A stretch of DNA of 64,000 nt from Glaucostegus cemiculus. Taxonomy: Eukaryota. A program made the translations under genes and the position numbers. The stretch lies in assembly GCA_976551045.1 (NCBI GenBank), contig CDPCPM010000233.1:9300001-9364000 (forward strand). The letters are read 5' to 3'. Of this stretch, positions 1 to 64,000 are shown in pieces (positions within the stretch are counted from its first letter, which is position 1; every line of letters begins with the position of its first letter). The notes under the pieces are model-generated. The model searched no databases and was not told the DNA's origin. It saw only the letters and a list, made by a program, of their open reading frames with translations.

Positions 1-535
1 GATTGGACCACTTTTCCTGTTGAGATTTTGTGCCTTGAAGGTATATTGTTTATTGTAAACTATGTATTAATTCTTTAAATGCTCGTCATTGCTTGTCTTC
101 TGTCATATCTTTTAAACCACCATAGCCAACTCACACTTCATACTTTCATAACTTGCTTCGTTTAGATTTAAGAACATTGTGTTAGATGCAGCTAATCGTT
201 TTCAGTCTTAATTTATGTTTTATCATATTATGATCACTTCCCTCAGGACCCCTTAACTTCAAGATTATTAGCTCTTCTTAATTACACAATACCAGATCAG
301 GTATTGATCACCTCTCATTTCCCTATACTCCAATGAGTATAGGCCCATCTTGCTCAATCATAGAAGAGCCCATTCATTCAACTAATTAACTTATTGGATC
401 TACTCTGAAATGCCTCCAATTCAATTATATCCCTGGTGTGAGTAAGATAAATTGTTAATATACAGATTGGCCATGATCTAACCAAATGACAGAACAGAAT
501 TTTGGGGAGAAATCATCTGTTCCCGTTCCTATGTT
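1..535 (-). mobile_element. Decayed CR1 LINE fragments (end of ORF2 endonuclease/linker at 1-300, 3' pieces at ~310-535)
   Basis: The reverse complement of ~220-300 reads DLVLCN*EELI..LEVKG..GSDHNMI, the same motif as LDWVLCNEPELIRKLKVMEPLGTSDHNMI in the young CR1 at 51170-51260. Confidence 0.65.
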
Positions 536-1189
536 CCAGTGTGCATGAGCTGTGTAACGATGTTGAGTGTCTGTTTCCTGTGCAACTGCTGGTGTAGTTT
601 TTTTTATGGATAGTCTTGCTTCCTTTTTACGTCCATGGGAATTGTGCCATTTTTTTAATGTGTTAGTTGGTGGTATTTGTGTGTTTATGAGTGCAGTGGG
701 GGAGAGAGGATTTTCTAATGAGACTTATGTTTTTGTATTTGATGTGCCTATTAGTGCTACCTGAAGTTGGATCTGTACTTAACAAAGTGGTAGGATCTGT
801 ACTTAACAAACTGTTTATACTGATTCTAAGTCTCAGTGACAAGAAGACAAATTGAAAAGCTATGAGTTTTCTTCTGTAAGTACATCACAAGTCGAAGCTG
901 TTGCAATTCATTACTACCTTTACCATGATGAGTTGACATAAAACAAAGCACTGGCAGCAACAATTATTGCTCATCTGTTTTTCATGACAATAGCAGTGAT
1001 TATTCTGAAAAATAGTTTCATTTACTCTATTGAGGTTTGTGTCATTATTTATGTAAGTATTGATTTGGTTTGATGCATTTATAGATATGGTTCTATAAAC
1101 ATGTATGTTTGTTGTATTGTTGTATGTTCGGGTTCCAATAATTACTGTGAAGATAATTTTGTATCTTAGGCAATGCAAACGTAAAGACA

Positions 1190-1830
1190 TATTTTTGGAA
1201 AGGAGAGCTGAAGATTCACAGAGGTTATAAGGAAGTAGTGATGGGGTTTGGAGGAAGTGGGAGGTGGTTCCATAGGAAAGAAAATGTTTGAAAGCAGAAG
1301 CCAGTGAATATTTTGCCCAAAAGGAACAATACTACAGTAACTTGAAGGGGAGGTTATTGCTTCCAAACTATGAACATTTTAAGTATTTAACTTCCAAGTG
1401 GATTTCCAGTGTTGGTGCTGAGTAATCATGGAAGAGGCTGGAGGGTTCACTGGAGAGTAAGAATTCAGGTAATGCACCGGAGTTGGGAATAAAGGAATTT
1501 GAACAATCCAAGCAGAATGAAAGAGGCTGTAACATATTGGAAGGAAAAGACAAAACAGAGAACAAGTAAGCACAATAATATAGAAGAGAGAGGGCATTGC
1601 CCAGTGGAGGGAAATGATAATGAGGTGAGCACAGTAAACCGAAGAGTAGAGAGCAGAACGTAACAGAGTATTTTGCAGTGAGGAAGGGGCTATGGAGTAG
1701 AGTTCAGTAATGGCAGAGGCAGAGGATGGAATAGTGAAAAGCAAAGCACAGCTTGGAGTGGAGTATTCATGTTAAGGTATGGAGAGTGACAACACAGCAT
1801 GGAAAACAATGTTTTCATTAACTTTCTGAA
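1190..1830 (-). mobile_element. Probable old L2-type LINE remnant
   Basis: Strongly purine-rich + strand and C/T-rich - strand, similar in composition to the L2 at 51340-52570. No clean motif is left. Confidence 0.3.
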
Positions 1831-2239
1831 GAGTTGCTGGAGACTGCAACTTGGGACAGTAGTGTTCGACAATTTATTCATAATATTTACACTTCTTAGT
1901 GCAGATTTATTCCTTCTGGCTGCAGTTATTGGGTTGAAAAATGAAACACAGTTTCCATTCTCAAAGATATTCTCACACAGGACAGAAGGAAACCATTTAA
2001 CCCATCATGTGGACTGTTCTATGCTGGCACTTTAGAAGAACTATTTCATGAATCCCAGAGCCTTATTATTGCCAATAGACTGGCAACTCTCTCATATTAA
2101 AGTAAATGTAAAATAATTTTTTGAATGCTTCTAATGAACACATCAGGCAATACATTCCATCCAGAACAACCCACTACATTAAAAAAGTATCTTTATTTTT
2201 TCCTTTCCTGCTTTCCTTCCCCTTCTAGAACATACTAGC

Positions 2240-2426
2240 TGGGGGTGGTTGGAATCAGGTACTTTCACAACATTTTAAAAAATATCCGGACAAGTACTTG
2301 AATTGCCAAGGCATAGAAGGCCGTGGACCAGGTGCCATTAAATGGGAATAGCGTAGATGGGTCCTAGTTAGTACGATTATGGTGAGCTGAAAGACCTAAA
2401 TCTGTGTCGTATAGCTTTATGACTCC
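2240..2426 (+). mobile_element. CR1 3' end fragment
   Basis: Typical CR1/HER1 terminus: caaggcatagaagg...ggtgagctgaaagacc...tctgtg...tatgactcc. Confidence 0.6.
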
Positions 2427-3342
2427 AGATTTATTCCAGATTATGTTAACTATGTCTAGCGGTTACCAATTCTCCTAATAATGGAAATGGTTTATTCCTT
2501 TCTCCTCTATCCAAACTTCAGAAAATGACCTGATACAACAGAGCATTATGGAGAGAAAAAGCCTCTTCTATTCTGCAGCTGCACTATGTTCCAAGCTCAG
2601 CAATATAACACCATCACACCCTGCACCATCATCATTTTCTCAAACTAGCCATCATGATAATACCAGCAGGCAAGATAGCTCATTTACACCAAATAAGTGC
2701 AAAATTCAAATAAAGAAACTGCAAATTAAATAAAGAAACTGATCAGCTTCAAAGCAAATAAATACTTTTTATTTGCTGGCAAATAGCTAGCAGCTATTTC
2801 TGAGTGCTGATAGAATGCACCAAGGCAGAAATTTGTGAGGCACTGATCATCATAGTAAAGGTGTCAACAGAAGCTAGGGATATTACAGAAAACTGGAAAT
2901 TGGTTAAGGAGTTGTAATATTCAAAATGAATGGCTGAGCAGATACAGATGATTTCGGTTTTCATACTATTTCAAATAATGGAAGTGATCACTGGGACTAA
3001 TGTTGAGGACAATCTGTATAACCATGAAAGAGCAGCAGTCAGCTTGGATTCCAAAGAGGAATGTTACATCTTACCAATCTTTTTGCTTTTTTACAGGACG
3101 TTATTTCCCAAGTCACTGGTGTAATGACTGAAAAGTGGGTCCAAACTGCCAGAAAATGTTTTTATTCAACAGAGTTGAATAAGCTGTGGGTATTCAGTGC
3201 AAACCCTGGATAATTGAAAAGAAGTGAATTTTAAACAATAGCCCAAATATTAACTTGCCCAATTCAAAATGAAAGAACAACTGAGGTGACAATCATGTTA
3301 ATGTGGAATGAAATAATCTTGCGTACGTTTCCAGGCATCTTA

Positions 3343-4397
3343 GGACTCGTCAATACCAACAGCTAAACCCCTCATCTCCAGAATCAACCTGGTGAACTTC
3401 CTCTGCACAACCTCCAAAACCAGTATCTCCTTCCTCAAGTAAGGAGACCAGAACTGCATGCAGTACTCCAGGTGCAGCCTCACCAGTACCCTGTACAGTT
3501 GCAGCATAATCTCCCTGCTCCTAAATTCAATCCCTCTAGCAACGGAAATCAACATTCCATTTGCCTTCTTGATAAGCTGTTGGACCTGCAAACCAACCTT
3601 TTGCGATTCATGCACTCCCAAGTCCTTCTGCAGAACAGCATGCTGCAATCTTTCACCATTTAAATAATAACCTGACCTTCTATTGTTCCTTCCAAAGTGG
3701 ATGACCTCACATTTACCAACATTGTACTCCATCTGCCAGACCCTTGCCCAGTCACTTAACCTAAGTATATCTCTCTGCAGACTCTCCACGTCTTCTGCAC
3801 AATTTGCTTTTCCACTCAGTTTAGTGTCACCAGCAAACTTAGATATGCTACATTTGGTCCCCTCTTCCAAATCATTGATGTTTATCGTGAACAGTTGCGG
3901 GCCCAGCACTAATCCCTGCGGCACCCCGCTCACCACTGATCGCCAAGCACAGAAACACCCATTTGTCCCAACTCTCTGCCTTCTATTGGTTAACCAATCC
4001 TCTATCCATATTAATACATTACCCTCAACTCCATGCATCCTTATCTTATGGATAATTCTTTTATGCGGCATCTTATCGAATGCCTTCTGGAAATCCAAAT
4101 ATACAACATCCACCTGCTCCTATCTATCAGCGGTGCTCATTATATTCTCAAATAACTCCAGTAAGTTTGTCAAACAGGACCCACCCTTCCTGAATCCATG
4201 CTGTGTCTGCCTGATGGAACCACTTCTATACAGATGTCTCGCTATTTCTTACTAATGACAGCTTCAAGCATTTTTCCGACTATAAACGTTAAGCTATCTG
4301 GCCTACAGTTCACTGCTTTTTGCCTACATCTATTAATAAATAGTGACATGTCATTCGCTATCTTCCAATCCTCTGGGACCTGTCCAGAGTCCAGAGC
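3343..4397 (-). mobile_element. CR1 LINE ORF2 reverse transcriptase fragment
   Basis: ORF 3340-4113: VYLDFQKAFDK, SGVPQGLVLGPQLF, KFAGDTK (mutated FADD), LEYCMQFWSPYLRK. CR1 homology continues to ~4397. Confidence 0.95.
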
Positions 4398-5214
4398 ATG
4401 TAGTTCCCTGGAGCATCAGAAATTGGTAGGACAAAGCAATTTGATTTTCAAAATATGTAAAGCAATTTAAGACTTAAATATTGTCTGCAACAAAATATCT
4501 GAACTGTACAAAACATTCTTTTGCACACTTCCACATTTTAACCTAAACTGTGACCTTGCCTGTCAAAACAAATATCTGAAATGGATGATTTTACCAGGCA
4601 TGATTCACAGGTGTTTAATTGCTGGATGCAAATCAGGTCAAATTATAACTTACAACATCCTTCACAGGTTATTCAGATGTAAAATTGTATGACTTTTAAT
4701 TTACCAGAATGGTGTATAAAAGATTTAACTTCTGCCATCAGTCATCAGTCTCACTTTATAACTTTTTCTGTCCCTCTCTCAGTTTTCCTTCCTCCTCAAC
4801 TGACAGTGGAAGACTTGCCCTCAGTTCATTTTTCAGCAGGCATTATCAAGTATGTCTATTTTTCCTGCCTCTATACATTTCATTCACCAATTACAGCCCT
4901 GATGCTGCTTGTGGTGAGAACAAGGCAAACAGCACAATTTGTAGAACAATAAACAACTTGTGCAGTCACCTTAACAGACTCAAAAGTAAGAAGAGAAAAT
5001 ATTATTCAAAAGAAACTTGTATTATAAAGGAATTATTATGGATGCATTTTCTAAGTCCCAAAATGACAGGGATATTTAGAGTGAGGAGGGAGAAACGTTA
5101 GCAGTTAGAAATCTCATGCTGTATACACCATCAATATTATTAGAATATTATTAGAGTATTTACAAATTCCAGTAGCATGACTGGCTTGGCTGCTTTTGCT
5201 GGTATTTGTGAAAC

Positions 5215-6262
5215 TGTGGTAGCACTCTTACAATGGGTTCAGGTATCACTTCAGAGATTTGAGCACGTAATCAATAGATTCAGCAATAAGATTCGTTAGA
5301 ATGGTTCCAGGAATGGTGGGTTTGCCATATGAGGAGAGACTGAGCCGACTGGAACTGCAGTGTTCAAAGGGATGAGAGGAGAGCTCTTTAAAAAAAAATC
5401 ACAAAATTCTCTAATGGTTTGGCTGGCTAGACACAAGGAGGAAGTATCCCCTGACTGAGGCATCTATGATCAGAGACACAATTTGAGAATAAGCCATTTA
5501 AGACTGAGCTGAAGAGAAATTTCTTCTCACAAAGGGTGGTAAATCTGTGGAATGCACTGCCTCAGAGGGCAGTGGAGGCCAATACACTGGGCACTTTTAA
5601 GGAAGAGTTAGATAGGTTTCTTATAGATAGGGGAATCAGGGGATATGGGGACAAGGCAGGAACAGGTTATTGATCAGCCATGATCTCAAAATGGCGGAGC
5701 AGACTCGAAGGGCCGAAAGGTCTACTTCTGCTCCTATTGTCTATTGTCTATTATGTTCATTCAGAATAGAGATTCAATAGATACTGAGCATTAAATGAAT
5801 CAAGGGATAGTACTGAAAAATGGCACTAGGGTAGAAGATCAAGCATGACGTTGATGGATGGTAAAGAAGGCTCGAAGGGATGGATAGCCTACTCCTGCTC
5901 CTTTTTCTTATATTCTTATGTCCCCCAGTGGACTGCTATCCCCCGAACAAGACTTTAATTAGAGGCCCCATCTACTTCCTTGGGTAAAATTTCCATGGTT
6001 CTAACTGAAGATAAACAATTAAATTCCATACTTCCCTGGTGTTTGTTTGTCCTTCAGTTGACATCACTGCACGGGTTATTTAGACATCATCACAACGTTC
6101 TTTATGGGTAATTGCTGAATGCAAATTGGTTACTACATTGGCATTTTTTAATTTCACTGACAACAATTCATCAGTGTTATACTTCCAAAGCATTGTATTG
6201 GTGTAATGTGGCATGGAACACCCAGAGGTCATAAAAGTCTGCTTCAATGCAATCTTTCTTTT
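5215..6262 (+). mobile_element. DeuSINE (SacSINE1/AmnSINE-like), split by CR1 3' fragments: head ~5215-5272, Deu domain and tail ~5922-6262
   Basis: Head ggtagcactct...gggttcagg...cagagatttgagcac. Body agaggcccca...ccatgg...ccctggtgt...acatcact...gcaaattggt...acttccaaag...aatgcaatctttc matches the Deu-domain layout as I recall it. Confidence 0.65.
5275..5920 (+). mobile_element. Two tandem CR1 3' ends (~5275-5753 and ~5754-5920)
   Basis: RNFFSQRVVNLWNALP-coding segment; tail gatcagccatgatc...ggccgaaaggtctacttctgctcc followed by (tattgtc)n; then a second, older tail. Confidence 0.85.
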
Positions 6263-6469
6263 CATTTTCATTTGAGTAAATCATTTATTCATCACACGGA
6301 AAGAAATAAGAATCTTGTAGTTCCATAACTGTAAAGTCGGTTCTCCTGGTAGGGTCTTAAACATGAGAGGGTATTGGGATGGAAATAAGGCTACAACATG
6401 GTGCTAGTTCTGAATGTAGCTTCCTACAAGAATGCTTCACTTTTGCTGCAAATGTTATGAATCTAAGTG

Positions 6470-7420
6470 ACAAAGGAAGACAGAATTATAGCTAACAGTC
6501 TTTGTGGGGTAAAGTATAAAATACATGATTTATGAAAATAATTGACTCAGTGGAAGTTATTGCAATCTATCGTAAAGGGAACAATTCAAGACTATCTGAG
6601 ACACTTCATGTCAAATAAATCAAAGTTGACATTGATTCATGGAAAGCTAAATAGATTTATTGAAATTCTTTTAAGATATGGTGCAGAAAATCACTGGGGG
6701 TGATGTATTTTAACTGCCAGTCTTCAAAATGACATCCTAAAATATTATAATGTAGGATATCTAGTACATTTACTTAATATATCTAATCTGTTATAACATT
6801 TAGTTGAGGTGTAAGCTTGAGCATCCTTGCGGGAAAAAATATTAACATCCTAAGACAGGTTGTATGAAGATTTGAATACAAGAGTGAGACAATTTGCACC
6901 AGTTGTATTCAGCCCGCGTGAGATCACATAATGTGCACATGCAGAATTTGCGGCAAAGGATGTACAGCAAAGGTTCAACAGATGGACCTTGGGATGGTTG
7001 GTTTGTTGGTATGAAGAGAAATTAAGCAGATAAAGCCTAAACAATCTTGAGTTTACAAGAATGAGAGGTTATGTCATTGAAATGTACTAAATGCTTTCAG
7101 TGTTTTCCCTGGCTGTGCTGTTGAGACCTAGGGGTCACAGTCCCAAGACAAGGGGTTGGCTATTTGGGGTGGAGATGAGAAGAAATTTCGTCATCTGAAG
7201 GGAAATAAGTCTTTGAAATCTCTACCCAAGAGGGCAATGGAAGCTCATTTGCTCAATATATACAAGACAGGAATTGGGATATTTTTGACTATTAAGGAAT
7301 CAAGGGATTCGAGATAAATTCAGGAAAGTGATATTGAAGTAGAAGATCAGCCATGATCTTACTGAATGGCGGGACGAGGAGGGGGGTGCTGAATGGCTTA
7401 CTTCTGCTTTTATTTCTAGC
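6470..7420 (+). mobile_element. Decayed CR1 RT and 3' end
   Basis: agaaggttcaacaga-like segment, gagatgagaagaaatttc, and a tail gatcagccatgatctt...gctgaatggcttacttctgct. Confidence 0.7.
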
Positions 7421-8819
7421 CGTAATGTTGTAGGTCACCAACCAAGGAAAAAGGAAGCAGCAAACAAAGGATACCAGATGCCAAACATATAATCATACTT
7501 TTGCAGTAAAATGCCTGAAATCACGCAAGAGCTATCAACTGCAACACACCCCAATGCTAACACCATGACCACCTGCACGAAGGCAGACATGGGCACCAGG
7601 ATCCTGTTGGGACAGAGTAGAAAAGATCTGTTCATGTGGCCTTAAATTACCTCTATACCCTGGTCAGCTGGTTGAGCTCAGATAGTTAAATGAGGCTACA
7701 ATTGCTGAGACCTGCAACTGGAACAAGAGGCAGACCATTCTACACCTTCCTGTCTTCCATCCAGTTGAAATGGGTTATGCATGATTCAGTATCTTGCTAA
7801 ATCTTTGCTTCATGTCTGTCATCGGAAAGATCTACAACTTTGGTGGATGGACATGAGAAGCAGCTCTTTGCAGACAAATTAATGCATTATAAATGTACTG
7901 TGTACAGTAATAACACATAATGTAATTTCTGTGCTATAAGCCATGAAATCATTTGATGTTAATGTACACTGTCAAAATAAATGCAAACAATTACAGCTTG
8001 CTAAACCTTATTATGAGCAATAATGTCTTCAGTCTAGTAGACTGCAGGGATTATTAAAATCACAAAGGATCAATCTCGGGAACGCTGCTGTGATGTATTT
8101 ATTTCTATAATTTTAATATTGTTAATGCAATGTTGAAGTTTCCTACTGATATGTAGTAGGAAACAGTCTGAAAAATCAAGAATACTTGAGATGCCTACCA
8201 ATGACAGGGCATCATCTCGTCTGAGTTCCTCAGCTACTGTATTGCCCCTGACTTTCGACTCATCAAATTGTCTTGGGCCATATCTTTCAATTTTTCAATT
8301 TAGGCCCTGTCAACTCAAGTTCCCACCCACTTTATGGGGCCGTAAATTTTGGAGGCATTTAGGTGTATATGGTGTTTTGTCTCAAGGAATACAAATTTTG
8401 AAACCCTATAAATAATAAGCTTTGCAATTAAAAATAAGAAATGTCAATAAGGACAATGTGGAGCAAACAGTGAGAAAATGAGATTGATTGTATTATCTTT
8501 AAACATAACAAGAATGAAAATAATTTTTGTGAACTTACAAAGTAATCTGGCAGGAAAAGCCCAAGTTCTTCTTCCATCCTTCTGTTGAGATATTTATAAT
8601 ATTGAAACAAACTCTCTCAAGGAATGAAGAATAGAGGATATGATTCATAGCCACAATAAGAGGGCTGGTCTAATGTGTCAGATGCCACTATTAATTTCTT
8701 AGCTAAGATAAACATTAAACATATGGATTACACAGGGATATTAACAGGTTAACTCTCAAATGAAGAGAGGCATTTCAAACAAAAACCTTCAGCTTCTGGG
8801 AATTAGTACTTCATAATTA

Positions 8820-10060
8820 TCTGAGAGCCACAGAATGTATTTTCTGACTGAAGTAGTGGGAAACCACAGGTTTAATAACCGCAAGGAATTTGAAGCAGTT
8901 TCTATCACTAAAGTGAAAATACCAAAGAAATTAAGGGAACTAAGATTTCTGGAAAGATTGTGTTGAAAGGCAATATTTAATACTTAAATAATGTTTATTA
9001 ATTAGAACAATTATTCATTCCTGTTTAGCACAAAAATAAGTCAGAAAGATCATGACTTAGAAAGGAAATTAGGGATAGTGTTAGATTGAAAGAGGAGATA
9101 TTTAAAACTGGTGGGGAAAGTAACAGGCTCGATAATTGTGAGCAGTTTAAAAGCAGCAACAGAGGACAAAAAGATTGATTAAGAGGGGAGAGATGAAGAT
9201 GAGACTAACCTGCCAATTTGCAGTTCATATAAATATATGAAAAGAATAAGATGAGTGAAAATAAATGTAAGTCCCATAGAGTTAGAAATGGGGGAAATTA
9301 TAATTGGGAATAAAGAAATGACATAGAAATGAACACATACTTTGGTTCTGATTTCACAAAAGAGGACATAAAAAACCCTCCTTAGGGATCCAAGGGTTTA
9401 GTAAGAGAGGGCAACTAAAGGAAATCATATTAGCTATGAAATACTATTAGGGAAATAAATGGGGCTAAAGGCTGACAAATCATCAGGGCTTAATAATCTC
9501 ATCAAAGAATAATAAAAGAAGTGGCCTATAAATATTGCGTGCATTGGTAGTCATCTTGAAATATTCTTTAGACTCTAGAGCAGTATCCACAGATTGAAGG
9601 GTGGCAAATGTGACTCCAATATTTAAAAAATGAGAGGGAGATAAAAACACAGAATTCCAGACCAGTTGATTAATACTAGTAGTGGAGAATGTACAAGAGT
9701 TTGTTATGAAAATGTAATAATAGAACACATTAAAGCTATAAAGTGTTTGGACAAATCGTGCTTTCCTGTGGATGTAACAAGTAGAACAGATAAAGGGTAA
9801 TTAGCATATGTGATGCATTTAGACTTTCAGACAGCTATTGATAAGAATCTGCATAAAGGATTAGTGTGCTAAATTAAAGTACATTAGGACTGCAAGTAAT
9901 ATTGGTAGATAGTAAACAGAGGGTCACTTTCCTGCTGACAAGTAGTGACTAATGGGATGCTGCAGGGATTGGCACTTGGGCTCCAACCATTTACAATATA
10001 TAAATTTATGATTTGGATGAGTGTAACATTTCTAAATTTGCAGATGACACAAACCCATTC
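8820..10060 (+). mobile_element. Decayed CR1 ORF2 fragment
   Basis: Remnants of GEIIIGNKEM, VANVTPIFKK, LDFQ..DK, GMLQGLALG and KFADDT with many stops. Confidence 0.8.
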
Positions 10061-10119
10061 CTCCTCCCCATCCAACCAGGGCTAACATTTCCTCTGCATC
10101 CTGCCTATCAAACCTATCA

Positions 10120-10960
10120 GAGATGTCCTTTCTCCTCTACTCAAATCCTCTTGCAATGATGGCCAACATACCATTTGCCATGATAGCCATGTGCTTACTC
10201 TTCATGTTTGTGTTTAGTGACTGGAGTACAAGCTTACCTCGGTCCTTTAGTACATCAACATTTTTCATCTATCATCATTTGAAGAATACTCCACATTTAT
10301 ATTTTTCCTATCAAATGGAAAACTTCACATCTATCTTTCTCCATGGAATCTGCCATTTATTTGCCTACTCACTGAACTTCTCTAGGTTGCCTTGAAATCT
10401 CGTTGCATCCTTGCAACTCATAATCTCATCTACTCTCTGTACCCATAGAAATACTGCACCCAGTTCTGTCTTCCAAGTCATTGGTGTAAATTGTGAGTGG
10501 TTGGGAGCCAAGTGCTGATACCTGCTGTACCCCACCAATCACTGCTTTGCACTCCCTTCTATCCATACTGTTTCCTGCAAAACAATCAGTTTCACATTTG
10601 TTGGTCCTCCCTTATCTCTTTCACCAGTTACATCCTCAAAAACACTCCAGTAGGTTTGTCAAATGCACGTTATAATAAGGTCATGTTTTGTCTAATTCTG
10701 TTGATATTTTGCAAATGACTATCTTTTATAATAGACTCCAGCATTTTCCCTCCTACTGATACCAGTGTAACTAGGCTGTCATCCCCCGTTTTCTGTCTGC
10801 CTTCTTTATTAGATAATGGGGTTACATTCTGTCCTCCAAGTCTGCAGGAACTGTTCCATAATTGAATTTTGGAAGACCTAATGCATCTTCTATTTCCATT
10901 GCTACTTCTTTTAGTACTCTGAGATGCAGATTATCAAGCCCTGTGGATTTATCTGCAATA
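10120..10960 (-). mobile_element. Decayed CR1 ORF2 fragment, opposite orientation to the preceding one
   Basis: Antisense CR1 signatures (atggccaacataccatttgcc, ctgccatttatttgcctactcac, cattttccctcctactgat). Confidence 0.7.
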
Positions 10961-11689
10961 AATGTTTCATTTAGCGATGTAGGACAGATGTTACAGATCC
11001 TGAGCCATCAGAAATTACAGAGAGCTATGAATTTGGAACCATGGTTCAGAAGTCAGATGAGACTGTCAGTGTGTACACTGTCCTTTTGAAGATTCTGTCT
11101 CAGCATTGCATCCTTATCATCTTCTTAGACCATATACTATGCAATAAGTTTGTGGTTTAAGCAGTGAGTAAATTCAAGTGAAGTTATTAAACACATAGAA
11201 TCTCATGTTTCATCTTGCATGCAAAATTGTGATGTTCATAGCGATGGCATTGAGAAATGCTGATGAATTTTGTCCAATACATAGACATAGCAAATGAGTG
11301 AACACTAGAGTTCCAAAGCAGAATCAGAAGCTTGGGGACTAGACAACTATCAGTTTAACATGGCAATATGTTTTAACTGCCTGAAACAAGGACACGTACC
11401 TCAGAATACAACTTTAGAGGCAAGGTAGCAAATCAAAAGAGTTCTAATCACGTGTTTTTTTACACTCACTGAAAGAAGACACAGAGGTCAAAGGAATTTG
11501 ATTTTAGAAGCTAAATACAAAATAAGTAACGACAATATTGTACATTCAGCATGGAATTTTTTTTTAATATTGGCCTCTATTCTACTCTGTGACATGACTC
11601 AAACCTATGGAGTTCAGTGAATCTGAGTAATTTATTTAAATTTGAAACAGCAGCTGTCCCACCTCTGAGCTCTGAAATAGCCAGATAAC

Positions 11690-12010
11690 AAGGGCAAGAA
11701 TCAACCAAAAATGATCTATCTGTGTCTTAAATATATTTAATGCGGTAGCCTCTACTGCTTCCCTGGGCAGAGAATTTCACAGATTCACTACTCTCTGGGA
11801 CAAGCACTTTCTTCTCATCTCCATTCTAAATCTATTCCCCCTAGTTCTAGTGTCACCTACCAGTGGAAACAATCTTCCTGCCTCTATCTTCTATATCCCT
11901 TTCATAGTTTTATGTGTTTCTGTAAGATTCTCTCTCATTCTTCTGAACTCCAGTGAGTTTAGTCCCAGGCAACTCAATTTCTCCTCACAGGCTAATCCCC
12001 TCATCTCTGG
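11690..12010 (-). mobile_element. CR1 3' fragment
   Basis: ctgggcagagaatttcacagattcactactctctgg is the antisense of the QRVVNLWNSLP motif. Confidence 0.8.
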
Positions 12011-12092
12011 AAAGCAGATATGTGCCTTGGAATCAGGAAAATTTGGACACTGATGTTAGAAGTGGTATAAACAAATAGCAAAATATTTTAGA

Positions 12093-12222
12093 GACACAAT
12101 AGAATGCAGATGCTTGAATCTGGAGTAAGGAACAAGATGCTGGAGGAACTCAACAGGTTAGGCAGCATGTGAGGAGGGAAATGGACAGTCAACATTTTGG
12201 GTTGAGACCTTTCATCTGGATC
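12093..12222 (-). mobile_element. Penelope-like element terminal repeat with decayed hammerhead motif
   Basis: The - strand reads cagatga-aaggtctcaaccc-aaaatgtt-gactg...atgctgcctaacctgttgagttcctccagcat, homologous to 23077-23170 and 59868-59965. Confidence 0.75.
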
Positions 12223-12771
12223 TCTAAGTCTATCTTAAAACATTCCTCAAACGTCTTACTTTTTTAGTGTTGCAATGGACAGTGTTGTCAGGATTGTTAA
12301 CATTTATGAAAAAGATTGCAAAGCAAATGCAACATATATTAATTCTGCATTAAAAAGGTGTAGGATTAAGAAACAAAATGTGATGGTCAGTTAGTCAAAA
12401 AATATGCTGAAACAGATTACATTTAACATTTGCAGAATGTGAAAGTCAGGGCACTAATTTAGGTTGTGGCTCTGTGGTGTGACGTTGGAAGCAGACAGAT
12501 ATCCTGGGACAAGCAGAAATGTGCTAACAAACTGTGGTACCTGAAAGAGGTGAAGCAGGGCCAGAATACTGATTGTGAGACAGAGGGTTTGAAATATCTG
12601 AAGGGCCATGTCACTGCAGCAAATGATATTAATGACTGAATTCTAGAAAATTAATGTGAGGTACCATTCAGGGAGCAGTTCAATCTGTGAGAAATGGAAG
12701 GAGGAGGATGATAGGGAACAGGTCTATCTGCTGAAGAGATGAACAATAGCAGTAAGCTGCCTCAAGAAGTT

Positions 12772-15473
12772 GCTTGTTAGAGATAGCGATCACAACTTCC
12801 TGACCTTTAGCATAGCCGTGAACAAGGATAGGAGCAGACAATATGGGAAAGTTTCTAGTTGGGGGAGAGCTAATTATGATGGTATTAGGCAGGAACTTGG
12901 GAGTGTAATTTGGGAACAGATGTTCTCAGGGAAATGCACAGAAGAAATGTGGAGGCTGCTTAGGGAACACTTGCAATGGGGTTCTGGATAGGTTTGTCCC
13001 ACTGAGAAGGGAAAGGATGGTAGGGTAAAGGACCCATGGTTGACAAGAGGGGTGAAACATTTAGTCAAAAGGAAGAAGAATACTTAAGGTTTAGGAAGCA
13101 AAAAGTAGGCAGGACTCTTGAGAATTATAAGGTAGCCAGGAATGAGCTTAAGAAGGGACTTAGGAAAGCGGGAAGGGGACATGAAAAGGCCTTGGCGAGT
13201 TGGATTAAGGAAAACCCCAAAGTGTTCAACATGTACATGAAGAACATGAGGATGATTAAAATAAGGGCAGGATCACCCAAGGATAAAGGGGAAAACATGT
13301 CCCTGGAGGCGGAAGAGGTAGGGGATGTCCTTAATGAATACTTTGCTTCAGTGTTCACCAAGGAGAGGGAGTTTGATGAATGTGAGTTCGGCGTAGAACA
13401 GGCTAATGTGCTGGAGCATGTTGAGGTTAAGAAAGAGGTAGTGTTGGAACTTCTGAAAAACATTATGATAGTTAAGTCCCTGGGACCAGATGGGATATAC
13501 CCCAGGTTAATATGGAGGGTGAGGGAAGAGATTGCTGGTGATGATGATATTTGTGTCCTCCCTGGCCACAGGAGTGGTACCAGAGGACTGGAGGATGGCA
13601 AATGTTGTTCCTTTGTTCAAGAAAGCTAACAGGGATAATTCTGGGAATTATAGACCTGTGAGTCTTACGTCAGTGGTGGGCAAGCCATTGGAGAAGATTC
13701 TTAGGGACAGGATTTACAAGCATTTGGAGAAGCATAGTCTTATTAGGGATAGTCAGCATGACTTTGTGAGGGGCAAGTTGTGCCTCACAAGCCTAATTGA
13801 GTTTTTCAAGGAGGTAACAAAATAAATTGATGAAGGCAGAGCCATGGATGTGGTGTATATGGACTTTAGTAAGGAGTTTGATAAGGTTCCCCATGATAGG
13901 CTCATCCAGAAAGTCATGAGGCTTAGATTCCATGGAAACTGGCCGCGTGGATTTAGAATTGGCTTGCCCACAGAAGGCAGAGGATGGTAGTAGATGAAGA
14001 GTATACTGCCTGGAGGTCGGTGACTAGCGGTGTTCCACAGGGGTCTGTTCTGGGACCCCTACTCTTGGTGATTTTTATAAATAACTTGGATGAGGAAGTG
14101 GAGGGATGGGTTAGTAAATTTACAGATGACACGAATGTTGTAGGTGTTGTGGATAGTGTAGAAGGTTGTCGTAGGTTACAATGGGATATAGACAGGATGC
14201 AGAGTTGGGCAAAGAAGTGACAGGTGGAGTTCAATCCAGAAAAGTGTGAAGTGATACACTTTGGAAGATCAAACTTGAAGGCAAAGTACAAGGTTAATGG
14301 CAGGATTCTTAGCAGTATGAAGGAACAGACAAATCTTGGGGTCAAAGTCCATAGATTCTTCAAAGTTGCCGCACAAGTGGACAGGGTGATTTTGAAGACG
14401 TATGGTGTACTGACCTTCATTAGTTGGGGGATTGAGTTCAAGAGCCATGAGGCAATGTTGCAGCTCTATAAGACTCTGGTTAGACCACATTTAGAGTATT
14501 GTGTTCCATTCTAGTCACCTCATTATAAGAAGGATGTGAAAGCTTTGGGGAGGGTGCAGAGGAGATTTACCAGGATGCTGCCTGGATTAGAGAACATGTC
14601 TCATGAGGAAAGGTTGAGCGAGCGAGGGCTTTTCTCTTTGGAGCGATGCAGGAGGTGTATAAGATTATGAGGGGCATAGATATAGTGGACAGCCAACACC
14701 TTTTCCCCATGGTGGTAATGGCTAATACCAGAGAACATCAGTTTAAGGTCAGAGGAGGAAAGTTTAGGGGAGATATCAGAGGTAGTTTGTTTTTTTTTTT
14801 GTTGTTTTTTTTTTTTACACAGAGAGTGGTGGGTGCCTGGAATGCACTGCCGGGGGTAGTGGTAGAGGTTGATACAATAGGGACATTTAAAAGACTCTTG
14901 GATTTAACTGTTTTTAATTAGTTTTTAACATGTATAATGTTTACTACACCTCTAGTGGTAGCACAAGGAATGGCCGCCTACTAGCTTATTGGTCCGTCCG
15001 TCAGGTGAATATGTGGTTGTTTCATTGGTTGGTTTGGCCACAAGCATCCAATAGGTTCCCTGATTGGACTATTGTTAGCTAAAGAGCATCTCTTATCTCA
15101 GGTATAAAAGGTGTTGCTTTATGTTAATCTCTCTCTGGCTTGTCTCCCCTGGCCTGAGCTTCATCTTTTGTTCCCATTGTCTTGGCTCATCAAAGCTAGT
15201 GCCATATGCTCTGTGACTGTTTCATTGTTTTAAACTTTTCCAATAAAACTCTGAAGCACAAGTTGTTTTCATCTCATTCCTGGACTCCTGATAGAGCCTG
15301 TGAATTCGAAAATAACCAGATCGTACAGGCACATGGAAGTAAGTAAATTGGAGGGTTATTGGCTGTATAGGAGAGAAGGGTTAGATGGATCATGGCGTAG
15401 GTTTATATAGGTCAGCACAACATAATGGGCCGAAGGGACCATATTGTGCTGTACTGTTCTACATGTTCTATGT
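12772..15473 (+). mobile_element. 5'-truncated CR1 LINE (ORF2 with stops and frameshifts), interrupted at 14904-15327
   Basis: ORF pieces DSDHN, LNEYFASVFT, NYRPVSLTSVVGK, GVPQGSVLGP, KFTDD, RPHLEYCV. The 3' end resumes at 15328 and ends in gtactgttctacatgttctatgt. Confidence 0.95.
14931..15327 (+). mobile_element. Solo-LTR-like insertion in CR1
   Basis: TGTA...TACA ends; CCAAT/ATTGG boxes at 14988, 15024, 15048 and 15063; TATAAAA at 15103; AATAAA at 15242. No TSD seen. Confidence 0.65.
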
Positions 15474-17098
15474 GGCTAGACAGGGAGGTAAGTGGAACCA
15501 CAAGGAAGAGACTCTGAAGACAACAGGACACGGGAGGAGGGAAAGAGACTGTACAAAGTCACTCAGAGGGTGAGCCTCCAAGGTTTCATCCTTATTAAGT
15601 ATTACTTTTTCATACTGCATGCAGCTTACTTAATAAATCTTTGTACTTGTACAGAAAATGTAAACCAATATGCTTGTACAGAACACCAATATACTTGTAC
15701 AGAAAATGGTTAGTAGTAGTCACAAACAAGTCTCTTGTGTTGATTTAACTTAAATTTTGAAAGTAAAACAAACTATGAATTGGCAAATCTTACACAGAAG
15801 TAGTCCTTTTGATCAAGTAGGAAGAGCTGCCAAGCCTAACCAAAGTGTAGAACTCTTGGTCTATAGCTTTGTTAGTTATGGAACTCATCCAAGTACTCTT
15901 TAAATACAGTGAAGGTTTCTGCCTCTGGGTTTGGAATTCATTCCACAAGACCACAAGACAAAGGAGCAGAAGTAGGCCATTCAGCCCATCAAGTCTGGTC
16001 TGCCACTTCATTGTGAGCTAAACTATTCCCCCATCTATCCCAAATTCCCAGCCTTTTCCACATATCCCTTGATACCCTGACTAATTAGATACCTATCAAT
16101 CTCTGCCTTAAACACCCCCAATGATTGGGACCCCACAGCTGTATGGCAACAAATTCTGTCAATCCACGACCCTCTGGCTAAAGAAATTTCTCTACATCTC
16201 TGTTCTAAATGGGTACCCCCTAATACCAAGACTATGCCCTCTTGTCCTGGACTCACCCACAATGGGAAACAACTTAGTCACATCTACTCTGTCCAGTCCT
16301 TTCAACATTCAAGATGTTTCTAGGAGGTCCACTCTCATTCTTCTGGACTCCAATGAATACAGTCCAAGAGCTGACAAACGCTCCTCATATGTCAGCCCTT
16401 TCATTCTGGGAATCATCTTTGTAAATTTTCTCTGAACCCTCTCCAACATCAGTCCATCCTTTCTAAGATAACAGGCCTAAAACTGCACACAGTATTCCAA
16501 ATGAAGTCTCACCAGTGCCCCACAGAGCCTCATCAACACATCTTTACTTTTAAGCACTATTCCCCTTCAAATGAATGCCAACGTAGCATTCGCTTTCTTT
16601 ATCGCCGAGCCAACCTGGAGGCTAGCCTTTAGGGTATCCTGCACGAGTACCCCCAAGTCCCTTTGCACTTCTGAATTTTTAATTTTTGCCCCATCTAGAT
16701 AATAAACTGCGCATTTATTTCTTCCAAAGTGTACAACCGCACATTTTTCAATATTGCATTTCATCTGCCATTTTTTTTGCCCATTCTCCTAAACTGTTCA
16801 AGTCTCTCTGCAACCTTTGTTTCTTCAACACTTCCTGCTCCTCCACCTACCTTGGTGTCATCTGCAAATTTAGCCTCAAAACCTTTTATTCCATAATCTA
16901 AATCATCGATATACAGTGTAAAGAAGCAGCCCCAACACCAACCCCTGCGGAACACCACTGGTAACTGGCAGCCAACAAAAATAGGATCCCTTTATTCCCA
17001 CCCTTTATGCCTATCAGTCAATGCTCAACTCATTCTAATATCTCTCCTATAATTCCATGGACACTCACCTTATTAAGCAGCCTCTTGCACGGCACCTT

Positions 17099-18140
17099 AT
17101 CAGAATCAGAATCCAGTTTTATTGTCACAACCATATACATACATAGTATGCATAGGAGCGAGACAGGTGCTCGTCCCATAAAATAACATAACAACCAACA
17201 GAGACACACATACACACTTGACAGAATAAACATTAAAAAACATTAAACATTAAAAGCTACGGAAGTTAAAATTAAATTAGTACGCAGATTAAAATTAAAA
17301 ATGGCTGGTAAATAAGTAAATAGTTATTAAAGTGAACGGGCTGGTGTCGGGCATTTAAAGTGCTGGTGCATTTCTGTGCACCTAGCATCTCTTAGTGTTA
17401 ACAAAGGAAGATGGAGGGAAGAGAGAGATTGCAGTTCTGATGGCTTGCGGAAAGAAGCTATTTTTCAGCCTGGTCGTTCTTGCCCTGATACATTTAAGCC
17501 TCCTCCCTGATGGCAAAATTGTGAAGAGGTGGTGGGAGGGGTGAGAAGGGTCGGCCATTATGCTTTTGGTCTTCCTCTCACAACGGTCTTTGTACATGTC
17601 TGCGAGGGATGGAAGCGAGACCACTCCGCAGCCCTAACTATCTTCTAGAGGGACTTCCGCCCAGCAGCTTCCAAACCAAACAGTGATACATTGAGTTAGG
17701 ATGCTCTCAATGGTCCCCCTATAGAAGGTTTTCATGACAGAGGGATGGGGGTACGCTTTCCTCAGTCTCCGCAGGAAGTAGAGGCGTTTCTGAGCTTTCC
17801 TCGTGAGGGCCATAATGTTAGTGGACCAGGTCAGGTCGTCGGTGATGTGCACCCCCAGGAACTTGGTGCTGTGTACTTGTTCCACAGCAGACCCGTTGAT
17901 GGTCAGCGGGGCGTGCACACGGTGACCCCTCCTAAAATCCACTATCATCTCCTTGGTTTTATCCACATTCAAGAAGAGGTTGTTGTCATGGCACCACACG
18001 GCTAGTTGTTTCACCTCCTCTCTGTAGTCCGACTCATCGTCATTCATGACAAGACCCACCACTGTCGGGTCATCGGCAAATTTAACAATGCGGTTGGAGC
18101 TGGATCTGGCCTCACAGTCGTGGGTCAACAAGGTGAACAG
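17099..18140 (-). mobile_element. Rex1/Babar-type LINE, 5'-truncated, nested in CR1
   Basis: ORFs with THDC...[42 protein letters not shown]; (ATTCTG)n tail. Nearly identical to 37398-38787. Confidence 0.92.
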
Positions 18141-18575
18141 ACCTTTTGAAGATCCTTTTGAAGATCGAAGACTTTTTGAAAATCCAAATACACAACATCC
18201 ACTGCTCCTTCCTTGTCCATCCTACTTGAGATTACCTCAAAAAATTCCATTAGGTTCATCAGGCAGGATCTTCCCTTAAGAAAACTGTGCTGACTTGGAC
18301 CTATCTTGTCATGCACCTCCAGGTATTCCATAACCTCATCTTTGAGGATCAACTCCAATAACTTTCCAATCACTGATATCAGACTAATAGGCCTGTAATT
18401 TCCCTTTTGCTGCCTCCCTCCTTTCTTAAACAGTGGAACTACATTTGTAACCTTCCAGTCCTCCAGAACCATGCCAGAGTCTATTAATTCCTGAAAAATC
18501 ATCTCCAATGCCTCCACAATCTCAAAGCCTCCACAATCTCAAAGCCTCCTCCTTCAGAGTCTGAGGGTGCACTTC

Positions 18576-18983
18576 TGTCATGATTCTCAGTACTGGCCCT
18601 TGATTTGGTTCCTTAGATGCCTCATTATACAGCACATGGAATCAATGCTGGACTGATTGCATAATGACACACACCTGAGCCCCATCAGGGGCCTAGCATA
18701 TGTAACTGGGTTTCTCTCACACTAGTTGTCAGAGGATTGGTCAATCTTTGGGTATACTTTGGTTCCTAGCTGCTTAGAGTGGGCTACTCCAGAGCAGTCC
18801 TGCATTCTCTATTTCTGCTTGAAGATTCAGTTTGTGTTGGGATTACTACTCAGATCTCTGAGGCAAGATTCCTTCCAGTGTTGCCTGTGTCTGGTCCTAA
18901 GGAAGTATCCTGACTCCAGTTTTGTTACCAGTGTGCTGCATTTGCGTTCTCTGTGAGCTTGCTCTTCAATCAACATTGTGACA
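18576..18983. mobile_element. Solo LTR (408 bp) with 5-bp TSD ACTTC
   Basis: TGTCA...TGACA ends; ACTTC at 18571-18575 and 18984-18988. Removing it restores the CR1 motif DKSPGPDEVHP. Confidence 0.85.
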
Positions 18984-19289
18984 ACTTCATCTGGTCCAGG
19001 AGACTTATCTGTCCTTAGTCCATTCAGCTTCCTGAGCACCTTCTCTCTAGTAATCTGACTATACTCAATTCTATTCCCTGAGACCCCTGACTATCAGGAA
19101 TATTGCTGATGTCTTCCACAGTGAAGACTGATGCAAAATACTCATTTAGTTCCTCTGCCATCTCTTTGTTACCCATTATAATTTCTCCAGCATCATTTTC
19201 AATTGGTCCTATATCTATTATTCCTGACCCTCTGGGTAGGGTATTTGCACTTGGTGAGTTGTTAACCCCCAACAATATTGATTTTTTTG

Positions 19290-21060
19290 CAGAGGGATAC
19301 TTCTTCCTATTCTCCCTCTCTAGTCCTCCCATAATTTAATACCTTGCATTTAAATCTTCCCTCTGCTTCCTTTGTTTCTAATTAAACAATTCCATTCTTG
19401 TCAATTTTCCCACATAACTGAAACTTTATAGCCCTACCAATATCTTCTTCAACTTCCTTTGCACCCATTCCATTTAATCACAAACTTTGTGTAATGTTGT
19501 GACCAAAAATGTACACAGTACTCCAGCTGTCTTACCAGTGTTTATCACAGTTCCAGAATGATTTCCTTACTATTATTTTCTATGCCTCAGAAAACAGGAA
19601 TGTATTACATATGTATTTTTAAGCACATTAGCTGCCTGACTACTATCTTTAGGAATTGTGGGCATGCATTCCAAGACCTCTCTTGTCCACTACACTTCTT
19701 AGCATCCTGCTTTTAATTACTTACTCCCTTGTCCTGTCCACCCTTGGCCAAAGTATTACCTTAAATTTCTGAACATTGAATTCCTTCTGTCACTTTTCTC
19801 CACACCTGACTGGGCCATTGTTTGCCATCTATATATTCTCAAATGCCTTGTTAAAATCCGTGTGGACTTTGCCAAACGGTCACCAACATTCCTTGTTACG
19901 TCCTGAAAAATTCAATCTATAGTCATACTTGATCATTTAATAGTAAATCCACACTGGCTGTCTTAAATTAATCAGTGCCTTACTATATGCAGTGGATTTT
20001 TGTTTACCAATGGCTGATATACCAGCATGTAGATTCATTTATCATGTTGTTTCAAAACTTCACATTGGTTGTTTAAAACATTTGCACTTCCAAGCTAAAA
20101 GCCCATTTCCAGAGCCTCTAGGCAAGATAGTTTAAGTACAGTAAGGATTCATTGAAATGTGATTAAACTTTTCAAGCTTATTAGAATTTATTCTCATAGC
20201 AGTACTATACCCAATAGAGTTATGTTGCATTGTAATTCTGTCTACAAACCCCTTCAAACGGAAACATTAGGTTTTCACCATTGAAAGAAACTTCGAGGGC
20301 TTTAAAAGCTGGAAAAGGGAACCAATGTAAGACAGCACAAGCTGACATTATAGTATTTGAATAAGCAATAAGCTACAAAGTAAGTACTGAGCAACATGTT
20401 TGATACCTTTTTGTGTGATTTAATGTTCTTTACATTGTCACTCTTTTTGCATTATCCATGGAGATGGTCCCTTCCATTAGTCAAGATTAAACTGGAGCAA
20501 TTCATAATCCATCAATAACTTACCCACCAGTAACGTTTGGTAACTGACCTGTAATTACTTAATCTTGTCTTTCTAACTTCAGGCATTGGTGTTACTTTCT
20601 GTCTTCCAATCCTCCAGGATCATCCATATTAGTCTGAAAGAGTTAGAAAATTGTGGTCAGAGTCTCCCCTATTTCCTCCTTGCCTTCCATTAATAAACTT
20701 TTCACCTTTTACACCCCTCCTTAATTCCATAAACTGTATTTTACCTTTTTAGCAAAGGCATGTGCAAAGTATTCATCCAGACCCATAGACATGACTTCTG
20801 ATTCAAACATAGGTTTTAAGTCCTTCCTTAGGTCCTATTCTTTTCTTAGCAATCCATCTACTCTCTGTGAAGTTTTAACACAGCAATAAATTAAAATTGT
20901 GCTTAATTTTCCATGGGAATATCTTTTCATGTGCTCTCTTTTGATTTCTTAATTTCCTTTGTAATTTTGCCTTATTTCCCCTATTCCTTAAGATTTCTGT
21001 GGTGTTGAGCACCATTGGTTTCTGTCTTTAACTTCCCTCTTTGCCTTATTCTATCCTGTC
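19290..21060 (-). mobile_element. Old decayed CR1 fragments (~19290-19990 and ~20530-21060)
   Basis: gtacacagtactccagctg (antisense of LEYCVH) and caaatgccttgttaaaatcc (antisense of DFNKAF). Confidence 0.55.
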
Positions 21061-21196
21061 ACAGAGCCCTTTTTTGAATTGCTGGTTTTTCTATAGTTGT
21101 TTGTCCGGTATGGCTGGTTTTCCAAGTTGACAGATCTGTAATGACCTGGAAGCATTGATATAATATACATTCAAAGATTGAAAGGTAATATTTAAA

Positions 21197-21480
21197 GGCA
21201 TGGTGGTGCAGCGGTTAGCGTAATGCTATTACAGACCTGGGTTCAATTTTGGCTACTGTCTCCCCATACGTTCTCCCTGTGTCTGAGTGAGTTTCCTCTG
21301 GGTGCTCCAGTTTCCTCCCATATTCCAAAGATGTAGTTATTAGGAAGTTGTGAGCATGCCACGTTGGCACCAGAAGTGTGGCGACACTTGTGGGCTGCTC
21401 CCAGAACACTCCACACAAAAGGTGCATTTCACTGTGGTGGTTTGATGTACATGTGACTAATAAACATATCTTATCTCTTA
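21197..21480 (+). mobile_element. tRNA-derived V-SINE with Rex-like 3' tail
   Basis: A box (tggtgcagcgg), B box (ggttcaatt), V domain gtttcctctgggtgctccagtttcctccca, tail catttcactgt...tacatgtgactaataaa. Confidence 0.85.
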
Positions 21481-22917
21481 TTATTTCTTAGTTGTTTTAA
21501 ATAGAAATTCACTAAAAACACTTGAATAAACTAACAGTATTAAGTCACAGCCAGATAGTGCAGAATTCTGAAGTGGTCACAGCAAGTAACTAACTTCAGA
21601 CTCTCTCCAGAGATGCTGATGTGTCTACAGACAGCATCTGAATTTGTAAACATATTTCTCATTTAAATTCAGCAACTGTATTCCAAATGAAATAACAGAT
21701 CCTTAGAGACTACAACAGTCCTAGAGATGGCTGATATGCTTTTCAATCACTGGCTTATGGAAAAGAAATGTATTTTATACTTCTGAAAAACCTTTTAGGA
21801 ATAAAGGAACAGGAGTAGGCATTCATCCCCTTAAATCAAATTAATGATAACTTAAATCTTAACATCATTCACCTGCCTCTCTTCTATATCTACACATAAA
21901 AACTGGACTTCAGGCATATGGATCCAATTACTGATACAGTCCATCAGTGCTGTTTTGGAAATCACAAGAAAACTTGCAAAAATCTTGTTTTAAGAGACAA
22001 AGATTATAGATTGCGTCCCTTTAAGAGAATTAAAACCAAATCTGCTCTTTTCTAAGACTGCCAATTGTGAGGTTTGCTGCTGCATGCCACTCACGCATTG
22101 ATCCAGGGGAAATGGACAGCGCTATTCCACAGATCACCCCAGAGATGAGGGAAACCAGGGTGCTGTGGGAAGGGGTAGGATTAACAGAATGATAAAGAAG
22201 GCGGTGTGGGAGAAGGTGAGAGCTGTGCGGTAGGGATAACATTGCATGGGTTTCCCAACAGGTTGAGTGGACTGAACATACCCTGTGGCCCTGGGTGCTC
22301 CAAGACACTGCAATCAAAGGCAATATTGCACACCGATCATGGGGCCTGTGAAATGTAGTTAGCATTTCACGGGCCTTTTGATATTTACAGAGGGCTGACG
22401 ACAGCAATATTTTAAAATGAAGTTTACAGGCATAGGGGAGAACACCAATTTTCAGTATGATGCACACCTCTTTATTGTGTGTGGTTTACAAAGGTCATAA
22501 CTCGGCTTCTCATGCATCTTACGTTGTCAAGTAATGAAAATAAATAGTTAATGTTGATGATATCATCACATGTGGGAAATAAAACAGAAGTAAAATCTAC
22601 GTTAGGTCAAATTTCAACAGAAAGTAGGCACTAACACTTCAAAAGTAGTGCAAAGTGATATCCTATGCACAATTTGTACATAAAGAGCTGGCACAAGAGG
22701 GATTCAACTTTAGGCAATGGCTTTTTGATATGATATCTAAGCAAAACAAAACAGCAAAGTGAATAGTTGAGGCCTCAGTAGAGATACTTGCTGGACGTCA
22801 CTGGTTGAGTCTTTTCAGTTCAATATATATCTATCATCTCTGCAGTACATCATTCCCTGTCCAATCCATTATATTGTGATCTTGTGATCAAGGTCCTAAC
22901 CAGGGCAAGAATTTGAA

Positions 22918-24070
22918 ACAAAAACAGAAATGCTGGAAGAACTCAGCCAGGCAAGCAGCATCTTTGGCAAGAGAAACCAGCTACTGTTTCATGTGAAAGA
23001 CCCTTCATCAAAACTGAGAAAGAGAAAGAACAAATTAGTCTAAAACACTATGATGTTGGAGGAACTCAGCAGAACCCTGTAGAAGGGTCCTGACCTGAAA
23101 CATTGACTGCCTGTTTTTCTCCATAGATGGTGCCTGGCCTGCTGAGTTCCTCCAGCATCATCGTGTTTTTCATCTAGATTCCAGCATCTTGCAGTCCTTT
23201 GTTTCTCTAGCAAGTTAGTCTAAATAGTAGTGAAGAAGGGGCGGGCAATGGGTGGAACAAAGGGAATGTCAGTGATAGGGTGAAATGATAGACAGTCATT
23301 GAATGGACAGTTAAACTCCTTTGTCTGTCTAATGTATTTCTAAATATGTGAAGTCTGAGTGATGCTGTACAGTCTGGCCTACTGGAACTTGCTGAGCAAA
23401 GCAGAACATACAAATAAACAAAGGAGGGGGTGGGGAAGGAAGAATGGAGGTACAAATGGCCAGTCCAGATATAAACAGAAAGAAAAAGCAAGTTTCTGAA
23501 GCTGGAGAATTCAGTATTGAGTTCTGCAGGCTGTAACGTGCCCAAGCGATAAATGAAGTGTTGTTTCTCGAGCTTACATTGGGCCTCATTATAACAGAAC
23601 AAGAGGGCACAGATCTAGATGTCAGTGTGGGTGTGAGACTGTAAATTATAATGGCAGGCAATCAAAAGCTCGGGGGTCTCTTGCGGTCTGAGCCTGGGTG
23701 CTCTGCAAAGTGGTCAACCAATCTGCGTTCGGTTTTTCCAGTGTGGAGAAGGCCACGTTGTGAACATCAAACACAGTAGACTAGACTTGAAGAAGTGTCA
23801 GGGCATCATTGCTTCACCTGGAGTTTGGGAAACTAACAGGTGAATAGACAAGTATTGCTGCTTCTTTCAGTACATGGAAAGGTGCTGTCAGACAGGAAGT
23901 GGTGAGGGGGGACAGAAGAGCAACTAAGGAGTATGTTCTGTAATGTTCTGTGTTCCATGAGTCATGAAGTCAGTGCTCCCTGTGAAAATGTAGGAAGAGG
24001 ACGTGGGGGATGGAGATGTGACTGCTGATGAGATCATTTTGGAACTGGTGGAAAATGCAAAGGAGGTCGA
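22918..24070 (-). mobile_element. Penelope-like element 3' part (GIY-YIG C-terminus plus terminal repeat), with a nested mini-element at 23045-23210
   Basis: ORF segment KLEKQHFIYRLGTLQPAELNTEFSSFR; terminal repeat at 22918-23020 with a hammerhead-like motif. Confidence 0.8.
23045..23210 (+). mobile_element. Penelope-derived mini-element (inverted arm plus terminal repeat) with 14-bp TSD
   Basis: caaattagtctaaa (23031-23044) and caagttagtctaaa (23211-23224) flank it. 23042-23072 is the inverted copy of 23139-23169 (29/31). Confidence 0.8.
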
Positions 24071-24124
24071 GAATTTGCCTGTAGCACTGAGTTTTCACTT
24101 CAGGTAACTTTAATATTGAAACTT

Positions 24125-24790
24125 AGAGAATGCCTTCTGGAAATCCAAAGAAGTGACACCCATAAACAAGCCCCTTCAACTGCTTTGGCTATATCCTCAA
24201 TAAGTGCATTTGGGGGTCATATGATTATCATTTGCAAATCCATGGCATCTCTCTCCATTCAGCTCACATTTCTCTAAGTGCTCAGATAATTATAGCTTCC
24301 TATTACTTCTCTGCAACAAATGTTAAACCAACAGGTCTGCAATTTCCTGGTTCCATTCTCTCTCATCTTTCTAACATGATTGAGTTATATTTCCAGTGTA
24401 CCAATTTTCCAATCTCATGGGATGATTCCTGAATTGAGAAAGCTTTGACTAAAGAAACTGCAATTTCCTCACTTGCATCCATTACAACTCTTTGTAGAAA
24501 GACTGTCTGTCAGATTTAATGGTCTTTAGCATCAGTTGTTCTGCTAATGCTGTTTTCTTCTTTATGTTAACCTTTGTGCGCTCTAATCTTTATTTCAATA
24601 AAATCTTTGAAATGGCAGGTAAAATTCCTTCTTCCACAATGATGACAAAATAATTTTTCAGCAAATCTGCCACATAGCTGTTTTCACTTGAAATAACACC
24701 ACCATTTAGTTTAAGAAAGCCCACATTCCCTTCATTATCCTATCTCTTTTAATCAGACAGTAAAATGTTCTTATTTTGACCTTCAAATCA
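24125..24790 (-). mobile_element. Decayed CR1 fragment
   Basis: aatgccttctggaaatcca is the antisense of DFQKAF; gttaaaccaacaggtctgcaatttcc is the antisense of NCRPVGL. Confidence 0.6.
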
Positions 24791-25941
24791 ATCACAAAAA
24801 GCATTCTTGATTTTGATTTTTTATTTGTGATGTTTAAAGTTTTTGGGAAAACAAGCAATTTCTGACATTTTGGGGGTTCCTTAAGATAATTTGAAGTTAA
24901 ATGGTAATGGACTCACAGTCACAGTTGGGCAGTTGTCTATGACAGGAATACACCAGTTATTGATCTTGCCTTTTATCTGAACTGAAGATTATCTGATATC
25001 ATTGTCGTCAGCCTATTGCATTTCTTTACAGATATTGGCTGATCTGCTCTCTCTTTTCACCATCTTTGCTCTCTGTCAGGTTTTGGCATTTTTTTTGTGG
25101 AAATCATATAACATTCATTAAATCTAATCTGAGCTGCTGAGGTGATGCTGCAGGAGGTTAACGTGAAAAGTATTCTAGAAATAATAAGGATCTGAGAGAT
25201 TTATCTTTTCACATTTACAATGTTACTGAAAATTTGATTATCTTTTAACCTTTTGGTTATCTCTATAATTCACTTGGCAATATTTCTGGTGGTAATAATA
25301 AATGAGTTCAGTACCATCCAAAATTTACATTTATTCATGGGAAAGGATCCTGGGAGTGAAGTTGAACAGCAACCAAAAACAGGGCTGAGATTGTGATGGA
25401 TGTTGAACACACATCCACTGAATACAAGGCAGAAGACTCAACAATTCATACAGTCTGCTCACTAACCATACTGTTGATTAAGTGGAAGCATCAGCAGCTG
25501 GCTGATGTTGAGAATGCGTGCCTACATTTAAAACCAGCCTGCCAGTCATTCTGTCTGCAGCTCCTAAAGAGGAGGTGTAATATGACTGAGGCAGGTACTG
25601 ATAGACAACGTACAAGTAAGTCAGACTCATGAAAATGAAGATTGGAACAATGTGGAAAACATTACGCTTTAAGGAATTTAAGTACTGACTTAGTGGAGGA
25701 AGAGGAATGTAAGAAAAATGCCTTGTTTATATAGGATACCAGGACACATACTCCAGAAGACATGAGAGCAGATAGCATTGAAGGTCAGTGTTGTGAAGCC
25801 CTTTGTGCCTGAATTCAATGGTGCAAACACCCAGTGAGATTACATAGCTGGTCAATGAAAACATATCTAAGTAACTGTTTTACGAAGAGCATCTGTTCAA
25901 TGTATTATGTCTGTTTGCCAATAATCACTATCACTAAAGTT

Positions 25942-26205
25942 TAGGTGGGGAAGGACTAAAGTTTAGGGTTCTTCTGCCACTGGGGAGGGAGGGGCAGGGT
26001 CAGGCAAGAAAGCCCCTTAAATATTGTAAATACAGGATTGGGTAGCCCCCCAGGGAGCCACACAAGTGGCATCAATGCTACGTTTTTTATATAAAAAGGT
26101 AACACTAATGATGGATCCGTACAAGAATGTAAAGGTTTGCACTGTTTTATTGTTGTATATAGTTTGTTTTTTATAATGAATAAAGTTTATTTTGGATTTT
26201 TAAAA
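25942..26205 (+). mobile_element. Tx1/L1-like LINE 3' end
   Basis: AGGTGGGGAAGGACTAAAGTTTAG reads RWGRTKV*, resembling a Tx1 ORF2 C-terminus as I recall it; followed by a UTR, AATAAAGTTTATTTT and an A-rich end. Confidence 0.5.
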
Positions 26206-26221
26206 TATCAATTGGAATGAA

Positions 26222-26782
26222 TATGTTGGTGAGGCTACACTTGGAGTACTGTGTACAGTTTTGATTACCCTGTTATAGGAAAGACGTGGTTAAATTGGAA
26301 AACGTGCAGAAAAGATTTACAAGTATGTTGCCAGGACTAGAGGGCCTGAGTTAAAGGGAGAGGTTGGCCAGGCTAGGTCTTTATTTTTTTGGAACGTAGG
26401 AGAATGAGGGGCATATAATAGAAATGTTTAAAATGATGAGAGGCATAGATGAGGTGGGTGATAAGTCTTTTCCTCAGGGTAGGGGAGTCCAGAACTAGGG
26501 AGCATAGATTTAAGGTGAGGGGGTAAGATTTAAAAGGGACCTGAGGGGCAACTTTTTACTGCAGAGGATGGTGAATATATGGAATGAGATGCTAGGGGAA
26601 GTGGTTGAGGCAGGTAACATAGTATCACATAAGAAGCATCTGGATAGTTACATGCAGAGGTGGGGCTTAGAGGGATATGGGCCGAACACAGAAAATTGGA
26701 ACAAGCTAGATGGACACCTGGTTGGCATGGACTCGATGGGCTGAAGGGGCTGTATTCATGCTGTATTGCTCTATGACTCTAA
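26222..26782 (+). mobile_element. CR1 3' fragment
   Basis: LVRLHLEYCVQF, LENVQKRFTSMLPGL; tail gggctgaagggg...gctgtattgctctatgactcta. Confidence 0.9.
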
Positions 26783-28260
26783 TAACAAATGTTCAGCAGA
26801 GTCTTAATAGCTCCTGAAAACAAGTGCAGGGATAGAGAAGTGTGATTAACCATACTCGCAATTAGTGCTGCCTGCTCACTTATGTTTACTGCATGCAGCC
26901 TACATTAATTGTACTGTTCATTGGCTTATCCTCTGAGCAGGAGACCCTATTGTGATACTGTATTGCCAGCAGATCACAGCTCTTTGCAACAGATACTGGC
27001 AGTTATTCTGGAACTCGTTCTAATCAGATACTGAAGATTAGAACAAGGAAGGGAACCCAATGATGCACCAGCTATGCTTTATTGAAATGTGAATGCCTTT
27101 ACGTGTTCTGCATCTGGCAGCAATAACTTGTTCAAAAGCTTCAAAGTCACAACAACGTCTTCAGCATTTAACCACATCACTCGCTGCAGCTTGAAACGGC
27201 CAGAAACAGAAAATACTTGTAGCCTGGTAGCAACAGCTGAAAGGAATCAACCAGTAATTAACCTTTATCTGTTTGCTGATTCTGTTAAATGACAATGGTG
27301 AGCTACCTTCTCACTACTGAACAATCTTGTGAATGTAAACAAATCTCCAAAGTAGAAAAGCAAAGCTGTAAATTGATCACAATCTGCCAACTCTATTGGG
27401 TATTCATCGCACAAATACTAATATCCCTACTGATATGTTGTCAACAATTATATGCCACCTGAAAACATGATTCCACCAAACCCTTGGCTCCTTCCTTCCG
27501 ACAACAAAAATATTGTGTTTACAGTTGTCTGTCAGTTTCACCTCAAAGTCAATAGGTATAATTTCACAACGCTAAAGTGAAAGAGTAGCTTTAATCTGTC
27601 TGTCAGGTAACAGGTAATCAACTGATATTGTTCAATATGAGGTTTGAAAGCAGTTTGAAAGTCATTTAACAACCACTCAAGTTAAACAATGAATTGGACA
27701 GCAAACACAAAGAAAGATTTGGCCACAATTTACATCTGAAGATTAACACAAATGATTTTTAAGGGTTTCTGTGCAATATTAAGGAATCAAAAGAAAATCT
27801 GTCAGAATAAAGTCATAGTGGGCTGTGCCTTCAGGGTGCCAAGGTTGCACAGCATGCAGCAGACTATCATCTATCTTGACAGCTGCTCAGCTGAGTACAG
27901 CCATGGTCCTCCAGATTCAGTGAGCAGAGCATTGTTTAAGTATATTAATGGTTTGCTAGATGTCTTGGGTGGCAGAATTGTACACATGGTGGCCATCAAA
28001 AATCTAAGCCATGACATTAGTGAGTAGCCCTTGTTCCCCAGAAGTTGTTTGGCCGTGGCAGCTTGAACCCAAATGGTACAGTGGACTGCTACAGAATGAG
28101 GGCATTGTATTTGCTGCCAGAACAGTCAGCATGACCTGAGGGATTTGCTACCTGTGTTCACACTTGAATTGGAAGGTGAAGGAATAGAATTGCTCGCCAT
28201 TGTTGTACTAAGCAGGGTTACAATGCAGTGACTTTAAAGAAAAGTGTGTTTACTCACTAG

Positions 28261-29303
28261 TGTTACGAAGTAGCTTACTATAGACAAATATCCCTTTAAT
28301 ATGGGACATTGTGTGTGTGTGTGCAACGTATTACGTCAACAGAAGATAAAACTAACGTGATGATGTCATTACAAGAAAGGAAAAGATAGGAGAGAGAGAC
28401 AGACAGACGGAGAGAGAGAAGAAGGAGAGATGGCAGCCTGTTTTGTTTCTGTCGATGGATGAAGGACAGTAACTGTGTTTGTCACTAAAATCTGTGGATG
28501 GATTTCTGGTGTAGTCCAGTGGAGTTCACTTTGTCGGTAACCTGTAGAAGGACACAGGTGTTTGCATGGACAACCACATTTTGGATGCTCTTCAGAGTGG
28601 CAGATACCGTGGAACAAAGTGACGGAATTCACTTTGCTGCTAACCTGTAGAAGAACACAGGTATTTGCATGGACAGTCACGATCAAGGAGTTTTCAGGGT
28701 GAGAAAGTCACTACCAAGTAAGCCCTGAAGTGTCGTTTGAGTTTCGAGCGGAACATTCAGATTTCGTGATTCCTCTCTAATCTCTCTCTATATCTATGTT
28801 TTGTCTTCGGTGGACAGTGCTTGTGAAGAAGCCTTTATTCGTGTCATCTTACGGCTTATTGAACTGAACCTTAAGAACTAATTCCTGGACTTGGAGTTTA
28901 GGAACTTGCTGCACACACACAACGAGTAGTTTTGGGGTTATAATTTAAGATTCTAATATTTTATTGTGTACTAATATACTAACTTTTTATTCTTAATTTA
29001 CGTATTATCGGATGTAGTTATTAATAAAGTAGTTTTAACACTGAAGTATGAATTGGTGTGCTTCTTTTTTTGCTGGTTTCGTAACAAAATTCTACATTGG
29101 CCTTCATCCATTGACAGAAACAAAACAGGCTGCCATCTCTCCTTCTTCTCTCTCTCCGTCTGTCTGTCTCTCTCTCCTATCTTTTCCTTTCTTGTAATGA
29201 CGTCATCACGTTAGTTTTATCTTCTGTTGACGTAATACGTTGCACACACACACAATGTCCCATATTAAAGGGATATTTGTCTATAGTAAGCTACTTCGTA
29301 ACA
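28261..29303. mobile_element. LTR-derived fold-back element: full LTR (28261-29086), 14-bp spacer, inverted copy of the LTR 5' end (29101-29303)
   Basis: LTR ends TGTTACGAA...TTCGTAACA; AATAAA at 29023; internal ~57-bp direct repeats at 28521 and 28624. 29101-29303 is the reverse complement of 28261-28465. CTAG at 28257-28260 and 29304-29307. Confidence 0.85.
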
Positions 29304-32300
29304 CTAGCACTCTGGACTATGATGAAATCTGAAGTCCCATAAAAGCCATATATTTACACTGCTTGTTACTCTGTGTGAAGTGAGAGTGAAAACAGTGTGC
29401 ACCTCCCTCAGAATTTAAATTTTCACTGACCTGCATTATGGACATTATGGACCTAAATGTGGACAGAAAAATGTGAGCTGTTATAAATAATTCCACCTCC
29501 ATGCCAGCAAGAACGGAATTCAAGGAAGTTTGTGACCATGCCGCCCTCACCCAGCTCTGAGGTTGGGGTTATGGCCGCAGCAAGTGTTAAATTTCAGTGT
29601 GGACAATGTTATTGGAGTGTAGACACTTCGTATCCTTGATGTGGTTCAAGCAGGAGATTTGATCCCTCAAAACCCTGTGTCCAGGAGTAACAAGTCTCTG
29701 CAGAAGCCAGGGGAAAGCCCAGAGCAATTGCCTCATGACTTTGTCAACCTTGAAAAATTCCAGAGAGAATAACACTCGCCCACTTGTAGAATCAGCCAGT
29801 AGAAATCAATCAATAATTAACTGACAAATATTTGATGATACCTTTAATTATGACAGGATACAGGAGTCTTGTTCAGCTGCATAATAGGTGTTCGTGTGCA
29901 CAAGATTAGAATAAGACATTAGCCAGACTGATGAATTCCAAAATCGTGTTCTGATGTTATCAGTGTTTTGAGTTGATTGATGTCAAGATGCTGCCTACTC
30001 TGCACACTTCTGGCAGGGGTTCCTTTACATGTACTAATGTCCTCACACAAAGATAGATTCCAGTTTGACAGAAGCCACAAAGGTCACAGACATCCCTTTG
30101 GGACAGAACTGGCTTCCATGGCACCAACATGATGGATGCTAGTGCTTCTAGGTCTTTGCCTGGGCTCTTTGGGACATTTGTAGGACCTTAGGAACCTAGA
30201 GAATTTAAAAATTCAATTACATTCTTTCTGATCAGCTCTAGTTTTCAAAGTTAAAATATACATTTACATGAAAATTCTCAAATATAATTGCATCAAACTC
30301 CACTTCCACCCTCTCAAAACTGACAATGTTGTTATTCTTAATTACCTCTGTTAGCTATTCATTCCAAGAATTTAGCACCAGCTGTGTGAAATAGCATTAC
30401 CTTCCCTCTTATAATGCTAATAACACTGTCTGCAACATACAAGGTTGTAAACTTTGGCCTTGTGTCCTCTGAACATTGTGATTGCCTCACATTAAGATAT
30501 AACAATTATTATGCAAGGGAAGAATAGCATTTAAATCTAGCAATGGTAACTATGGTATCTACATTATTTTCTTCATTTACAGCAGTTTCAGATTAGGGAT
30601 GTAAGATTCCCAAAATTCAACACATACCTTTCTAAACAGTAATAGGTCAGTACAGACCTATTACTGATACAAGTTACTGTAACTTGGACATAGGGATTTA
30701 TGGCAATTTTAATGAATATACACATCTAATTTAAAGATGTGCATCCTCCTTTATTCCCCCTATTCAATGGTTATCTCTGGCTCATTACATTCTGTCTTTA
30801 ACTAGCAAGGGGAGGAATTGCTTCTTAAATCCATGCTGCCAATAGCTCTGCAGGTTCAGTGTCTGGAAGACTGTGAGCTTGCACTAGTAAAGACATTTTC
30901 TCAGAATTTTTCTCTCAATTTCCTAAGAGACATTCCAAGTATGTCTACACGGTACTGCTGTAATTGGAACTGTGGTGATACCATGTTGCAAACATCTGCT
31001 CCCCCAGTCCAAAGATGTAACATGTTTTAATTTGAAGCTAATTTAAAATAGATTTATAAATGAAACCTTTAAACATCTTCAAAGGAGCTGCAGAATTGGT
31101 AGCTGAGCAGTAATGTTTGTCGTTGATATCCCAATTAAATCACAGTGTGCACATTAATAGACAGCTAAGGAACATTGTGTATCCTTCAGGATATTTTGAC
31201 ATTTGAAATTATACATTAAGCAGTGACTGATGACTGGTAAACAAGTAGGTCTCTGACAGAAACTTATTAAGTGGTCATGCCTGACCTTCCTCATTTAGCT
31301 GCAATGTACTGAGTGCCAGGCCTCTTTCCACACACTGCAGGACTTTTAATCATTGTTAATGCCAACTAAAGGTGCATTGGTTAGTATTTCTGCTAATTAT
31401 TGTTTATTTCTAAATAAAATACTACAAATTAATCCTTGCTGTTTTACCTCCCAGTTTGCATCTGAAATGTGGATACAACACTTTCCAGCCAAAGCACAAT
31501 TTTCATGTGAATCTTAATCATAGAACCCAGAGCTCCAGCTGAATGGTGCTAGGCATGAATATATATTACCTGAAGACAAATTACATAGTTATAAATTTAT
31601 CTGCTATTTTCCTCTGTCCTTTGGATAATTGCGAGTCTGACATGAAACATAGGTGGTTGGGCAGAACAAATTTGAGTGTACATTAAATGGATCCATAGCT
31701 ACCACCAGGGAAAGTTGAAAGCAGGTTCAGCACAGGAAAATTCCACAGGAGCATGTGGATTTTTAGCTTTAACCACTTTTGTTCCTTGTGCTTCAAACAT
31801 TTTGTCCACAGCTCAAAACTCAGGCTTGCTTTCACTCGAATGCTTCCAATGGATGCCATTTAGAAATAGTGTGACAGACCCTCTGAAAGTGAGTGTCCTG
31901 CCCAATTTCTCACTGTGCGACAAAGAGCTGCCAAAGGTTTTGCACTGGTAGTTTACAGAGTTAATGCAAAAGAAAACAAATTAAAAACCCTGCCAGCTCC
32001 ATCGGATATGCCTTATACTTAGATACTAGTGAGCCAGATTTAAAATAAATGTTACATTATTTCTAAATGGAGCTTAATTGAATAACTGCTTACTTAAAAA
32101 AGAAAGTACCTTTCCAAGGAGCTTAGACCGTTGCTTTTATGCAGGATGGAATTGTAAAACACTTGTACCTCACCTTGAGCTCAAGGTACATTCCCAGGAA
32201 TGAGTGTGTTAGTGGAATCGGCACTAAAAGGGATCATTAGAGCATTATATATGTATTACTGACAGCAAGCACCTTGTTATTGGGAATGCACAACCAACAG

Positions 32301-32539
32301 GTACACAAACAGAGCACTACATTTCCATTGCACTGTTCTTGGAACAGAACATGGACTAGTGCTAGGAACTGGTTTAGGGCTCAGCTCTCCACCAGCATTT
32401 CTGCAGCAATGAAATGGTTAGAGTGATCCCATTGTTCCATGGCTCAGTGTAACGTGAAGCACAGAGATAATGTCAATGCCTGCCTCTGAAGTCTGCTGCT
32501 GAGTAGAAATGTGGGGTTCAGGAATGCATCCTGGCCAAC

Positions 32540-33730
32540 AACATGAGTGCAGATTATTGTTGGAAATTAGCAGTGGTTTGAGAAAGTAACATTTGTGATC
32601 TCCATCCTTGAAATGCTGCAGAGTCTATGGAAAGACATGTTCACAATACTATTGGCTAAGGAATTTCAGGATTTCCACTGTATGGTGATGAAGAAATAGC
32701 AAGATATTTTCAAGTCAAGATGATCTGTGATTTGGAGGAAAGATTTCCTGTGGGCCATGAGAACATCACCATATCTATATCCTTGTAGGTGAAAGTATCA
32801 CCTGGAAGATACAGCTGAACAAACTTTGACAATTGCTGCAGTACATTATGTAGAAGGTGCATACAGAAGCCAGAGTCTGCCAATGAAGGATGAACCAAAT
32901 ACTTTGGTTAATGGATGAAGTGACAATCAAGATTACTTTGTCCTGGATGGTACTAAGGTTCTTGGATTCTAAATCCATGCTTATCCAGTGGCGAGTATTC
33001 CCTCACACAAATGAATTATGCATAGTCAATGGTAGAAAGGGTCAGAAATTGAATGACATTTTACAGGATACCCAGATATTAGTAGCCACAGTATTTAAGT
33101 GACCAGTCAAGTTAAGTTTTTGATTAATAGTGACCCCTAGGATGTTGATGGTGGGGAACGCAGCAATGGAAATGATGTTTAATTTTTAAGGAAAGACTGT
33201 TGAATTCTCTCTTTGACACAAGTGATACAAATGTTCCTTGTGATTTATCAGCAATTTAACATTATGTAGTCATCAGCAACTATCATAGAAGCATAGAACC
33301 ATAGAACAATACAGCACCATACAGGCCCTTCGGCCCACCATGTTGTGCCATCCATCAAACCTCACACGATCTAACTCTTTCCTCCCACATATCCCTCTAT
33401 CCCACATTCCTCCATATGCCTATCCAATAATCTCTTGATCCCTTTTGGAAATCTGTGAGGAAGGAAAGGTTATTAGTGAAACAATTGAAAACAGCTGGAC
33501 TTTGGATATTTTCCGAGGGAGTTTCTTCAACCATGTATTGGACCATAGATATTGACTGCCAACATTCACAACTATTTTCCTTTGTGTAAAATATGGCTTC
33601 CAATAATGAACAACTCTCACCTTGATTCAATTTTACTATCACTTCCAGATGTCACATATGGCCAAATCTTGCCTTCCAATGTTTGTCAAGGGTTGTCGTT
33701 CTCAGGTCAACACTTAATACTCAGGGTTGT
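32540..33730 (-). mobile_element. Old CR1/L2-group LINE of a second family, interrupted by a CR1 tail at ~33284-33445
   Basis: ORF 32775-32978 (LSTIQDKVILI...LHWQTLASVCTFYIMYCSN) resembles the LDTIQDKAARLI...HHRRTVAAVCTIYKMHCSN C-terminus. The inserted tail is (catagaac)n acagcaccatacaggcccttcggccca. Confidence 0.65.
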
Positions 33731-34304
33731 TTGTGAATCTGATTGTATGTCAGTGAGTGAACTGGGTAATAAGACAAAGGGTAAAAAAATAACTGACATT
33801 TACTTGGTTACATTGCAATTCTTTGCCTTCACCCTCCCCACTCGTGTGTTTTCATCCTGAATGAGGTAAAAAATGGCTGATTCAAGTTTGTCACTGTTTG
33901 AAGTTTTAGGACATTCCCTCAGTTCAAGTCAGACCCCCTTTATCAGTGCCATCCCAGTTGTTACAACTTTATACCATTTGTAACTGGGAATGATTATGTT
34001 TCTCCTCAGTATCCTGCCAAATATGTCTCGGGTCATGACATGCAACATTTTATTATGTGAATGACATTATTACATGGAAGTTTTTGTTTTCTTCTAAGCA
34101 TTAACATTATGTTTTATTGTGAACCTTCACATATAGAAACAAATATTTATATAAGAATAGCTTACAAAATAGTGGAACGGATCTAGGAGATAAATGAGTA
34201 ATATGAAGAAAAATAACTGGATTTACTACCTTATCCCTTACAGAATACAAAAAGGGAAATATCTCTTCCAGAAACAGGCAACTCTGCCTTGAATACAAAA
34301 AAAA

Positions 34305-34800
34305 CCTGCTGATGTTGGAAATTTCTAAGTAAAACAGAAAGTGCTGGAAACACTCAGCAGGTCATTTGTGGGGAGAGAAACAGAGTTAATATTTCAGGTG
34401 GATAACCTTCCATGAAAACTGGGAACAGTTAGAAATTAAACATATTTTAAGTTGCAGAGAAGAGGGAGTATTGTAAAAGACAAAGGAGATGCCTTTGAAG
34501 AGATGGAGATCAAGAGAGATTGGATGATGTCTGGTGCTGGCTGACAGAGGATGTTGAAGGCTTGTTGATCACATCTGTCCTATCTGGAGTCAATATAAAT
34601 AGAAGGAAATGAATGAGAACAGAGGAAAGAAATAAAAAGCAATACTGGAATAATGAGATGCAAAGCACCACAGTTGCCAAAAATCTGAAATAATGGAGAA
34701 AGATGAAAATTCTCAACAGATGCAACAGGATTTATGGAGAGAGGAAAAATGAGTTTTATTCAAATTGATAGCCTTCATTAGAACTGTCTAGTTCTGATAC
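34305..34800 (-). mobile_element. Two decayed Penelope terminal-repeat copies (~34305-34500 and ~34660-34800)
   Basis: gtgctggaaacactcagcaggtca; the - strand reads cagtt-ttcatgg-a-aggt-tatcc-acct-gaaatatt-aact (hammerhead-like). Confidence 0.6.
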
Positions 34801-36329
34801 AAACAGGAAAACTTGGTTATCTGAAATTATTGAATTCAAGTGAAGATATACTTCATAAATATTCTTCACTCCCTGCTGGATTTTCTACAGAGCAAACAGT
34901 CCCATCTATATTGCCTCTATTGAGAAATATTAATATATTTCTATATTTTTCACTTTTTCCAAAATTACATCCTTTTTTATGATATGCCTATGTTATTTTA
35001 TAAACCAAATTTTTCTCATAAGCATTAATATGTGGCCCCCACTGACAATATTAGCTCAATTCTGCTGCTTAACCAAGCAGAGTTGTTCATAGGGCTGAAT
35101 TGTGGTAAACAATGCTAATCATTTTAATGGGACACACATTTCTAAATCACAGTAGTTCATCTAAGTCTAACTAAACTAACCCACATTTTTTTCCAATAGC
35201 CGTGGTTTACAAATTATCTTATAATTGATGTAATTTTACCCATAAGTATAATTTAAAGGGAGAGTGAATAGTTTGGTGATTTTTAACAAAATAAACAAAA
35301 TTCTTTTGCACTTGAAATTGTGCCACATGGAAGATCTTTGTCCCTGTGCCAATGAACCACTGTTTTCTTCTAAGTTCTTTAACCATCAGTGTGTGCAGGT
35401 TGGAAGTGTGACTTTTAATCACCCCAAGCATGAGTGCTTATCCTTAACCAGGTACCTGTGAAACTGAACTAATGGCAACTGAGATCAGAGCTCCATTTAA
35501 GGAAATGCTGATTATTAATTCAAAAGTATTGCAATTACTTCAGGCTGATAAAATAACTACAAAGTGTTCTGCTCGTGTGCAGGGACTGGACCCTCAGGCC
35601 TGTTTCTTTACATTCATGATGATTATAGCTGATCTCCCCCAGGCCTCAACTCCTGAGTGCCAGTTCCACACAGCCCCCCATTCTCTAACCTTTCAGAAAA
35701 TATCTATTTAAATATCTCCAATGATCTAGACTCTACAACTCTCCGGGGTGTAAAAATATATCTCGTTCTGTACATATTGCAGCTTTTTCTTCAATCCTAT
35801 GTGTAAGTCTCAGACTTGATTTTCTCTAAAGCTAGGGCCTTTTCCTTAACTGTTATCTGTGAAAATTCTTCAATATAACAGGCTGCCCAGCCTGCTTGAT
35901 GTTATTACTGCTGGCTGACACTGAGGAATCCCTTCAGAAGACACCTTAGTTAAATCACATCAGAAATAGCATCATTCATACCTTTCTCAGGCAGGTTATC
36001 TCAAGGAGACCTGGAAAGTTCAAGACATATTCTATTTTTGTAGATCAGTGTCAATGATGGTCTGCTAATGCTTCTGCAAAACATTTAGGAACATTCTCAT
36101 TATGGGAAAATGTGCTTTATAAATTAAAATTATGATTGTTACTGTAAGTAGACTGAAACTATGATAACAATGTGATAAGTTTACTAAAGTTCAGGGCAAT
36201 TTTGTATACTGATTCTGTCACTGAAGTTATCCTGTAACTGTGTTTTCCATTTAATCTTAACTTGACAATCACTAAACATTCAAACTATTGTACCTGTTTG
36301 GCATGTGATTCAGTTCTTTGAAATAATGA

Positions 36330-36895
36330 TATCCATGGAAACTATATACCAGTATGCTTAAAATCACTTGGGGAAAATATTGGTAGCTATTAGTAATGAC
36401 ATTATAGCAAGGTATTTAGAAAAATACAAACTTAATGTGTAAAGTCAACATGGGTTTGTGAAGGAGAAATCATGTTTAACCAATTTATTGGAGTTCTTTG
36501 AAGAAGCTGCACATAACAATGTGTGTATTCACAACTTTTTGCAACTTATATAAAGGCCTTGGATGAAGGCAGTAAATGTATGGTTGCTAACTTAGCTGAC
36601 AACACAAAGATAGGTAGGAAAATACCTTATAAAGGTGAGGTTACAAAGGGATAGTGAATGTGCAGATATTTGACAAATGGAGTGTAATGTGGGAAAATAT
36701 GAAATCGTCAGTTTGCCCATGAAGCTAAAGTGTTTGAATATTTTTAAGGAAGAGATAGATAAGCAAGGGGTGAGAGATTACTATGGGTAGGTGGGAATGT
36801 GTTGAGGTTATAATGAGATCAGCCATGATATCATTAAATCGTGGAACTGCTCAATGACCTGACTGATCTACTTCTGCTCCTAATTCATATGTTTC
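36330..36895 (+). mobile_element. Decayed, internally deleted CR1
   Basis: SQHGFVKEKSCLTNLLEFFEE; tail gatcagccatgat...tctacttctgctcctaattc. Confidence 0.75.
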
Positions 36896-37397
36896 AATAT
36901 AATCGGGTATTACTGGTCTAATTAGTCTAGATGTTAATCATGTAACAAAAGAGAATAAGAAAAAAATTAAGAATCTCAAATAAGTTTGAAAAATGTGTTT
37001 TTTATCACACAAATGAGAGTTCACCCAAAAGTAATCAATGTTATGTCAATCTCTGAAACACTGGTTAAATATAGTCAGGTGAGAATGGCAGCTGGCTCAG
37101 TTTAGATCAACATTTTGCACCGTGTATCTGTTTATACCTGTCCTTGTTCCTCTGCTTCAGGAGACTGTATACATTGCATAGATTCCTTAACAAAGAACAA
37201 AGTGTGGAGTTTGTAAAATAAATGAATTTCATTGACTAAATGGGCACGTCTGACTTTTTTTGTGTATTGCTGAAAGAGAGGCCATTTTAACTACAAAAGG
37301 ACACTCAAAGAGAATGTTCACAATTCCAAAGTCACCCCATTTCAAAAGTTAACTTGGTCTCAATTATCTTGTTTTTTTTCCGTTTCAATAAATCTTT

Positions 37398-38787
37398 TCA
37401 GAATCAGAATCAGTTTTATTGTCACAACCATATACATACATAGTATGCATAGGAGCGAGATACCGTCCTCCTCAGGTGCTCGTCCCATAAAAAAATAACA
37501 TAACAACCAACAGAGAGACACATACACACTTGGCAGAATACACAGTACAAAACATTACACATTAGAAGCTATGGAGATTGAAATTAAATTATTACGCAGA
37601 TTAAATTAAAAATGGCCAGTAAATAAATAAATAGTTCTTAAAGTGAACGGGCTAGTGTCGGGCATTTAAAGTGCTGGTGCATTTCTGTGCACCTAGCATC
37701 TCTTAGTGTTAACAAAGGAAGATGGAGGGATGAGAGAGTTTGCAGTTCTGATGGCTTGCGGAAAGAAGCTATTGTTCAGCCTGGATGTTCTTGCCCTGAT
37801 ACATTTAAGCCTCCTCCCTGATGGCAAAATTGTGAAGAGGTGGTGGGAGGGGTGAGAAGGGTCGGCCATTATGCTTTTGGTCTTCCTCACACAACGGTCT
37901 TTGTATATGTCTGCGAGGGATGGAAGCGAGACACCTATGATCCACTCCGCAGCCCTAACTATCTTCTGGAGGGACTTCCGCCCAGCAGCTGAGCAGCTTC
38001 CAAACCAAACAGTGATACATTGAGTTAGGATGCTCTCAATGGTCCCCCTGAAGAAGGATTTCATGACTGAGGGATGTGGGTACGCTTTCCTCAGTCTCCG
38101 CAGGAAGTAGCGGCGTTTCTGAGCCTTCTTCGTGAGGGCCGTAATGTTAATGGACCAGGTCAGGTCGTCGGTGATGTGCACCCCCAGGAACTTGGTGCTG
38201 CGTACTTGTTCCACAACAGACCCGTTGATGGTCAGTGGGGCGTGCACACGATGACCCCTCCTAAAATCCACTATCATCTCCTTGGTTTTATCCACATTCA
38301 AGGAGAGGTTGTTGTCATGGCACCACACGGCTAGTTGGTTCACCTCCTCTCTGTAGTCAGACTCATCGTCATTCGTGACAAGACCCACCACTGTCGTGTC
38401 ATCGGCAAATTTAACAATGCGGTTGGAGCTGAATCTGGCCTCACAGTCGTGGGTCAACAAGGTGAACAGGAGCGGACTGAGCACACAACCCTGAGGGGAG
38501 CTAGTGCTCAGTGTGATGGTGCTTGAGGTGTTTTCACCAATTTTGACTGACTGCGGCCTGCAAATTAGAAAATCCAGTATCCAGTTGCAGAGAGGAGAGT
38601 TAATGCCCAGAGCGCTCAACTTCCTGATAAGCTGTTGCGGGATGATGGTATTGAAAGCGGAGCTAAAGTCGATGAATAGCAGTCGGCAGTATGAGTCCTT
38701 CTTCTCTAAGTGATGTAGTGTGGAGTGCATGGCAGAGGAGACTGCATCATCGGTGGACCTGTTTGCCCGATAAGCATACTGATGATG
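37398..38787 (-). mobile_element. Young Rex1/Babar-type LINE, 5'-truncated, RT reading frame uninterrupted
   Basis: 368-aa ORF: [42 protein letters not shown]; (ATTCTG)n tail. Confidence 0.95.
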
Positions 38788-39039
38788 ATTTCCAGACACA
38801 GTTGATGATTATAACAGTGATGCCTTTCATAGGACCACAAAATTTTATTCCTTATGTAGCATCTGTAGCCTCTTCATTGCTGCTCATTTTTAAGGAAAAT
38901 AACAAGATAGAACTATCAACAGAACATCTTTTATCAAAAGTAGTAAATACTCATTCATTTCCATAGCTGAAATTATATAATTAATTAATTGACAATGGAA
39001 ATATATATGTACAACTTTAAATTTGACCTAATATAATTT

Positions 39040-41760
39040 CACAGTCCATTAGTCTCCTTGTCAACACACCCTTCACTATAAGATGTATCTAATATTTTTG
39101 AAGCATCCACTCCAGTTACTGATGACTCCAGTAACTCATTTCTTTAGATGGGCTGCATACACTTCTGGCTTCCCATTATGCTCTGCAATTGTTGCTTCAT
39201 CAAAATCATGAATAAATAGTATTACATACTCTTAAACGCCATGTTTCTGGTATTACCTGTAAAAATCAATCAGTTTGCATTAAACTTAATACAGAACTAG
39301 TGACTTTCATCATCTGCTACGGTGGTTACACTTATACATTGTAATTGATGTATTACTTGATAGTATGAACTCAGTCTCCATCTTTATGCTGGTGTTCACA
39401 ATATCTTGAATTCTGACTCCCGCTCTGACCTCCTGCAGTTACTGGACTTATCCTTTTCCCACCATTCCTTTCGATGTCACAAAGTCACCTCCTCTAAATT
39501 TCCATTTCTGAATTATCTCCAAGGATTTTAATTCTGTTACAGCTGTTTTCTGTCTGTCTAGGCACATTCTGGTTATATTGTATTGGGCTGACAAGTCCAT
39601 ATCTGCTGTAACATCACTCTTGGAACCTTCAGAGTATTCAAACTGCCTTTGTTTTATGATGTGGTTCTCTCTTATCAATTCAATCAGTGCTTGATTCAGA
39701 CCATTCAGCATTTCTGTAAACAATAGATGACCAAACAATTTGCAGACAATGAACTCTTCCCTAGAATTCATGATATCCCATCATCACTATCAGTATTGTC
39801 TGTACTGTAAAAGCTTTGTCACCTTGTAATGGCAGAGCCATTGCTCTGAAACCTCTGGGAACTGGCTCTCTCATACTGTTTAAACAGATTATGGATTCTT
39901 CCCCAGAGTTACGTGCCATCAAGGTTTGCAAACAGTCTCATTATTCAGGGAAGGCAAAATCATTGTCAAAGAGCTGCCTTGCCTTGGGTTACTTAAAATA
40001 GATTGTCCTTCATGAGTCCCAGAGTCTAACATGTTCCCCTTTAAGTTCTCCAAACTAAAGGTGTAGCCACGGACACTCACATCAGCCCCAGCTATGCCTG
40101 CCTTTTCAATGGCTATGTAGAACAGTCCATGTTCCAAGCCTATACTGGTAACATTCCCCAACTCTTTCTCCACTACATTGATGACTGCATTGGGGCTGCT
40201 TCCTGCACCTGTGCTGAACTCAATTTCATCAACTTTGCCTCTAACTTCCACCCTGCCCTCAAATTGACTTGTTCCATCTCTGACACCTCCCTCCCTCTCT
40301 CTGTCTCCATCTCCAGAGACAGATTAACCACAGACATCTTTTACAAACCCACTAACTCCCAGTTACCTCAGCTACACCTCTTCCCACCCTGTCACTTGCA
40401 AGGATGCCATCCCCTTCTCCCAGTTCCTCCACCTCTGCTGCATCTGTTCCCATGATGAGGCTTTCCACTCCAGGACATCTGACATGTCCTCTTTTTTCAG
40501 TAAATGGGGGTTCCTTTCCACAATCATTAATGCTGCCCTCACCCATACCTCTGCCATTTCCTGCACATCTGCCCTCACCCCATCCACCCCCCACCAGACA
40601 TAACAGGAACAGGGTTCCCCTTGTCCTCACCTACCACCCCATGAGCCTCCGTATCCAACACATCATTCTCTGCAACTTCCACCACCTCCAACAGGATCCC
40701 ACCACCAGACACATCTTCCCCTCCCCCCTTCTTTCCGCATTCCACAGGGATCACTCTCTCCATGACTCTCTTGTCCACTCATTCCTCCCCACTGATGACC
40801 CTCACGACACTTATCCCTGCAACCACACTAAGTGCTACACCAATCCCTGCACCTCCTCCTTCACTACCATTCAGTGCCCTAGACAATCCTTCCAGGTGAG
40901 ACAGCACTTCACCTGTGAATGCGAGAGTGTCATTTATTGCATCAGGTGCTCCCAAGTGCAGCATCCTCTACATCGGTGAGATCTAACGCAGATTGGGTGA
41001 TTCCTTCGTTGAGCACTTTCACTCCATCCGCCACAAGAGCCAAGATCTTCCAGTGGGCAGACACTTCAATTCCACATCCCACTCCCATACTGACACGTCT
41101 ATCCACGGCTCCTCTACTGCCACCTTGAGGCCAGAGGCAGGTTGGAGGAACATCACCTCATATTCTGCCTTAGGAGTCTCCAACCTGATGGCCTCAACAT
41201 CGATTTCTCTAACTTCTGGTAACCCTTCCTTGTCTGACATTTCATCTGTAGTCCATGGTGCTAGTAGACTCAGCAACATCTTATATTTGTCTGACCCAGC
41301 AACAGCAATAATACTACCTTCCTTTTCTTGTATTATGTCCAAGTTGTTCTGCTCTGTCTCCATCCCTTGCGCCACAATGATACTATTTAACCTCACAAAG
41401 GTTTCCACTGAATCCATATATAGGGCAAATAGCTGAGTATGAGTTTTCAAACTGACCAACATATCCATCATGTCTGACATATCATGTCCACTGTCTGACA
41501 CCAGTGCTGTTCTACCTGGAAACACCCACTCTCTATCTACTTCACACTGGATCACTGTTCTGTTTTGTCCAGAGGCAGGAAATTCCCACGTTCCATGCCA
41601 ATGTCTCAGTTGTAGCTTCTTTATTGTTGTTGCTTACCCTGGCAAATGACATTTGTAGAGCTATCAACAGAAGATCCTTTATCGAAGACAGCAAACTCTC
41701 AACCAACAGCAGTATCTGATACAACAATGTATCAAAAGTCATACCACATGGTACACTCAG
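39040..41760 (-). mobile_element. Highly decayed Ty3/Gypsy gag(-protease) relic, split by the Penelope element at 40046-41222
   Basis: 41223-41555 encodes FALYMDSVETFVRLNSI...IIAVAGSDKYKMLLSLLAP, resembling Gypsy Gag W..YVERLE.FF.AN.I...LLSV.G..TYKLLRSLLAP. The 39040-40045 part is much weaker. Confidence 0.45.
40046..41222 (+). mobile_element. Penelope-like element RT plus GIY-YIG fragment (frameshifted)
   Basis: QTKGVA...PSYA, FLHYIDDCIG, TDIFYKPT, RVPLVLTYHP, FQVRQHFTC..VIYCIRC...LYIGE; ends LGSLQPDGLNIDFSNFW*. Confidence 0.92.
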
Positions 41761-43009
41761 CTCTTAAAAGTAGTTACAATTAATACATCAGAGTATAGAA
41801 AATGCATTTGAATTTCTTTTGTATTCATACTCCATAGATGGCTGTGTTAGGTATCAAAGTTTAATGGAGACCTGAACAGATTTATTTGAAACATTGTTTT
41901 TACATGAAGCAAAGCTTAAAAGCTATTAAATATGTCATTTGGAGCTTCTCAGTCATTTGTCTTCAGTAGTCTGACTGCAGTTCCACCGCCACAAATCTTT
42001 GATTGCATCATATCCTACAGTGTAGTCAATTTTGCATTGGACAGTAAAGATTAAAAAGATGTAACAGATCAGTGGTGCGATTAATGTAATAACAACACAG
42101 ACTTACGTAGATGGTGATGCAACAGTTATTACCTATTCATGAAGCAAATGTGTCTTGCATATACAGCAGGAATGCTAATTGAACATTTACGGGTAAAGGT
42201 TAATTATTTCAATTTGTGTCTGACTCAGTTTCCTTTACACCAACATTAATGGAATGCCAAAACATTGATTTAATCTATAATGTCACAAATGTTCTTCTAA
42301 TACAGAGACTCAATTCATGCAAATAACTCTCTTTGGAGTGCAGCTCCACAGAGAGAGAAAACTCGCCAACAATTTTAAATTAAAAGGCAAGTTCACCATA
42401 CCCATTGATTATGAAATTTCTTTTTACCCTTCACTGGCCAAATGTATAAATATTTAATTTTTCACCTTTCATCCATTACTTTAGGCACATTACACATGCA
42501 AATACGAAATGAAATCAGGCAAAGGCTGTATGGCCCCTTGGACCTGTTCTGCCATTCAATAGATCATGGCTGAATCAATCATGCCCTTGGCCCTCTTTCC
42601 TGCTTGTTCCCTTTGACTTTCCTGTAGATTAAACATTGGTTTATCCTGGCTTTCAATATATCCAATAGGCTCCACAGTTCACTGAAATTCAAATGTCCAT
42701 GACCTCCTGATTACAGGTGTACTTAATTTTTTGATAAATAATTGATAATGAATAGTCTTACTTCTTAAAATAAAACCTTTCACATGTTATGTAAAAAAAT
42801 AAATAACAATTTTTCACAAATAGATGTTGTTGTGTACATTTAAAGGCTCTTGTAAATCCTTTACAACATGAAAAAAATAAATCAAACATACCTGTGATTC
42901 AGACTGCACGGGAGAAAACTGATGCTTTCGTACCTGACGCTGACGTACAAAAGCCATCTGAGAGCCTCACCTTACATATATGTGCTTCTATGTGTTTTTT
43001 TTTTCTCAG

Positions 43010-43990
43010 CTGTGGTTTCCCTCACCATAGTTGACTAATCTCCCAATTGTGGCATCTCCATTTCCCATACTTCAGTTCTCCCAATCTAGGTTTCCAACCA
43101 GTGAAAGGATAGGATTCCCTTTGGCTGTACCTTCCATCCCACCAGCCTCCTCATTCAACAGATCATCTCCATAAGTTACGGCTCCTCTAACATGGTGCTA
43201 CCATGTGACACATCTGCCTCTCCCCTCCTCTTACAGCATTCTGAAGGAAGAGTTCTCTCCATGAAGTTCTAGACCATTTTTCCATCTTCTCATTCCCTAT
43301 TTTACAGAACTTTCCCATGCAACTGCAGTCAATGTTACACAACCTTTTTACCCTTTCCCTTTGCTGACAAAGTGTGGCACTTCTTCCAAATTAGTGCATC
43401 TTATTCAGCGCTCTTGATGTGATCTCTTCTGGGGAAAGCAATTGCAGATTGGGTGAATACTCTACAGACCAGCTCCATTTGGTCTGCCATTGTCCTTCTG
43501 AGGAGTCAGTTGCCTGTCTCTTTGTTCTCCATCCCATTTCTACTCTAACCTCTCTCTGTCCTCAGGATCTTACACTGTTCCAATGAAACTGAACAAAGGA
43601 CACATGATTTTCTATCTTGGGACTTCATATATTTTCTTACAACACAGAAGGAGGACATTTAGCCCATCAAGTTGATCTGGGTTTCAGAGCAATCCTGTTC
43701 TCCCACTTATTTTCCTGTAAGCTATTCTCTCACTAATGTCCAACAATTCCACCTTGATTAATCTACTACCCACCTACATTAGGGGGATCTTTACAATAAT
43801 CAATCAACTTACCAGCAAGTCTTTAGGATGTGAGAGGAAACTGAAATCAGTCATAGGGAAAATGTGCAAAATCCATCGTACCAGAGGTCAAGGTTGAAAC
43901 TTTGATTCTCTCTCCAGAGATGCTGCCTGATCTGCTGAGTGTGTCTAATATTTTCAAGCAAATTGCAGTACTTTGGTTTTGGATTTCTGA
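43010..43990 (+). mobile_element. Decayed Penelope-like element (~43010-43625 and terminal repeat ~43905-43990), split by a SINE
   Basis: TFHPTSLLIQQII-like segment; gcagattgggtga; terminal ctctccagagatgctgcctgatctgctgagt. Confidence 0.7.
43640..43900 (-). mobile_element. Decayed V-SINE with CR1-type tail
   Basis: tctttaggatgtgagaggaaactg (antisense V domain); the tail end cagaaggaggacatttagcccatc is an antisense CR1 tail. Confidence 0.6.
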
Positions 43991-44829
43991 TTTATTATTG
44001 TCTGCTGGGACTCTATGCACCTGCAAAAGAAATCCCTATTTGGGAAAGAGTTAGAGTTTTATGATATATGTTAACCATTATCATCAAGATTGTTCAGACA
44101 TCTGCAAGTATTTATGTAGAACGGAGGAAGGTAGGAATTGTTGGTTAACAAAAAAAAGAAAGACTAAGGTACATATGGTTCATCTTTTAACATTCTCTTT
44201 GTTGCATGATAGAATGAAAATATTTTTGTTGACTAATCATAATAATTGGTCATTATTAATTAACCTACAATGGATCTAAGCAAGCTGAATGGTCAACGCA
44301 ATGGTGAAAAGCTTTGGGACAAATGTCACTTATTCCTACTGATGAAGACTTTTTATAGGAAGTTAAAATAACTGTTCAAGAAACATTTCATGAAGGTTAG
44401 CTGAATTCAAAAGTTACTCTACAAACTGAAAAGTTTGAGTCATGAAAGGAAACTACCATTAACTCCAGATGTTGTTTGCGAAACCACGAGAGAGAATGAG
44501 AAATTCCTGGATATATAGCAATAGTATGAGAAGAGCCACTTAAAATGGAATAATGAGACAGTTCACAGGACTAGCAGAATACTTTCCATGAAATTAGAAA
44601 ATCACCACTCCAGATGTAAAGCAATACTATCCTCTCTGATTCCTGCTGTAGAAAATATGATCATGCTGAGTTTTGAGTTATACCATTCAATAAGAGCTTG
44701 TATAAATCTCAGACTGTGAAACCTGTTGGGGGTTATTTTGGCCAAGGCAGACAAGTGTACTACAGGTCATATTATTGGCCTTAAAGGGGCTTTGGCGCAA
44801 GTACAGCAAATGCTTGCCAGAACACGATA

Positions 44830-44997
44830 GCAATGTCTAAGAGTCATTTAGACAGGTACATGAATAGGCAGGGGATGGAGGGATATAGACCATGATCAGG
44901 CAGATGGGATTAGCTTAAATTGGCGTCATGATTGGCACAGACATCATGGGCTGAAAGGCCTGTTCCTGTGCTGTATCGTTCTGTGTTCCATGTTCTA
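44830..44997 (+). mobile_element. CR1 3' tail
   Basis: ttagacaggtacatgaatagg...atgggctgaaaggcctgttcctgtgctgta...tgttcta. Confidence 0.8.
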
Positions 44998-46894
44998 GGA
45001 TATTCAAGTGTATGTATTTGTAACATTAGACAATGAACAGCACCATTGTACCTGATTGCCATTTGGAGCTCAGTGCTAAAACTAATGCCTCCCCTTAAGC
45101 TCACACAGCTGAATGTGCATTTAGCAGCAGAACAGAACTCTCCCGCAACTCCTATCTGCCCCCTCCTCCCCACCCACCAGTCCATTTAGAAGGATCATGA
45201 AGTTCTTGCAGACTAGCTGATTGGTTTTGACAAGTTGTTGCTGCAAATCTACAAGTAGTGAAAGGATTGGAAAGTTTTGAAATAAAGGACGGGAGTTTAA
45301 CTCTGGCATCTGCCTAATGCAATTTTACTTTTAACCCTTTGCTTCCTCAGAATTCTTAGCAACATCCTCCACATATTTAGCAGTGAGATCTTGCATCAGA
45401 TGAGTTGTGAGCCATTGTAGCAGTTGGTGTTTTGCCTGGGGAGATGATATTGTTTCAGGTATGGAGCAGAGACTATTCATTGCACAAGGCATTGCAATTC
45501 AGTATGACAGGTTGGATGAACTACAGTGTCTTTATTCTCCCTTCACTACATTCAAAATTTGGTAGTGTGCAGGCCTTGGCTTATCACATTTAGTGTATGT
45601 TAAGAACATAGTGAGAACGTATCCTGTTAAGAACATGTTGAGGACGTAACCTGTGCAAATAACCACATATAAGCTGAACACTAATGCAGCAAAAGATCTT
45701 ACCGTTCATGTAAAGGGTGTATTCATTTCAAACCTGTAAATAAGTCTCAAATGCTGAGGGGTTGAATATTAAGCTTTATGAGAAAAACATTGAACTCACT
45801 AGTGCATACATAGCGATGGACTAAGATATTTCAGCCCATTGCCTCTTCACAGTTTCTGTTTTGACAAATTTAAATGATATTCTGTAACAGTACTCCATCT
45901 CAATTCGCATTTATGTAAAATCATACAAAAGAGAATATAACATTGAGATTTTCATGACTGAGGCATAACCTAGATCTGTCACCATCACATCTAACTCTGA
46001 ATTCTAGGCTACACCTCACCCTCCTTTACTATTTGACTGATAGAGAAGCCCTAAGTCATAATCTGTTGATGAAAAAATAAGAAAAACATTTGAAGAAAAT
46101 AAATGTAAACAAAAAGTTGTCTTCAATGTTTAAACTGCATTAACTTTCCAATTACAATTTCATTAATTAAATATAATTATGTCACAAGAGCAATTAAAGC
46201 AACATTATGCATTGTCTGCGCACATATATAAAACTGTCCCACTTAGACTATGTGAATGACAAGATGTACTATCACTTTTATTCTCTACAACTGCAGAATG
46301 CTAACTGATGCACATGGTAAAAGGAATGGGAGTTCCAGTTTGTCCTCCATGTATAAGTTCACTGGCAGAATGCCAAATAAAAAGTTTTCTTGTAAGTGTG
46401 ACATTTCTGAATCAGTTTTCACAGTTCTGTGCCATAACCTTTGAAATAATGTTTCAAATTTGGTCTTCTGCATGGATTTCTCAAGCAAAAATATTCACTC
46501 TGAAAACCCAACACAGCAAACATCATACTTGGCAAATGAAGTGTCTGGAACACATTTTATCTCAGCAATGAGCTGAAATGAATATTTTATTAACACTTTA
46601 CATTCTAATTTTTGTGCCTATTCTCCTGAAGACGTTGGCTCCTTGCTGGTTTCCTGCTCATGGAAACCCTCCAGTACTTCAGGCAGCTGCTTAACCTACA
46701 TATTGAGTGTCAATAAACTATTTGACCATAAGTTTGATCCTGCACACATATCTTCCTGGAGGACTGGTAATCAGAAGTGAGGCTACCCTTCTCCCTACAG
46801 CAAGGGTTCTGCAGTTAAAAGTTATGCTTAAAATGCTGTTCTGACTGAGATCAAGTGTTTGAGATAACAGATTAAACTTCAGATCTTCAAACAG

Positions 46895-47205
46895 ATGTGC
46901 TTTTCATAAACATGTAATGTTCCAGAACACTTTATCCCCAAGCACATGCTTTTGAAATGCTATTCCAGTTATATAGGAAACATGAGAGGCAATTTCCATA
47001 CAGCATGCTTCCACAAATAAAGTGCAATAATGAACACATACTTTGTTTTAGTGATATGAGCTGGGGGATAAATATTGGTGAAACCTCTGGATTAACTCAC
47101 CTGCTTTTCTTCAAAATAGGAGCTTTTACATCCACCTTACAGAGCAAACGGTGCCTAAATTTAGTGTCTCATCTGAAAGGTAGTATCTCCAACGGAGCAG
47201 TCACA
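46895..47205 (-). mobile_element. DeuSINE (SacSINE1-like) body
   Basis: Antisense Deu domain: gggataaatattgg...cctgcttttcttcaaaatag...ttttacatccacc...gtctcatctgaaag. Confidence 0.7.
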
Positions 47206-47619
47206 GGGACAAACTTACAGCGCAGCCTCAGGCACATAAAGGCATATTTCCAGCTGGTGGAATGGAGACCATTGTGAGAACATAAAGAGGAGGAGCAAGG
47301 GTAAGTTCTCTGGGTAGGCGAGAGGATTTTTCGATACTCTTGAATATTAATCATATAAATACATCAACGTTTTCTTAATTCCTTTTTAAAGTCTGAAGGA
47401 AGCATGGAAAATGGGGCCCTGTTGCGTTTAAAGGGAGACTGGGAAATGGAGTCCCAGTGACTTTAAAGGCAGTGTGGGAAGGGGCCCTGACAAGTTCATA
47501 AGGAACACGGGAAACAGACCAAGGTGAATTTAAAGGTGGTGCATAAGAAGCAAAAACCAATGAATTTAAAAGGAGTACAGGAAGTGGGGCCCTGGATGTA
47601 GATCAGTTGCAGCTAAGGG

Positions 47620-48410
47620 CAGTAAATGGCAGATGGAGTTTAATCCGGGTTGTAAGGTGTTGCACTTTGAGAGGTCAAATGTCAGGGGAAAGTATGCAGT
47701 TAATGGCAGAGGCCTTAATGTCACTGACATACAGATGGATCTTGGGGTCTAAGTCCATAGCTCCCTGAAATGGTAACATGTAGATAAAGAAGCTATATAA
47801 CATGCTTGCCTTCACCAGTCAGGGTGAGTACAAGAGTCAGGAAGTCACGTTGCACCAACATAAAACTTTGGTGTGGCCGCACTTGGAGCATTGTGTGCAG
47901 TTCTGATCATCCCATTACAGGAAGGATGCTGAGGCTTTGGAGAGGGTGCAGAAGATGCTTACCAGGATGCTGCTTGGATTAGAGGGTATCCGCTATAAGG
48001 AGAGGTTGGACAAATTTACGTTGTTTTTTTCTGGAGCGTCAGAGGCTGACAGAAGACCTGATAAAAGTTAATAAAATTATGAGAGGGATAAATGGGGTTG
48101 ATAGCCATAATCTTTTTCCCAGGGCAGAAATGTCAAATACTAGAGGTCATAGGTTTAAGATGAGAGGGGGCAAGTTTAAAGGACAAGTGCAGGGCAAGTT
48201 TTTTTTACACAGAAAGTGGTAGGTGCCTGGAATGCACTGCCAGGGGCAATGCTGGAAGCAGATATGAGAGCGGCATTTAAGAAATTTTTAGATAGGCACA
48301 AGAATATACAGGTAATGGAGGGACACAAATCATATGCAGGCAGAAGAGATTAGTTTAATTTGGGATCACATTTGGCACAGCCATAGTGGGCCAAAGAGCC
48401 TGTTCATGTA
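47620..48410 (+). mobile_element. CR1 3' fragment
   Basis: KWQMEFNP, PHLEHCVQF, LERVQK..TRML, FFTQKVVGAWNALP and the tail. Confidence 0.88.
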
Positions 48411-48931
48411 CCATCAATCTTGGTAATGTCAACAAACTTGGCTACAATGTTGACTTAGTTGGTGTCTCCATTAACTAAGATTGTAAATAGTGAGTTGTCC
48501 CTAATATAATAATTCCATAAAAAATATCTATTGCTCCCATGATTGTGATTCAAGGTAAGACTTCATGGGTATGGAGCAAATTATCAAAAGTAACAGGTTG
48601 TGCAGTAATGTTTACTTGGAAACAAAATAACACAGAGTGTAATGCATCATTTGATTAATGTGCAGCAACAACAGTGGCTTGTTTCATCAGATACCTTTAT
48701 GTTCATGTAATAAATGGATTTGGTTTTAGAACAAGTGTCAAGAGCTCAATGAGTTGCACTTAAAAACAAATTAAGATTTCCCAGGAAAGATATGAGTCAG
48801 ATATCTATGAAGACTATGAATGTCTAGCAGACAGCATACTTCCAAATTATCTGCAGACTAATGTAATAAATTCAAATTTGGGAGTTCAGATAGAGAATAA
48901 ACACTTACCAATAATTTCACATTGTGCATTT

Positions 48932-51270
48932 ACAAGATCACAAGATCACAAGACAAGGGAGCAGAAGTAGGCCATTCAGCCCTTTGAGTCTGCTCCATGA
49001 GAAAAGAAAACATATCTATCCCCAATTTCCAGCCTTATCCCCATATCCCTTGATACCTTGATTAATTAGGTACCTATCCAACTCCCCTTTAAATGCCCCC
49101 ACTGACTGAGCCTCTACAGCTGTATGTGGCAGAGAATTCCACAACTCCACCACCCTCTGACTAAAGTAATTTCTCCTCATCTCTGTTTTAAACTGGTTCC
49201 CTCTGATTCTAAGTCTGTGCCCTCTAGTCTTGGACTTACCCACCAAGGGAAACAGCCTTTCCACATCCACTCTATCCATTCCCTTCAACATTCTAAATAC
49301 TTCTATGAGGTCCCCCCTCATTCTTCTGTACTCCAACGAGTACAGTCCAAGAGCCAATAAACGCTCATCATAGGTAAGCCCTTTCATACCAGGAATCATC
49401 CTTGTAAACCTCCTCTGGACCCTCTCCAACATCAGCACATCCCTTCTAAGGTGTGGGGCCCAAAACTGCACACAGTATTCCAAATGAGGACGTACCAGTG
49501 CTCCATAGAGCCTCATCATCACTTCCCTACTTCTATACACTATACCTCGCGATATGAACGCCAACATAGCATTCGCTTTCTTTATCACCGATCCGACCTG
49601 GTGGTTGACTTTTAGGGTGTCCTGCACGAGTACCCCCAAGTCCCTTTGTACTTCCGTACTTCCAATTTTCTCCCCATCTAGATAATAATCTGCCCGTTCA
49701 TTTCTTTTGCCAAAGTGTACTACAGCACATTTGTCAACATTGAATTTCATCTGCCATTTCTTTGCCCATTCACTTAACCTATCCAAGTCTCTCTGCAGCC
49801 TTCCTGCCTCTTCTATACTCCCTGCTCCACCGCCAATCTTGGTGTCATCCGCAAACTTAGCTACAAAACCATTTACTCCATCATCCAAATCGTTAATATA
49901 TAAAGTGAAAAGTAGCGGGCCCAACACCAACCCTTGCGGGACACCACTAGTAACTGGTCGCCATCTAGAACAGGATCCCTTTATTCCTACCCGTTGCTTT
50001 CTGCCTACCAGCCAATGCTCGACCCATTTTAACATCTTTCCTGTAATTCCATGCGTACTCATCTTATTAATCAACCTCTGATGCGGCACCTTGTCGAAGG
50101 CCTTTTGAAAGTCTAAATACACAACGTCCACTGCCTCTCCCTTATCCACCCTACCTGAGATTTCCTCAAAAAACTCCAATAGGTTGGTCAGGCAAGATCT
50201 TCCCTTTATGAAACCATGCTGGCTTGGACCTATTCTGTCTTGAAACACCAGGTATTCCGTAACCTCATCCTTGAGGATCGATTCCAGTATCTTTCCCACT
50301 ACTGACGTCAAACTAATTGGTCTGTAATTACCTTTATACTGCCTCCCACCTTTCTTATACAGTGGAACTACGTTCGCTACTCTCCAGTCCTCCGGAACCA
50401 TGCCGGAGTCCATTGACTCTTGGAAAATAATCACTAATGCCTCTACAATCTCTAAAGCCACCTCCTTCAGAAACCGAGGGTGCACCTCATGACTTATCTG
50501 TCTTTAATCCACTTAGCTTCCTTAGCACCTTCTCCCTAGTAATCTCAACTGTACTCAGTTCAATCCCCTGGAACCCCTGTCTATCTGGTATATTGCTGGT
50601 ATCTTCCACAGTGAAGACCGATGCAAAATACTTATTTAGTTCCTCTGCCATCTCTGTATCTTCTATTATACCCACACCATTTTCAATTGGTCCTATATCA
50701 ACCCTTGTCTCTCTTTTACACCTCATGTATTTAAAAAAAACTTTTAGTATCTGTTTGAATGTTATCTGCCAATTTCCTTTCGTAATTCATCTTTTCTTCC
50801 CTAATGACCTTCTTAGCTTCTTTCTGCAGGTTTTTAAATGTTTCCCAATACTCAGTTTCCCCACTTATTTTTGCTACCTTGTAGGCCCTCCCTTTTGCTC
50901 TTATCTTAGCCTTAACCTCTCTCGTTACCCACATATGTGCCTTTTTTCCATTCAGAACTTTCTTTTTTCTTGGAACGTACCTCTCCTGCACCTTCCTTAT
51001 TTCTTGTAAAAACTTTATCCATTTCTGCTCCACCGTCCCACCTGCTAGCTTACTCTTCCAATTGATTTGAGACAGTACCTCTCTCATACTGCTGTAGTTT
51101 CCCTTGTTCCATTGCCATATATGTGCACCAGTTATGAGCCTCTCCTTTTCAAATTTGACTCCAAACTCAATCATATTGTGATCACTGGTTCCTAATGGTT
51201 CCATTACTTTTAGCTTCCTAATCAGCTCTGGTTCATTGCACAGTACCCAATCCAAAATGGCTGATCCCCT
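48932..51270 (-). mobile_element. Young 5'-truncated CR1 LINE
   Basis: The 489-aa ORF 49016-50485 carries an intact RT (YLDFQKAFDKV, GVPQG, KFADDTK). Upstream ORF2 is broken by an 11-nt deletion near 50490 and an A-run frameshift near 50733. (TGATCTTG)n tail. Confidence 0.97.
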
Positions 51271-51339
51271 TAGTACAGCAAAATTCCACAGAGCACCTGA
51301 TACGAACATTAGCAAATAAAAACTGATAGTATACTACAG

Positions 51340-52570
51340 TGGGAGATTTTCAGGGAAATTAACAAAAGCTTGGTGACATCAGTTTTAAAGGTGCACATTA
51401 AAGGCGGAAATAGAGAGTTTAAGGAAGAAATTTCACAGCTTATGGTTTAGTAGCTGAGGCAACAAATCCCCACTTGTGGAGCAATTATGTTTGAGGATAA
51501 TCAAGCTGGCAGAATTGGAGGATCATAGCCTTCTCTGAGACTTTCATGGCTTCTGGTTTCCTGGTGTTCAGTTTGAGAAAATTTCTGTTCATCCACTACT
51601 AGATTGCAGACAAGTAGTGTGACAATATAGAAACAGTGAAGGTGTCAGGAGAGGTGGTGATGACAAAAGGTTGCATGTCAGCAGAGTTGTATGTGGAAAT
51701 ATTTTGGATGATATTACCAAACAGAAGGACATTGATGAGAAATGGGAAGGGGAAAGGAATATAGTGAAGATAATGGTGCAAGAGCAGAAAGAGAAGCCAT
51801 TGTAGATCATTGCCAGGCGATGCCTGGACAGATGAGAATTAAACAGGGGAGTGTGGTCCCAGCCAGATGGACAGCTGCAGAGAAGTGTCAGAGGAGGATA
51901 ATATGTTGTGCTATGTCACAGGCTGTAAATGGGGAAAGAAGGACAAGGATAATAGATCACCTTCCATACAATCACACAGGATTTATTTGTGACTTGGTTA
52001 TTATATCGGAGCAGAATAAGGGAATTCAAACAAGGAGTTCATGTACTGATAGGTGAGGATTTGGGAGGCTACAATACATTATAAAACTTTGGAAAGGAAA
52101 GGGAAATTTGAGATGGAGAACTAACTTGAAAAGACTTTAAGAGGCGTTTTTTTTTTAAAGTGGGATGGATTCAAAGAGGTGGGAGTTCTACCTGAGAAGA
52201 GAGCACAAGTTAGAACATCAGCTAATGTGAGGCTGAGGAAAGGAAGTTGGATGTTCAGCAGTTTAGTAGGTAAAGGACTGGTAGTAGGGGGTCAGCAGAT
52301 GGGTTTCATGGACAAAGTGAGATGAGAGAGGATGATTGGGAATTGATGAGGTTCCAGAGTATGATAAGAGAAGTCAAAGTATTTGCAGTAGTGAATGAGG
52401 AGGTGGGCAGACTCAGCTGAATTGTATGACAAAAAAAAATCCATGAACTTTTAATGCTTGTTGTTGAATGTGAGATTGGAGTGAACAAGGAAAAGAGGTT
52501 TATGAGAACAGTCTGCAGTAGGGAAAATGAGTCAATAGGTATCTTTGCTTCAATGATTCCTCTGAGCAGT
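51340..52570 (-). mobile_element. Decayed L2 LINE
   Basis: The - strand near 52085-52120 reads PISNFPFLSKV (L2 RT motif YRPISNLPFLSK); L2-type 3' end at ~51340-51500. Confidence 0.7.
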
Positions 52571-52649
52571 TTTGGCAGAAGAGGGCAGAGAGTTTGGCAG
52601 TTTGGGAAAAAGAGAAGTACCTCTAATTCATTCAATCTTTATTTTCCAG

Positions 52650-53800
52650 TGCAGTGCCTATCTATACTAATCCCACTTGCCTGCATTAATTCCATATCAC
52701 CCTATGCCTTGTTCAATCAGGTACCAGTCCAGATGCCTCTTAAATGTTGTTACTATTCCTGCCTCCATCACCTCCTCTGGCAGCTCATTCCAGATACCAA
52801 CTACTCATAGTGTCAAAAATTTACCCCTCAGATCCCTTGTAAACCTCTTTCCTCTCAACCTAAACCTATGCCTCCTAATTTTTTTAGACTCCTTCCCATA
52901 GGAAACACACACTGACCATCTACCCTATCTATGCCCCTCATAATTTTATATACCTTTTCATATCATCTTTCAGCATAGTTTGCTCCAGGGAAAACAGTCT
53001 GTTCTTATAAGTCAAGCCCTCCAAGCCAGGCAATTACTTTGTGGATTTTTTTCTGCACACTCTCTAGCTCAGTCACACCTTTCCTGTATAGGGTCAACCA
53101 CCACTGCACATAACATGTGGCCTAACCAGTATTTTGTACAACTGTAACATGATGTCCCAGTTCTTGTACTTAATGCCTCAGTCAATAAAGACAAGCAGGC
53201 CATACACCTTCTTCTTCATACTGTCTACCTGTGTTGCCACTTTCTAGAAACTATGTACTTGTATCCCAAGGTCTCTCTGTTCAACGACACTTTCTAGGGC
53301 CCTGCAATTCACTGTGTAACTCCTACCCTTGTTTAACCTCACTCTGCACTTGTCTGAGTTGAATTCTATCTGTCATTCCCTTGGCCACATTCCCAATTGT
53401 AACCTTAGACAATCTTCTTCACTGTCCACTATACCACCATTTTTGGTGTAAGTGAGTTGATCTGAGGTTTGGAGGATTGAGGTGATCTCACTGAAACATA
53501 AGATTCCAAGGATCTTGGGATGTTGTTTTCTTTAGCTGAAGAGTCAAGAACTAAAATGAATATTCTCAGGATAGGGAGAGGTGTTCAAGACTGAGGTCAG
53601 CTCATAATTCTTGACTCAGAAGTTCTCTGCTCCAGAGAGCTATCCCAGTCTTTGATACATTTATGGTCGTGACTAATAGACTTTTAGAATCCAGGATAAT
53701 CATGGGATATTTGGATCAGACAGGTAAGTAGACTTAGGTAGATGATCAGCCAGGTGGAATGGCAGACCAGGTTCAAGGAGCTGTGTGGCCTAATCATGTT
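52650..53800. mobile_element. Back-to-back CR1 3' fragments (- strand ~52650-53450, + strand ~53475-53800)
   Basis: ctctggcagctcattccagatacca is the antisense of VGIWNELP; + strand tail gatgatcagcc...gaatggcagaccagg...ggcctaatc. Confidence 0.75.
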
Positions 53801-55892
53801 AAGTCCATAGCATTACAAGTTAAAATTGCCGCAATAAACCCCACATAATACATAGTTTGTGTAGTGACCAACAATACTGTTACTGTATAGTATTTTTGAA
53901 ATTTAGCAGAAAGACCATTTCCAAAACCCAATACTCACTACTTTTCCTTTAAATAATATTCTAGCACATCACTTCAGATCAAAGACAGTGTTAGTTGTTC
54001 TTCCAGTCAGCGTATTGTGACTGACACAACAATATGTTAACATGAATAGAACAGCTCATGGAAGAATAGTGCATGGAAGAAATCCCTTACGTATACATTT
54101 TTGTGAGACTGGTTGCAGTAACCACTATCAATTACCCTCTTCAGAGTAAACATTTGTCAATGGTGAGGGATGTATATATAACAAGTGGTTCTGAGTAGAG
54201 CCTGTGTGCATTTGCTAGCTCAGTAATGTCATGATGGATGAGTGCTGGTTTTCTTGTAACTGCATTCAGTGTTTGGCTTTAATTTAACAGCCAGAAGACT
54301 AATGTGTACAATTGCATTGTGGTTACTGCCTCAGTTATAATTGTAGCTATGGAAGAAACATTAAGGATATACATTGCCTTTAATGATAGAGGTATTCTCA
54401 ATCCTCGCTTGTCTCAATAAGTGGTTAGAAATGAAGTGCGGTTGTGATGATATTGATACTGTTAAGACTTTAAGTTCTATTTAACACAAGTATTTATGAG
54501 TACCCTCACTATTGGGAGATTATACTATAACAACCTAAACTTCAAGGACTAGTTTACTTCACTACTTTAGTCTCTGCGGAAAGGTCTAGCTGTCAATAAT
54601 CACTATTTCAAGCAGTGGGGCCCTCCTCCCAACCCAGGAGAAGATATTTCCAGCTAAAGAAGCAGTTTAAACACAGTTTATTTTAAGTGAGACACATTTA
54701 ATTGTAGAAAGTAATTAGCATCAACTTGTAACTTACAAAGTATTTCCAAACACAAGTACATTACTTACAGGTTAAAAAGTCATACCAAGAAGTTGCAGAT
54801 GAACAAGTCATCTATCGCAGAAACCAAAGGCTGAGGAATGAATTCCAGTTCTTCTTTCTGTAATCTCTTCTCTGCATTCTCCCCTACCCTGACTGCTTTC
54901 TAACACTTATACATCATTGGCATGTGATGTTTTTATCAACTACATTTTCAGACCAGGTGACTGGAGTAAAGTAAACATGGATCCCATTGTTCTCTTGTTT
55001 ATGTTAAGAAGCAGAGCAGGGAATATTGGTTAGAAGGTTAACTTAGAAAACAACAAACATCTTAGGTCTTGGACAATTTCTGCTGTTTTTGTAAAAGGGA
55101 TTTTCGCTTAATGAGCAAACACTCCTTGACCTTTGAACAGGTTATGCCACTGTGCTAAAAAGCTGAGGTTAGCAATAAGCCTTTTTGGGGCCTGAAAAGT
55201 GAATATCCATCACACTGTATCATGTCCCAAATCACTTAATGGTCACTATTATTAAAACATGTTCATCACTTCAAAGGGTGCTACTATTATCACGGCTAAG
55301 TGGTCTCTTCTCCTTTGAGTAGATACGACGCTATCTGTTCCCTTTTCCCTTTGGTGCCTGTGCCCAAATGGTCATGATCTCTCTACAAGCCCGGAGTATG
55401 ATTGCCATTGGATTATTAGCCAAGCCTTTTGTCTTTCCTCATTTGATATTCAGGCACACACATCTTCAGCAGTTTTGATTTGATGGCAATCAACCTGATG
55501 CTTCCTCGTGTTTATCCTGGAGTGTAGAAATCAGCAACCTCAGCACGGGCCAGGGAGTAAATTTACCTCTTTCTAGTGTTCGATATTCAATTCCATTCCA
55601 AACATTAGCAAACTGAACCATTAGGAGGGCGTTTTCTTTATTCATGGTAAGTAAAAATCTTTATATATTTTCAAATATCCATGATTATCACATCCATTTT
55701 ATCATCTTTTCAACTATAAGAGGAAAATGAAGTACATGAGTGTTTAAGGAAAGCATTTAATTAGTAAAATTAGTAAAAAGACTCTTTTCTTGATAATACT
55801 AATTTTATAATCCACAATATTTCTGACCAGTCCAGAAATACCTGAGTAACATCTGTCAAGGAATCTATCTGAATCAGTATAGAGAACCCGTA

Positions 55893-56215
55893 GGCACAGG
55901 AGTGCAACAGTTACCACTGTGTCTCAGATCCAGTGACCTGGCTTTGATCCTGTCCTCCACTGCTGATTGTGTAGAGTTATCATGTCCTCTCTGTGACCAA
56001 GTGGTGTTCCAGTTTCCTCTCACATCCTAAAGATGTGCTGGTTGGTTACTGTAAACTATCCCTAGCATAGGGAGTGGCACAAGAATTAAATGAGTTGATG
56101 GGCACCCAAGAGAGCAAATAGGTTACACAGAAGTATTGGGGATGGAGCTGAAATATTGGTCTGAAAGCCATCATAAATTTGATGGGCTGAATGGCCTCCT
56201 TCTACGTTATGAGTA
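55893..56215 (+). mobile_element. Decayed V-SINE with CR1-type tail (HE1-like)
   Basis: Head ggcacagg...gtgacctgg..tgatcc; V domain ccagtttcctctcacatcctaaaga; tail gatgggctgaatggcctccttct. Confidence 0.65.
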
Positions 56216-57069
56216 AATATAGAAACAACGTGACATCAGTCGGGACAGCAACAGTTTCAAAACTGAACTTCCAGAGCTAAAAGCTACAACATGGAAGCTT
56301 TTATAGAAATATAGATTAATTAATATTAGCACTCAGTCACTTTTGATTTAACTTTTGGAGACTTTGCTCAGCAACTTAACAGCAGGGAAAATGGAGCAGA
56401 TAGTGGAAAGAATATTGGTGCTCTCAAAGCATGCTGTTTGTCAATACCTCGAGGAAAAAAAGCAGTTGTAATTAGTCAGCTGTAGTCTTCATGTTTAAAA
56501 TAATTACCCCGTAATAATGATAATTATGGGGTCAGTGCATTAAAAGAAATATGATATATATTTTTTTCTAACTTACCTCCCTTCGCATATAACACAACAG
56601 ATCAGTTGAACAGTGTACTGCCTGCAGCTAAACATTGCACCCTGAGGGTTGCAAGAAGACTATTCCAGAAATGAGGCAATTGGTAAGGAGCTGTCTGAGG
56701 GCAGAGTGATAAGCGAGGGAAGAGCACTTGGAGTAGAAGTCCCATCTCCATGTCTGCCGCTGTCATTATTACTCTCCTGATCAGCTCCTTATCACTTCTG
56801 CCACTCCGCTGTAGACCAATTGTCAAAGATCAGTTAGACCTTTCAGATTATTAATGTATATAACAAATAGCAAGGGTCCAAGCACCAGTTTTTGCTGTAC
56901 AGCATTAGCCACAGGCTTTTATTTGCAAAAACAACCCTCTGGATGCCCCTTGATCCCAAAATCTAGCTGTGTAAACCTAAATCCACTGAAGTGGCATGTG
57001 GCTAAATGTTTCAGATTTTACAAGGAAAAGCTAGCACTTTCACACAGTATGTTCCACTGCTAAATCGTA

Positions 57070-58520
57070 AATTGGTTTATTATTGTCACATGTTGATTTA
57101 TTGTCACATGTAGCGTGGTACAGTGAAAAACGTTGTATTGCATGCCACCTGTAGAGAACATTTCATTACAACAGTACATTAAGGTAGTACAAGGGAAAAC
57201 AATAACAATGCAGAATAAAGTGTTGCAGTTACAGAGAAAGTGCAGGCAGACAATAAGGTGCAAGGTCATAACAAGGTAGACTGTGAGGTCAAGAGTCCAT
57301 CTTAGAGTACTAGGGGACCATTCAATAGTCTTATAACAGTGGGATAGAAGCTGTTCTTGAGCCTGGTGGTACAAGCTTTCAGGTATTTGTACCTTCTGCT
57401 CTATGGGATGGGGAGAAGAGAGTGTCCTGGCTGGGTGGTTTTTGATTATGCTGGCTGCTTTACCGAGGCAGTGAGAAGTATAGACGGAATCAGAAGGAAG
57501 GCTGTTTCTGTGATGTGCTGAGTTGTGTCCAGAATTCTGCAGTTTCTTGTGGTCACGGGCAGAGAAGTTGTCATACCAAGCCATGATGCATCTGGATAGG
57601 ATGCTTTCCATGGTGTATCAATAAAAATTGGTGAGGGTCAAAAGGGAACATGCCAAATTTCGTTTGTCTCCTGAGGAGGTACACTTTCTTGGCCATGCTG
57701 TCTATGTGGTTGGACTAGGACAGGCTATGGGTGATATTCACTCCTAGGAACTTGAAGCTTTCAACTCTCTCAATCTCAGCACTGTTGATGTAAACAGAAG
57801 CATGTACACTGCCCCCCTTCCTGAAGTCAATGACCAGATCCTTTGTTTAGTTGACATTGAGGGAAAGGTTGTTGTCATGACACCATGACACAAGGCTCTC
57901 TGTCTCCTTCCTGTACTCCAATTCATTGTTATTTGAGATATGGCCCACTGTGATGATGTCATCTACAAACTTGTAGATAGAATTAGAGCAGAATCTGGCC
58001 ATGCAGTCATGAGTGTGTAGGGAGTAGAGTAGAATGCTAAGGATGCAGCCTTGTGGGGCAGCAGTGTTGAGAATAATTGTTCTGGAGGTGTTGCTGCCTA
58101 GCCTCACTGATTGTGGTCTGTGGTCAGGAAGTCAAGGATCCAATTGCAAAGGGAAGTGTTGAGTCCCAGGTCAAGAAGTCTGTACATGAGTTTGCTAGGA
58201 ATTATAGTATTCAAAACAGAGCTGTAGTCAATAAGCAATCGTCTAATGGTTCTTTAACATCCAGATGCTCCAGGGATGAGTTTAGGGCCAGGGAGATCTG
58301 CCAACTGCAGTGGGTCGAGGTTGTCTGGGAGGTTGGAGTTAATGTGTGCCATGACCAAGTTCTCAAAGCACTTCATGATGGTGGATGTCAGAGGTGCTGG
58401 GCGGCAGTCATTAAGGCATGTTACCTTATTTTTGTTAGGTATCGGGATGATAACAGTCTTAAAGCAGGTGGCAACCTCAGACTGAAGTAGGGAGAGGTTA
58501 AAAATGTCTGCAAATACCCC
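57070..58520 (-). mobile_element. Older Rex1/Babar-type LINE (second family)
   Basis: ORF pieces APQGCILSILLYSLHTHDC...[30 protein letters not shown]; tail tacatgtgacaataaa, locally duplicated. Confidence 0.85.
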
Positions 58521-58642
58521 ATAGGAACATTTTCATGAGTCAGCAACAAACCAAAGCATTACGTTTTTGAATGAAAATTCAGTCCCATATCATGTACATC
58601 CTCAGAAACAAAGGTCATCTGACAGTTTTTTTTAAATCACTA

Positions 58643-59092
58643 TTCAAGATTCAAGATTGCTTTACTGTCATTGAGCCGTTGAGACAACAGAACAACGAGA
58701 TTTCATTGGCACTCCCATGTCAGACAATAGGCACAATACTTAAATATTAAATAAATAGAGAATAAATTAAGTTAGAGTTTACACTGTAGGGTTTACGTGA
58801 TGTATTAGAGGGAGAGAGAGAAGAAGCGAGAAAGGACTAGTGCAATCTGTGAAATTTAAAGTCCTTGTTTAAGATTTTCACGGCATTGGGGAAGAAGCTA
58901 TTCCTCAATCTGGCCGTGGATATGTGGAATGTCCTGAAGCATTTCTTTGAGGGGAGCAGACTGAAGAGGTGATGGGCTGGGTGGGAAGAGTCCTTAATGA
59001 TGTTTGTAGCCTTGTTCAGACACCGGGACTCATAAATGTCCGCCAATGTGGGTAGGCGCACCCCTGTGATCTGTGCCGTGTCAATCACCCGC
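58643..59092 (-). mobile_element. Rex1/Babar-type 3' fragment (third family)
   Basis: LPTLADIYESRCLNKA..IIKDSSHPAHHLFSLLPS..RLRNSFFP; (TCTTGAA)n tail. Confidence 0.85.
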
Positions 59093-59361
59093 TTTATAGA
59101 GTTATCATTCTTACTCTATAAAAAGAAGGCCCTGAAAGACAAAAGAAAGGGATATGATTTGGTTGTGGCAAAGTGACAACCTTGACATTCATCACATGAA
59201 GTCTCCTCATTGTTCAGTCATTGATGAAACATAGTCAACGTGTATCAGAGATGAAAAAAAACACTGCTGAAATGAGTCATTGTAATCTTTATGTTCAAAA
59301 TAATTACAGTAAAAATACTTATGTTGAGTCAACACATTTTCATTCTGTCAGCAGATTCTTT

Positions 59362-59363
<2 letters not shown>

Positions 59364-59409
<46 letters not shown>
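59364..59409. repeat. (TC)23 microsatellite
   Basis: Perfect dinucleotide run. Confidence 0.98.
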
Positions 59410-59413
<4 letters not shown>

Positions 59414-59524
59414 GCTAGGTGATTCTAATTGGTGGTTCTGGCTGGTCTCCTGCCACCTGGTATACAGGATCTCCTTCCTGGCACGTATTTCATTGACCAG
59501 GACTTGCACGATCCTTTAAGGAAA

Positions 59525-59592
59525 TGTGGATCAAGGCCATGTCCTCAGCCCCCTATTGTACTCCCTATATACTCACGACTGCATTGCTAATC
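59525..59592 (+). mobile_element. Small Rex-type RT fragment
   Basis: QGHVLSPLLYSLYTHDCIA. Confidence 0.7.
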
Positions 59593-59858
59593 TTCCTCTC
59601 GTCCACAGTCTCTGTCTCCTCTATTGCAGCCATAATGTGTGTTATTGCTCTGCTGCTGCCGTGGGGAGTGTATCTTTGATGCCCAACATCCTCCTCCGAT
59701 TGCTGTTACACAAAAACCATGCGAGTTCCAGATCCCATTTTAGTCCTTGTTTGTGGAAGTAAAGCACCCTCATGCTCTTTCGTATTGGATTTCAAACACT
59801 TTTGAAATGATGTGTTCGGACTCCAAAAATAGTTGCAATCCAATTTCTTGGCATTTGG

Positions 59859-59968
59859 TTCATCAGGACTGCTAAAGGGTCTTAGCCAGAAATGGCAACT
59901 GCTCATTTCCCTCCATAGATGCTGCCTGACCTGCTGAGTTCCTGCAGCATTTTGTGTGTGTTGCACTT
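59859..59968 (+). mobile_element. Penelope terminal repeat with a short inverted 5' piece
   Basis: ttcatcaggactg (reverse complement cagtcctgatgaa) followed by aagggtcttagccagaaa...gatgctgcctgacctgctgagttcc. Confidence 0.75.
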
Positions 59969-60283
59969 GACTTGAAACATCAGCTCTGTTCCTCACTTCA
60001 TCATTTTGTATTTTTGTTCAGGCTACGATTTGCAGGTTTTTGGTCCAATTTCACACAATATGGACATTGTTGGCAATGCCAGCATTTATTGTTCTCCCCT
60101 TATATTTCCCCTGAAATGAAAGGTAGTTAAGAGATAACCTTTTAAAACTAAATAGTGGTCTACACATTCATCTTGAAAACCTGCTGGTTCGTCCAACTTC
60201 CCTTTCTATATTATCCTTTGAATAGAATTATGATCAATGTGCTGTGCAGCATGGAGAAGCTAAATCCAGATGTTAATCCAGAT

Positions 60284-60602
60284 TACGGTGGCACAGTAGT
60301 GTAGCAGTTAGCGTAATGCTATTACAGCACCTGTGACCCAGGTCCAATTCTGCCACTGCGCGTAAGGAGTTTGTATGTTCTCTCCATGTCTGCGTGGGTT
60401 CCCTCCAGGTGCTCTGGTTTCCTCCCGCATTCCAACATTCCAAAAATGTACAGTTTAGAAGCGGTGGGCATGCTACCTTGGCGCCGGAAGAGTGGCGACA
60501 CTTGTGGGCTGCTCCCAGCACATTCTCAGTAATGCAAAAAGATGCATTTCACTGTGTGTTTCAACACACATGTGACTAATAAATAAATACCTTAATATCT
60601 TA
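60284..60602 (+). mobile_element. V-SINE with Rex-like tail (full length)
   Basis: Homologous along its length to 21197-21480. Confidence 0.88.
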
Positions 60603-60749
60603 AATTTTAGTGCACCGATGAAGCTGAATTTCACTAGAACAGAGGAGGAAATTAAATTAACAAGATTTTTAAAATTCTGGAACCAGACTCAGTTATAGAA
60701 GAATGAAACTGCTCAATAGTTGTGAAAGCACATCTGACTCATTAATGGC

Positions 60750-61012
60750 CTTGAAGGAAAGAAATCTGCCACCCTTAGCCAGTCTGCCCAACACGTGAAT
60801 CCAGTTCACCAATATGGTTGGCTTTTAACTGCATCCAGAGTCAGGGGCAATAGGTATGAATAATAAATGCCAACATTGCCTGTGATATTGTACAGGTTCT
60901 GGATAGGAGACTAAACACAGGCAAATGGGAATACTCAGGTAGGCACCTTGGTTGGCATGGAGGAGTTGGACCAAAGGGCCCATTTCTGTGCTGTATTACT
61001 CTATGACTATGA
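60750..61012 (+). mobile_element. Old SINE/LINE 3' end (~60750-60886) followed by a CR1 tail (~60895-61012)
   Basis: gaaatctgccaccctt...ggggcaatagg...aataaatgccaac; then ggcatggaggagttggaccaaagggcc...tgtgctgtattactctatgact. Confidence 0.6.
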
Positions 61013-63265
61013 TCAACATCCTCTGACTGAAGAAATAACTACAAAATGTTGCAGTACCAAAAGAGCTTGTTCATCCCATTGCTTCTTTTTCACAAAATCC
61101 ATTAAGACTGAAATTCACTTTTGGCCTTTAGTGCACAATGATTGGTGGTATACTGGCTGTCATTGTACTTGCCTCCTGAAGTTTGGATCCACGGATGTCC
61201 ATGACATTGAATGCCAGCCAGGGAGTACAATAGAGGGCAGAACCAACTCTCAAAACCATGTAACAAGTGCAATCAGCTATAAAGTTCCAGCTCACTAATG
61301 CACTTCATTGCTCACCATCGTCTCTCATGTTCCAAGTAAAAATTGAGATCACTTCTTTGTCTTTATTATAAACACTTTTGATGATAATTGTAGTGGTGTT
61401 TGGGGCAGAAGTTATTACTAAAGATCTGGTTCACCAGCTTAACCAGAGATGACATATGTCTCCCTTCTACCAACTTCCACACATCCCATTATTGCTATGC
61501 CCCGTCCCCTTTATTAATAATTCTGTAACACCTTTAGTCTTCTACGTCAGCTTTCTTTCCAGACGGAAGTTACAGAGAAGTAAAAATCCCTAAATTGCAT
61601 CAGAGAAGAAACTTCATGGCTACAGTTGCACTTAATTTATAGCAGAAAGCAGGGCATTCAGCCCAATGGTCCATATCGTTTACTCCATTTGGATCTCCTT
61701 CCATCCCATGTCATTCAACTCTAATTATGTTCCTTTTTCTTTCCTGTGCCTATTCAGCCCTATTTGAATGTAAGAACACCAACTGGCTTTATTAAATTTC
61801 AATATTCTTATCACATTATGGGTAAGAATACTTTTCCTGAATTCTTCATTGTAAAGCAGATTACTTTTCATGAAGACTCCACATCCAGACTATGATTCCG
61901 TGGGAGCTAGCAACCAAACAGCTTTCACTATGTATTGCTGGAGCTGCTTGGTACCGGTTTTGGAACATGGAATACATCGTAACAGTGTTCACTTATGTTC
62001 AACTCATTCTGTATTCACATATAAGGACAGTCTCCAGCAGGCGTACCAGGTCAGATTAGGGTGGGAAGTTTGGGTTTCTCTTCCAGTTCGTAACTTCAGT
62101 AAGCTGAATCCCACTGTGGGGACCCTGCTGCTGCCCAGCTTAGATTAATTGGTTTAGTGCAAAACTCAAGTCAGACTTCAGGTATTCTGAGTGTATCTGG
62201 CTGAATCCCAAACATTGTGGAGTCAATGTTAATCATTTACCTCCTACTTCCCTCTTCTCCATCCTTCACACCACCACCAGAGGAGCAGTAAGCCGAAGAT
62301 GGCTTGGTCACTCGTGACTTTCCTTAGATTGGCACATAGATTGGGAGGAGTCATCAGTGTATTGTTATGAAGCCACTGGTAATGTGCTAATCAGGACCCC
62401 TTTGCTCCAGATGAAATAATTGTGCTACACTTACACACAGATACAAACAAACACACACACTCACACAGAATCCTGTTCAATAATATCATCCACCTTCCCA
62501 CACCCTACAAGGCCTGGATCCCACTAACATATTCTGATTATCAGACAGCTCAGCGTGGCCATTGGTCAGTCTGCCCCAACCTGCAGGCTTCCATGCAATG
62601 CTGGTTTGGTGCCTAGAAGAGAGGCAACTGCAAGTAAATGTGATCGTCTAGTGGACCCACATTTGCAGTGATATCACCAGGCAGACTACAGACATTGCAT
62701 CAAGTTAAAATCACTGCTAGTGAGTCACCCGGGTGCTTGTTTGTTCAAATGCATGACTTCTGTGGCAACTTCCTTTTGTTTCCCTAATAAATATTTTGCA
62801 GTTACTTCAGGCAAATTTCTCTGAAAGGATGGTAGAGAGATCACAGAGCACAAAATTGTAGTTCCTGCACTGATTCACAGGACACATAACTCGTGATCAT
62901 CAGTGCATCACTGATCTGTTCTGTACTATTCAGTCTGTCTCATGCAGGTGAAACGTTGTTTTAACCATTGTTTTCCAATTATAACTGCCCTGTAAATAGC
63001 TGACTAGTGAAACGTCTCCCCACAAGGAAAAGCAAACATTCTGCTAAACTTCTTGCAGTTGTTCAACCAATAATAATGGTAGAAATTGTAGAACCAAACA
63101 AATATCTTAAACTGAGAGATTCGGAAATGAACATTTTAAAACTCAGAAAATAAGTTAAATGAAAAATATTTAAACAAAAGTTCACCTATTTAGCATGTGT
63201 AACAATATTATAAACATATTTCCACAGAATTCAAAGAGACTCTTCCTTTAACAAATTCCTGTTTC

Positions 63266-63441
63266 TCTCCTGGTTTCCTCCCACATTCCAAAGACATACA
63301 GGATAGGAAGTTGTGGGCATGTTATGTTGGCGCCGGAAGCCTGGCGACACTTGCAGGCTGCCCCAGAACACTCTATGCAAAAGATGCATTTCACTTTGTG
63401 TTTCGATGTACATGTGACTAATAAAGGTATCTTACCTTATC
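63266..63441 (+). mobile_element. 5'-truncated V-SINE with Rex-like tail
   Basis: ggtttcctcccacattccaaagac...gatgcatttcac...tacatgtgactaataaa. Confidence 0.88.
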
Positions 63442-63444
63442 CAT

Positions 63445-63810
63445 CTCCACCAACCATTCCCCATGTAACCACAGGAAATGCAACATCTATCCTTCTGCCT
63501 CTTCCTTTCACAACATTCAGAGATCGAAACTACCAGTGATTCACTTGCACTTCTTCTAGTCTAGTTTACTACATTCACAGCTCACAATGTGGTCTCCTCT
63601 GTGCCAGAGAAACCAACTGCAGATTGGGTGACTACTTTGTGGAGCACCTGCACCAGTCTGCTGGGCCGATACTGAGCTTTAATCCTCCATCCCATTCCCA
63701 CTCTCACCTATCAATCTGTGGTCTTTTGCACAGCTATAACAAGGCTCAACACAACAGATAGCACTTCATATTGGATGTAATATCGAAACCTACAGCCTCA
63801 GATAACTCCT
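63445..63810 (+). mobile_element. Decayed Penelope GIY-YIG fragment
   Basis: FTCTSSSLVYYI.SSQCGLL...ETNCRLGDYFVEHL. Confidence 0.75.
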
Positions 63811-64000
63811 TGGCTCGCTGTATCAGAACTCCCTGTTTCATCTGTGATGGTGACTCAATTTTTCTCTCTCAAATGGCATAGCCTGACCTGCTGGGCATGT
63901 CTTACAGCTCTACATTTTACATGTTGCTTTGTTTATGTTCTCTTTCTCCAGCTGTCCTCATTTGCTGGCTCTTATGCTCCTTTGTTCAGGTTCTCCTCTC

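Follow-up and report, generated by a model that had tools for sequence, protein, structure and literature searches.

MITEs are short, non-coding elements that end in terminal inverted repeats (TIRs), are flanked by target-site duplications (TSDs), form amplified, uniform families and are moved by excision with the help of a partner transposase, and TRIMs are likewise short and non-coding, are of LTR origin and carry two direct LTRs, a primer-binding site (PBS) and a polypurine tract. Autointegration of LTR elements uses trimmed CA ends, and the Gmr1 elements are defined by an integrase that precedes the reverse transcriptase (RT). The termini of the Ginger1 DNA transposons read TGTNR, are inverted over 40-270 bp and are flanked by a 4-bp TSD; Bao et al. 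speculate that these TIRs were two LTRs in opposite orientation, brought together by two separate insertions, but leave it unclear how the events followed one another (Bao et al. 2010, PMC2836005). In LTR-mediated retroposition, template switches guided by microsimilarity capture host RNA in LTR elements, and the retrocopies described sit between parts of one such element (Tan et al. 2016, PMC5131818). Ty1 and SISYPHUS form autointegration inversion circles (PMC7197481), some HIV-1 proviruses have been found to carry inversions or to have asymmetric LTRs (PMC9278108), and an inverted LTR is mentioned in passing for a guppy ERV (PMC5210030).

We report a 1,043-bp insert that is the strongest inverted repeat of a 64-kb window, the window being the whole stretch of DNA analysed. 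It consists of a complete 826-bp LTR of a Gmr1-like Ty3/Gypsy element (U3-R-U5, TG...CA; 28261-29086, plus strand), a short junction and an inverted copy of LTR positions 1-205, the U3 end (29101-29303, minus strand), and is bracketed by the TSD CTAG at 28257-28260 and 29304-29307, just outside which the inverted symmetry ends. The LTR start, TGTTACGAA, begins at 28261, and TTCGTAACA finishes at two places, 29086 and 29303. The 203-bp arm is the reverse complement of the 205 bp at 28261-28465, from which it departs by one GT unit and by transitions at two CpG positions (2 substitutions over 203 sites), and the two arms are predicted to fold in silico to a stem of about 200 bp. This architecture, the three arm differences, the flanking CTAG and the poly(A) signal AATAAA of the LTR (29023-29028, plus strand) had been described in a sequence-only reading of the locus and are confirmed here. 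The LTR also holds two 57-bp direct repeats at a spacing of 103 bp (28521-28680, plus strand), which recur in other LTR copies.

The same reading had given 14 bp between LTR and arm; these are no unexplained spacer, and their bases have identifiable sources. Comparison with parent LTR ends shows that AAAT-T (29087-29091, plus strand) represents the bases between LTR and PBS followed by the first base of the PBS, as the reading had suggested might be found; here a plus strand would have run off at U5 and its end would have stayed untrimmed. The 15 nt at 29091-29105 match exactly, in minus orientation, the internal pol region of the parent, in the linker between integrase and RT (positions 4295-4309 of the full-length copy L104). 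The LTR end and the pol sequence meet at a 1-nt microhomology, T, and the pol sequence and U3 at a 5-nt one, CCTTC. The LTR's own TGTAGAA sites at 289 and 392 (7-nt match) were tried as a source of the spacer and dropped for the 15-nt pol match.

The window LTR is approximately 94% identical to each LTR of L104, in which a domain search places H2C2 and rve, then the integrase C-terminal domain, ahead of RVT_1 and RNase H. The gag of the parent carries a SCAN-like capsid domain (PF02023, E 7e-12); its copies have direct TG...CA LTRs, a polypurine tract and a PBS which, with read-through copies also considered, we take to be of the tRNA-Pro type. Judged by pol domain order and SCAN gag, the parent is thus classified as a Gmr1-like Ty3/Gypsy element, and SCAN is found in the majority of Gmr elements (PMC4131045). 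The genome holds 12,011 exact LTR ends of this family; 3,124 LTR ends continue as AAATTGGGGGCT.

In contrast to its parent, the window insert has two inverted U3 termini and neither PBS nor polypurine tract; it has no coding region, and contains no open reading frame of at least 120 aa. It differs from a solo LTR, where the TSD lies directly at both LTR ends, in having CTAG on the left of the LTR and AAAT on its right. With a TRIM it shares small size, lack of coding sequence and LTR origin, but its termini are inverted and its PBS is cut after the first base. Its TIRs, TSD and lack of coding capacity are those of a MITE, and its TGTTA terminus, TIR of about 205 bp and 4-bp TSD agree with the ends of Ginger1 (PMC2836005).

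The sequence-only reading proposed that LTR and inverted arm had been integrated together, by way of a U3 end on each side, and suggested looking for an orthologous site with a single CTAG. Such a site is present in three related organisms, in which 1,047 bp (1,043 + 4) are skipped, one CTAG is left and the flanks join without loss, exact to the base; the joint appears in three of the four read sets, the fourth having sparse cover and no joint at the site. We read these empty sites as the pre-insertion state. Because they retain a single CTAG, and because the TSDs of the sister units described below are exact and mostly non-palindromic, the 1,043-bp unit was inserted in one piece. The alternative, raised as a caveat in the earlier reading, is that an ordinary solo LTR insertion was followed by a local inverted duplication that took CTAG along, as the palindromic nature of CTAG would allow. 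The lossless empty site contradicts this, as do the non-palindromic TSDs of 48 of 55 sister units and the junction itself, since a solo LTR has neither its AAATT nor its 14 nt from internal pol, and the pol sequence occurs nowhere else in the window, further pieces of the parent's internal region being absent from all 64 kb; we consider such a duplication extremely unlikely. That the structure is an assembly artefact of a fold-back read is scarcely credible: no raw piece spans 29076-29099 or the right flank in the shallow contigs of one sample, but the arms differ through CpG decay, the empty site agrees to the base with the unit ends, the template of the junction lies far off within the parent, and there are hundreds of sister units with TSDs.

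These sister units share the build of the window unit with other breakpoints, and we estimate that about 430 LTR ends (340-530) in the genome are of this kind. Inverted element sequence follows 56 of 91 sampled LTR+AAATT+H ends (363 such ends genome-wide) and 30 of 72 sampled LTR+AAAT+V ends (507 genome-wide); 21 of the 91 and 42 of the 72 are not inverted joins, only part of them explained, and nine of the first 30 AAAT+V matches, scored as not inverted, are one amplified locus with the same flanks. Exact TSDs flank 56 of the 64 distinct sampled units with both ends seen, and they are palindromic in only 7 of 55 sister units. An initial junction sample, whose query was biased toward AAATTCT and which is therefore left out of the frequencies, gave exact TSDs at 19 of the 22 loci whose two ends could be compared. 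Within one unit the arms differ by 1.5% (417/27,987 sites, pooled), against about 5% to other units, and in 59 of 60 units the arm lies nearer to the LTR of the same unit than to the median LTR from elsewhere. On the explanation favoured below the same accident has happened hundreds of independent times, in a few percent of the parent family's insertions. The class-wide count and the junction anatomy of these two-U3 units appear to be new; we found no published description of the class in a search that lay mostly outside subscription journals and Repbase reports.

The sequence-only reading had taken the unit for a MITE-like, non-autonomous derivative of an LTR retrotransposon. In a rival account it belongs to a family of this kind that moves as DNA through its inverted termini, and its TGTNR ends and 4-bp TSDs do recall Ginger1 (PMC2836005). 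Recurrent breakpoints point the same way, with one junction near U3 position 204 present seven times and four sampled near 207, and a single origin of the units with a common breakpoint is not rejected by AU tests (p 0.19 and 0.37). Against this, a search for further loci with the window junction returned that one copy in 2.85 Gb, and breakpoints vary between units. Units sharing a junction do not group together in the tree, where 6 rows take 6 changes and 4 rows take 4, and, at mean distances of 6.1% and 5.0%, are no closer than random sets (median 5.8%); the closest pair among 60 units is 2.1% apart, so that the near-identical copies of a MITE are not seen. The position-204 junction also lies behind a full-length-type 3' LTR (L139), and several junction spellings occur at 201-207, as for a hotspot. 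With 98 LTRs the tree has a star-like shape and strong support for 9 of 88 branches, and so is compatible with single origins as well as with several. These patterns give no sign of a re-amplifying MITE family, and we regard membership of one as very improbable.

The junctions of the sister units point to template jumps by RT from a plus strand that had run off at U5, since their templates include poly(A) tails, 28S rRNA and a CCA-tRNA. Thirty-four LTR ends continue into a T run, and of 30 T-run ends examined 14 lead to the reverse complement of the LTR poly(A) site, with its first three bases alone present in six more; from such tail-copying junctions, poly(A) cleavage would fall about 15-20 nt downstream of AATAAA. 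One junction copies host 28S rRNA (L278), another a whole tRNA-Glu ending in CCA (L274), and some units contain mRNA-like 3' ends, a likeness to the host RNA captured in retroposition, with the difference that here a jump from the U5 run-off would give inverted termini (Tan et al. 2016, PMC5131818). Of 21 AAAT+V junctions free of inserts, 15 show a microhomology of at least 1 nt, against a null of about 0.3 (p 1e-4); an alternative figure of 32/37 is inflated, as a T was already set by the search pattern and seven templates were compared for the best match.

We therefore consider it likely that the window unit is a piece of a Gmr1-like Ty3/Gypsy element whose plus strand ran off at U5 during reverse transcription, jumped to further templates from that element and was then inserted by integrase. 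Starting from the polypurine tract, a plus strand would copy U3-R-U5 and halt at AAAT(T), presumably because the tRNA primer had already been removed, and would therefore be left without the PBS for the normal second strand transfer. With short microhomologies as footholds, RT would then lengthen its 3' end along plus-sense templates, at the internal pol site first, and in a second jump would enter U3 at 205 and copy to position 1. The other strand would subsequently be filled in to give a DNA with two U3 ends that the element's own integrase, the likely inserter, would accept. The suggestion of the sequence-only reading that a template switch occurred just past the LTR is thus upheld, though not as a simple fold-back onto the LTR, since 14 nt of internal pol were copied first.

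Several observations sit less easily with RT jumps. Among junctions free of inserts, microhomology is lacking at 4 of 31 with AAATT+H and at 6 of 21 with AAAT+V, many sister junctions carry inserts without an explained source, and 8 of the 64 units lack an exact TSD. That RTs can start synthesis at 2-nt terminal pairings in vitro speaks for such jumps, but the clamp must include C or G (PMC3035444), and most sister junctions share a single T. The junctions would fit a join made before integration or host end joining after insertion of two U3 ends.

The last of these corresponds to an account in which the U3 ends of two DNA molecules integrated at one site and host repair fused the inner ends with templated inserts; we think it unlikely, though it predicts the same TSD and empty site. 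Polymerase-theta joining typically leaves short microhomologies and templated inserts, which fit. On this account one inner end would be U5, left untrimmed, and the other that of a truncated partner, and full-length copies that keep AAATT at U5 do exist; in L245 and L248 it is capped by inverted U3, with a TSD, and in L253 it runs into unrelated DNA without one. A few units (L022, L003, L077 and L012) have arms as divergent as unrelated copies. The sources of the inserts, however, are particle contents (poly(A) tail, rRNA, CCA-tRNA, internal pol) rather than flanking DNA, the window insert being absent from 1 kb of flank on either side, and most left partners are a lone LTR that stops exactly at AAAT(T), with no resection.

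If the jump from a U5 run-off is right, the unit resembles the Ty1, SISYPHUS and HIV-1 products in being a by-product of reverse transcription and integration in which parts are inverted or strong-stop transfer is misplaced (PMC7197481, PMC9278108). It differs from autointegration circles in being a chromosomal product with a TSD and a U5 end that retains AAAT(T) (PMC7197481), and from the HIV-1 cases, in which the LTRs remain direct or an internal inversion is present, a rare event (2/78 by the percentages stated; PMC9278108). The inverted ends arise in one insertion, unlike the two of the Ginger1 route, and the unit further differs from Ginger1 in having no transposase, in sister TSDs that are not CCGG/CCGT-specific (none of 55 is CCGG or CCGT/ACGG) and in showing no sign of re-amplification (PMC2836005). 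The unit lacks a PBS and a polypurine tract and is therefore predicted to be a dead end, probably unable to move again and most likely inert itself. A further reading, to which we attach little probability, is that jumping from U5 run-offs is a standing, frequent, one-step source of integrase-competent TIR elements and the missing step from Gypsy to Ginger-like elements, and that some recurrent-junction units, such as the seven near U3 204, may have moved as units. The Gmr1-type integrase lies ahead of RT, so that inverted LTRs would enclose integrase but not RT if the inverted 5' part were of sufficient length. A complete integrase region was found between inverted LTRs in none of the long sister units mapped; in L294, where inverted LTRs surround 5.7 kb (TSD CCTG), part of it is missing.

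If the proposal is true, a few percent of the insertions of one retrotransposon family are two-U3 products, from which it would follow that integrase readily accepts two like ends in vivo and that U3/U5 pairing is dispensable. The junctions would preserve, as fossils, a record of the points at which plus strands end (behind AAAT or AAATT), of the polyadenylation site and of the RNAs in the particle, and the same jumps would offer a route for the capture of host RNA. They would also supply a concrete, one-step origin of inverted termini from LTRs, the step left open for Ginger1 (Bao et al. 2010, PMC2836005). Finally, hundreds of long LTR inverted repeats could feed double-stranded RNA against the parent family.

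The unit in the window comprises, by sequence comparison, an LTR of 826 bp (28261-29086, plus strand, with AATAAA at 29023) and an inverted arm (29101-29303, minus strand) that is the reverse complement of the first 205 bp of the LTR, the whole of 1,043 bp lying between two copies of CTAG and containing neither a PBS nor a polypurine tract. Two CpG transitions and a single GT unit set the arm apart from the LTR start, 2 of 203 sites differing between the arms, and the anatomy first described from the sequence is borne out. The junction, which occurs once in the genome, runs LTR, AAAT, T, CTACATTGG, CCTTC, U3. Fifteen of its letters (29091-29105, minus strand) match exactly positions 4295-4309, between integrase and RT, of L104, one copy of the parent element that served only as a ruler for positions. 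The CTACATTGG core is present in 6 of 10 parent copies searched, some of the ten carrying deletions, and in a shuffle test of a 14-letter stretch of the junction the observed 12-letter match was reached in 3 of 3,000 shuffles. The first T of the 15-letter piece is common to the U5 end and CCTTC is common to the piece and to U3 at position 205; beyond these 15 letters the parent's internal region is otherwise absent from the window. A local inverted duplication carrying CTAG along, given as a caveat in the sequence-only reading, cannot provide the internal-region letters and is very unlikely, whereas two template jumps can provide them, in support of template switching just past the LTR.

Integration as one unit, also proposed earlier, is supported by the empty site found in three other organisms from three studies: contigs of the sequencing runs X3, X4 and X10 join 28254 to 29302 and skip 1,047 bp, that is, the unit and one CTAG, with long flanks on either side of the joint in two of the three runs (in a fourth run compared at the site, X1, cover was too sparse). 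The pre-insertion site therefore had a single CTAG and lost nothing.

The terminal 16 letters of the LTR occur 12,011 times in the 2.85-Gb genome, where the window spans positions 9300001-9364000 of contig C233; AAATTGGGGGCT follows 3,124 of these LTR ends, a polypurine tract precedes 3,078 LTR starts, and full-length copies have direct LTRs separated by 5.1-5.9 kb. In L104 a gag with SCAN is followed by integrase and, after it, by RT and RNase H, which is the Gmr1-like order, and by this domain order the parent is a Gmr1-like Ty3/Gypsy element. The occurrence of SCAN in Gmr elements has been described (PMC4131045). Many copies, including the loci L245, L247, L249, L253, L294 and L301, have a common internal deletion through the integrase region (L104 positions 3457-4248) and are a widespread non-autonomous subfamily. 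The PBS starts four bases (AAAT) past the LTR end and is presumably of tRNA-Pro type, as judged from copies with more of the tRNA copied. At L101, L120, L214 and L220 the tRNA sequence goes on past the 18-nt PBS, for about 20 nt at most, and the same extension is seen in inverted orientation at L132, L133, L159, L165, L275 and L280; these are plus strands that passed the point in the primer tRNA where copying normally ends, a point presumably near modified base 37.

Insertions with the U3 end of an LTR on both sides (two-U3 units) are numerous. Genome-wide, 363 LTR ends are followed by AAATT and then a base other than G, and 507 by AAAT and then a base other than T; from these the first 91 and the first 72, in contig order, were sampled. 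Inverted element sequence follows in 56 of the 91 (a lone LTR precedes it in 51 and a 3' LTR in 5), the remainder being PBS variants (14) or something else (21), and in 30 of the 72, which scales to about 430 such junctions (340-530). Since the count took in exact 16-letter LTR ends only, this is a minimum. A few units contain two such junctions. Full-type copies number about 3,100 and solo LTRs, by subtraction, around 5,000, so that these junctions represent, as a rough figure, about 4-5% of insertions. The length beyond the U5 end ranges from 73 to 2,650 bp in 60 measured units and is 4.9 kb in L294.

Both ends are visible in 64 distinct lone-LTR units; 56 of them have an exact TSD of 4 or 5 bp, 2 are off by one base and 6 have none. 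Among four-base TSDs, 7 of 55 are palindromic. Full-length copies with an untrimmed U5 and an inverted-U3 cap gave two exact TSDs, one with one mismatch and one none. At L123, L218, L225 and L281/L282 both LTRs have an untrimmed U5 end, with short internal bridges and exact TSDs. At L253, L254, L139 and other loci with polypurine tract, LTR and AAAT(T), the AAATT-bearing U5 enters unrelated DNA with no matching TSD, and such full-length copies are possibly one-ended integrations. An LTR and AAAT junction with identical flanks, seen at 11 sampled places on contigs C1, C3 and C24 (L171-L176, L179, L180, L182, L183 and L244), is an amplified composite or segmental repeat.

Seven or more T follow 34 LTR ends. 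Of 30 examined, 14 have a T run that enters the LTR in reverse complement at a point 15-20 nt past AATAAA; another 6 reach only the first three bases there and then another template. A T run with the complement of the LTR's poly(A) site is a copied poly(A) tail, and the template was therefore RNA. In other junctions the join is to plus strands whose synthesis had continued into the primer tRNA. Of 21 insert-free AAAT+V junctions, 15 have at least one base in common with the template, where chance would give a fraction of about 0.3; a separate microhomology tally, 32 of 37, is inflated by the T fixed in the search pattern.

Some individual loci carry longer inserts. In L278 (1215-1656) about 440 bp of 28S rRNA follows a T run and the poly(A)-site bases of the LTR. 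L274 (1513-1760; contig C102, near 9478200) has a T run, a whole tRNA-Glu(CTC) with CCA and then the first minus-strand bases; the likely reading is that this element was primed by a non-cognate tRNA, which was then copied over its full length. At L082 the complement of the 3' part of a different tRNA adjoins the LTR; ARAGORN and Rfam made no call on it, and it resembles, in our estimation, tRNA-Ile. Past position 1512 (junction orientation), a T run in L273, L276 and L285 gives way to sequence foreign to the element, with a hexamer resembling a poly(A) signal after 13-18 nt; these stretches are likely 3' ends of host mRNAs that were captured. In L273 about 540 bp is enclosed by inverted LTRs, with the TSD CATA.

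The build of the units, their templated junctions and TSDs, the empty site, the existence of a class and the inserts derived from RNA are observed; the way in which two-U3 units arose is likely as follows. Once the tRNA primer is gone, a newly made plus strand would stop at AAAT(T) and could not make the PBS-guided transfer. Reverse transcriptase would extend the stopped strand on any plus-sense template that pairs and, were extension to reach U3 position 1 and the second strand to be filled in, integrase would insert two U3 ends. In vitro, RTs are reported to start synthesis on terminal pairings of 2 nt, but this requires C or G (PMC3035444), and the AAAT(T) ends have neither. The main rival, that two U3 ends were co-inserted and that host end joining linked them afterwards, we consider improbable. 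As a guess, prompted by the full-length copies with untrimmed U5 ends, the 4-5 nt overhang may leave U5 ill-suited to integrase and tip the outcome towards two-U3 products.

Pooled over units, the divergence between arms of one unit is 1.5%, similar to that between the LTRs of 10 normal copies (0.2-10.8%, median about 1.6%), whereas an arm differs from the LTRs of other units by about 5%; most units therefore come from one source and a few from two. Breakpoints recur in part, one near position 204 in 7 copies, and same-breakpoint units do not group together on the tree, which is poorly resolved and on which a single origin was not rejected by the test. Several different junction spellings cluster at 201-207, as expected of a hotspot. 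The two-U3 units show no sign of being a spreading family, and the earlier suggestion of a MITE-like one is not supported: the window junction is single-copy, same-breakpoint units are no nearer one another than random sets, and no pair among 60 units is under 2.1% apart.

The window unit is like Ginger1 and MITEs in end structure but belongs to neither, as there is no transposase, no CCGG target and no amplified unit. For Ginger1, Bao et al. put forward as speculation a derivation of the TIRs from two opposite LTRs, and called the chain of events unclear (PMC2836005). Capture of host RNA by LTR elements via microsimilarity (PMC5131818), autointegration inversion circles (PMC7197481) and, as rare cases, HIV-1 proviruses that are inverted or asymmetric (PMC9278108) have been reported. 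The consulted portion of a review of RT recombination in LTR elements has nothing on two-U3 insertions (PMC6894440), and no description of them as a class was found in the literature searched, which covered few subscription journals. The window also holds decayed LINE copies with RVT_1 matches (3340-4119, 16000-19200, 37500-38800 and 49000-51300), and a scan of 15 ORFs turned up no recognisable host gene. The unit in the window belongs to a class of Gmr1-like insertions with two U3 ends that arose repeatedly, and is itself presumably a dead end; it is this class and what its junctions reveal, rather than the window copy, that is worth noting.
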